A stretch of 64,000 nucleotides of DNA from Eledone cirrhosa (lineage: Eukaryota), in the NCBI GenBank assembly GCA_964016885.1, contig OZ024758.1:30442001-30506000 (forward strand), given 5' to 3'. The number at the start of each line of letters is the position of its first letter. The stretch's first letter is position 1. The notes under the pieces were generated by a model. The model was not told where the DNA came from, did not search any database, and saw only the letters and a list, made by a program, of their open reading frames with translations. Made by a program: the position numbers and the translations under genes. Of this stretch, positions 1-64,000 are shown piece by piece.

Positions 1-1035
1 TTCACACTAGGATCATCATCCATATACATCATGTGTTCATATTGGTGCAATCTTCTCTCTTGCACACTGCATTTGATCCTTCTTATACCCAGTTTTTATC
101 TCACTTCATCTGTGCACCATTGTTCATACACATTAACAGCACTCATCCAATGGAGTATGCTTGATTCATTTCTCTCCAGCCTTCACATATCCTCTGCATT
201 CACTACCTTTGTCTCACTATCATGCAACATCACATGCTGGTATCATACTACCCAGATAATAGAAGCTATCAACTTCTATGGGACATTTCCAGGATTGGAA
301 AAAGTTTATTTCACTGGTACTCTTACTACTATCTCTGTGCATCTGCCATATATGTTGTATAACTTTTCTATTAGCCTGCTTACATTGCTTCTATATCCAT
401 ATTTTTCATTAGTACACAGTATAGATTTTCTACTCCTTTTCTACAATACTGAAATTACTCTTTGTTGCTACTCTGAGGTATGTGATTGCTTGCTGATCAC
501 ATATCAGCAAGCAATTGAGAAACTCAGAGTGGCAACGGAGAGTAATCTCAGTAATATAATAAATATTATACTCTATGGCAGCGGTTGCCAATCTTTGGGA
601 CCTCATGCACAACTAAATTCATAATTTTAAATCCCGCAGACCACTAATATTAATTTTTTTAAAAAAGATAAATACATTAAAATTTTTCTGCAGACCACCA
701 AACTTTTCTAGATACTATGGCCTCGGAACACTCCATCCCATGCTAATCTGATCACCTAGGAACCGGAAGCTATCAACCACTTCTATAGAACCTACCTGCA
801 TTTAAAAAATATGTCTATCACTGCGATTACTACTGCCAACTTTCCCTGTACATCTATTGCATACGTATTTTTCCCTACCTGTTAGTTTGCCTGCTATCCC
901 ACTACATCTCTTGTGTACCCAAGATCTGCATTGCGTACATTTTATAGAATTTATGCCAGTTCCTTTTCTACATATCGAACATGGTCATTTCCCTGATGGA
1001 ATCAGAGTTTTGTCCTCTTTTCTACTTATCAACAC
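1..1035 (-). mobile_element. Decayed RTE-type LINE fragments (1-360 and 720-1035)
   Basis: The reverse strand matches the RTE ORF2 C-terminus and Cys-rich insert seen in better copies at 33487-34490. Confidence 0.75.
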
Positions 1036-1239
1036 TTATCATGTATGTATCTATGTATCTCTCTCTCTCTCTCTATATATATATATACGTCTATCTATCT
1101 CTATATATGTAGGTGTGTGTATATAGAGGGAAACTATCAAATGGCGAAAATAGTGTCACACTAGGTGGATAATGAAAAATAACAGAGAAAACAAAAATAA
1201 AACAAGGGTAGAGAAAGAAAAATTAAATAGAAAAAAGGG

Positions 1240-2175
1240 AAAGTGCAAATTCTACACCATTGGCAGAACTGTACATCTTGGTTGCACTTAATGGACAAGA
1301 TGGTGAAAGCATTGCTGTGGAGAACAGCCAGCGTAGCCCACTGCATCAGTCATTCACCTTTCATGGGATTCTTTCCTCAGGTGAGATGTGTTCCTCTAAA
1401 TTTTGTGAAGGAAAATGGCAGTCTGGAGTCTGAGACACTGGTGATTTGATGGTAACCATCACAAAAAATGGTTGGTCAAAGCCTGGTGTTTGGCTATCTT
1501 CCACTTCTCTGCATTATGGGTGGTAATGCTCAGGTTTTTGGCCAAGGCAATGATGCTGGCACCAGAGGATATGTCCTCAAATAGAAAAAATGCTATTCTG
1601 CTTTGACGCCTATTGGAAATGTGGTTGAAGCTGAGAGACTTGCATACCGATGGGAAACTACTTGATGATATCGTTCAAGGTGACATGCTGAGGGAACTAA
1701 CCTGCACTGTGATGATAAGAGAGCAGTGTAGCCCGAACTTGTTAACCATTGCTTCACAACAGTGTGGGTGTGGCTGAGAAATGCAGAGGCCAATGCACAG
1801 GGTCACTCCGATGCAGGTGCTCTTGTTATCAAAACGTGTACTGGTTGATGTAGAGAGCACCAAATTGAACCACATGCTGCTGTTTGGCTATGAAGCAGAC
1901 TCGATCCATGTGCAAGTTGAACTGCATTTGATCTCATTCCAGTTGTGTTGGTGACTTGCATACTGGGAGGACTGCAAGGCCTTCGTTAACTCAGTTGACC
2001 AGAGCTGCCTCAGATTCTTGGTCCATGTCAGGTTCTGAAGTTTTGTGAAAAAACATGAGGATGAGGTCACGACTGGAGATGATAGAAGAAAGGTAAGCTG
2101 GCAGTATCAGGTTGGATGTTGAGTGGAGGCCAAGGCCACTGAACCTTACAGAGAGTTTCGCCTGTGTTGTCATGG
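1240..2175 (-). mobile_element. CRE-clade non-LTR retrotransposon 3' fragment (restriction-like endonuclease type), degenerate
   Basis: Broken frames give QAKLSVRFSGLGL..PAYLSS, QPHPHCCEAMVNKFGLH, HVTLNDIIK and MQWATLAVLHSNA. These resemble the CRE motifs QA.LP.R.GGLG, C.CG..D..G.H, RH..LND and QR.S.A.QRGNA. Confidence 0.7.
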
Positions 2176-3018
2176 AAGTATTCTTTTTTGCATCATACTT
2201 TTAAAAGTAATATTTTTTTTTAGAAATGTGAATATAGCTTACTGTGATAAATAAAACCGAATACTAATGAAACACACAGTAAATACTCGGAATACTTCAA
2301 TAACAGATAAGATAAAACCTAGAATGTTCTGCAGCTCCTCCACCCACTCAGCATCAAAGCCAGGCAACGAGTTTGTCTCCCGGGACCATATTAACTATTT
2401 TAAGTGAAATTTGAATGAGGTTTGGCTGCCATTTCTAGAAGGTCAAGCAACCGCTTAAAGACTCCTTCGTTGGCTTAGAGTACAAGTTATCAATGAAACA
2501 AGTTCACACTTAATTACACGTGAAATCAGGTAGAAAACGCGTTAAAAACAAACAAAAGCTCTCTTAAAGGAATGAAAAAGAACTGCTTTTTACACTGCTC
2601 TGATATAGACATTTGATAAGGTAAGCTCTTATCAGTAGGTACAGGTTACAGGTAAGGGACTAAAGAATAATATATAAATACAAGGTATGCTTTATATTTC
2701 CATACACATAATGATATTAATTTATCTCATGTAAATACTCTAAGTAGTGTCCTCTATGTAAGGGTGTTGTTATCGTCAAAGGTAGCATTATTTGAACCAA
2801 TATTTCACATTCACTTTTATTGTGAAGTGATACTGCAGGGAATCGAAGTCATGTTTTGGAATCGGTTTTCTGGGAGATTACCATCTTCTTTTCTATGAAG
2901 CTCACCTTCAGCTACATAAGTGATATAATCCTGCATATATTAAACCGACACTAAATCACTAATATGTTTTTGCGGCCTGATCAAATGATTGCTAATAAAC
3001 ATTCTCATTTTCTCTCTC

Positions 3019-3054
<36 letters not shown>

Positions 3055-3736
3055 TGATGACCATCAGTATGTCATTTTAAAAGACCGATATCACATTGAC
3101 ATAAGGTTGTGTGACATGAAGGACAACCGTTTCAAAGATGTACTTAGAACAATTGTCACTGAAACTCGCCAACACTAGCCGAGCTATTGACGATAACACC
3201 TCAAACAAATCTATCCAGATATGCAACAAGGGAAACCAAATCGAAGCAATCATAATTCATGATTCTATATTTTTAAAGTAACATTATTCAAAGTGTTTGT
3301 GACTACATATATGTTATACACACATACATATTGTTATACACACGCACACACATATCATTTTAGTTCAGCATGATGATGATGATGATCAAAAACGTTAGCA
3401 ATGAGAATAATCGAGAACAAATTAACACACACACACACATATATACATTATATATATATATAATAAATATATATATATATGGGGAGAGAAAGAGAGAGTG
3501 AGAGAGAACGTGATGAAGACAGCTGACATTTACAGTGACATTTTCATTTTTAAAAATAACATCGAAGTGCAAACGATAGTTGTTGTCAACTTAATGTAGT
3601 TGCAAACGTAAACTGCACAATCTGTAATAATGCGATTGCTCTGATCTATGAGGAAATGGCCAAAAGGTCTATGTTGAAACAAACCAGATTGTTCGCTAGA
3701 AAAAGGTACATTTAATCATAAACTTATCGTTCTCAC

Positions 3737-3880
3737 CTGTAAAACCACTTCAACATCGTATGAATTGCCTTTGCTTTTTTGATGTCCATTGAATCGAGAG
3801 CCATTATATAAAAGATTTGTGGGCATTCCAGCAAGATGATGGTTTTCGGGCGGTGGAGGGTCTATGATATTTTGCGGCAT
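3737..3880 (-). CDS. GID4: GID4 (VID24 homologue, Pro/N-degron recognin of the GID/CTLH E3 ligase), first coding exon; remaining exons not found in window
   Basis: Translates [48 protein letters not shown] followed by donor |gtgaga. The C-terminal half matches the conserved GID4 motif [23 protein letters not shown]. Confidence 0.93.
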
Positions 3881-4071
3881 TGTTTTTAGAAGCACTTTGC
3901 TAAGTTTGTTTACTTACACCATAAACACGGAAGAATGAACGTCTTCCACTTAAAAGACTTTTTACGCCTGCTATGTAACGCCAACATCAATTGGTTATTA
4001 AAACTACTTCCGGTCTGATTAACCAATCAGAAGATTTCCTACAAAACAATTTGCTTGTTCTTTTTTGCAAC
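3881..4071. promoter_or_regulatory. Bidirectional promoter between GID4 and ATPAF2
   Basis: 191 bp between divergent ATGs. Contains ETS-type CGGAAG (3928-3933) and ACTTCCGGT (4006-4014), ATTGG (3990-3994) and AACCAATCAG (4021-4030). Confidence 0.8.
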
Positions 4072-4183
4072 ATGGCTTCTGCTGCCACTAATGTTATTTT
4101 ACAACGGTTTCATCCGTTATGCAAGAAATTTCCTTTTACCAGTGTCATCAGCTCAGTATTTACTAGGAAATTACATTCAAAAG
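4072..4183 (+). CDS. ATPAF2: ATPAF2 exon 1 (MASAATNVILQRFHPLCKKFPFTSVISSVFTRKLHSK, mitochondrial presequence-like)
   Basis: ATG in context caacATGG. The peptide is basic and hydroxylated with no acidic residues. Donor aag|gtatat is phase 1, matching exon 2. Confidence 0.85.
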
Positions 4184-5059
4184 GTATATTGACTCCTCTA
4201 CAAAAAATATTTCTCCGCTCTTACCGCTGTCTTAAAGAAAAAATTAATGTACTTTTAACATTGATATAGATTGCCCTTGGTTCGTTAAAAACTTCCAAAT
4301 ATTGATTTCTAAGTCATGTTCAGTGATAATACATCCATTAGTTTGAAGAAATGGGTAGTGATGGGATTCAAGCTTTTCCCAAAGCTTTACTAACGTTAAG
4401 TAATTGAAATGTCATTTATCTAGAATGAAAAGCTTGTTATAAACCCGGCTAAGTGAAAGCTTCTCTTAAAGTATTTCTCACTTGTAAATATCGACATTTA
4501 CACCTCTAGAAAAAAGATTCAGTTATCTCCTCTCCCAAATATAATATATGCACGTTTCTTATATTAAAAATGAGTAGACCTTTTCTCAAGAACCATGTTT
4601 CTAATAAGGGTCGTGTCCGATTATGTTTTGCTTATTGTTAGATTTATTATTTATGCTTTCTTCATTATTGTATCTTTGATCGATTGTCAGGTTCTTTTAG
4701 CACGATAATGTCTACTATTATGATGACAGCATCTGCGTGTCACCATACCTATTATACATAACAGCAAAGTCTCCCTTAAATGAACCCACTACCTTAAAAA
4801 AAGAACATGTATATTAGATAATGTAGTCTTTGATATCCCCCCAAAAAATCAGAATGGTCACAACTGGTTCGCAGTGGATCATTCTATACTGGGTCAGGAC
4901 TGACCTGGGGTTACACAATGGCAACAATTATATATCTTAAGTATAGTCATTTGGTACCCTGTACAGAGTGGGATTTACGTATAAGCTAGGGCACCCACAC
5001 AAAAAACAGCGACAATTTGTTGCTGACATAGGACATCTGGACATATAATGATCGTCTTC

Positions 5060-5255
5060 TGAGTATCGAGCATCACTTGGTATCGATGCCTCACAGATGG
5101 GTATCAATACGAGAAGCAATAATTCAACTTGAGTGGGTGGGTGGTCCATTCGTTCTCGAGCTTGATTGAGGGTGCACCAACTGTTTCTTGTTTGAGGTTG
5201 TTCCAGTGGTTGATCGCACGTGCAGAAAAGAAGTGGTTACCAGGACTTATGATTT
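5060..5255 (-). mobile_element. CR1-like LINE 3' fragment
   Basis: Reverse frame NHFFSARAINHWNNLKQETVGAPS resembles the CR1 C-terminal FF..R.VN.WN.LP..VV.A.S motif. Confidence 0.6.
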
Positions 5256-6344
5256 CTAGTTTTAATATTAAACACTAATACTTCAATAAATGATCATAGT
5301 AAACCCCGTGTGCACTAAAGCTGCCAGTTTTAGTTTCAACCATAACATCCTATATCTATTTATCGTATGTTTATATTTTCATTCTAAAAGAATTGTGAGC
5401 AATTTGTAATATTATTTATGTATATATATATATGTTATTTATGTATATATATATATATATGTTATTTATATATATATATTATTTAATAAAATCATCCATT
5501 ACCATTGTAAACCAGTGTCCTTGGGGAAGAAAATATGACGACTCTTCTTTTGAAATAGAGTTTGTGAGATTAGTTAAAAAAAAGACGCAGTGTAAAATTT
5601 TAGCGAGCCGGTTTCACTTTCATCGTAGTTGCTAATATTTTAGAAGAGGCTATGTAGCCGGGAAAGATGTGAGACACCATGAGTTGCGGCCCGAGTTAAA
5701 ACAATTATTAAGACAAATTGAAATATTTTCCACCAACTGTTAAAAAACAAGTTAAAATCATTTAGTCGTCCATTCATAACATACGTTATGCTTTAGTTAC
5801 ATACACACATCTACACGTAAATACATAAACAGATACAGACAACAGAATGACGGGGCTGGTGAAACGTTATAGCGATGTGTGTTGCATTTCTTTAGGGTTT
5901 ACCGGCTGCATAGCCTATTCTAATATTATTTTAGAGAGAGAGAGATGGAGAGACATCTGAGAAATTTGATGAATTACCTAATGTATGTATGAACGCAATG
6001 ATATGTATGCATACACGTGTGTCTTGCGATCATATCTGCAGGCCTGATGACCTTCGAAATCTGTCTCGATCCAATAAGCGAGCCTGTATGTGAATACTCG
6101 ACATGTTAGAAATCTCCATCAGATCAAATCCTACCATCTTAAAAAAAGATGAACACCTTGCACAATGTCGTAGATATACAAAAAGACGGGTTATGGCTTA
6201 ACGGTCTTTGATCATAGATCTGCTCGATTATGCTGCCTGTTGTGTAACATAAGTGCAAAACCTTTAACTCCCAGTTATTCTCCCTACTAACTAATCATAT
6301 TTGATGCTCAGTTATATATATATATATATATTTATATATATAGA

Positions 6345-6845
6345 TGGAATAGAATGAAACGAAATTTCATTTCTCACTCTTAGTACGGCACTTACTTAAA
6401 TGTATGTATGTATACGTACATACATATATGTATACAGACGTACAGTAGTATGTATATATATACATACATGCACACATATATATATATGCACGTATCGGTT
6501 TACCGAACATTTATTATAATGCTCGGTTTGTTTGTAAACAAACAAACAGCCCGAATTACGCCGTACAGTGTTTAGGCAACCACGTCACCTTTTTGTTCAA
6601 CACTGACACAGGAACGATGTACTAGTTTCAAGCTTATGTTCCTGTGTCAGTGTTGAACAAAAAGGTGACGTGGTTGCCTAAACACTGTACGGCGTAATTC
6701 GGGCTGTTTGTTTGTTTAAACAAACAAACCGAGCATTATAATAAATGTTCGGTAAACCGATAAGTGCATATATATATGTGTGCATGTATGTATATATATA
6801 CATACTACTGTACGTCTGTATACATATATGTATGTACGTATACAT
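6345..6845. repeat. Fold-back (inverted) copy of family-B hammerhead repeat; arms 6408-6615 and 6638-6845, 22-nt loop
   Basis: The arms are near-perfect reverse complements and homologous to 57001-57758. Confidence 0.9.
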
Positions 6846-7927
6846 CATCATCATCGTTTAACGTCCATGTTCCACGCTTGCATGGGTTTGGACGGGAGTT
6901 TTCCCACTTGAGGCAAGAGTGGTTGTCTTGCTCGCATAGGACTGTCTGGCGGGTTTTCTACGGCTGGATGCCCTTCCTAACACCAACCACGTTTACAGTG
7001 TGGACTGGGAGGTTTTTACCGTGTTACCTACACGGCCACATTTCAGCGTGGACTGTGTTTTTTTGTCGTGACACCTACACGACCTCATTTGTTTCGGGCT
7101 GGATGTTGTGGTACCAACATAACTTTACATTGAAAGGGGTGGTGTGGATGGGGTGGAGGTAGTGGGACGGGGGTGTATTTTGTTAAGAGGTGCCTACTGA
7201 CTGTAGTAGGTTTCACTTTGTACTTAGGTAAGGCGGGTCTTCTCTATTACTGTGTAGCGCCAAAGGTCTCGGTCCAGTGACATTGTCTTGGAGAGGTGTA
7301 AGTGTGTGAGGTCAGAATTTATCAAGTCGTCCCAGGTTTTTCTGGGTCTGTCTACTCCGTGGCTACCGTCTATTTTTATTGCCCTGCACTTTTTTTATCC
7401 AGCTGTCGTCTTTCATGCGCATCACATGACCATACCAACGTAGTCTTCTCTCGAGTAAACAACATCTGATCCCTCTTATTTCTAATTTTTCCCTTAGTTC
7501 GTTATTGCTTTGCCGTTCACGTATATTACTATTACACATCCAGCGGAGCATGCAAGCTTCGTTCCTCTCCAGTCTGCGTATATGCTCTGCACACAATGCC
7601 CAAGTCTCACTGCCATGCAACATTGCTGTTCGTATGCAGGCATCATACAGCCTGCCTTTCATTTTTAGGGAGAACCCTTTAGCGGCTAATAGTGGTATAA
7701 GCTCTCTGAACTTTTTCCATCCCGTTCTGACTCTAGCTACTGAAGCACCCTCCCCCACTGCTGATTTTGCCACCCAGGTAACGGAAGGTGTCCACTAATT
7801 CTATAGAACCATCTGTGCAATGGAGTGAGCTAGTATACTGTGGGCACTTGCTGCTACTTATTGCACCAGAGCACCGGCCACATATAAAATCTATGTTCTT
7901 AGTTAGCTTACCTGTGATCCCACTACA
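6846..7927 (-). mobile_element. RTE LINE 3' part with 3' UTR and (GAT)n tail
   Basis: ORF 7363-7773 encodes MLHGSETW...RRLRWYGHVMR; the tail motif is shared with other copies. Confidence 0.9.
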
Positions 7928-7965
7928 TATGTATATATATATATATATATATGTGTGTATGTATT

Positions 7966-8307
7966 CTCTTCTTCGCCCACTTATTTCCTGGGAGGGTCGT
8001 GGGGGCAGAGTCTTGAAACACTCCATCCAGCGGGTCCTGTCAGAAGAAACCGTCTCCATCTGATCCGGCTGGGTCCCCAAGCGTAACCAACCAAGCTCAT
8101 GGACGTTATCCAACCATCTTGCTCGGGTTCTACCCCTAGGTCTCCCTCCTGTTGGTTTCGGCCGTAAAATCTGTCCAGCTATTCTTTCCTGAGACATTCT
8201 AACCACATGCCCATAGTATCGGAGCTGTGATCTCTCAAATTGTAGGGTCTTTGGAGTAACTTTACTCAATAAAGTGCTTAACTCGGAGATCAGAGAGTCA
8301 CTCCAGG
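7966..8307 (-). mobile_element. Second RTE-type LINE family, 3' end with (GAA)n tail; further copies at ~30190-30425, ~50105-50400 and ~51505-51635
   Basis: Encodes ERSQLRYYGHVVRM...RPRGRTRARW; shares the ATAAGTGGGCGAAGAAG terminus. Confidence 0.8.
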
Positions 8308-8325
8308 TATATATATATATATATA

Positions 8326-11300
8326 TGGCGCCGTGGTGGTGTGGCGCGCTGACCTCTACACGGCTGAAGCCCTCAGGTAGCTCCGTAACCCCTTCTTCTA
8401 CCGCCCTCTACCCTCCGATCCCACACCCCTCTACCAACAACAAGTTTCCTCCACCATCCAACACCTTGTCTCCTCCTCCCTCCTCCCCCACTGCTTCCCA
8501 CCTCAGTGTCCACAGCCCCTGCACCCCCACTATCTACTTCCTCCACAAACCTGACAACCCATCGTCTCTGCTTGCAACTGCCCCACCGAACTCATCTCCG
8601 CCTTTCTTGACTCCATCCTCGCTTCCCTCGTCACCACCCTCCCCTCCCACATCTCCGACACCAACCACGCCCTTCGCCTATTCGACTCCTTCACCTTCCC
8701 ACCCGGCCCACAGCCCTTCCTCTTCACCCTAGATATCAAGTCGCTCTATACTGTCATCCCCCACGCCGACGGCCTACGTGCCCTCAAGCACTACCTCAAC
8801 TTTAACCCCTCCCCCATCCCCTTCACCCCCACCCTCCTTCGCCTCGCCGAGCTGGTCCTCACCCTCAACTGTTTCTCCTCGGGTGAGTTTTACCAACAGG
8901 TCACGGGCGTAGCCATGGTCACAAGAATGGGCCCAAACTATGCCAACCTTTTCGTTGGCCATGTTGAGGCCCAAATCTTTTCCCAGTACACCGGAGCCAC
9001 AACCCTCACCCGAGAACAGCTCGACTCCTTTCTCTCCTTCTTTTGCTCCTTCCACCCCTTCCCTCCACTTCACCACCTCTATCTCCACCACCCACGTCCA
9101 CTTCTTAGACATCTCCGTCGCCATCGACCTCTCCCACCATTCCCTTGTCACCTCCGCCCTCTTCAAACCCACCGACTTCCACTCCTACCTCGACTTCACC
9201 TCCTCCCACCCTACACACACTAAACACTCTATTCCCTACTCCCAACTCCTCAGGATCCGCCGCCTCTGCAGCCGAGATGCTGATATTAAGTCCCAGGCCC
9301 TTTCCCCAGTCATTTCATCCGCAGAGGTTACCCCCCCCTTCGTCCACATCGCCCTCACTCACGCCCTTGCTGTCCACCACTCCACCACCCTCACCCCACG
9401 CTACCGCACACCCACCCACCATCTCCCTTTCCCCATCACCTACCACCCCTACCCCTGCACCGCACCATCCTCCGCCTCTTCTGACGCCTCCACCTCCCAC
9501 ATCTTCTCAGCCCCACCACTCCCCTCCTTCAAACGCGCACGCAATCTCCGCACCCTCCTCGTCCGCAGCTCCCTACCCCCAACCCACGCTCTTCCCCCCC
9601 CGGTTCCCTTCTCTGTTCCAGGCCTCGTTGCAACACCTGTCCCCACATCACCAACACCACCACCTTCCAGGGTCCCAACGGCCACTCTCTCTCTCTGTCC
9701 TGCACGCCTTCCGCTGCACCTCCTCCAACCTAGTCTATGGACTTCGCTGCACGGAGTGCAGCGCAACCTACATCGGACTGACTGGACGTCGCCTGGCGGA
9801 CCGTTTCACCGAACACCTCCGAGATATTCGTCTTGGCGGTAGTTCCCCCATCGCCCGCCACTTTGGCTCCCCTGGACATTCCGCGCACCACCTCACAGTC
9901 TGTGGCCTACTCCAATGCCACGGAACACCCGCCTCAGGGTCGAACAACGCACCGTCTTCACCCTACAGACCCACACTCCTCCCGGCCTGAACTCTCCACC
10001 CCTATTCCTTTAGCCTTCGACCCCCCCCCCCCCCCACACACACACATATCCCCCACTAACACACTCCTCCTTTTCACCGCCCACCCCACAACTAACAATA
10101 CTAACATCCCCCTTTCCCCCTCCCCTATCACGCACACACCCACCGGTACATATATACATGCACTCACACTAACCACACACCCTGCTACCACCACTAACCC
10201 ACACATCCACCCCTACCACCCCACAACTAATACCACTAACATCCCCCGACCACACGAACACACACCCACCCACACCCACTTACACCACCCACTCTACACA
10301 CCCTATCACCACTGACCCCCACTAACACACCCGCATTCAACCCTTTCCCCACCACCAGTACACTAACACCCACTACACTCCGTTCACCACACACACACTC
10401 ATCCAAACATGCACACACACACCAGTACACTACACTCCCTCCACCGTCCCCCACACCTTTCTCTCCCTCTCCCTGCTCCACCCACACCCCTTCACACACA
10501 CATCCCACTAACACCTCTACTAATACCCCCCTCCCCCGCACGACCCCCTCCCCACTCCACCTTTCACACCTACCCATCCTCTCCCCTGTCCACCACACCT
10601 CCACACACACTGACACACTGACTTTCTCCACCTGCCATTCTCCTCTACCCTCCTCCTGCCTTGACCCTCTGACCACTTCCTGTTGCGCGCGCACCCCACA
10701 TCTCCCCTCTTCCGACCAACCCAACCACGGATTACACACATTAGACATCGCTCCCACCATCTACTCCATCACAAGGAAAATATCCGGCATCTCACCACAC
10801 CTTCTACGGAACTACCCATGGACATACACACACACAACATTTTTTTTCCCACACGCCACCTACATCCACAATACGTATAAACACTACACACACGTGCGTA
10901 CCCCCACCTACTTACACACTCAGCCTCCGGAATCCTCTCCCCCCTCCCCATCTACATGCGCACACACACACCAACTTAAACTCCACCCCACACACACACC
11001 TTTTCCTGAAAATGGAACCTCGTTCTTCCCCCAACTTTCACATACACACACACGTACACCTACACACAACCACCACCTTCACCCCTCGCCGCTCGGACAC
11101 CCCACCTCCCTCTCACCACTCCACCCGCCACCATCACTACACGCCCCACACCCTTCCACCACTTGTTTATCTTCGTTTATTTTTATTTATATTATTTTTT
11201 AATATTTATTTTCATTTGTACCCCTTCCCCCCCCCTTTATCTAAATGTCTCTCCCACACTCCCCTACACACCCTTGGAACTCTCTTCCCACACACTTTTC

Positions 11301-11416
11301 GCCTGAAGAAAGGCTTATGCCCGAAACGTCGTTCCCTCCCCCACTTTCAAGAACGTGAAACTAATAAACCTTTGTTCGTACTGCCTCTCTGTTTTGTTCC
11401 CGTTCCATTTTTCACT
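8326..11416 (+). mobile_element. Penelope-like element (Neptune-type), frameshifted RT plus GIY-YIG, C-rich 3' UTR and HHR-bearing end
   Basis: Motifs LDIKSLYT.IPH, GVAM.TRMGPNYANLFVG, FLDI, KPTD.HSYL, SIPYSQLLRIRRLCS and NLVYGLRC..C...YIG.TGR.L..RF.EH. Flanked by (TA)n on both sides. Confidence 0.9.
11300..11332 (+). ncRNA. Minimal hammerhead ribozyme motif of the Penelope element (stem I degenerate)
   Basis: CTGAAGA(11303-09), aa, ggc-ttat-gcc, c, GAAA(11323-26), CGTC, with an ACGT palindrome as stem III. AATAAA follows about 35 nt downstream. Confidence 0.6.
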
Positions 11417-11440
11417 ATATATATATATATATATGTATAT

Positions 11441-11746
11441 CATCATCATTTCATTTCATTTTACGTCCGCTTTTCCCTGCTTGCAAGGGTGGGACGGGAA
11501 CTGATTCTGGCTTGATTTCTACAGCTGGATGCCCTTCCTAACACCAACCTCATTTACAGTGAGTGCTGCGTGCTTTTTTGCCGTGGCACCTCCACGACCA
11601 CTTTGCAGTGGAATGATAGGGACCCCAGTCCCTATCATCTCATTTCTACAGCTGAGTAAACTGGAGCAATGTGAAATAAAGTGTCTTGCTCAAGGAAACA
11701 ACACATCACCCGGTATGAGAATTGAACTCACAACCTTTCGATTGCA
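11441..11746 (-). mobile_element. tRNA-headed CORE-like SINE with RTE-derived 3' tail (head truncated)
   Basis: Homologous to the copies at 15397, 16044 and 41849. Confidence 0.85.
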
Positions 11747-12004
11747 TATATATATATATATATTATATTTCATTTCCAAAACGTGTATCTAGTTTATATA
11801 AATGTGTAAGGTTGTAATCACCACCCCTAAAAAACCGTCAAGTTGAAGATTTGGGAATTTCCATCACTAATAGAATTTTAAATGGCTTATGCAACTATTT
11901 TGACATGAGTCCAAGAATTGTTTGCATCAGAGAGTTGTGCTGTCCCAAGTCAAATATTCTTGCATATTCCATGTTAGTCATTTAACTATGCAGTGAATGC
12001 AAAA

Positions 12005-13220
12005 TTATCATCATACATCTGTTTTTCCATGCATGTGTAGGTTGGATGGGTCTTCTGTAGCACAGCCTCATACCACTTGTTGCAGTCCTTTATCATTTCC
12101 TTCATCAGGTTCAGCTTTCACATCTTTCTATGACCTTTCTTCCTCAGATTCCTTCCACTTTGGTCACTTGGCACTTCTTTACTCAACTCTTCTACATGTC
12201 GTCTTCTCTCTAGCACACTGCTTCCGATTACTCTGATACCCAGTATTTCTTTTAACTCATTTATGCTTCATTGTTTGTGCACACTAATATTACACACCCA
12301 GCAGAAAATCATCTAGTTTCTTTCCAGCCTTCACACATACTTCACTTTCACTGCTCATGTTTTGCTGCGATGCAACATCATACTTTGTACCATATAATAT
12401 GTGTTCACTTGGAGAGAAAATCCCATTGTTGCCTACAGATATAATAGCTCCCTGAACTTTTTCGACCCTATTCTTACCTTGGCTACTAAGGTTTCAGAAC
12501 AACCTTCTCCGTGACTAAAGTGGTCACTTAGTTAACGAAAGCTGTCAACTACTTTGAGTCATTATTATTATAACCGTTTTACACCAATTTTTCCATGCTT
12601 GCAAGGGTTGGATGGGTCCTTTCCAGTACAACATCTTTGCTTCGTCTCGGTCCTTTGTCAACCCAGCTGTGAGATTCAGTGATTTGAGATCAGTTCTGCC
12701 CAGGTCTTCCTTGATTTCCTACTGAAGCTCCCTTCCACTAGGATTTCTTGGCACTTCTTCACCCAATGATCATCATCGATACACATCATAGTCTTCTCTC
12801 CTGCACACTATATATCTAACCTCTCTCTCAGCTCATCTATGCTTTACCTTTCACATATATTAACATTGCACATCCATTGAATCATGCTTGCTTCATTTCT
12901 CTCCAGTCTTCGCATATCCTCTGCCTTCACAGCCCATGCCTCACTACCATGTAACATCTCACTTTGTATACAAGCATCATACAGCTGGATTTTCTTTCAT
13001 AGAGAGAAAATGTTTCCTGTCAACAGAGGTAGTAGCTCTCTCAACTTTTTCTATCCTGTTCTTACTCTACCTCTTATGCTTTCGGTGCAGCCTCCTCTTC
13101 CACTAATTTTATCACCTCGGTAGCAGAAGCTATCAACCACTTCTATGGAGCATTCTTGGGATTGGAAAATGTTTATTTTACTGATGCTTTTATAACTAAC
13201 TATCCCTGTGCATCTGCCAC
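12005..13220 (-). mobile_element. Two decayed RTE LINE 3' fragments
   Basis: Reverse frames give IEVVDSFCY.GD and related RTE C-terminal motifs. Confidence 0.7.
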
Positions 13221-13873
13221 ATAGTCTGCCTACTCTCGCACTACACCGTGTGTATCCAGGAGTTGCATTGTGCACATCGTTTGAAATAATTCATTTTATG
13301 GATGTTTGCCATCATCATCATCATCATTTAACATTTGTTTTCCCTGCTGGCAAGGTTTGGATGTATTGTCACAGACTGGTCAATACTCAAGCAGAGCTAC
13401 TGACCTCCCAGATGGTCCAAGGCCATGCATCTCATATCTGACCCCGTACTCTATCAAGTGTATTTTATTGTGACACCAGCACTAAGGAGGTTGTTAATGT
13501 CCCTTCTGACCCTTTGTTCTTATTGCTCGAGCAGAGCTACAAACATCTCGGATGGTTTGAAGCCCCTCATCTCTAATACGATCCTGCACTCTGTCAAGTG
13601 TATTTTATCGTGGCACTAGCACTAGGGTGGTTGTCATGTCTGACACAGTTGAAGAGTTCACTCGACCCCTTGTTTTTACTGCTAATTACTCCTGTATTTC
13701 TTGTGAATCCATAGTTTACATCTGGCACACTGTATCTCATGGCTACATCCCACTTGGTAATAGAATCTTGTCTTCTTTCCTGCTAACTATAATTTTTGTC
13801 TTTGCTTAACATCTTCAATTCTTTCTTTTCAGTTATATTAAAAGCTTTCATTTCTTAAAATTCATTTTCACAG

Positions 13874-13918
13874 AATTGAAAAAATTTTATAAGACTGCAA
13901 GAATTTCCCAAAATAATG
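13874..13918 (+). CDS. ATPAF2: ATPAF2 exon 2 (ELKKFYKTARISQNN)
   Basis: Acceptor ttcattttcacag| and donor |gtgagt; 45 nt; matches the K[KR]FY motif of ATP12. Confidence 0.92.
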
Positions 13919-15396
13919 GTGAGTTTTTTCCCTTTAATATTTCTTCTCTATAGTTTAGCTAAGAACGATTTTTATCTTGGTATAAGCTTTTGTTTGTATG
14001 AAGGGATTAAAGTTGATAAAGCATCATGCAGTATATTGCAGGTTTTATTCCCCTCACCCCCAATAGTATCCTTATCATCTGTTAGTATTAAAATTGCTTT
14101 GTAAAGAGCTCTTGCCTATCACTAGTTTTATAGCATTAAGTGGATGTTAGATAAGTTTGCATCTTGATAGGATACTGGTGTATCACAGGTAGCATTCCTG
14201 GATTATCAGATACATCCTCCAAACATCTAAGATAGTCCCTACATAGTCACGCGACCTGCTGGAAACAACAGCCAAATCTCCTTAAAACTGCACCTTACTG
14301 TCTTAAATGGGGAAAGTATACATTGAATAATTTTGTCCAATGGTAGCCCTCTTGCAATAAGATTATTTGTCCCTCTTAAAGAAATCAATTTTAACTTGTT
14401 TTTCTGAAATGATGTACATTAAATGGACATTGTGCAAATTACAGTAATTGGATAAATTTATAATTAGAACTATATTATCAATGTATCATTTAAAATTTAA
14501 TGTGGTTAGCATTAAGAAGGGCATCCAGCCATAGAAACTTAGCCAGAAACAGTTCTGTATGAGCAAGGTATGGTCATCTGATCTGACTTGTCTCACAATG
14601 GAACAACTCGTCTAACCCATGCTAGGGTGGAAAAATGGACGTTAAACAGTGATGATGATAAGGGTTATATTGGGCATTGCCAATGTAGTTGATATTATAC
14701 TGAAATTTAGTTTCTCCTAAATCCTGACCTAAATTTATTAGGGAAATATAGACATTAAATGATGGTGACAATAATAATTTACTGCTAGTCAATAGGATAT
14801 ATACATTTCCTCCATTGTAGTCAGTAGTGTATATACATTGTGTCCATTGTAGCCAATAGTATAAATACATTGTGTCCATTGGACCCGATTCTGCACCAGT
14901 TAGCTCATAAAAAAACAGCAATTTCAGGTCCTCCTAGATACTGCCTTTGGCGACCTGCCTCTTTTCTCAGGCTTTGAAAAACTAAGTTGACCACAGGTGT
15001 CTCTAGTTGGCAAATAATGTGGTCAGACCATTGGAGATATCAAAAACCTAATTTGGTTCCAGGCTAGGCTGTGGTACTATTGATGCTGGGAAAAAGCAAA
15101 TGAGTATCAAATTCTGCTCCATGTACTTAAGACTTTTACAGTGGAAAGAAGCTCAAGCACAACTCATATTCAAACTTGAGTGACTCCAGTTGCTTACTTG
15201 GCAGAGTCATGATAATATTCTCTCAATCTGTTTTCCATTCTTTATATTTAATTCTTAACATCCTGTACCACATGGAACCACATTAACAAGACATTGTTGA
15301 AAAGTACAAAATAGCACTGACTGCATAGTATGGAATATTAAAGTCCTTAGTTTACTGCAAATGTTCACATTCTGTCTGCTAAAGACAATACTATAA

Positions 15397-15733
15397 ACAT
15401 GGCTTAGTGTTTAGAGCATTGGGCTTGCAATCGAAAGGTTGTGAGTTCAATTCTCAGACCAGGTGATGTGTTGTTTCCTTGAGCAAGACACTTTATTTAA
15501 CATTGCTCCAGTTTACTCAGCTGTAGAAATTAGATGATAGGGACTGGGGTCCCTATCATTCCACTGCAAAGTGGTCATGGAGGTGCCACGGCAAAAAAGC
15601 ACCCAGCACTCACTGTAAATGAGGTTGGTGTTAGGAAGGGCATCCAGCTGTAGAAATCAAGCCAGAATCAGTTCCCATCCCACCCTTGCAAGCAGGGAAA
15701 AGTGGACGTAAAATGATGATGATGATGATGATT
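15397..15733 (+). mobile_element. tRNA-headed CORE-like SINE with RTE tail
   Basis: A-box TGGCTTAGTG, B-box GAGTTCAATTCTC, core CCTTGAGCAAGACACTT and (GAT)n tail. Confidence 0.88.
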
Positions 15734-16043
15734 ATCCTTTGATCTGTTGTTACTTTCTCATTATCCAATGTAACTCCCTCCCCCATTTTACCTGTAGTCA
15801 AAACAAGATTATTATTATCATTACTAGCTGGCCCCATGCCATCAAAAATGATGGCTAATTGTAATATCTATACATAATATAAAAAAAGAGATGTTTGTTT
15901 GTTTGTTCGCTGGTTGGTTGGTTCCTTCATGCTCACTCACACAAGTGATACAAACATACAAACACACAGCTGTGACGAATCTTAGAACACCGGACTTCCA
16001 TAGTTTCTCACCCCTCCTTCGTCAGTCATCACATAGATGTGTG

Positions 16044-16388
16044 TCATCATCATCATCATCATCATTTTACGTCCGCTTTTCCCTACTTGCAAGGGTGGGA
16101 CGGGAACTGATTCTGGCTTGATTTCTACAGCTGGATGCCCTTCCTAACACCAACCTCATTTACAGTGAGTGCTGGGTGCTTTTTTGCTGTGGCACCTCCA
16201 CGACCACTTTGCAGTGGAATGATAGGGACCTCAGTCCCTATCATCTCATTTCTACATCTGAGTAAACTGGAGCAATGTGAAATAATGTGTCTTGCTCAAG
16301 GAAACAACACATCACCCGGTGTGAGAATTGAACTCACAATCTTTCGATTGCAAGGCCAATGCTCTAACCACTAAGCCATATGCCTCCG
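16044..16388 (-). mobile_element. tRNA-headed CORE-like SINE with RTE tail, inverted relative to 15397-15733
   Basis: Reverse complement of the neighbouring copy. Confidence 0.88.
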
Positions 16389-16944
16389 TGTGTATGTAAT
16401 AATTATTTTTTCTAAGTGTGTCTGTTTATATATATGTATGTGTAGATATGTATGTGTAGATGCGTGTGTGCTTGTAATTCTATTGTCTATGTATCTTTCC
16501 AAATAAACACACAAACACATACACTCACACAAATATATAAAAATATAATTTACACAAACACATAATCATAACAGCCAATGTGTGTAGCCAATTCGCTATA
16601 CATGTATACACACAGAGCTGTAGTGTATGTTAAACGCTGCCACCCCTTCCTTCCTCAGTCATCTCTAGTGTATGACGGACAAATACACAAGGCTTTTATA
16701 CATTAGTAGATGATTTCAACAGTTTTATTTGTGTTTCTATTGCACTTCTCTGTATCTGAGGTGTGTGCAGTGTGGGATGTACTTAACTTCGATAGGTTGA
16801 CCCAGGCTATGTCTAACTTAATAGCACCACCAGTACAGTTTCTTCTGTATACTACATAAGTTTTCTTTTGTTGTTTCTGCTGTTATTTTAATTTTTCAAC
16901 TGTTTCTTGCAGAGAGTATGTGTAGTATCAGTTATGTTATATGT

Positions 16945-17310
16945 GAAGGCACATGGCTTAGTGGTTAGAGCATTGGGCTTACAATCGTGAGGTTGTGAGT
17001 TCAATTCTCAGACCGGGCTTTGCATTGTGTTCTTGAGCAAGACACTTTATTTCATGTTGTTCCAGTTCACTTTATTTCATGTTGTTCCAGTTCACTCAGC
17101 TGTAGAAATGAGTTATGATGTCACTGGTGCCAAGCTGTATCAGCCATTGCCTTTCCCTTCGACAACATTGCTGGCATAGAAAGGGAGACTGGTATGCATG
17201 GGCAAGAGCTGGTCTTCCACAAACAACCTGGCCTGGACTTGTGTCTCGGAGGGGAACTTTCTGGGTGTAAATCCCATGGTCATTCATGACCAAACGGGGC
17301 CTTTACTTTA
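16945..17310 (+). mobile_element. tRNA-headed CORE-like SINE with a different 3' body; partial reverse copy at ~63720-63910
   Basis: Same head and core as the other SINEs, with a distinct tail ending CTTTACTTTAC. Confidence 0.75.
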
Positions 17311-17354
17311 CTAGTTGCGTTGTTTGGAAGTGTTTATGATTTCTATGTACTGCG

Positions 17355-18070
17355 TTTTGGTGTCATGACAAAAAGCACCCAGTCCACTCTGTAAAGTGGT
17401 CGTCTAGGTGTCATGACTAAAAGCACCTTGTCAACACTGTAAAGTGGTTGTGTAGGTGTCATGACAAAAAGCACCCAGTCTACTCTGTAAAGTAGTTGTG
17501 TAGGTGTCATGACAAAAAGCACCCAGTCCACTCTGTAAAGTAGTTGTGTAGGTGTCATGACAAAAAGAACCCAGTCCACTCTGTAAAGTAGTCGTGTAGG
17601 TGTCATGACAAAAAGCACCCAGTCCACTCTGTAAAGTAGTCGTGTAGGTGTCATGACAAAAAGCACCCAGCCCACTCTGTAAAGTAGTCGTGTAGGTGTC
17701 ATGACAGAAAGCACCCAGTCTACTCTGTAAAGTAGTTGTGTAGGTGTCATGACAAAAAGCACCCAGTCCACTCTGTAAAGTAGTTGTGTAGGTGTCATGA
17801 CAAAAAGCACCCAGTCCACTCTGTAAAGTAGTCGTGTAGGTGTCATGACAAAAAGCACCCAGTCCACTCTGTAAAGTAGTTGTGTAGGTGTCATGACAAA
17901 AAGCACCCAGTCCACTCTGTAAAGTAGTTGTGTAGGTGTCATGACAAAAAGCACCTTGTCCACACTGTAAAGTGGTCGTGTAGGTGTCATGCAAAAAGCA
18001 CCCAGTCCACTCTGTAAATGTGGTTGGCGTTAGGAAGGGCACCAAGCTGTAGAGACCAAGCTAAAATCAG
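17355..18070 (+). repeat. 48-bp VNTR array (~13 units) derived from the RTE 3' UTR
   Basis: Unit GTGTCATGACAAAAAGCACCCAGTCCACTCTGTAAAGTAGTYGTGTAG, followed by a GTTAGGAAGGGCA box. Confidence 0.9.
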
Positions 18071-18074
18071 TTGT

Positions 18075-21000
18075 ATTGTGAGTGGCAGTTGTTGTGTGGT
18101 TGGTATTGTATTATTGAGTGGCAGTTGTTGTGTGGTTGGTATTGTATTGTTGAGTGGCAGTTGTTGTGTGGTTGGTATTGTTTTATTGAGTAGCAGTTGT
18201 TGTGTGGTTGGCATTGTATTATTGAGTAGCAGTTGTTGTGTGGTTGGTATTGTATTATTGAGTGGCAGTTGTTGTGTGGTTGGTATTGTATTATTGAGTG
18301 GCAGTTGTTGTGTGGTTGGTATTGTATTATTGAGTGGCAGTTGTTGTGTGGTTGGTATTGTATTATTGAGTAGCAGTTGTTGTGTGGTTGGTATTGTATT
18401 GTTGAGTGGCAGTTGTTGTGTGGTTGGTATTGTATTATTGAGTAGCAGTTGTTGTGTGGTTGGTATTGTATTATTGAGTAGCAGTTGTGTGGTTGGTATT
18501 GTATTATTGAGTAGCAGGTGTTGTGTGGTTGGTATTGTATTATTGAGTGGCAGTTGTTGTGTGGTTGGTATTGTATTATTGAGTAGCAGTTGTTGTGTGG
18601 TTGGTATTGTATTATTGAGTGGCAGTTGTTGTGTGGTTGGTAGTGTATTGTTGAGTAGCAGTTGTTGTGTGGTTGGTATTGTATTATTGAGTGGCAGTTG
18701 TTGTGTGGTTGGTATTGTATTGTTGAGTGGCAGTTGTTGTGTGGTTGGTATTGTATTATTGAGTGGCAGTTGTTGTGTGGTTGGTATTGTATTGTTGAGT
18801 GGCAGTTGTTGTGTGGTTGGTATTGTATTATTGAGTGGCAGTTGTTGTGTGGTTGGTATTGTATTGTTGAGTGGCAGTTGTTGTGTGGTTGGTATTGTAT
18901 TATTGAGTGGCAGTTGTTGTGTGGTTGGTATTGTATTGTTGAGTGGCAGTTGTTGTGTGTTTGGTATTGTATTACTGAGTGGCAGTTGTTGTGTGGTTGT
19001 TATTGTATTATTGAGTAGCAGTTGTTGTGTGGTTGGTATTGTATTATTGAGTGGCAGTTGTTGTGTGGTTGGTATTGTATTGTTGAGTGGCAGTTGTTGT
19101 GTGGTTGGTATTGTATTATTGAGTGGCAGTTGTTGTGTGGTTGGTATTGTATTATTGAGTGGCAGTTGTTGTGTGGTTGGTATTATATTGTTGAGTGGCA
19201 GTTGTTGTGTGGTTGGTATTGTATTATTGAGTGGCAGTTATTGTGTGGTTGTTATTGTATTATTGAGTAGCAGTTGTTGTGTGGTTGGTATTGTATTATT
19301 GAGTGGCAGTTGTTGTGTGGTTGGTATTGTATTATTGAGTAGCAGTTGTGTGGTTGGTATTGTATTATTGAGTAGCAGTTGTTGTGTGGTTGGTATTGTA
19401 TTATTGAGTGGCAGTTGTTGTGTGGTTGGTATTGTATTATTGAGTGGCAGTTGTTGTGTGGTTGGTATTGTATTGTTGAATGGCAGTTGTTGTGTGGTTG
19501 GTATTATATTATTGAGTGGCAGTTGTGTGGTTGGTATTGTATTATTGTGTGGCAGTTGTTGTGTGGTTGGTATTGTATTATTGAGTGGCAGTTGTTGTGT
19601 GGTTGGTATTGTATTATTGAGTAGCAGTTGTTGTGTGGTTGGTATTGTATTATTGAGTAGCAGTTGTTGTGTGGTTGGTATTGTATTGTTGAGTAGCAGT
19701 TGTGTGGTTGGTATTGTATTGTTGAATGGCAGTTGTGTGGTTGGTATTGTATTATTGAGTGGCAGTTGTTGTGTGGTTGGTATTGTATTATTGAGTGGCA
19801 GTTGTTGTGTGGTTGGTATTGTATTGTTGAATGGCAGTTGTTGTGTGGTTGGTATTATATTATTGAGTGGCAGTTGTTGTGTGGTTGGTATTGTATTATT
19901 GAGTGGCAGTTGTTGTGTGGTTGGTATTGTATTATTGAGTGGCAGTTGTTGTGTGGTTGGTATTGTATTATTGAGTAGCAGTTGTTGTGTGGTTGGTATT
20001 GTATTATTGAGTAGCAGTTGTTGTGTGGTTGGTATTGTATTGTTGAGTAGCAGTTGTGTGGTTGGTATTGTATTGTTGAATGGCAGTTGTTGTGTGGTTG
20101 GTATTGTATTATTGAGTAGCAGTTGTTGTGTGGTTGGTATTGTATTATTGAGTGGCAGTTGTTGTGTGGTTGGTATTGTATTGTTGAGTAGCAGTTGTTG
20201 TGTGGTTGGTATTGTATTATTGAGTGGCAGTTGTTGTGTGGTTGGTATTGTATTGTTGAGTGGCAGTTGTTGTGTGGTTGGTATTGTATTATTGAGTGGC
20301 AGTTGTTGTGTGGTTGGTATTGTATTGTTGAGTGGCAGTTGTTGTGTGGTTGGTATTGTATTATTGAGTGGCAGTTGTTGTGTGGTTGGTATTGTATTAT
20401 TGAGTAGCAGTTGTTGTGTGGTTGGTATTGTATTGTTGAGTGGCAGTTGTTGTGTGGTTGGTATTGTATTATTGAGTAGCAGTTGTTGTGTGGTTGGTAT
20501 TGTATTATTGAGTAGCAGTTGTGTGGTTGGTATTGTATTATTGAGTAGCAGGTGTTGTGTGGTTGGTATTGTATTATTGAGTGGCAGTTGTTGTGTGGTT
20601 GGTATTGTATTATTGAGTAGCAGTTGTTGTGTGGTTGGTATTGTATTATTGAGTGGCAGTTGTTGTGTGGTTGGTAGTGTATTGTTGAGTAGCAGTTGTT
20701 GTGTGGTTGGTATTGTATTATTGAGTGGCAGTTGTTGTGTGGTTGGTATTGTATTGTTGAGTGGCAGTTGTTGTGTGGTTGGTATTGTATTATTGAGTGG
20801 CAGTTGTTGTGTGGTTGGTATTGTATTGTTGAGTGGCAGTTGTTGTGTGGTTGGTATTGTATTATTGAGTGGCAGTTGTTGTGTGGTTGGTATTGTATTG
20901 TTGAGTGGCAGTTGTTGTGTGGTTGGTATTGTATTATTGAGTGGCAGTTGTTGTGTGGTTGGTATTGTATTGTTGAGTGGCAGTTGTTGTGTGTTTGGTA

Positions 21001-24000
21001 TTGTATTACTGAGTGGCAGTTGTTGTGTGGTTGTTATTGTATTATTGAGTAGCAGTTGTTGTGTGGTTGGTATTGTATTATTGAGTGGCAGTTGTTGTGT
21101 GGTTGGTATTGTATTGTTGAGTGGCAGTTGTTGTGTGGTTGGTATTGTATTATTGAGTGGCAGTTGTTGTGTGGTTGGTATTGTATTATTGAGTGGCAGT
21201 TGTTGTGTGGTTGGTATTATATTGTTGAGTGGCAGTTGTTGTGTGGTTGGTATTGTATTATTGAGTGGCAGTTATTGTGTGGTTGTTATTGTATTATTGA
21301 GTAGCAGTTGTTGTGTGGTTGGTATTGTATTATTGAGTGGCAGTTGTTGTGTGGTTGGTATTGTATTATTGAGTAGCAGTTGTGTGGTTGGTATTGTATT
21401 ATTGAGTAGCAGTTGTTGTGTGGTTGGTATTGTATTATTGAGTGGCAGTTGTTGTGTGGTTGGTATTGTATTATTGAGTGGCAGTTGTTGTGTGGTTGGT
21501 ATTGTATTGTTGAATGGCAGTTGTTGTGTGGTTGGTATTATATTATTGAGTGGCAGTTGTGTGGTTGGTATTGTATTATTGTGTGGCAGTTGTTGTGTGG
21601 TTGGTATTGTATTATTGAGTGGCAGTTGTTGTGTGGTTGGTATTGTATTATTGAGTAGCAGTTGTTGTGTGGTTGGTATTGTATTATTGAGTAGCAGTTG
21701 TTGTGTGGTTGGTATTGTATTGTTGAGTAGCAGTTGTGTGGTTGGTATTGTATTGTTGAATGGCAGTTGTGTGGTTGGTATTGTATTATTGAGTGGCAGT
21801 TGTTGTGTGGTTGGTATTGTATTATTGAGTGGCAGTTGTTGTGTGGTTGGTATTGTATTGTTGAGTGGCAGTTGTTGTGTGTTTGGTATTGTATTACTGA
21901 GTGGCAGTTGTTGTGTGGTTGTTATTGTATTATTGAGTAGCAGTTGTTGTGTGGTTGGTATTGTATTATTGAGTGGCAGTTGTTGTGTGGTTGGTATTGT
22001 ATTGTTGAGTGGCAGTTGTTGTGTGGTTGGTATTGTATTATTGAGTGGCAGTTGTTGTGTGGTTGGTATTGTATTATTGAGTGGCAGTTGTTGTGTGGTT
22101 GGTATTATATTGTTGAGTGGCAGTTGTTGTGTGGTTGGTATTGTATTATTGAGTGGCAGTTATTGTGTGGTTGTTATTGTATTATTGAGTAGCAGTTGTT
22201 GTGTGGTTGGTATTGTATTATTGAGTGGCAGTTGTTGTGTGGTTGGTATTGTATTATTGAGTAGCAGTTGTGTGGTTGGTATTGTATTATTGAGTAGCAG
22301 TTGTTGTGTGGTTGGTATTGTATTATTGAGTGGCAGTTGTTGTGTGGTTGGTATTGTATTATTGAGTGGCAGTTGTTGTGTGGTTGGTATTGTATTGTTG
22401 AATGGCAGTTGTTGTGTGGTTGGTATTATATTATTGAGTGGCAGTTGTGTGGTTGGTATTGTATTATTGTGTGGCAGTTGTTGTGTGGTTGGTATTGTAT
22501 TATTGAGTGGCAGTTGTTGTGTGGTTGGTATTGTATTATTGAGTAGCAGTTGTTGTGTGGTTGGTATTGTATTATTGAGTAGCAGTTGTTGTGTGGTTGG
22601 TATTGTATTGTTGAGTAGCAGTTGTGTGGTTGGTATTGTATTGTTGAATGGCAGTTGTGTGGTTGGTATTGTATTATTGAGTGGCAGTTGTTGTGTGGTT
22701 GGTATTGTATTATTGAGTGGCAGTTGTTGTGTGGTTGGTATTGTATTGTTGAATGGCAGTTGTTGTGTGGTTGGTATTATATTATTGAGTGGCAGTTGTT
22801 GTGTGGTTGGTATTGTATTATTGAGTGGCAGTTGTTGTGTGGTTGGTATTGTATTATTGAGTGGCAGTTGTTGTGTGGTTGGTATTGTATTATTGAGTAG
22901 CAGTTGTTGTGTGGTTGGTATTGTATTATTGAGTAGCAGTTGTTGTGTGGTTGGTATTGTATTGTTGAGTAGCAGTTGTGTGGTTGGTATTGTATTGTTG
23001 AATGGCAGTTGTTGTGTGGTTGGTATTGTATTATTGAGTAGCAGTTGTTGTGTGGTTGGTATTGTATTATTGAGTGGCAGTTGTTGTGTGGTTGGTATTG
23101 TATTGTTGAGTAGCAGTTGTTGTGTGGTTGGTATTGTATTTTGAGTGGCAGTTGTTGTGTGGTTGGTATTGTATTGTTGAGTGGCAGTTGTTGTGTGGTT
23201 GGTATTGTATTATTGAGTGGCAGTTGTTGTGTGGTTGGTATTGTATTGTTGAGTGGCAGTTGTTGTGTGGTTGGTATTGTATTATTGAGTGGCAGTTGTT
23301 GTGTGGTTGGTATTGTATTATTGAGTAGCAGTTGTTGTGTGGTTGGTATTGTATTGTTGAGTGGCAGTTGTTGTGTGGTTGGTATTGTATTATTGAGTAG
23401 CAGTTGTTGTGTGGTTGGTATTGTATTATTGAGTAGCAGTTGTGTGGTTGGTATTGTATTATTGAGTAGCAGGTGTTGTGTGGTTGGTATTGTATTATTG
23501 AGTGGCAGTTGTTGTGTGGTTGGTATTGTATTATTGAGTAGCAGTTGTTGTGTGGTTGGTATTGTATTATTGAGTGGCAGTTGTTGTGTGGTTGGTAGTG
23601 TATTGTTGAGTAGCAGTTGTTGTGTGGTTGGTATTGTATTATTGAGTGGCAGTTGTTGTGTGGTTGGTATTGTATTGTTGAGTGGCAGTTGTTGTGTGGT
23701 TGGTATTGTATTATTGAGTGGCAGTTGTTGTGTGGTTGGTATTGTATTGTTGAGTGGCAGTTGTTGTGTGGTTGGTATTGTATTATTGAGTGGCAGTTGT
23801 TGTGTGGTTGGTATTGTATTGTTGAGTGGCAGTTGTTGTGTGGTTGGTATTGTATTATTGAGTGGCAGTTGTTGTGTGGTTGGTATTGTATTGTTGAGTG
23901 GCAGTTGTTGTGTGTTTGGTATTGTATTACTGAGTGGCAGTTGTTGTGTGGTTGTTATTGTATTATTGAGTAGCAGTTGTTGTGTGGTTGGTATTGTATT

Positions 24001-25618
24001 ATTGAGTGGCAGTTGTTGTGTGGTTGGTATTGTATTGTTGAGTGGCAGTTGTTGTGTGGTTGGTATTGTATTATTGAGTGGCAGTTGTTGTGTGGTTGGT
24101 ATTGTATTATTGAGTGGCAGTTGTTGTGTGGTTGGTATTATATTGTTGAGTGGCAGTTGTTGTGTGGTTGGTATTGTATTATTGAGTGGCAGTTATTGTG
24201 TGGTTGTTATTGTATTATTGAGTAGCAGTTGTTGTGTGGTTGGTATTGTATTATTGAGTGGCAGTTGTTGTGTGGTTGGTATTGTATTATTGAGTAGCAG
24301 TTGTGTGGTTGGTATTGTATTATTGAGTAGCAGTTGTTGTGTGGTTGGTATTGTATTATTGAGTGGCAGTTGTTGTGTGGTTGGTATTGTATTATTGAGT
24401 GGCAGTTGTTGTGTGGTTGGTATTGTATTGTTGAATGGCAGTTGTTGTGTGGTTGGTATTATATTATTGAGTGGCAGTTGTGTGGTTGGTATTGTATTAT
24501 TGTGTGGCAGTTGTTGTGTGGTTGGTATTGTATTATTGAGTGGCAGTTGTTGTGTGGTTGGTATTGTATTATTGAGTAGCAGTTGTTGTGTGGTTGGTAT
24601 TGTATTATTGAGTAGCAGTTGTTGTGTGGTTGGTATTGTATTGTTGAGTAGCAGTTGTGTGGTTGGTATTGTATTGTTGAATGGCAGTTGTGTGGTTGGT
24701 ATTGTATTATTGAGTGGCAGTTGTTGTGTGGTTGGTATTGTATTATTGAGTGGCAGTTGTTGTGTGGTTGGTATTGTATTGTTGAATGGCAGTTGTTGTG
24801 TGGTTGGTATTATATTATTGAGTGGCAGTTGTTGTGTGGTTGGTATTGTATTATTGAGTGGCAGTTGTTGTGTGGTTGGTATTGTATTATTGAGTGGCAG
24901 TTGTTGTGTGGTTGGTATTGTATTATTGAGTAGCAGTTGTTGTGTGGTTGGTATTGTATTATTGAGTAGCAGTTGTTGTGTGGTTGGTATTGTATTGTTG
25001 AGTAGCAGTTGTGTGGTTGGTATTGTATTGTTGAATGGCAGTTGTTGTGTGGTTGGTATTGTATTATTGAGTAGCAGTTGTTGTGTGGTTGGTATTGTAT
25101 TATTGAGTGGCAGTTGTTGTGTGGTTGGTATTGTATTGTTGAGTAGCAGTTGTTGTGTGGTTGGTATTGTATTATTGAGTGGCAGTTGTTGTGTGGTTGG
25201 TATTGTATTGTTGAGTGGCAGTTGTTGTGTGGTTGGTATTGTATTATTGAGTGGCAGTTGTTGTGTGGTTGGTATTGTATTGTTGAGTGGCAGTTGTTGT
25301 GTGGTTGGTATTGTATTATTGAGTGGCAGTTGTTGTGTGGTTGGTATTGTATTGTTAAGTGGCAGTTGTTGTGTGGTTGGTATTGTATTGTTGAGTGGCA
25401 GGTGTTGTGTGGTTGGTATTGTATTATTGAGTAGCAGTTGTTGTGTGGTTGGTATTGTATTATTGAGTAGCAGTTGTTGTGTGGTTGGTATTGTATTGTT
25501 GAGTAGCAGTTGTGTGGTTGGTATTGTATTGTTGAGTGGCAGTTGTTGTGTGGTTGGTATTGTATTGTTGAGTGGCAGGTGTTGTGTGGTTGGTATTGTA
25601 TTGCTGAGTGGCAGTTGT
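18075..25618. repeat. 33-bp minisatellite (~7.5 kb) with higher-order structure
   Basis: Unit GAGTRGCAGTTGTTGTGTGGTTGGTATTGTATTRTT-like, with 30-bp variants. Diagnostic variants recur at 2034-bp and 888-bp spacing. Confidence 0.97.
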
Positions 25619-25699
25619 GAAGAATATGTAAGATTATGCTGTGTTACTGTATGATTGGTGATTATGTACTGCAGAGGTTTTCAAAATGGGCGCTGCTGC

Positions 25700-25754
<55 letters not shown>

Positions 25755-25756
<2 letters not shown>

Positions 25757-28165
25757 GGGAGTTCCTAAAAAATAACTTACTAAAGGCAACGGATGAGATC
25801 TGTGGCTGGAGTAAGACCACAGGCAGGAGGAGGTGGCTTGGTGGTGGAACAATAAGGTAGAGAAGGCCAAGAGACAGGCATGGAAAGAATGGAAGAACAA
25901 GGGTAGCAGGGTACATTACATAGAGACCAGGAGAGAAGCTAGGCAACAAGTATACTTAGCTAAAAGGGAAGCGGAGGATAGAAAATTCAAGCATGTTTTG
26001 CAGCATGAGGACCAGAAACAGGTGTTCAAGATTGCAAAGCAGTGTGTCAGAGAGAATTATGATGTCATTGGAGAGAAGTGTATCTGGAATGATAAAGGTT
26101 AGCTTGCCCTCACAAGTGCTGAGAAGAAAGATGCATGGAAGAGCCATTATGAAAGATTGCTAAATGAGGAGAATGCATGGGAAGAAGAGACCTTAACCCA
26201 AGTAGACCCTATAGAGGGGCCAGCAGTACAAGTCAACAGCAGCGTAGTAAGTAAGGCAATCAAAGATATGAAGATGGGGAAGGCAACCAGTCTAGCTGCT
26301 GAGATGCTGAAGGCATCTGGGTCTGTAGGTCACACCATAACCACACGTATTGTTAACCAGGTAATACTAGGTATCATACCAAAGGATTGGTGCAGCAGCA
26401 TCATTGTCAACTGCTACAAGGGTAAAGGTGATGCACTAGATAGAGGAAACTATAGAGGTATAAAGCTGATGGACCAGGTCATGAAAGTAACAGAAAGAGT
26501 TATAGCACAGTTGATTAGGGACCGGGTGAAACTAGATGAGATGCAATTTGGGTTTGTGCCAGGAAGAGGCACCACTGATGCCCTCTTCCTTGTGAGGCAG
26601 TTACAGGAAAAGTACCTAGCTAAAAGTAAGCCACTCTACCTGGCATTCGTCGATCTCGAGAAAGCCTTTGACAGAATTCCCTGTGCTGTAATCTGGTGGG
26701 CTCTTAGATGAATGGCTTGTGAAAGCTGTACAAGCCATGTATGGGGCAGCAGTCAGCAAAGTTAGGATTAGCAATGAGTATAGCGAGGAATTTAGCATAC
26801 AGGTCGGTATTCACCAGGGCTATGTTCTTAGCCCTCTCCTGTTCATCATAGTCCTGCAGGCAATAACGGAGGAGTTTAAGACCGGATGCCCATGGGAACT
26901 CCTGTATGCTGATGACCTTGCACTTATAGCTGAATCTATGGTAGAACTAGAGAAGAAATTCCAAACTTGGAAGCAGGGACTAGAAAGAAAGGGTCTCAAA
27001 GTCAACCTGACAAAGACTAAGGTCCTTGTAAGTAGTCGAGAAAACAGAACCCAGATCCCTTCAGAGAAATAGCCTTGCTCAGTATGTAGGAAAGGTGTAG
27101 GTAGGAACTCCATTCTCTGCCCCAAATGCAAACAATGGGTACACAAGAGATGTAGTGGGATCTCAGGAAGCTTAACTAAGAATGTAGGCTTCACATGTAG
27201 CAGCCGTGCTGGGACAGCAAACAGAAAACAGCCACAGGAAACAAGTACCACCAAACTCTGGGAGGGCTCTGTAGAAACAGTAGACAGCTTCTGCTACCTA
27301 GGTGACCGAATTAGCAGTGGAGGTGGGTGTTCAGAAAGTACAATAACTAGGGTAAGAATGGGATGGAAGAAGTTCAGGGAACTACTACCACTGCTAGCTG
27401 CAAAAGGCTTCTCCCTCAAAATGAAAGGCAGACTGTATGATGCGTGTATCCGAACAGCAATGTTACATGGTAGTTAGACCTGGGCGCTGTCTGTGGAAGA
27501 CTTGCATAGATTAGAAAGAAACGAAGCCTGCATGCTCCAATGGATGTGTAATAGTAATATACATGAACGGCAAAGCATAAATGAATTGGGAGAGAGAGAC
27601 TGAGCATAAGAGGGTGTGCAGGAGAGGATGTTGCATTGGTATGGACATGTGATGCGTATGAAGGATGACAGCTGCATAAAAAGGTGCAGAGCACTAGAAG
27701 ACGGTGGAAACCGCGGAGTGGGGAGACCCAGGAAGACCTGGGATGAGGTGATAAAAGCCAACCTTACCCAATTACACCTCTCAAAGGTGATGACACACGA
27801 CCGTGACCTCGGCGTCACGCAGTAATACAGAAGACCCGACCCCCCATGGGTACAAGCCGAAGCTGAAGCATATAGACAATATGCCCCCACCCTCTCTCAC
27901 TGCAAAGTGGTCGTGGGAGTGCCACGGCAAAAAAGCACCCAGTTCACACTGTAAAGTGGACATGTAGGTGCCACGGCAAAAAAGCATTCAGCCCACACTG
28001 TAAATGAGGTTTGTTTAGGAAGGGCATCCAGCTGTAGAAATCAAGTCAGAATCAGTTCCCTTATGAGCATGACATGGTCAGCCGACCAGCTACTGCCCAC
28101 AACAGGACAACCCGTCTAACCCATGCTAGTGTGGAAGAATGGACGTAAAAAGGTGATGATGATAG
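25755..28165 (+). mobile_element. 5'-truncated, stop-interrupted RTE LINE: RT, Cys-rich PHD-like insert, 3' UTR with VNTR units and tail
   Basis: Motifs NYRGIKL, QFGFVPGRGTTDA, AFVDLEKAFD, HQG.VLSPLLF, LLYADD, C..CRKGVG.NSI.C..C..WVHKRC and WYGHVMR. Confidence 0.95.
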
Positions 28166-28589
28166 TAAAATAAAAAAATACATAATATTTATTTATACAT
28201 AGTATATATTATATTATTTATTATATATAAATTAATGATTTTATTTATTATATATTATTTACAGTTTACGTATAAGCAGGTCTCTGGAAATAGGGTTGGG
28301 AGGCACTGAGGGTATTATGTGGCCCCAAAAATTTGAGAATCTCTGGTGTAGAGTATCATTATCGTTTTTATGTTGACTTTTCCATGATGGGCAGGACATT
28401 TTGAGATAATGTTTTATAGCTAGATGCTCTTCCTATTACCAACCCTTTTAGTAGCTTCTTACAACATGCAAGAATATGTACAATTTACCCATACTGAACC
28501 AGATATATTGTTATCACTTAAATATATTGTTATCACTTAAACTTTTCATACAATTTTCGTAAATATTTATTTTGTTTCTTCCCTTTCAG

Positions 28590-28735
28590 GTCAGTTTGAA
28601 ATCAACCTTGACAAGCGTAAACTTCGAACACCTCTTGGTAATATATTTATTGTTCCCAATGAAAGCCTAGCTTTAGCTGTTGCTACTGAATGGAATGGAC
28701 AAAAGGATATTATCAAACGAAATAAAATGCATTTG
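28590..28735 (+). CDS. ATPAF2: ATPAF2 exon 3 (GQFEINLDKRKLRTPLGNIFIVPNESLALAVATEWNGQKDIIKRNKMHL)
   Basis: Acceptor tttcttccctttcag| and donor |gtatgt; strong similarity to the ATP12 core. Confidence 0.96.
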
Positions 28736-29309
28736 GTATGTCTTCTGTTTGTCATCTTCAGTATATTGTTTTGTGAGTTTTAGTGTCTTTTATGGATTCT
28801 TTTGTGTGTGTGAGAGGTGTGTAGTGAATATGAAGTTTAACCCTTTAACATTTACATTGATTTACATTTACTATTGTATTGTCACATTGTGATGACCAGT
28901 TTGAACAGAAAGAGGCGAGACAATTCTGGCCAGATACGGCCAGTTTAAATGCTAAAGGATTAAAGAATTGGAATTGAGTAACTTATGGGATCTGGAGAAG
29001 AGATAGGCTCAACTAGGTTTTAAAATGCCCTAGAAATACTGTATGTCAATATGGTGCTTCTACGGCTCCCTCACGAGTTACATTATTGGAAAATATTAAA
29101 GGGAATACTATAGAAAGATGAATCTTGGAATAAAAGATTATGTGAAGATTTTAGTACAGGGTTTTAGGGAGAGAAATATTGGATAAAAGATAAGAATGAG
29201 TGTGCTGAAAGCAATAGGTAAGTTTTGAGTAGAAGTAAGGAGCAATAGGTAACAAATTTTGATATCTGCTTTTCTATGATGGTACTTTCTGAGGCAGTGT
29301 TCTTTGTTT

Positions 29310-29705
29310 TAGTCTTAGAATCTTTTGCGCCTTTTGGCGCATCAAGCAATATGTAAGCACCAACAATCATAATCAGTGGCGGCTTTTTCGCATCCATGCC
29401 AAAGTGATGTTGACTGCCATCATGTCTTTGTGGAACGTTCGTCACCAGGTGATCCTGGGGCTGCCCCGCTTCCATTTGCTGCCATTTTTTAGTGTTCTTC
29501 ATTGGGGAGGCGCAAATGGCACTGGTGCTCCGTGACCACCCTCTGCAGCGTCCATGACTCGTTTCGCACTCAGTCACACCAAGACACACGAAGAATCGTT
29601 TGCAGGCACTGCTGGTGGGATGTGTTCAGCCATTTCTCTGTCCTTCCGTGCTCTTCCTGGTTTCGCTCGCGTAAAGCACTGCCGGCAGCACGGGTGCAAC
29701 TTGAT
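29310..29705 (-). mobile_element. Old RTE-type LINE 3' fragment
   Basis: Reverse frame VLPAVLYASET..., followed by a GR.PR.TW-like remnant. Confidence 0.6.
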
Positions 29706-30559
29706 CCTGGTGCTTATGCATGAAGAATTCTATGGCTGGATATCCTTCCTGGTGTCAACCTTTTTAGTTGCCTCTTGCGACATGGAAGGATAGAGTGTAC
29801 TTATTCTAAAACCCAGAGTACACATAGATAAGAATGTAATAGAAGAAAGAAAAAGAGGTTATTATACATCAATGGACCAGAAATTTGATATTTAAATATG
29901 TCATAAATGAAATGTAGAATGTGGGTTATTAAAAATAGCTACGCCACTATGATATGAAAGCATTATCCTGCTGAGGTTAGCTTTGCCTTTCATTCGTAAG
30001 AGGTCGAGAAAAATAAAGTACCAGTAATGTACTGGGGACAATTTAATCTTAATATGTTTATAGTAAAAATCATTATTTTGTAGTGATATATATTTGAACT
30101 TTGTCAGAAGTCAATATCTAGGGTTAAGTGAAATATATCTTGGCTCTGAATGGATAGCATATACAGCTCTGATACTATGGATATGTGGTTAGAATGTCTC
30201 AGGAAAGAATCGCTGGACAGATTTTACAGACAAAACCAACCGGCAAGAGACCCAGGGGTGGCCCTGAGCAAGATAGTTGGATAACATCCATGAGCTTGGT
30301 TGGTCATGCTTGGTGATTTAGCCGGATCAGTTGGAGACAGTTGCTTCTGACAGGACCTTCTGGAAGGAGTGTTTGAGGAGTCTGCTCCCACAACCCTCTC
30401 AGGAATAAGTGGGCGAAGAAGAAGTTCTTGCAGTGTTAAGATAGCATCTTCTAGCAGCATTTGCTGGAGATTATAGTGTCCTATGAATGTGTATGATGAT
30501 GCCTGATGCTTTATATATGATATTTTATATATTCCATGTCTTCTCTTATTGTATTATAG

Positions 30560-30657
30560 ACTATGCTATGTAATACAGCCATAGACAACCCATTACAACG
30601 TACTAAAGTAGATCTGATCCGTTCAATTCTACATTACTTGGAAACAGATACACTTTG
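30560..30657 (+). CDS. ATPAF2: ATPAF2 exon 4 (TMLCNTAIDNPLQRTKVDLIRSILHYLETDTLC)
   Basis: Acceptor tag| and donor |gtaagc; LCNT.IDNP and TDT.C motifs. Confidence 0.95.
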
Positions 30658-30749
30658 GTAAGCAGCACTGTGTTATGTTTCATTCATCTTATTACATCAC
30701 ATGGAAGCTGATGGTCTATTAGGTTAGGCACTTAATATTCAAGTATTCA

Positions 30750-31400
30750 CGATCATCATCATCATTTAATGTACATTTTTCCACACTAGTATGGGTTAGA
30801 CAAGTCCTGGTGTGAGAAATGCCATGCCTTGCTCATACAGAACTGTGTTTTGCTTGGTTTCTACAGTTGGATGCCCTTCCTAATGCCAACCACATTTACA
30901 GTGTGTACTGGGTGCTTTTTGTCGTGACACCTACACAACCACTTTACAGTGTCTACTGGGTGTTTTTTGTCGTGACACCTACACGACCACTTTACAGTAT
31001 TGGCTGGTGTTTTTTGTCGGGGCACCTACAGAACCACTTTACAGTGTGTACTGGGTGCTTTTTGTCGTGACACCTACACAACCATTTTACAGTGTGGACT
31101 GGGTGTTTTTTGTCATGGCACCTACACAACCACTTTACAGTGTGTACTGGGTGCTTTTTGTCGTGACACCTACACAACCATTTTACAGTGTGGACTGGGT
31201 GTTTTTTGTCATGGCACCTACATGACCACTTTACAGTATTGGCTGGGTGTTTTTTGTTGTGACACCCACACAACCATTTTATAGTGTGAACTGGGTGCTT
31301 TTTGTTGTGACACACAACCATTTTACAGTGTGAACTGGGTGCTTTTTGTTGTGACACCTACATGACCACTTTACTGAGTGTGCTGGGTGTTTTTTGTCGC
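30750..31400 (-). repeat. RTE 3' end with expanded 48-bp VNTR
   Basis: Tail, box and about 10 VNTR units. Confidence 0.85.
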
Positions 31401-31419
31401 TTTTTGTATTATATATTAT

Positions 31420-31612
31420 TAATTGTTTCTACTTTAGGCACAAGGCCAGCAATTACCCAGTGCATTACTGGTACTTTATTTTATCGACCCCGTAAGGATG
31501 AAAGGCAAAGTCAACCTCGGCGGGATTTGAACTCAGATCGTAAAGGGACGTAACTATGCTGGAAAGCATGGCGTCCGACCCTCTACCGATACTGCCAATC
31601 CACCGCCCTTTA
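31420..31612 (-). mobile_element. tRNA-headed SINE with a Nin/Deu-like domain; other copies at ~29970, 37297-37410, 51220-51352 and 54365-54492
   Basis: GCCTTTCATCCTTACGGGGTCGATAAA core. TSDs are visible at the 37.3-kb copy (ATTATTTACCTTCAATT) and the 51.2-kb copy (TTTGTCTTAAT). Confidence 0.75.
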
Positions 31613-31796
31613 TATATTATTAATGATTGAAAATTTTGGTGGAATGGTTGTATAGTGAGAATTGTGTGTAATTGTTTAGCCTCAGGTTAGTCTTAATCAA
31701 ACAGAACTTTGATTAAAGGCATTTCAGCCATGACTATCCTGTCTTTGTTTTAGTGGTGACATAATCAGCAGAAAAAATGTGTTGCAATAACATAGT

Positions 31797-32600
31797 AGCC
31801 ACATTTAAGTGGAGTGTAATGGGAGACTGTTTCCTCTGTTAGCAACAAAGGGCTGCCACATTTAAGTGGAGTGTAATGGGAGACTGTTACCTCTGTTAGC
31901 AACAAAGGGCTGCCACATTTAAGTGGAGTGTAATGGGAGACTGTTACCTCTGTTAGCAACAAAGGGCTGCCACATTTAAGTGGAGTGTAATGGGAGACTG
32001 TTACCTCTGTTAGCAACAAAGGGCTGCCACATTTAAGTGGAGTGTAATGGGAGACTGTTACCTCTGTTAGCAACAAAGGGCTGCCACATTTAAAGTGGAG
32101 TGTAATGGGAGACGGTTACTTCTGTTAGCAACAAAGGGCTGCCACATTTAAGGTGGAGTGTAATGGGAGACTGTTACCTCTGTTAACAAAGGGCTGCCAC
32201 ATTTAAGGTGGAGTGTAATGGGAGACGGTTACTTCTGTTAGCAACAAAGGGCTGCCACATTTAAGGTGGAGTGTAATGGGAGACTGTTACCTCTGTTAGC
32301 AACAAAGGGCTGCCACATTTAAGGTGGAGTGTAATGGGAGACGGTTACTTCTGTTAGCAACAAAGGGCTGCCACATTTAAGGTGGAGTGTAATGGGAGAC
32401 TGTTACCTCTGTTAGCAACAAAGGACTGCCACATTTAAGTGGAGTGTAATGGGAGACGGTTACCTCTGTTAGCAACAAAGGGCTGCCACATTTAAGTGGA
32501 GTGTAATGAGAGACTGTTACCTCTGTTAGCAACAAAGGGCTGCCACATTTAAGTGGAGTGTAATGGGAGACGGTTACCTCTGTTAGCAACAAAGGGCTTC
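31797..32600. repeat. 57-bp minisatellite, ~14 copies
   Basis: Unit GCCACATTTAAGTGGAGTGTAATGGGAGACTGTTACCTCTGTTAGCAACAAAGGGCT. Confidence 0.95.
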
Positions 32601-33486
32601 TCTTTTTGAATGAAAGACAGAATGTATAATGCTTGTGGGAAAAGTGTGATATTTAATAGTGATACACAGGTAGAACCTCACCTGTGCATTTGATAGAACA
32701 TAAGACCATACATAAACGAGACACAGACCCCCCCCCCTACTGCCTGTCAGTAACCTCACTTCAGTACTGACTTGGTCTATGTAGACCTGTCCAACCCTTG
32801 TTAGCAGGGAAAGGTGATGTTAAATGATGATGATGGTGGTGGCAGCTTTGTAGTAGAATACTTACCCAAAATACTGCACAGTGGGATCCAACCTAAAACC
32901 ACATTGTGCAAAGTGAACTTCTTTACCACATGGCCATGCCAATATTATTTTGAAACCATTTTGTTGGTTTGAGAGAAGATAAGGGTGGAGGTGTGTGTGT
33001 GTGAACTTGTCTTCAACACCACCTTTCTTTATTTCCTTCTTCCAGTCACTACTGTGTACCAGCACACTTCTTGTCCTCCCCCTCTTTCGATCTTTTCTAT
33101 ATTCCATCTGCCTGTCACCCACCTTGTGGATTGTTTCCCTGTTGACCACTGACTGCTGGTCTTGTCCTCGGAGGCATGTTTGCCCATTGCTGCTTTTGAC
33201 AGCATTTAGCGGTGCTAATGGCTGCTCTAGTGATAAGTTTTCTCATTTCTATATCTATTCAAATACAACCTTGCTTCATCTCAGAGACAACATTGTTTTG
33301 ATATATTATTTTAAACTGCATCAGTAACAATAAAAGCTATAAATTCATCATTTATTTAGTATAGAATTAAAAATGAAACTATAAATAGCTATGTAAAGCT
33401 ATCTTTCATTGGGTGTATTTTTGTTTTATATTGTTTATTAATCAAATGAAGGTGCATGGCTTAGTGGTTAGAGAATTAGATTTGCA

Positions 33487-34497
33487 ATCATGTGAACTTC
33501 TCTATGCTGATGATCTGGTTCTTATAGCAGAATCAGTAGAGGAGCTAGAGAAGAAATTCTGGCTATGGGAACAGCAGTTGGAATCAAGAGGACTGAGAGT
33601 GAACCTAGCGAATACAAAAGTGTTGATGAGTAGAAAAGAGGACAAAACTCTGATTCCATCAGAGAAATGGCCATGTTCGATATGTAGGAAAGTAACTGGC
33701 ATAAATTCTATAAAATGTGCACAATGCAAATCTTGGATACAGAAGAGATGTAGTGGGATAGCAGGCAAACTAACAGGTAGGGAAAACTACGGGTGCAGTA
33801 GATGTACAGGGAAGTTAGACAGTAGAAGTCGCATTGATAGACACATTTTTCAAATGCAGGTGGGTTCTATAGAAGTGGTTGATAGCTTCCGGTACCTAGG
33901 TGATCAGATTAGCATGGGAGGGGGGTGTTCTGAGGCCATAGTATCGAGAATAAGGACGGGTTGGAAGAAGTTTAGGGAGCTGCTTCCTCTGTTGACAAAG
34001 AAGGGTTTCTCCCTGCATACGAAAGGCCGATTATATGATGCCTGTATGAGATGCGTGATGCTGCATGGTAGTGAGACATAGGTAGCAACTGTGGAGGATA
34101 TGCGATGGCTGGAGAGAAATGAAGCACGTATGCTTCGTTGGATGTGCAATGTAAATGTGCGTGAATAACCAAACATAGACGAGTTGAGAAAGAAACTGTG
34201 TATAAGAGGGATAAGTTGTGGTGTGCAGAAGAGTAGACTGCAATGGTGTGGACGTGATGCGCATGGAGGATGACCGCTGGGTAAAGAAGTGCCAAGAAAT
34301 CCCAGTAGAAGGAAGACGCAGTAGAGGAAGACCATGAAAAATATGGGCAGAGGTAGTGACAGCTGACCTCAGATCACTGAAACTCACGGAGGAGATGATG
34401 AAGGACTGACAAGTGGAGAGATGTTGTGCTGAATAGGACCCGTCCCACCCTTGCAAGCAGGGAAAAGCGGACGTAAAATGATGAATATAATGATGAT
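33487..34497 (+). mobile_element. RTE LINE 3' half (from LLYADD) with PHD-like insert and tail
   Basis: ORF 33413-34081 and downstream broken frames; fused directly to a SINE head at ~33450-33490. Confidence 0.92.
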
Positions 34498-35112
34498 GAG
34501 GAGGTTGCAAGTTCGATTTCTGGTCCAGGCGATGTATTATGTTCTTGAGCAAGACACTTTATTTCATGTTGCCCCTTCTCCCAGGAGTTGCGACCGGTAG
34601 ATAGTATTAGCAATAGAAAAACCAATAGAAACATTGTTTCCTTGATTTGATTTGACGAGTTGCACCTTACTCAGCAAGCGAATGAGGTCTGGGAACTTGT
34701 TGATTGATTTAATCAATCAATCTAGAATATAAGAATATTTCTATATCTATATATAGATTTCTGCGATTCTGTCACAACACGTAAAGAGAGAGGAGTAGTT
34801 TGACTACCTCATACTACTCCTCTCTCTTTACATGTGCTGCCTGCGTGAATGTATGTGTGTGTAAAGGAAGGAAGGAGATGGTGAAAAAATGTATGTGTAT
34901 TTGTGTGACATATGTTGTGAGTGTGTATTTTTGTAAGCGTGTCTGTGTTTGCACGTTTAATTTATATAATTATACATATAAATGTATGCATATGCACATA
35001 CACACACGCACACACATATACACATATGTGTCAGCGTATGGAAGAAATTCTAGTATATTTATAAATACTGAGTCTACATCTTATTGATGAGTTTCACCCT
35101 TTTGGTTTCCAG

Positions 35113-35193
35113 CTATCGAATGTCTGACCCTGAAGAGTTATTGGAAATACAGAAACAGAAGTGGGATCCAGTTATTGAATGGTTTACAAATCA
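35113..35193 (+). CDS. ATPAF2: ATPAF2 exon 5 (YRMSDPEELLEIQKQKWDPVIEWFTNQ)
   Basis: Acceptor tttccag| and donor |gtaagt; Q...WDP.IEW motif. Confidence 0.95.
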
Positions 35194-35204
35194 GTAAGTT
35201 CCTT

Positions 35205-35875
35205 ATCAGCATCATATGTTTCTTTTCCACGCTAGCATGTTTAGGATGGGCTGACCCTTTGGGAGAGATCAGGTCAGAGGGCCATGTTTCACTCACTCAT
35301 GGTTGATTTTGGCTTGGTTTCTACAGCTGGATGCTCTTCCTAACGCCAACCTCATTTACAGTGTGTGCTGTGTGCTTTTTGTCATGTCACCTACATGACC
35401 ACTTTACAGTGAGGACTGGGCGCTTTTTGTCATGTCACCTACACAACCACTTTACAGTATTGGCTGCATGTTTTTTGTCATGTCACCTACATGACCACTT
35501 TACAGTGTGGACTGGGCACTTTTTGTCGTGACACCTACACAACCACTTTACAGTGTGGCTGGGTACTTTTTGTTGTGACACCTACACAACCACTTTACAG
35601 TATGGACTGGGTGCTTTTTGTCATGACACCTACACAACCACTTTACAATGTTGACTGGGCACTTTTTGTCATGACACCTACACAACCACTTTACAATGTT
35701 GACTGGGCACTTTTTGTCATGACACCTACACAACCACTTTACAATGTTGACTGGGCACTTTTTGTCATGACACCTACACAACCACTTTACAATGTTGACT
35801 GGGCACTTTTTGTCGTGACACCTACATAACCACTTTACAGCGTGGACTGGGCACTTTTTGTTGTGACACCTTACA
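35205..35875 (-). repeat. RTE 3' end with expanded 48-bp VNTR (~11 units)
   Basis: Same unit, box and tail as the other arrays. Confidence 0.85.
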
Positions 35876-36010
35876 AACAGACACGACAATCGGAAAGTCA
35901 CATTGGTAAAATGTCAATCACTTTGCTGATGAGTTCATATTCTGGCACTGATCTCTCATACTTCATACATTGAATATATATATCCACACCATGTTTATAT
36001 GACAACATAA

Positions 36011-36222
36011 TACAGAGTGTATAAAAAAAAACATCCGATTTAAAAAAGCTATATTTCTTAACCAAATGACCATATAATCTTGCAGTAACTTGTACAATAC
36101 ACGTCTGAATATAAAGTTTTATTCTTTTATATAACTTTTATAAATTTTTATAAAGTTATTTACAATTTTTACATGTCTTTCTGTCTTTTGAAATCGGATG
36201 ATTCATTTTGATACAACCTGTA
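36011..36222. mobile_element. Tc1/mariner-type MITE
   Basis: Degenerate TIRs TA-CAGAGTGTAT..CATCCGATTT and AAATCGGATG..ATACAACCTG-TA. Confidence 0.6.
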
Positions 36223-37604
36223 TATGAAAAAATAAGAACTTTTGACCTGTTAGTTACATTAGGAAGGGGGAAAATGGTGAAGGATGAGGGCTCTTAACTT
36301 CTGATGGAGTCGTAGAGGTACTTACCTGACACAACATGTCTTGAGTATTTAAAACCTAGTGAAGCGTCTGCCTGCTCCTGATACCATGTAACCCAGTGCA
36401 ACCTGCTTCTTGTTTGAGTGGTCAGCAGCTAAACCAGCTCCCCCATTAGATCCTGGTCTGGTGAGGAGGGTAAGTGGAATCGCAGCAGCACAAAAAAAGG
36501 AGCTGTTAAAAGGGTGGATGAAATCCTCAAAGTCAACAGCCATCCACCCCAACAATAGGTAAAAGAGCCTCACCAACCTACAATTGACCAAATGGTGAGT
36601 ACGGCTACAACCCTGACATGACCAAAGCCAAAGAGCAAGTGATGTAGGTCAACCAGGTTGGGTTCCTCCAACAGGAGTGAGAAGGTCCAGGATTAGATTA
36701 GAGCTCAACCCCCTCCAGGTCTGAACATTAAGTGGAAAAAGATAAAGCTTCCTTGCATAAAGTGTGAACATAAAATTAGTCTAAAAGCTGAATTGATGAG
36801 ACTACAGAAATTGCATAAATGTAGCCATTTACAGGCTTTTAAAATATTTTACGTTCAGTTTTATAATATAATTTGTGGAATGTTTTTCTTTAATATAATT
36901 ACTATTACAGCGGGGTGTTATTCCTTCCACTAAGCACTCAACTAAAAAGTAATAGAAATACAAGTTGTTGTCAAGTCAAATAAATTTAGATAAACAGGAG
37001 TTATCTACCTTGTTTAGTTAATACAATTGGAATGATCAAATGAGGTTTATTTTTCAAAATAGTCTCTGGAAAGAAACAATGCAGTTATTAATAAGAAGAG
37101 TTGAAATTAATGCATGCAAGGTTTCACAGCTCTAGCATCACTCCTTCATAGTCAGCCTATGAACATTTCAGCTGACCCTCATAGCTTGATCAAACTAATA
37201 GAATATTAAATAGATGAGAGGCATGTAGTTTGTTAGCTTGCAGTTCTGAGGTCAACTCTTTATAGATTTGGAGAAATCATTCATTATTTACCTTCAATTC
37301 AAATCCCGCCGAGGTTAACTTTGCCTTTCATCCTTACGGGGTCGATAAAATAAAGTACCAGTAATACACTGGGTAATTGCTGGCCTTGTGCCTAAAGTAG
37401 AAACAATTATTTACCTTCAATTGTTTTAAACCTATCTTATCAATAGATCTCAACTCTATTAGATTACTAACTGTGTAAAAAACCATCAGAGTATCTCAAT
37501 TATTTTAAATCTATCTTATCAATAAATCTAGACTGTGTTAGATAACTATCATCATCATTGTTTAACGTCCATTTTCCATGCTAGCATGGGTTGGACGGTA
37601 TCTG

Positions 37605-37880
37605 TGTAATATACCAACAGATGTTTTAAAGCTACCTTATCAATAAATCTAGACTATGTTACGTTACTATGTTTATAATATACCAACAGATGTTTTAAAG
37701 CTACCTTATCAATAGATCTAGACTATGTTACGTTACTATGTTTATAATATACCAACAGATGTTTTAAAGCTACCTTATCAATAGATCTGGACTATGTTAT
37801 GTTACTATGTTTATAATATACCAACGGAGTACCTCAATTGTTTTAAACCTACCTTATCAATAGATCTAGACTCTACATTA
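37605..37880. repeat. 69-bp tandem repeat, ~4 copies
   Basis: AATATACCAAC recurs at 37608, 37677, 37746 and 37815. Confidence 0.85.
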
Positions 37881-38686
37881 ACTAACTGTATGTATCATCA
37901 TTTGGTGACCATCTTATCTCACCATGTTTTCGTTTCTATTTGTTACCCTTGTATATCTGGAGCTGACATGTGTTGCTAGTTACTTGCTTATTTATTTTTA
38001 CTACCGAAAACCAAGAGTTAAGTAGCATTTTCAGTAATACTTGTATTAAAGAAAAGTTACTGTTAAAATACTGTTTGTGTATGTGTTTATATTATCTACA
38101 GTCACACTCCTATTTAAACTATGTTAACCCATTAATTCTCAAATGATTTAGGAGAAAAGATTTTAAAACTGATTTGTCAACTCAAATGTTAGTATCTTTA
38201 CTGGTGAGCAGATCATTGTGGACATTTGTAATATTAAATTAAAATACTGTTTTGTACTTTTCAAAAATATTTTGCTTATGCAGTTAGCATTAAAATCTTT
38301 ACTTCAGTTTACTATAGATTTTTGCAAACGTTTGTCCACTAGTAAACATTCTATATTTACATTATTCTATATTTATTTTGTAATTTTCACAGTAAAGGTT
38401 TTATCTCACATAATTATTTCACCTAATATTGAATCTATGAGATTTTGATATTATTTATTTTGAGAACAAACCTTAACATCAGTATGAGGGGTCGGTTGTG
38501 GCCAGTTTTAACAAAAAGAGGTGAAAGAATTCTGGCTGGATATGGCCGGGTTAAATGCTAAAGGGATAAACATTTGAAATGACAAACCTATTTTTAATAT
38601 TTTCTGCTAAACTTCAGTATAAAGATGTTAAGAGGTGTAAATGTGTAAGATGCTGATATAATCCTGACATTGTTTCTTTTCTGTAG

Positions 38687-38799
38687 GTATAATGTACCTA
38701 TTGAGACAACCACAACTTTTGCATTGCCTTACATCTCTGACGTAACAGTAAATGGAATGTATTCACAATTGAATTCATACTCCATGTGGGCATTAACTG
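38687..38799 (+). CDS. ATPAF2: ATPAF2 exon 6 (YNVPIETTTTFALPYISDVTVNGMYSQLNSYSMWALT)
   Basis: Acceptor tttcttttctgtag| and donor |gtaaat; frame-compatible; SY..WAL motif. Confidence 0.92.
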
Positions 38800-38825
38800 G
38801 TAAATATTTCTGTTCATGTTTGAAT

Positions 38826-39485
38826 TTCATCATCATCATCATTGTTTAACATCTATCTTCCATGCTAACATGGGTAGGATGGGCTGTCTCTTTGTGAGGG
38901 ATCAGGTCAAGGGACTAATTTGCTCTCACAAGACTTTTCTACAGCTGGATGCCCTTCCTAACGCCAACCACATTTACAGTGTGGACTGGGTGCTTTTTGT
39001 TGTGACACCTACATGACCACTTTACCGTGTGGACTGGGTACTTTTTGTCGTGACACCTACATGACCACTTTACCGTGTGGACTGGGTGCTTTTTGTCGTG
39101 ATACCTACACGACCACTTTACCGTGTGGACTGGGTGCTTTTTGTCATGACACCTACACGACCACTTTACCGTGTGGACTGGGTGCTTTTTGTCGTGACAC
39201 CTACATGACCACTTTACAGTGAGGACTGGGTGCTTTTTGTCGTGACACCTACATGACCACTTTACAGTGAGGACTGGGTGCTTTTTGTCGTGACACCTAC
39301 ATGACCACTTTACCGTGTGGACTGGGTGCTTTTTGTCGTGACACCTACATGACCAGTTTACAGTGAGGACTGGGTGCTTTTTGTCGTGACACCTACATGA
39401 CCAGTTTACAGTGAGGACTGGGTGCTTTTTGTCATGACATCTACATGACCACTTTAGTGTGGGCTGGGTGCTTTTGTTGTGGCTT
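38826..39485 (-). repeat. RTE 3' end with expanded 48-bp VNTR (~10 units)
   Basis: Same unit, box and tail as the other arrays. Confidence 0.85.
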
Positions 39486-40311
39486 TTTCTAGAGGAGGGT
39501 GGAAAGTTGGGAAGGGTGAGGAAGATGCTTGGGGAAATTAGGGACATAGGTATAAGGGAGGGTAGGGAATGGTGTTGCCAAGTAGGCAACACCATTCCCT
39601 ACCATCTTCTGAGATAATTGGTTGAATCCTCCAGTCATTATATTCTCTTCAAATAACATTAATATCCATTTATGGGTGAACATAGCAATACTGTGTAACA
39701 ACCCAATGCCTATAGTACTAACATAGGAAGGGCATCCAGCCATAGAAACGATTTGTGGGTTGAGTGTATTCTATCATGGTACAAGCACTACCATTTCACT
39801 GAGTGGTTTTGGGTGCATTTTATCTTGACTCCACTACTTTCACTTTCCTGTATTGACTGAGTGCATTTTATAGTGGAACCAACACAACCACATTTTAACA
39901 CTCGAGGGCTTGTATCCTTGGCCAGGTTAGACAGCCAGTGGGGTCTACCTGTTATTAGCCATTGAAGGAAGGGCGGCCTTAAGGGGAGTGACATCTGTCA
40001 GTATTGTATGTGGGGGTGGTGTGCTCAGCTTTCTATGCTGGCATAGCTGGACAATGAGGAGGAATTCAGGGATAATTTGGGAGTGTTAGAGTTATGGAGG
40101 AGTGGGTATGTGCTGGGTTGTGGGGTGGTTATGGAGAGAGAGAAAGAATGAGCAAGCAGTGTCTGACAATAGAAAAGTATGTTATGAAAGAGGTGTTAGT
40201 CTCTCATTTATTTATCAGTTTGGAAACTAATGACTAATGATAATACAAAGTTTTGAGATATGGAAAAATAGGTGCCATGTATTTCTATTGTTGTTTCTTT
40301 TCTGTCTTCAG

Positions 40312-40427
40312 GTATTTTCAGTTCTGTTGAATGTTTGAAGTCTGTGATGTTATCTATGGCTTTGGTGGAGCGGAAACTGTCTGTGAGTGATGCAGTGTAT
40401 CTTTCTCGTTTGGAGATGGAATTTCAG
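40312..40427 (+). CDS. ATPAF2: ATPAF2 exon 7 (GIFSSVECLKSVMLSMALVERKLSVSDAVYLSRLEMEFQ)
   Basis: Polypyrimidine tract with cag| acceptor and |gtatgt donor; LKS and AV.LSRLE.E.Q motifs. Confidence 0.96.
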
Positions 40428-40562
40428 GTATGTTCTGATACATCTACAGCAGTATCTATCTATCTATAATATATGTATATCATTATCATCATCATTATCA
40501 TCATCATTTTACGTCCGCGTTTCCCTGCTTGCAAGGGTTGGACTATCTATAATATATATATA

Positions 40563-41846
40563 CAGGGTGCGGACGATATTTGTTCGCAAGATTACTGTCT
40601 AGGAAAAAATAACACAGTAGTTTTATTTTTTAAGATATATTTATCAAACTTGGGTCAGTTTGTCTTCATGACTTGTTCCTTCGATCTCACTCGATAAACC
40701 CATCATTGGCTTTGATGACAGCCTCAAGGCGGCCTCGGAACTGGTTACAAGCCTTCGTTACTGTCCCCCGACTTAGGCCCCTAAAAGCATTTGTGATCCT
40801 GGCCTTCAGATCGTCTTTCGTATTGCAGCTAGATCTGTTGGTGTCTCATTCCTCTGTGCCCCACACAAAGAAGTCGAGGGGGTTGCAGTCAGGCGAGCTG
40901 GGAGGCCAGATGTCAGGTGAAGTGTGGTCGACGAAGTTCTCTGATAGCAAGGTTTGGGTCTTTCAGCTGGTATGGCAGGGCGCTGAGTCTTGCTGCCACA
41001 CGTACGGCCTACCTGCAGCTACCTGGTCGATCCAGGGCTTTACTACCTCGCTCAGAACGCGTATGTAGCCATCGGTGTTCAGCTTGAGGTCCTCAGGGAA
41101 GAAGTGAGGTGGTATGACGTCACCTTGATTGGTGATGACACCTAAGACGAATGTTGTAGCTGGAAACTTTGTCTGCATGACTCCTGGCACGTCTTTGGAT
41201 GAGACAGCGAACCACCTGTTGTTCTGGTCTTGGCAGAAGTTTTTCTCGTCAGAGAAAAACCGCAGCATATCTGGCTCCAGTGGGTGTTTCAACTTGTTGA
41301 TCAGCTTCTTTGCGTGCTTCAGTCGCTTTTCTTGCATCACCTTTGACAGAAATTGTCCTTTCCTCATCTTGTATGAAACGTAGCGAATGTCTTCATGTAC
41401 CACCAGCCTAATGAGCTTTTCATCCATCCCTTGCAATGGCACGCATCGACTTGCTAAGTTCATTGTTGATGATATCCTGAACTTCAGCGACAAACTCGGG
41501 CGTTCTGGAGGCACCAGATCGTCGATCATGTGTTTTCCTCTCTGATGTTGCTTCGTAGTTGAATCCTGAATCTTCCAATTCCTTTCTGACCTTTTCCACC
41601 ATTCTCCTGCTGACGCTGAGAAAGTCTGAAATTTCCTTATTTGTCCTCCCGGCGTGGATTCCAAGAAGAACTCTGTGTCTTTTCCACAAATTTGGAGGTT
41701 CAAAATTATTCATAATCAATTATTCTGAAAATAAATAATGGAAATATAGTCACTGTTTTTATGAAGACAAGAGTGACAACGGAAGTAAAACAAATTTGCA
41801 TAAAATTAGCAGTTGAAAATTGCGAACAAATATCGTCCACACCCTG
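40563..41846 (-). mobile_element. Full-length Tc1/mariner-superfamily DD37D (maT) transposon with inactivated transposase
   Basis: 27-bp TIRs CAGGGTGCGGACGATATTTGTTCGCAA (1 mismatch) and TA TSD. Motifs FFSDEKNF, WQQDSAPCH and WPPSSPDCNPLDF, with 37 residues between D2 and D3. Has an in-frame TGA and an N-terminal frameshift. Confidence 0.93.
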
Positions 41847-41848
41847 TA

Positions 41849-42188
41849 TCATTTCATCATCATTTCATTTTACGTCCGCTTTTTCCCTGCTTGCAAGGGT
41901 GGGACGGGAACTGATTTTGGCTTGATTTCTACAGCTGGATGCCCTTCCTAACACCAACCTCATTTACAGTGAGTGCTGGGTGCTTTTTTGCTAGGCACCT
42001 CCACGACCACTTTGCAGTGGAATGATAGGGACCCCAGTCCCTATCATCTCATTTCTACAGCTGAGTAAACTGGAGCAATGTGAAATAAAGTGTCTTGCTC
42101 AAGGAAACAACACATCACCCGATCTGAGAATTGAACTCACAACCTTTCGATTGCAAGGCCAATGCTCTAACCACTAAGCCATGTGCCT

Positions 42189-42190
<2 letters not shown>
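41849..42190 (-). mobile_element. Full-length tRNA-headed CORE-like SINE with RTE tail
   Basis: Near-identical to 16044-16388. Confidence 0.88.
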
Positions 42191-42284
<94 letters not shown>

Positions 42285-42286
<2 letters not shown>

Positions 42287-42687
42287 TCATCACCGTTTTA
42301 CGTCCGTTCTTCCACGCTAGCATGGGTTAGACGGGTTGTCCTGTTGTGGGCAGTGTCTGGTCGGCTGACCATGCCTTGCTCATACAGGAACTGATCTGGC
42401 TTGATTTCTACAGCTGGATGCCCTTCCTAACACCAACCTCATTTACAGTGAGTGCTGGGTGCTTTTTCGTGGCGCCTACACGTCCACTTTACAGTGTGGG
42501 CTGGGTGCTTTTTTGCCGTGGCACCTCCACGACCACCTTGCGGGGGGGGGGGGGGGGGGGGGGGGGGGCATATTGTTTATATGCTTCAGCATGTACCCAT
42601 GGGAGGTCGGGTACCCTGTATTACTGCGTGACGCCAGAAGTCACGGTCGTGTGTCATTGACTTTGAGAGGTGTAGTTGGGTAACATA

Positions 42688-42744
<57 letters not shown>

Positions 42745-45110
42745 TCATAATCGTTTAACGTCCATCGTCCACGCTAGCATGGGTACGATATATGATGCCT
42801 GTGTGAGATGCGCGATGAGACATGGGCAGCAACTGCAAAGGATATGCGATGGCTGGAGAGAAATGAAGCAACCATGCTCCGTTGGATATGCAGTATCAAT
42901 GTGTGTGAACGACCAAGCATGGACGAGTTGAGAAAGAAACTGGGTATAAGAGGGATAAGTTGTGGTGTGCAGGAGAGAAGGCTGAGGTGGTATGGACATG
43001 TGATGCGTATGGAGGATGACCGATGGGTGAAGAAGTGCCAGGAAGTCCCAGTGCAGGGAAGACACAATAGAGGTAGACCACGAAAAACAAGGGCGGAGGT
43101 GGTGAGAGCAGACCTCAGATCGCTGAAACTCACGGAGGAGATGATGAAGGACTGTGACGGGTGGAGAGATGCTGTGCTGAATAGGACCCGTCCAACCCTT
43201 GCAAGCAGGGAAAAGCGGACGTAAAATGATGATAATGATGATGATATCAAAAGGCCTTAAAGTTAACTTGTCTAAAACTAAAGTTCTAGTATGTAGAAAG
43301 GAAATAGCCATGCTCAGTGTGTAGGAAAGGAGTAGGTAGAAATTCCATTTTATGTCCCAAATGCAAACTATGGGTACATAAAAGATGTAGTGGGATCACA
43401 GGTAAGCTATCTAAGAATGTAGATTTTATATGTGGCCGATGCTCAGGTACAATAAGTAGCAAGTGCCCAGAGGATACTAGCTCCTTCTATTGCCCAGATG
43501 GTTCTATAGAAATAGTGGACACTTTCCGTTACCTGGTTGACAAAATCAGCAGTGGTGGAGGGTGCTCTGAAAGTACTGTAGCTAGAGTCAGAACGGGATG
43601 GAAAAAGTTCAGATAGCTTATACCACTATTGGCCGCTAAAGGTTTCTCTTTAAAAATGAAAGGCAAATTGTATGATGCCTGCATACAAACAGCAATGTTA
43701 CATGGCAGTGAGACTTGGGCATTGTGTGCAGAGGATCTGCGCAGACTGGAGAGGAACGAAGCATGCATGCTCCGTTGGATGTGTAATAGTAATATAAGTG
43801 AACTGCAAAACATAAACAAACTAAGTGAGAAATTAGGAATAAGCGGGATCAGATGCTGTTTACTCGAGAGAAGACCACGTTGGTATGGTCACGTGATGCG
43901 TATGAAAGACGACAGCTGTATAAAAAAGTGCAGGGCGATAAAAATAGACGGTAGCCACGGAGTAGACAGACCCAGAAAAACCTGGGACGATCTGATAAAT
44001 TCCGACCTTACACACTTACATCTCTCTAAGACAATGTCACTGGACCGAGATCTTTGGCGCTACGCAGTAATAGAGAAGACCTGCCTTGCCTAAGTACAAA
44101 GCGAAACCTACAGTCAGTAGGCACCTCTTAACCAAATATACACCCCAATCCACTACCCCTACCCTATCCCTCCCACTCCCACCAACACCACCCTCTCTGT
44201 AAAGTTGGTACCACAACATCCAGTCAAAATTAATGAGATAATGAGATTGTGTAGGTGTCACAACAACAAAAACAAAAAAACCTACTCACAGTCCACGCTG
44301 GTAACGGTAAAAAGTTCCCAGTCCACTGTAAACGTGGTTGGTGTTAGGAGGGGCATCCAGCCGTAGAAAACCTGCCAGACAGTCCTATATGAGTGAGATA
44401 CGGTCACCCGACCAATGTTGCCTCAAATTGGGACAACTCCCGTCCAACCCATGCTAGTGTGGAAGATAGATGTTAAACGATGATGATGATTTATATATAT
44501 ACCATCATCATCATCATTTTATGTTCCCTTTCCACACTAGCATGGGTTGGACGGGTTGTCACAGTCCAAGACCAAACAGATTGGAGTGACCAATCTTACT
44601 CATTACATTCCATATTTGGCATGGTTTCTATGGCTACATGTCCTTTTTAACACTAACCACCTTACAGGATGTGTTGGGGGCATTTTTTTGTGATATCAGC
44701 ACAGGTATATTTTTCATGACACAGACATAGGTGTGTTTTTATGATTTATCATGGCACCAACACTAACACTTTACAGTGTGTACTGGGTGCATGTTATTGT
44801 AGCACCAGCACTAGAGAGGCCTTATATTGTCTCTGGTTTTTATTGCCAAACTCTGTGGCCTCTGGTCTGTCACCATGTGTATTCTCAATGTTGCAGAGAT
44901 TGCCAGCGTGGAAAACCACGCTCGCATGGGTTAGACGAGTGATCCTGTTTTGAGCAATGCCAGGTCAGGTGACCATGTCTTGTTTGTACAGAATTGATTT
45001 TGGCTTGGTTTCTACAGCTGGATGCCCTTCCTAGCGCCAACTGCATTTACAGTGAGTACTGGGTGTTTTTTGTCATGACACCTACATGACCACTTTGAAG
45101 TGTGGACTGG
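42285..45110. mobile_element. Pile of RTE LINE 3' fragments (42285-42680 -, 42790-43243 +, 43245-44490 +, 44500-45110 -)
   Basis: ORFs 42808-43224, 43317-43616 and 43629-44093 carry RTE motifs; several (GAT/CAT)n tails. Confidence 0.85.
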
Positions 45111-45211
45111 ATACTATATATATTTATATACATATGTATGAATGAATAATACATGCTGTCCGATAAAAAATGTCATCTGTTGATGATAATGATTGTGAGA
45201 GTTATATAATT

Positions 45212-46380
45212 ATACCAATACAGAGAAGTGTCACTCTACCAATACAGAGAAGTGTCACTCTACCAATACAGAGAAGTGTCACTCTACCAATACAGAGAAG
45301 CGTCACTCTACCAATACAGAGAAGTGTCACTCTACCAATACAGAGAAGCGTCACTCTACCAATACAGAGAAGCGTCACTCTACCAATACAGAGAAGTGTC
45401 ACTCTACCAATACAGAGAAGTGTCACTCTACCAATACAGAGAAGTGTCACTCTACCAATACAGAGAAGCGTCACTCTACCAATACAGAGAAGCGTCACTC
45501 TACCAATACAGAGAAGCGTCACTCTACCAATACAGAGAAGTGTCACTCTACCAATACAGAGAAGCGTCACTCTACCAATACAGAGAAGTGTCACTCTACC
45601 AATACAGAGAAGTGTCACTCTACCAATACAGAGAAGCGTCACTCTACCAATACAGAGAAGCGTCACTCTACCAATACAGAGAAGCGTCACTCTACCAATA
45701 CAGAGAAGCGTCACTCTACCAATACAGAGAAGTGTCACTCTACCAATACAGAGAAGTGTCACTCTACCAATACAGAGAAGCGTCACTCTACCAATACAGA
45801 GAAGCGTCACTCTACCAATACAGAGAAGCGTCACTCTACCAATACAGAGAAATGTCACTCTACCAATACAGAGAAGCGTCACTCTACCAATACAGAGAAA
45901 TGTCACTCTACCAATACAGAGAAGCGTCACTCTACCAATACAGAGAAGCGTCACTCTACCAATACAGAGAAGTGTCACTCTACCAATACAGAGAAGTGTC
46001 ACTCTACCAATACAGAGAAGCGTCACTCTACCAATACAGAGAAATGTCACTCTACCAATACAGAGAAGCGTCACTCTACCAATACAGAGAAGCGTCACTC
46101 TACCAATACAGAGAAGCGTCACTCTACCAATACAGAGAAGTGTCACTCTACCAATACAGAGAAGTGTCACTCTACCAATACAGAGAAGCGTCACTCTACC
46201 AATACAGAGAAGCGTCACTCTACCAATACAGAGAAGCGTCACTCTACCAATACAGAGAAGCGTCACTCTACCAATACAGAGAAGCGTCACTCTACCAATA
46301 CAGAGAAGTGTCACTCTACCAATACAGAGAAGTGTCACTCTACCAATACAGAGAAGTGTCACTCTACCAATACAGAGAAA
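45212..46380. repeat. 24-bp minisatellite, ~48 copies
   Basis: Unit TACCAATACAGAGAAGYGTCACTC. Confidence 0.97.
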
Positions 46381-46725
46381 CATCATAAATGAAATATTGT
46401 TTTAAAGATTTACTGGACATATTCAATTTGTTGAATTTGTCCCCTCCACCCCCCATATATCATATTACTTCTTTGTATTTTCTTAACCCCGACCCTGGTT
46501 CTATGAAATAAAACCACTCATTTTAAAGGTTTCCAATTTAAATTAAAATCTTCCAACACAATTTTATATCAGAACCCTACATTAATTTACTTTCTTAGTA
46601 ATGAAATAATTGTTAATGTAAGTAAATCCATCAAAATTGTTAATTAATTAATTGAAATAGAGTGTATCTCATTTGAAATGTGGTCATGTAAGGGTTAAAG
46701 AACTTTTCTGCTATTTCTGTTTCAG

Positions 46726-46878
46726 ACCCAAAAGTGGGGAAGTGTGGAGTGGTACCATGATTTGGATCTGTATGAGAATAGAGCACGTTTAGCAGCAGCT
46801 GTTTTGTTTACACACTGGTCTTCAGAAAATGCTTCTGTGAAGCAAAAATCTACAGCAGAGATGAGAGCGTTTGTATAG
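46726..46878 (+). CDS. ATPAF2: ATPAF2 exon 8, terminal (TQKWGSVEWYHDLDLYENRARLAAAVLFTHWSSENASVKQKSTAEMRAFV*)
   Basis: Acceptor tttctgtttcag|; KWG.VEW.HD motif; TAG stop at 46876-46878. Confidence 0.96.
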   Translation, partial: TQKWGSVEWYHDLDLYENRARLAAAVLFTHWSSENASVKQKSTAEMRAFV

Positions 46879-47248
46879 GCAGCAGGAAAGGGAAGTATTG
46901 CAGAGAGAATGCCAAAGAAAAGTCTTTTGTAAAGATATCTTCTAAAAAAAATTGTTTGCTGTGAACTTTTGTGGAGCAGAATTTCATGTGAAGAAAGATT
47001 CTTTTTGTACCAATGCAGCATGACTTGTCTGTGATATTTTACAATTAGACTTAGATGTCAGGTTTGTCTTTGGACCTCATTCCTCATAAGTTCAGTTCCT
47101 ATTATTGTCTGTGCATGCATCTTTACTTAGTTTGCTTCTTTTTGATTTTGATCAGTAATATTCTTAAGATCAAAACATTGTTAAGATATTCACAGACATT
47201 AGACAAGTGACTTTTGAGCTTATGATAATAATCAGTTAGCATGTACAA

Positions 47249-47576
47249 CAGATGTTTTCAAAGTGGGTCCTACCGCCCCCTGGTGGTCATTGAGAAGGTC
47301 CAGGGGGTGCTGGGGCCTAAGGGAGTGGTGGGGTGCATGCTATATTAAATATCAAATGATACATATTATATATAAATATAGTAAAATAAAGATTATATAA
47401 TTATTTATACATAATATATATTATATTATTTATTAAATATAAATTAACGATTTTATTTATTATATATTATTTAAAATTTGTGTGTGGGCAGGTCTCTCTG
47501 GAAATAGAGTTGGGGGAGGGCTGAGGGTATTACATGGTGAGGGGGGGGGGTGACCCAACAAGTTTGAGAACGTCTG
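47249..47576. mobile_element. hAT-type MITE; partial copy at ~28200-28345
   Basis: Termini CAGATGTTTTCAAA and TTTGAGAACGTCTG; degenerate 8-bp flanks atgtacaa and gtttacag. Confidence 0.6.
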
Positions 47577-47832
47577 GTTTACAGGAAAGATTATTATTGT
47601 TGAATACTGGTATTTAATTATATTTTGAAGAGTATGAATAAATGTATGAATAAGACAGTAGACAATCAATGAAGAGGTGAAGAGTTCATGCCTTGTCACT
47701 AGTGCTGCATGTGTCCATGGTTAAGACAGCACTCAATATCTGATTCTATCTAGCTGTGAATGACATTCATTAGAGATATGACAGCTACAGGTTTATATGA
47801 GAGTTGATGACTACATTGAAAATTTTACTTAT

Positions 47833-49717
47833 CGAGAGACATCATAGACCAACATCATATCTAGAGACATCATAGACCAACATCCCATCTAGAGACATCA
47901 TAGACCAACATCTCATCTAGAGACATCATAGACCAACATCCCATCTAGAGACATCATAGAGCTACATCCCATCTAGAGACATCATAGACCACCATCCCAT
48001 CTAGAGACATCATAGACCAACATCCCATCTAGAGACATCATAGACCAACATCATATCTAGAGACATCATAGACCAACATCATATCTAGAGACATCATAGA
48101 CCAACATCCCATCTAGAGACATCATAGACCAACATCATATCTAGAGACATCATAGACCAACATCATATCTAGAGACATCATAGACCAACATCATATCTAG
48201 AGACATCATAGACCTACATCCCATCTAGAGACATCATAGACCAACATCCCATCTAGAGACATCATAGACCAACATCCCATCTAGAGACATCATAGACCAA
48301 CATCATATCTAGAGACATCATAGACCAACATCCCATCTAGAGACATCATAGACCAACATCCCATCTAGAGACATCATAGACCAACATCATATCTAGAGAC
48401 ATCATAGACCTACATCCCATCTAGAGACATCATAGACCACCATCCCATCTAGAGACATCATAGACCAACATCCCATCTAGAGACATTATAGACCAACATC
48501 CCATCTAGACACATCATAGACCAACATCCCATCTAGAGACATCATAGACCAACATCATATCTAGAGACATCATAGACCTACATCCCATCTAGAGACATCA
48601 TAGACCACCATCCCATCTAGAGACATCATAGACCAACATCCCATCTAGAGACATCATAGACCAACATCCCATCTAGACACATCATAGACCAACATCCCAT
48701 CTAGAGACATCATAGACCAACATCATATCTAGAGACATCATAGACCTACATCCCATCTAGAGACATCATAGACCACCATCCCATCTAGAGACATCATAGA
48801 CCAACATCCCATCTAGAGACATCATAGACCAACATCCCATCTAGACACATCATAGACCAACATCCCATCTAGAGACATCATAGACCAACATCATATCTAG
48901 AGACATCATAGACCTACATCCCATCTAGAGACATCATAGACCACCATCCCATCTAGAGACATCATAGACCAACATCCCATCTAGAGACATCATAGACCAA
49001 CATCCCATCTAGACACATCATAGACCAACATCCCATCTAGAGACATCATAGACCAACATCATATCTAGAGACATCATAGACCTACATCCCATCTAGAGAC
49101 ATCATAGACCACCATCCCATCTAGAGACATCATAGACCAACATCCCATCTAGAGACATCATAGACCAACATCCCATCTAGACACATCATAGACCAACATC
49201 CCATCTAGAGACATCATAGACCAACATCATATCTAGAGACATCATAGACCTACATCCCATCTAGAGACATCATAGACCACCATCCCATCTAGAGACATCA
49301 TAGACCAACATCCCATCTAGACACATCATAGACCAACATCCCATCTAGAGACATCATAGACCAACATCCCATCTAGAGACATCATAGACCAACATCCCAT
49401 CTAGAGACATCATAGACCAACATCCCATCTAGAGACATCATAGACCAACATCCCATCTAGAGACATCATAGACCAACATCATATCTAGAGACATCATAGA
49501 CCTACATCCCATCTAGAGACATCATAGACCACCATCCCATCTAGAGACATCATAGACCAACATCCCATCTAGAGACATCATAGACCAACATCCCATCTAG
49601 AGACATCATAGACCAACATCCCATCTAGAGACATCATAGACCAACATCCCATCTAGAGACATCATAGACCAACATCCCATCTAGAGACATCATAGACCTA
49701 CATCATATCTAGAGACA
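47833..49717. repeat. 28-bp minisatellite, ~67 copies, with a 168-bp (6-mer) higher-order period
   Basis: Unit AGAGACATCATAGACCAACATCCCATCT. The AGACAC variant recurs every 168 bp from ~48510 to ~49182. Confidence 0.96.
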
Positions 49718-52241
49718 GATTTTTCTCTTATCTACTAAATACCACAACAAACACTGTTCCTATGGATACTTACTTCAGTAAAGGATAAATGTTGTCCTCC
49801 TCAACAGGATTTGAATATGGAATAAAATAAGACAATAAACTGGATAAAGAACTAGAAAGTCCAGTGCAGATCAACTGGTAACATTAGTACTACTTTTTCA
49901 CAACAAAGAATTCTTTGTGATTTTTCATAAAGTATTAGTTACGTTTTTTTCTGTTAAAGTGACAACTTTATTTTCACCGAGAATGGCATGAAGAAAAGTT
50001 CAATGTGTTAAAGAGTTTAGAATTTTATATAAAATATAATTATTTTTTTGCTTTACATAGTTATAGTTTTGATTGTCTTTTTTATTTTGGAAAACATATA
50101 CTTATTCTTCGCCCACTTATTCTTGAGAGGGTGGCAGAGTCCTCAAACACTGCCTCCAGCAGGTCAGGTCCTGTCAGAAGCAACCGTCTCTAACTAATTC
50201 GACTGGTTCCCCAAATAAGACCAGCCAAGCTCAGATGTTATCCAACCATCTTGCTCTGGGTCTCCTGCCAGTTGGTTTTGCTTGTAAAATCTGTCCAGAG
50301 ATTCTTTCCTGAGACATTCTAACCACATGTCGATAGCATCGGAGTTGTGATCTCTCAATTCGGAGAAATAGTGGCTCTACCTGGAGTGACTCTGATCTTC
50401 TAGCTACACACATTATGCTTAATTCACATACACACAGTGTCCATACAGTGTTAAGAGGAAACAAGTTATTGGAGGGGTGATGCAAAGTTCATGATGAAAC
50501 TGCTTAGTTTTCTCCTATACAAATAACCAACTTGCCTTATGTCCTATAGTGAACTAATCTCATCATCATCACTGTTTAATGCCAACATTTCCACGATGGC
50601 ATGGGTTAGACAATGACCATACAACTTTATAAAAAAAAAAAAAAAAAAATTGGAATGAGATAAAAAGCATCCAGTCCACTGTAAAATGGTCATTTTGGTG
50701 CCACGATAAAAAGCACCCAGTTCATGCTGTAAATCATCATCATTATCGCTGTTTAATATGGTTGGCAATAAGCTGTAGAACCCAAGCCAAAACTAGTTCT
50801 GTATAAACAAGATGCAGTCATCTCACCTGACTTGACTCACAACGGGGCAACTCATTTAACCCATATTAGCATGGAGAAATGGATGTAAAATGGTGATGAT
50901 GATGACAATAGAATTAATTTTGCTATTGATATCTATCAGAACCAAAATTTAAAGCTGTAATAGATTCAAGCATCTACACGATTCTAGAAGAAGAGTTTAG
51001 GGATTCTTGCATTGCTGTTGCAGTTATGTGGTTCTGGATATGATTCTGTTGTATGACTCCTTAGTCAAGTGTTTTCTACCAAAACTTTGGGTTAATCTAA
51101 AACTTTTGAATGAAGTTGGGTAGACAGAAACTGTGCTGAATGCAGTAGTCTAAAGTCTCGGGCCTGGAGGTTAATCATGAAGTAACTAAGAGTACAATCA
51201 GGTCGTTTGTCTTAATGATTTCTACTATAGGCACAATGACAGCAATTTTTGGGGAAGTAAAGTCAATTAAATTGACTCAAGTACATTACTGGTACTGTAT
51301 TTTATCGACCCCTGTAAGGATGAAAGGCAAAGCTTAACCTCGGCAGGATTTGTCTTAATAGAAACATATTCTCATGAATTTATTTTAAACGAAAATGACC
51401 AGGAATATATTTTCAATGGTTTCATTTCAAGGAAGCAGCGCCTCTGGAGTGAATGACGATTTTTAAGGGTAGTATATAACGAAAATTGCCCCGAAAATAT
51501 AAAGTTCTTCGCCCACTTATTCCTGAGAGGGTCATGGGGGCAGTTTTCAAACACCCCCTCCTGCAGATCCTGACGGAAGCAACCGCCTCCAACCTGGCTG
51601 GATACCCAAGCGTGATCTCATGGATGTTATCCAACTATCTTAAAGTTGGTTTTATAATACCGAAGGATTGAAGTTTTAAGTTTGTTGATTTTATTGTACC
51701 AGGAGCTGCGACCAGTAGATGGTATCAGCAATGGAGACGTTTTCTTGATCCAATTTGACAAGTTCTACCCCACTCGGTAAGCGAATTGGTCTGGAATCGA
51801 TTGATCGATAACATTCTTATTGTGTCCATTCTCTTGGTGTTCCGCAGCTTTGTGGCTTGTGGCATCACTTTTGGCTGTTCTGTAGCTTATAACTGTTCCT
51901 TGTGGTGTTGATAGGATTAAAAGTAGTCGATCTTATCAATACTCCCAGGACCACGGCGTGGACACTCCTATCTTGACCCCTATATTGATAAAAATAAGAA
52001 ATATATAAATAATTTTATTGGCTGCCCTTTAACTCTGCATTTTCAATTGCTTTTATTAAACCCAGGGATTTTCATTAACACTTTTAAACCATCGAAATCT
52101 TTTGCTAACAAATTGTTTAGCAGTTTGTGACTTGACACAATTTGTCAATAATAGTTTCTATATATTTAAAATCCTCAGTAGTTGTAATCACAACGAAATA
52201 ATAGTTTCTGTATAATGTCTGGCCTGATGTACATTGTTTAA

Positions 52242-52426
52242 CCCTTTAGCATTTACATTACTCTATATATGCTATTATATTTTCACATAATATCAAATCT
52301 ATGAGATTTTGATATTTATTTTGAGAACAATACCTTAAATCAGTATGAGTGGCCGGTTACAGCCAGTTTTAACAGAAAGAAGTGAGAGAATTCTGGCCGT
52401 ATACGGCCAGTTTAAATGCTAAAAGG
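52242..52426. mobile_element. piggyBac-type MITE; related copies at ~28838-28963 and ~38380-38570
   Basis: TTAA-CCCTTTAGCATTTA ... TAAATGCTAAAAGG-TTAA. Confidence 0.75.
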
Positions 52427-52903
52427 TTAATTTTTTACCGAAAGTCAGGGTATTTTGCTATAATTATTTTACATCGTCACAAATAAGTTCAAGCGATGCC
52501 ACGGGACAATGTGATCGTTCGACCCACTTCCATATTAACAAATGCCATGTTAGACAGGTCCGCAATACACTCTGGAGAAAAATAAGATGGAATGGTCGTT
52601 GTTAGAATGCCTTTGATTATAGGTCTGCTTAACCAGAGTCGACGGCTAAACAACAATTGGTGCTATTACAAACTAAATCTTGTATTAAGGGGAGATCACT
52701 CTCATTAGCAATTTCATTAAAACCCATTCTAACGCGCGAAACTTAAATAAACGCGTGCTTATTTATATATTTACGATCGAATTGTTTATATGATAGAAAA
52801 TAAAGATAAAAATAAATTATTTGTACATTAATATTACACAGTAGTCCATTCCTACTCATTTTGCAAACAACAACTTTTATGAATCGCTTTTTCACAGACT
52901 ATA

Positions 52904-53090
52904 CGAGGGTTGGCTGAAAAGTTCATAGGCTAACTATAAAGGAGTGATGTTAGAGATGTGAAATCTTGCAAGCATTAATTTCAACTCGTCTTATTAATAA
53001 CTGCATTGTTTCTATCCAGGGATTATGTTGAAAAATAAACCTCATTTGGGAGTATTTTGGCCAGTCTATGAACTTTTCAGCCGACCCTCG
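52904..53090. mobile_element. mariner-type MITE; partial copy at ~37020-37182
   Basis: TA-CGAGGGTTGGCTGAAAAGTTCATAG ... CTATGAACTTTTCAGCCGACCCTCG-TA. Confidence 0.85.
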
Positions 53091-54529
53091 TATTACTTCC
53101 ACGAAATCTGCTTTAGCGACGGGAATATAATCTACAGAAGTCCCCAATAATTCCTTGTAAGGTGCATCATAGTATAGGAAGTAAGTCTTTACAGGGCAAC
53201 ATTTAATTAATGTAAGTACCGAAGTTAAGGGCCGAAACACTCGCTTGAGGCGGGAGGGATCTTTTCTGAAACCTTATGCTGTCCAGCTTCCTTAAGAGTT
53301 TCTTACCACTTCCCTGTTCTAAGCTCCAACACAATTCGAGGCCTTGTATCTATGATGGAAAGTAATATTTAATTAGTACTGCTTTTATTTTCCTGAGAAT
53401 CCATTGGGTTCCCTCCCCACTTCGTGGATCTTCTTTAACGGATTCCCCCATTTTAACTACTTAACTGAGACCGCTATTGTCAGGATTTATGAATTATTTG
53501 GCGCGTATATGTAGTCGACATTTTTCTAATTCATCCTCGCTAATGTTTTAACGGTTTTCATTCTGTAAATACAATACATTTATTTTTATACTTGCAAGAA
53601 TGTTAATTTTTATTTAAGATGTGTAAGTATTTAGATTGAGACGCTGACAACGAAGTTCTTGTCATCATTGGTGGCATACCTTACCGAGGTATCAGGTCAT
53701 AATATAAAAATATGTCCGGCACTGTCTCCCGTACTTGACAGAAAAATAACAACAATCAAACGAACAAATTCAAAACATGTCATCAACTAGAATTGTGTTT
53801 TTCTCCATTGCTTTAATATTTCTATATACACTTCTATGGCTGTTCCTTATCGTATCTATAGAGACCCCGTATCTCGAAACTACCAACTCTCTCGTGATTT
53901 GACACTTTTCTGCAAGCCAAATTTGGTTTTTCACTTTACTGTAGATTTTATAAACTTTTAAAAGTGAAGTGAAATTACACATAAAATAAGTGAAATTACA
54001 CTTATTTTATCCCACGCTGAACAGGCAGATACACGCTGATTTGGCATTTGTCCGTTACGTATAAATCATTTTATTACATCTTGTATATCATAAAGGATCG
54101 GTTTAGAGAAAAGAGGTTATCTCCCTTACACACCTTATCCAGTACCAGCTTCAGGGTATTTCTACCAGTCTTTAAAACAGTCATGGGCAAACTACACCCC
54201 GCCAGCCACATGCTGCCCGTTTGACTTTCTGAATGACACGCCTAATTTCAAAATTGCCTTGAATTTTTTAGTAGTCTTTCTTGTTTATTAAATGACAAGT
54301 AGTATTACACTTGTAATGTTGCCTAAGTGTATTACACTTAGGCCACATTACACTTTATATAATAGCACAAGGCTAATATTTTGGGGGAGAGGGGAAGTCG
54401 ATTGAAACAACTCCAGTGTGTTACTGGTACTTTATTTTATCGACTTTGAAGGATGAAAGGCAAAGCTAACCATGACAGAATTTGAACTCAGACAACTTTC
54501 TTCCACGATTTAGGCACGTATCAACCACC

Positions 54530-54835
54530 TCAATGATTCCTCCCTTTTCACCCTTTCTAAAATGTCTCACATCATAGCGCCCCTCTGAAATATTAACTTG
54601 CTCATCTTATCTTTTTCCAGCTTCATTTCATTGATTCTGGATGTTTCGCAGTCAAACTTCAACTTTTCAAATGGTCCACGATCTCTGCCGCTGTTACCAC
54701 TGTTTCAGTCACCAAAACATCATCTATATAGGAGTTAATTACCAACTTCACTCTGTCCGTTAATATCCGGACTGTGTTGAAGTCTGTTGTCATGAATTTA
54801 GGTGCAGAGTTTGGTCTAAAACTCAGATTGTCCTA
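54530..54835 (-). mobile_element. Gypsy/Ty3-like RT relic
   Basis: Reverse frame LSFRPNSAPKFM...NSYIDDVLVTETVVTAAEIVDHL, containing the YIDD catalytic motif. Confidence 0.6.
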
Positions 54836-55029
54836 CTAATATATTTACACAATTTCTCAGAAACATAGAGCTTTATATATACTGATTTCAAATCAACAAT
54901 TGTACTAATACTACCTTAACCATTATTGTACTAACTTAACTATTATTTTTTATGTGGAGGGCGTCTCTGAGTATGAACTTCTGCTGGGTCTAAAATATAA
55001 TTTCCCCCGGAACAATAATCAAATAGGCG

Positions 55030-55256
55030 GTTTATAGTTTGATTGGTTACGAGACCAGAAGTGACGTCACGTCAAAGTAGCTAGGTAGGCTTCGAGCCTC
55101 TTTCATATGGAACTGTAGCTAAGGTAGAACATGTATGTGAGACTGTCTTGATGCTGTTTTGTCAGTTGGGAGCGTGAGTCGTTTCAAGTAACCCGGGTGA
55201 GCCTTCAAGGGCCGTCGTTATGATTTCCGCAAATGCGTTCCAGAAACGGGGTAAGC
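55030..55256 (+). promoter_or_regulatory. Candidate promoter and first exon of an unidentified downstream gene
   Basis: ATTGG (55042), palindromic CRE GTGACGTCAC (55061-55070), a CpG-richer stretch and a donor GG|GTAAGC at 55250/55251. Confidence 0.35.
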
Positions 55257-55307
55257 CCTAAGACTTTGCTTTTGCGTCTCTGCGTTTCTGTGTTGTCATT
55301 TCTTTAT

Positions 55308-55404
<97 letters not shown>

Positions 55405-55684
55405 AACATATACACACAGACACACACATATATATACATATATATACACACACATATGTCTATAAACATATATATATACACACACACACACATATATATC
55501 TTTATTATTTGTTTTATAGAAATTACTTCTACAGGACTAGAACTGTTTCACAAGTAAGAAATCATCAGGACAGTCTTGATGATTTCTTATGAATGAAACA
55601 GGCCTCGTCCTGTAGAAGTTACTTTTATAAAAAAAATAAAGATGCCTATACTCCACTTGCAGCTGCAACTTGGATTACACTTAC

Positions 55685-55742
<58 letters not shown>

Positions 55743-55786
55743 TAACAGGAGGCTGGACTGGTGTAAATCCTTGAAAGAGGTTTATT

Positions 55787-55844
55787 ATACTATGATCATT
55801 TCAATGACCGGGTTCCATATGAATCCGGTGATATCATCAGGTAT
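55787..55844 (-). ncRNA. Type I minimal hammerhead ribozyme A1
   Basis: Minus strand reads ATAC-CTGATGA-[tatcACCGGaTTCatatgGAAcCCGGTcatt]-GAAA-TGATCAT-A/GTAT. Stem I is ATAC/GTAT and stem III is the palindrome ATGATCAT. Predicted AUA cleavage at 55791|55790. Confidence 0.8.
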
Positions 55845-56999
55845 TTGAAATATAACAAAGGAATATGTAAAAACCATGGGTCCGAAAAATCAGAGACAGA
55901 GAGGACGACTGACCAACTAGCTGCCTTCACCTCGGTCAGTCGCCCTCAAAGTGATGGCTACTCGGTCTACTAATGACCATCTGGTGAGGGGGCGAAGGCT
56001 TATAATGTACTACCACCTCTCCGTCAAAGAATAAAAAAGGGGAAGAAAGAAAGAAGAAAAAAGAAAGAGGTCAGCGTAAGGGTCACACTACAGTCATGCT
56101 AGAAAACGCCGCGAAAAATGTTATTCCAAAGAATCTATATTATGTTACGAGTTATAGGATGAAATTAAATTAAAAAAATTGAAAAATAAATAAAAAATAA
56201 ATAAAAAAAAAATTAAAAAATTATTAGAAAATTAAAGGTTAAGGTAGCGAGATTTATTTAATGAACTTACAGAGAGAGTCTTATATGAAAAAGTTAATCT
56301 CGATAAGATATCAGGGTGGGATATAGAGTAAAGATTAAAGCCTTCGATTGCGAATCCCAGCCAGCACCTCCTAACCACGTGTCAGCCAGTTTCGAGTTGT
56401 ATCGTCCAGCGAAAGAAATGGAAATTAATTTTTCCGAGTACTCTAGGCACTTAGCTACACTAGGCCCCGGGTGTGCTAGCGGAAAGTCTACAATTTCGAC
56501 AGGCCATCGTCTATACCAAACGAATACTATTAAATCCCACATGAGGGGTTTATTTACGTGCCAGTAGAGGCATGATACAGCTAACAGTTATGCCTAAGCC
56601 TGGAATTTATAGGTATAAGTATAATATGGTGGTCAAAACAAGCGGCGCGGTGGGCCCGGGGCAAAGCATCCGCTCCGAGTAATTTCGTTTACCGAAAGAG
56701 GGGAAATTTATTTTTCAAAGCACTCAAGGAAGGCTGAACTTTCCGAGCGCCTGGCGCGCAGCCGGGAAAAGCCACCACATCAGTCGAAGGTAGCAAAACC
56801 CAATGAAAAGTGCAAATAGACTATAATTATTTTAAAGTCGCAGTTAGTCCGGGTTATAAGTAGTGTGGTTCTTTGGTGGGTAGGAAGCTATGAATGGTGC
56901 ATAATGACCTGAGTAAGGAAAGTTACAAATAAATAAAAGCAGGATACAAAGATAAAATACAAAGATAAAGAATACATTGATAAAAATACATTAATAAAC

Positions 57000-57163
57000 T
57001 GGAATAGAATGAAACTAAATTTCATTTCTCACTCTTAGTACGGCACTTACTTAAATGTAAGTATGTATGTATACGTACATACATATATGTAAACAAACGA
57101 ACAAAGCGAACATTATAATAAATGTTCACTAAACTGATACGTACATATATATATGTGTGCCTG

Positions 57164-57236
<73 letters not shown>

Positions 57237-57662
57237 GCCACTGTACGTCTGTATACATATATGTATGTACGTATACATACATACTTACATTTAAGTGAGT
57301 GCCGTACTAAGAGTGAGAAATGAAATTTCGTTTCATTCTATTCTATTTATCGTTTTCGGTGTGCCTGGCCGACTGAACTTCCTCGATATGCAAATTAGGC
57401 TGCTCAGCCGTTAATTTTCATAAGGAAAGTATATAGTTTCGAACGTTCAACCATCTGGCAGAAGGGTATACGGTGCTGACGATAGCTAACAAGCTTGAAA
57501 CTAGTACATCGTTCCTGTGTCAGTGTTGAACAAAAAGGTGACGTGGTTGCCTTAACACCGTACGGCATAAATCAGTTCTGTCCGTTTGTTTACAAACGAA
57601 CAAACCGAACATTATAATAAATGTTCGCTAAACTGATACGTACATATATATATGTGTGTCTG

Positions 57663-57699
<37 letters not shown>

Positions 57700-57752
57700 G
57701 CTACTGTACGTCTGTATACATATATGTATGTACGTATACATACATACATACT
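57000..57752 (+). mobile_element. Family-B hammerhead repeat insertion: inverted 3' end plus ~1.5 tandem ~0.5-kb units
   Basis: 13-bp TSD TACATTAATAAAC at 56987-56999 and 57753-57765. 57001-57090 is the reverse complement of ~57255-57345, and 57092-57290 is repeated at 57592-57758. Confidence 0.8.
57471..57511 (+). ncRNA. Type I minimal hammerhead ribozyme B
   Basis: CGGTG-CTGACGA-t-AGCT-aaca-AGCT-t-GAAA-CTAGT-A/CATCG. Stem I is 5 bp, stem II 4 bp, and stem III the palindrome ACTAGT. Predicted GUA cleavage at 57506|57507. Confidence 0.85.
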
Positions 57753-58440
57753 TACATTAATAAACGTAAAAAGTAAAATACATAAATAAAACGCCTTCAT
57801 AGCTAGGGTAGTGATGTAGAAAGACGGAAGTATATAAGAACATATCGGAGGAATCAGAGCAAAGGGGAAATACAATATAGATCAAGTTGTAGTAAGATAA
57901 TACAGGTTGTACATATAGATAAAGAGATGGAATGGTAACAGGTGGTACCTAGTGTAAAGTTCGGGTCTCCGAATTCAGTGTGAGTCACAGAAAAGTCCTG
58001 AGGTATAGAGTAGAGAATTCAGTCAATACAATACATGCTTTAGTATAATACGTAGAATTTAGTCGGAATCCGAATATTCCCGACAGGGAAGCAACATCGG
58101 GTGGGCGGTAGACCAAGCACAGAGCAGCCAAAATCCGAATGGAAAGTAGATCAGTTAATCCCATGCTGGCGGTAGATGTACACTGAAGTCAGTGCCGCTG
58201 TTCAATATTACATTTGGAAGTGCTCAACATTATTGGAGCATTATTTCTTTAGGTTTGTTGGTTCACCACTGGATAGAACTGGTCATTCCGTATGGTCAAT
58301 CCTAGTGTAATATTGTGGAGAGTACTCAACGTAGTGCAGTTCACCCGTCTTCGTTTGTGTAGTTGGTGGTGCGAACACGGAGTTAATTATAAATAAAATA
58401 ACAGGAGGCTGGACTGGTGTAATTCCTTGAAAGGTTTATT

Positions 58441-58498
58441 ATACTATGATCATTTCAATGACCGGGTTCCATATGAATCCGGTGATATCATCAGGTAT
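58441..58498 (-). ncRNA. Type I minimal hammerhead ribozyme A2 (identical to A1)
   Basis: Same sequence as 55787-55844; predicted cleavage at 58445|58444. Confidence 0.8.
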
Positions 58499-58859
58499 TT
58501 GAAATATAACAAAGGAATATGTAAAAACCATGGGTCCGAAAAATCAGAGACAGAGAGGACGACTGACCAACTAGCTGCCTTCACCTCGGCCTGTCGCCCT
58601 CAAAGTGATGGCTACTCGGTCTACTAATGACCATCTGGTGAGGGGGCGAAGGCTTATAATGTACTGCCACCTCTTTGTCAAAGAATAAAAAAGGGGAAGA
58701 AAGAAGAAAAAAGAAAGAAGTCAGCGTAAGGGTCACACTACAGTCATGCTAGAAAACGCCGCGAAAAATGTTATTCCAAAGAATCTATATTTTAACAAAG
58801 GCATATATAATGGGTGTCTGTATGGTCTAATGTGTGAACAGAAAATTGGAACGTTAAAC

Positions 58860-58905
<46 letters not shown>

Positions 58906-59755
58906 CTGCATCAACCAACCAAATTTCACTTATATATGAAAAAACAATCTTAGCACCCCCTTTTTTAAAGGCAAATATAATAAGAACTTTGTAACGTGAA
59001 CTGGCGCGAAATTTATTATTCTTATTCACATGACAGTCATCAACCAACCAAATTACTTTTCTAAAAACCTAGCATTTCGAGCCCCCTTTTTCCATATAAA
59101 ACAGAAGTAACATTCGAACACCAACCAGATGTAAGAAAAACCACAAACCCCCCATCTCAATTCTACTTTTGAAAAGCAGAAGAACTGCGAAACCGGCAAA
59201 GGAACCAAATAAATAAATATATTAAAATAAAAAAGACTCCAGTTGCATTTTCGATTTCAGCTTTTTTCCTTATACTTTCACTCGTGTAGGACACCTCGTT
59301 TTTTTTTCATTTTGTAAAAAAACCTCACTTTCTAATATATTAGTTAGAGACTTTGTTGATATGTAATCAACAGAATTATGTTCATAACAGATACGAAGTA
59401 CTCCACAAATAAAATTTATCTGGAGTATTATGATAATAATAGTAATAGACGAAAGATATAACACTATAGCATCACTATTTATTTCATTATATATATTTCA
59501 GGGATGCTAAATTATAGCATGCCTTCTTTATAAAATGTTATGACATACTCACAAGAGTGACCTTATAAGATCAATTCCAAATGGGTATGTGATTCAAAAT
59601 CTCAAAATTTTCTAGGATGAAAAGTTATTGGGAAATATAAAAATAAACAAATAAATAATGACAGTTAATTTAAACGCTTCATATGTTTTTAAAAAAATAG
59701 CGTAATTAGATTGGTCAGAAAAAACCCGTTAAGTGTGTATATCTTATTATTAAGC

Positions 59756-59811
<56 letters not shown>

Positions 59812-60122
59812 GCTTATATATACGTAGAGCGATATATATATTTTATATTCTAATGTTACGGAAAAAGAAAGGTATATATTAGATATAATGAGGAATGTAT
59901 TTACATAAGTAAATAAAGAAACAAAGGTGAAGAACTTTGATTATTATAATAAAAATTATATTATAAGGTTTTAAGAATAGTTCATGGGATAAGAATTTAT
60001 TATTGGGGCCTATAATGTAGGCATAGTATATAGAATATATTATATCAAGGAATATATATAGCACCACTTATTATGTTGTTACAATATAGATATGTATATA
60101 TCTAAGAAAACCTATAATTATA

Positions 60123-60167
<45 letters not shown>

Positions 60168-60271
60168 GCCTGCCCGCCCAGCCAGTGGGATGGCCTTATC
60201 TTATGGCTAAAACAGCGCGACGTGCTGTGACCAGCAGCGCCAAATGGCGCCCGACAGACTGGTCGGTCAAG

Positions 60272-60322
<51 letters not shown>

Positions 60323-60554
60323 GAATAATCGAGTATCGAAAAATCGGCGCACGAGTTCACGATAAACAAAATTCGAGATGAGCGGCAGAGGGCTCTATAA
60401 TTCAAATAAATTAGAGCTATAACTATCGTTAAATACCGTCACACGTAGAATATGTCTACAATCAACCAAATAACCGATAAGTTCGATATGGAAGATTCGG
60501 GACACTCAGATAAATTATCAATAAATCAATAAATGAAATGAATGTAAAATGCAT

Positions 60555-61094
60555 ACCCGGACCCACTATCCACCATCTGAGTGAGTTTCTTGGTCAGTGT
60601 CCAAGTCTCAGACCCGTACAGCAGCACAGACTCCACTACAGCAATGAAGAGGTGGATTTTCAGGTCTTTACGAAGGTCCGACTTCCACACCGATCTCAAG
60701 CTGTGGCACGCCGCGCAGGCTTTGCTCTTCCTCTCAACCACATCATCTTCCGTATTCCCAATCTTTGCTCCCAAATACAGGAAGTCCTCATTAATCAGTA
60801 TACACTGAGGATGAAAAAATCAGAGCTGTATGGGAGCCTCCCAAAAGTCAGCTCAAAAGTGACACAGAGGAGACTGAGGTTAGCTGGACATGCTCACCGA
60901 CATCCAGAGTTGACATTACACTCAGTGCTCCTGTGGGAGCCCCTACATGGACACACTGGAAGAGGAAGACCAAGGTTAACGTATGTTGATGCCCTAAAGA
61001 CAGACACTGGTCTGTTGGAGACGCAGGACATGGCAGCGATAATGATGGACAGAGACCGCTGGAGAGAACTCGTCCATGGATCTCGGGAATTTTA

Positions 61095-61095
<1 letters not shown>
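60555..61095. mobile_element. RTE-type LINE 3' fragment with inverted 5' segment
   Basis: 60555-60800 on - encodes EDFLYLG...ESVLLYGSETWTLTKK. 60805-61095 on + encodes ELYGSLP...RRLRLAGH...GRGRPRLTYVD. Confidence 0.85.
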
Positions 61096-61130
<35 letters not shown>

Positions 61131-61159
61131 ATAACTATTAATACACCCATACAAATATA

Positions 61160-62560
61160 TAAATTTAGCTATATATTCTGTGAAAAGAGCTAAAAATCTT
61201 GTGCAAGCAGCCGCTAAAAATTTCTGTTCTTTTATTAATAATAGATTTCGTATTACCAATAATATGAAGAATGTCTGTATTACAGAGATTACAAATTTTA
61301 GAAATAGAAGAATTTACATATGGTAGGACGTTAGCCAGCTTATGCCAAGATCATGAGTAATCTAGGTTTTTGTTTTTTAGAGACCATATTAACTGAAATA
61401 GGGAAGTTGAGAATTTCTTATCCATTCTTCGAAATGTATGGTATGGTTATACCACTTTTCCTTAAATTTAGAGGAAGTAACACCTATATAGTTATACGAC
61501 TTATTATTAGTTTTAACAATGCATTTGTACACTAGATTACGGTCAAAGCATTTATTATTTAACGGGCAAGAAAGACTGTTCTTACAATTACAATTATTTA
61601 TGTTATTATTTGATGATGCAGCTCTGCTATTAAGGTTTATGCGATTATTATTGCTTATGCTGTTATCGATATTACTATTGTTAGCATTGGGGGTTATTTC
61701 GATTTGATGATTCGTTGTAAGATTCCTATTATTAATTTTTGCTATATTTTGGGCAATATTCATAGTTGTAAAGTATGATAGTATGATAGTATGTCTGTTA
61801 AATGTCTGGTAATATTTATGGGTTCTAGGGAAACATTTATTGAGAACCCGAAAGAACTGTTGAGCTAAACTAGTTTTGATTCCTAAAGATAGTGGTGGAG
61901 AGTACCATAAAATAGAACGAGATCTGGCTTTTCTTTTCGATTTGTTATTTTTATTTATATGTAAGTTATGCTGATTACAAGGTTGATTTATTCTCGTTTT
62001 GGAGTTTCTGTTATTAATATTAGAGAAATGATTTTTTTATAATAGGGGGTATAATTATCTTTATCTATGTATTTAATTTTATTAGAGTAGCAGCCTAGAT
62101 AGCGCCTCATTATAGTATTTTGCCTAATTGTCAAATATATCTTTATTAGAAGAGAGTGTAGAAATTCTAAGCTGGACACTATTAACTATAGCTTTCTTAA
62201 CGTTTTAGGGTGGTTGGAATTGAAACTAACATAATTTAGGTTTCCATTTAACTTATGGTAGAGGCCAGATTTAAGATTTAAGGTAATGTCTAGGAAGTTG
62301 ACTATTTTAATATTGTTTTCGATTGTTTAAAGCCATAATTATTAAAGAAGTCAATTATAATCTTCTTTTTCTTATTAAGGGCACTATTACTATGGTTATT
62401 CACTATAAAAGGTGCATCATCACGATATAAACCTCCGGCAATTTCTGGCAGTTTTCTATGGATAGTGTTAAGGATGAAAATACCAACGAGATCTGTAACT
62501 TGAGCTGAGTCCGAGGACCCATTTTATACATCTAATATTGTATTTTGTCTGAAGAAGGCG
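61160..62560 (-). mobile_element. Degenerate Penelope-like element (YRDD-type RT, C-terminal GIY-YIG)
   Basis: Motifs GSSDSAQVTDLVGIFIL, GLYRDDA, NFLDI, CNC....CPL...C...NLVYKC...YIGVT..FKE..YNH and CNLC...INKRTEI...CLH. Confidence 0.85.
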
Positions 62561-62690
62561 TGCTATAATATTTAGTATTCCAGAAATAGATATAATGAAA
62601 TAAATAGTGATGCTATAGTGTTATATCTTTCGTTGATTACTATTACACGCACGCACGCACGCACGCACGCACCCCCCCCCCCCACACACA

Positions 62691-62721
<31 letters not shown>

Positions 62722-64000
62722 CACAGTAATTTGTTTTCAAATACGATATAGATAGCAGTGTTTGGTTTTATTTCCCAAAGACGATTCCACATTTGTTCTC
62801 TTCTAGTTACAGATAAATACTAACAGGTCAGTCTGTATTCCAATGTTTCATGCTGTAGTATTTCAGACCTGTCAACTCTTGCCATCTGACGGGGAGATCT
62901 CCCACCCACTTTCTGGTGGGGGAGAGATATCTTTTCTTGTGAAAATAGGTATAGCTTTCATTATGTAAAATCTCCCCATTTTGCCTCATTTCTCCTTGTT
63001 TTGGGGCACTTCTTTTCATGGTACTCTCTATTTGCGTTTTGGAGGTTGACAAGTCTAGTATTTATCCCAGTTTAGCGCAAACGATGTACGTAGCCCAGTA
63101 GGTTGAAATAGACAACTAAATATTTGATTTGCAGCGTTCTGCATCTTAGGTTTTTGATGTCGTTGTTTAGCAGCGGTTCAACCCTGAATACCCATAAATA
63201 AGTAGGTTTATGATTAAAGGCATTCTGTCTTATTGTGGATAGGGTTATAAAGGAATACATTATTTAATGTACTTTTTCCTTGGCCTTTAATGAGAATTTG
63301 GCTGAGATCGAGTGACCGCGTAGAATCTCCAGATTTGAGTCAGATTCTCAAGTTATTGTTGCTGTTGTGTTGTCTCAGACTAGCAGATCTATCGCTCACA
63401 GGTAGTTGGTCGAACAGCTTAGGTGTAACCTACAACCCGGTTTTAAATATGTTTGTAGCGAAATCTTGCTTTGCTATTGTTTTACGGATCTACGACATAT
63501 TTCCGTTGGTCCCTTTACTCCTTTGGCTTTTAAAAAAGAGGACTTAGTGCACCAATCTCTCAGTTGACATGATAATCTTATTGCAGCAGCGGCCAATTTA
63601 GCAAGCCAGCTGGTCAGCAATATGCCAAACAACAAAAATATATTTTCCATTCTATCGTACCTCTGCATTCACATGTTCAGTCTGTCTGATGCATCAGTTT
63701 TTATAAGCACTTCTTCTCGTCTTGGGTCACCCCTTTTCTAATGGCTAGAACATATGCGGCTCACCACCCTTGCATAAAAAGCCACGCCACCGATGTTGTC
63801 CAAGGGAAAGGCAATGGCCAATACAGCTTGGCACCAGTGATATCGTAACTCATTTCTACAGTTGATTAAACTGGAACAACGTGAAATAAAATGTCTTGCT
63901 TAAGGACACAAATCATTACTCTGTAATGTAGTATAATGCTAAGATGGTTTCCTAGTACCCTATGGGTAAAAATAAATATATAACTGGCAGCGAATACAAG

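Follow-up and report, generated by a model that had tools for sequence, protein, structure and literature searches.

An ORF-less tandem hammerhead element of Eledone cirrhosa whose insertions bear features of Penelope-like elements

The window (the whole stretch of 64,000 nucleotides analysed; Eledone cirrhosa, contig OZ024758.1, positions 30,442,001 to 30,506,000 of the forward strand) contains, at 57000-57758, a single ORF-less insertion of 759 bp that interrupts another repeated element. The interrupted element, family A, extends over 55733-58791 (minus strand), has no long ORF and is bounded by terminal repeats of ~410 bp (55733-56141 and 58389-58791, 96.8% identical), each with its own type I hammerhead ribozyme (HHR). 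The insertion belongs to family B, whose tandem unit of ~420-500 nt carries no ORF and one type I hammerhead; the ~0.5-kb tandem unit nested in family A that an earlier note on this DNA had described is thus confirmed. ORFs across the unit are TA read-throughs only, of at most 94 aa, and the unit appears to have no LTR/PBS/PPT organisation.

The insertion is made of two arms joined 5'-to-5'. The inverted arm (57000-~57091, minus strand) is 5'-truncated, its outward 3' end is the tail-bearing one, and it is 93.6% identical to 57242-57350; it corresponds to the inverted terminal piece of ~90 bp noted earlier. The forward arm (57093-57758) amounts to ~1.4 units, 57093-57288 recurring at 57592-57751 (96% in both BLAST pieces). 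It is composed of a partial first unit (57093-57289, plus strand, unit positions ~303-462) with a palindromic TA arm, in which the expected internal (TA)n lies at ~57168-57233; the 'tail' (57289-57350, plus strand), ~60 nt that separate the two sites at which 3' ends of family B are fixed, form a predicted hairpin and would be the span between two RT start sites; the region upstream of the HHR (57351-57469, plus strand), which according to sequence and predicted fold also provides the 5' strand of an extended helix I; the hammerhead (57470-57512, plus strand), delimited by motif and fold, with predicted cleavage after 57506; and the remainder of the full unit (57513-57758, plus strand), with a second TA arm and a tail-less 3' end. 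The two (TA)n tracts differ by 36 nt in length. Upstream of the hammerhead, 57388-57395 and 57430-57435 are what we take to be an octamer-like and a TATA-like word, presumably with a promoter role. The description as ~1.5 head-to-tail units in permuted order is retained for the tandem arrangement but not for random permutation: variation is limited to the 5' ends, the 3' ends being confined to two sites. The copy holds one HHR only and is therefore regarded as a product, not a source.

A direct repeat of 13 bp, TACATTAATAAAC, is found at 56987-56999 (in the family-A host sequence) and at 57753-57765, its sole two matches within the window. It had been proposed as a target-site duplication (TSD). 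The repeat is present at both ends and the TSD is probably real, but it is not clean: in the right copy, the initial 6 bases coincide with the normal 3' end of family B (microhomology), and the ~8 extra bases that follow the motif in 11/11 family-A empty sites examined are absent from the window. Exact empty sites with the standard allele number 23 genome-wide; 0 carry either allele that would decide between TSD and no TSD. The TSD reading requires a private 8-bp loss; the alternative requires a private substitution and a chance match of 5 bases. Readable flanks elsewhere display a TSD of 11 bp for one family-B insertion (L175) and of 13 bp for one locus of family C, described below (L282); these are 2 cases among 67 B insertions and 8 C loci, most flanks being uninformative (TA)n. 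Because of these duplications a TSD is favoured in the window, and we hold it fairly likely that the 13-bp repeat is a real one, with priming microhomology.

The hammerhead is a motif of 41 nt (57471-57511) when helix I is counted as 5 bp, and occupies 57470-57512 when it is counted as 6 bp. CTGACGA is found at 57476, GAAA at 57497, the palindrome ACTAGT at 57500-57505 and the GUA site, with predicted cleavage, at its expected place (after 57506); motif, site and palindrome all agree with what the earlier note had reported. The predicted fold includes a 6-bp helix I with a bulged extension, a helix II of U.U plus 3 bp and a UAAYAA loop. Helix III is a 2-bp palindrome, a form described as requiring a second ribozyme in the portion of PMC4209133 available; the same need for a second HHR is predicted here. 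Rfam at gathering thresholds gave no HHR match at 57471-57511.

Across 18 HHR sequences (family B, family C and a PLE family, PLE: Penelope-like element; L043), both partners vary in 12 of 14 pairs, and 93.7% of cells are paired, against 32-44% when the partners are slid, the 18 sequences being three related groups and not 18 independent events. The core is intact in 373 of 410 aligned family-B units, and common variants within B are found in none of the 12 core columns, compared with 29/119 and 31/96 flanking columns; this conservation is inflated, most loci having been sampled via the HHR pattern. As judged from these alignments, the ribozyme fold is conserved in B, C and the PLE family. The U.U pair at the base of helix II is indeed shared by families A and B, as previously noticed, but family C and two PLE families have it as well, so that it denotes no special link between A and B; it was rejected as a marker of their kinship.

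Across the 3.0-Gb genome, the ribozyme core pattern has 24,573 matches and its control 0, which excludes a chance origin of the motif. A DNA search with family B gave 3,490 candidates, the 40 scored being at 95-100%. The 141 loci mapped are of three kinds: 54 taken in genome order from the core-pattern list, 27 top matches and 60 picked for tandem HHRs. Adjacent HHR pairs number 2,606 and 4,670 in two spacing windows. Collection of genomic copies, proposed in the earlier note as a way to look for tandem arrays, revealed tandem HHR units, up to 15 in a row. At least 2 HHRs in one arm are found in 16 of the 54 position-ordered loci, and head-to-head inverted arms in 27 of them. Family B includes at least two large subfamilies and several small ones; its monomers measure ~420-550 nt, depending on (TA)n. 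Five loci (L164-L168; G000:C1 51.77-51.79 Mb and 53.36-53.37 Mb) contain higher-order repeats and have grown to the size of satellites, about 21 kb and 11 kb. A second family-B insertion is located in the window itself, at 6342-6845. This copy, 50 kb away, had been taken as a sign of mobility. It is real, but it is only 85-92% identical and is head-to-head with the tail on its left arm, and its ribozyme is without the 5' half, so that no intact HHR is left.

The 3' ends of the insertions are at two fixed sites ~60 nt apart. The 5' ends are evenly spread along the unit, as in random truncation: 7/132 are no more than 10 nt from the cleavage site, where 10.5 would be expected, and 9/132 are at unit positions 160-180, just upstream of the HHR and around a putative start site (about 10 expected). 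For these counts 132 of 217 ends were kept, rows at unit 285-315 and starts at 15 or below being dropped; an apparent peak of 5' ends at unit 285-315 was disregarded as probably created by BLAST at a local palindrome. (TA)4+ follows 112/118 tail ends and 87/99 no-tail ends (199/217 in all); the window copy is an exception. The tail is carried by exactly one arm in 64 of 72 classifiable inverted insertions, by neither in 5 and by both in 3 (p=6e-12 against independence). The sample is of 85 arm pairings, 13 of them unclassifiable, and L152, L154 and L240 each give more than one pairing. The window copy obeys this rule.

The palindromic TA arm, the inverted ends and the satellite-like arrays found in some places are features that a MITE, a Helitron-type element or a plain minisatellite with an incidental hammerhead-like motif could display. 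However, the inverted arms are variable 5'-truncated copies and not terminal inverted repeats, the polarity (fixed 3' end, random 5' end) indicates reverse transcription, and the HHR shows compensatory changes. This explanation is highly improbable; end polarity, tail rule and HHR covariation effectively refute it. SINE-like mobilisation by a LINE has in its favour that RTE elements are abundant in this genome and that fragments that we take to be RTE-like adjoin some B copies, but it can be given hardly any credence.

5' truncation, inverted arms, a tail on one arm and (TA)n targets constitute the PLE signature, and for this reason mobilisation of family B by PLE machinery is considered very probable. 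PLEs are characterised, in the sections of PMC8557442 covered, by truncated 5' ends, partial tandems, a shortened inverted copy, a tail confined to one end and a bias for microsatellites; according to the same sections, tails of this kind are not seen for other non-LTR elements. In the part of PMC11167929 covered, the PLE tail corresponds to the stretch separating two internal positions at which the RT starts; the two strands are each cut and extended, and the protein is predicted to act as a dimer.

Candidate proteins are numerous. GIY-YIG candidates number 10,595 in the genome (150 scored), and RT ORFs of 1096 aa (Pfam RVT_1 match) and 938 aa (RVT_1 and GIY-YIG matches) were found. Five loci (L073, L075, L076, L078, L088) have long PLE ORFs (938, 1096, 636 and 551 aa) and near-identical inverted arms (99.7% in L088); on their sequence they are candidate active helper families. 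The neighbouring RT-EN families are apparently Neptune-like, as suggested by an extra Cys motif before GIY-YIG. In one RT-EN family, the L043 group, the HHR has the same shape and the same loop II as in family B; the HHR-like motif of L043, L044, L089, L090 and 13 related loci has core changes C3->U and G8->A in all copies printed, resembling a U3-A8 core covariation mentioned in the available text of PMC4209133. The likeness of B to an autonomous PLE terminus is at the HHR level only, in this L043 family. In a search for the autonomous partner, none of 70 fetched GIY-YIG loci (50 + 20) bore a B-like terminal repeat, and B had no BLAST-level match to PLE termini in these 70 loci, out of more than 10,000 candidates. 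Where B occurs within GIY-YIG loci (3 of 50), it is only a neighbour. Other helix-II variants, sought by pattern in order to find the partner, gave 0 matches, and when the tail region served as query of a DNA search, all matches were full-length and B-like, with no partner among them. In the window itself, a broken PLE RT and GIY-YIG fragment (8555-9906) has 30-37% identity to L073/L075, and an HHR-like core with a (TA)n end is found at ~11295-11340, ~1.4 kb after this fragment.

If B were merely the terminal repeat of an autonomous PLE, its copies would derive from full-length elements by 5' truncation. All insertion features are of the PLE type, and truncated PLEs are more numerous than full ones in the part of PMC4209133 covered; the flanks available are mostly ~1.5 kb (at least 1 kb on each side in 105/141 loci, at least 2.5 kb in only 29/141). 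However, each unit is preceded by a further unit, in series of up to 15, and never by the end of an ORF. Attachment of all copies to an RT ORF had been named in the earlier note as the mark of a plain pseudo-LTR (pLTR); with these flanks, B was found as the pLTR of an RT ORF (repeat-ORF-repeat) in 0/141 loci. A PLE protein fragment is found near 9/141 B loci only, and the two inspected in sequence (L124, L126) have terminal repeats of their own. The terminal-repeat explanation is accordingly very unlikely. The claim of a mobile non-LTR retrozyme stands insofar as B is a stand-alone mobile tandem HHR unit that fits the published definition; the opposition drawn between 'retrozyme' and 'pseudo-LTR' does not, since the insertions show both. 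Family B is a terminal repeat in the style of autonomous PLEs that travels alone, retrozyme and pseudo-LTR at once.

The RNA template can be approached through variation among units. In young insertions the units of both arms belong to one haplotype and in many cases have the same monomer length: in L163, 7 monomers over both arms have one variable site, and L229, L230 and L231 are similar. One insertion of family C has a 2-nt deletion in 22/22 units on both arms and in 0/84 units elsewhere. Minor variants are shared across arms in none of 15 of the 23 multi-unit inverted insertions. Divergence within an insertion is 2.6-2.8%, about half that between loci (5.4%). The template of the same enzyme could instead have been a linear multimer, transcribed from an array already present and left uncleaved, homogeneous arrays being derived from homogeneous sources and from DNA-level duplication, and the HHR acting elsewhere in the cycle or weakly. 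Non-fixed variants are shared across arms in the other 8/23 inverted insertions (four in L161, between unit -5 and the opposite arm), two insertions (L148 and L177) alternate two haplotypes, a family-C array has shared variants with a period of 7, and satellite-sized arrays exist (G000:C1 51.77-51.79 Mb and 53.36 Mb), all of which a linear multimer would explain. Unprocessed RNA is moreover the main in vitro substrate of an autonomous PLE (PAc), for which HHR cleavage is dispensable, in the sections of PMC11167929 covered. Against a linear multimer, the arms of young insertions share an insertion-specific monomer length or haplotype, which requires a one-monomer bottleneck somewhere; 5' ends are not concentrated immediately before the HHR (counts above); and the ribozyme fold is conserved. 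A linear multimer is possible but doubtful.

Several measures tell against a monomer circle as the template of every insertion. Divergence between adjacent units exceeds 2% in 39/87 multi-unit arms, age explaining part of it; a private variant is fixed in only 3/30 arrays; only 64/126 units have their nearest neighbour within their own locus; haplotype switches gave no signal relative to the cleavage site (2 versus 2, 69 ties). In the frog, 1 of 9 dimers tested was cleaved (bioRxiv 10.64898/2026.07.22.740005, part covered). The RT appears to pass the cleavage site without stopping, no 5'-end pile-up being seen, which fits rolling-circle copying. On this sequence evidence a circular monomer RNA is somewhat favoured as the usual template for most insertions, with multimers in some cases.

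Family B would thus be a non-autonomous PLE (a 'non-LTR retrozyme') copied in trans by a PLE RT/GIY-YIG protein, probably from a unit-length circular RNA; this is held with moderate confidence. The proposed cycle has four steps. An array of at least two units would be transcribed and two hammerheads would pair via their palindromic helix III; the paired hammerheads would cut out a monomer, which would then be ligated, a lone HHR in the circle being poorly active. Insertion targets are (TA)n or AT-rich DNA, and the inserted copies terminate at one of the two fixed sites ~60 nt apart. The protein would nick both target strands a short distance apart, each nick priming one cDNA, one per start site; two nicks and two start sites would produce 5'-to-5' arms, a tail on exactly one arm and a duplication of 11-13 bp, as seen in the 3 cases with readable flanks. 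The RT would then run past the cleavage site round the circle and stop at random positions, so that an arm would contain from 0.2 to 15 or more units, the range found. Some arrays have grown later by duplication at the DNA level. In its most specific form (a PLE dimer that nicks both strands, starts one cDNA per fixed site on a ribozyme-made circle and rolls up to ~25 times, B and C being very young, high-copy families that record this mechanism directly), the proposal may equally be right or wrong.

Metazoan non-LTR retrozymes, as presented in the parts of PMC7229834 and bioRxiv 10.64898/2026.07.22.740005 covered, consist, as B does, of tandemly repeated units without ORFs, a few hundred nt long, and every unit has a type I HHR; the axolotl motif, which works as a dimer, also has a short palindromic helix III, and PLEs have likewise been proposed as the mobilising partner. 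In the parts covered the PLE link is drawn from co-occurrence and pLTR homology; tails, inverted arms and TSDs do not appear in them. Unlike these retrozymes, B has an internal (TA)n palindrome in its unit and a helix II closed by U.U and not by G-C, and it is known from a genome sequence alone. ORF-less tandem PLEs are already known in Chlamydomonas: in the sections of PMC8557442 and PMC9977147 covered, MRC1-type non-autonomous Chlamys PLEs share with B the lack of ORF, multicopy head-to-tail organisation, microsatellite targets and 5' truncation. Naiad/Chlamys elements are without canonical HHRs and their partners are identified, whereas B has one HHR per unit and its partner was not found in the 70 GIY-YIG loci. 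The pLTRs of PLEs with C-terminal EN (Penelope/Poseidon, Neptune; PMC4209133 and PMC11167929, parts covered) have in common with B an HHR with palindromic helix III, an inverted 5'-truncated copy, a tail at one end and AT-rich targets; B differs by the lack of ORF, by a tail of ~60 nt instead of 30-40 and by arms of up to 15 units.

The identity of non-LTR retrozymes and non-autonomous PLEs has already been proposed (bioRxiv 10.64898/2026.07.22.740005, part covered). Judged on its sequence, B has the testable features of both, except for homology to a partner. The hitch-hiking of retrozymes on PLEs was earlier argued from co-occurrence and repeat homology; here the insertions themselves bear the PLE signature. 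No report of such an insertion-level signature for a retrozyme was found in the literature searched, most subscription journals and Repbase lying outside it, and B may already be catalogued. Of note in B are an unusually clear insertion-level link to PLEs, a near-strict one-tail rule and, as in C, the youth and abundance of the family. This system would allow two questions to be tested. One is whether circular RNA gives rise to PLE tandems; the other is whether the two RT start sites known in vitro are used on opposite target strands. If true, the two-strand, two-start rolling-circle reading could settle the origin of the tandems, tails and inverted ends of PLEs.

Family C is a sister retrozyme with a unit of 310 nt, 9,327 matches to a loosened HHR pattern and the same end rules as B. 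Its loci were obtained by pattern search (L278-L283 and L248-L277; G000:C1, e.g. 36481000-36494000 and 43582000-43596000). Near-identical arrays reach about 27 units, the tail is ~35 nt and there is no internal (TA)n, which makes C a cleaner test system than B. Family A has a unit of ~1.9 kb, 1,267 candidates and inverted arms in other copies, and is probably another non-autonomous PLE.

Other repeats occur in the window. A tRNA-like Rfam match (37.3 bits) at 16321-16378 (minus strand) lies in a repeat of ~310-350 bp, also found at 11438, 15397 and 41845, that is probably a tRNA-derived SINE. Minisatellite arrays at 17353-18072, 31798-32598, 45213-46385 and 47828-49717 have periods of about 48, 57, 24 and 28 nt. 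In a sequencing run recorded under another organism code (X5, contig record 9), a single contig of depth 2 matches 57290-57350 and continues with TA-rich sequence at the tail end.
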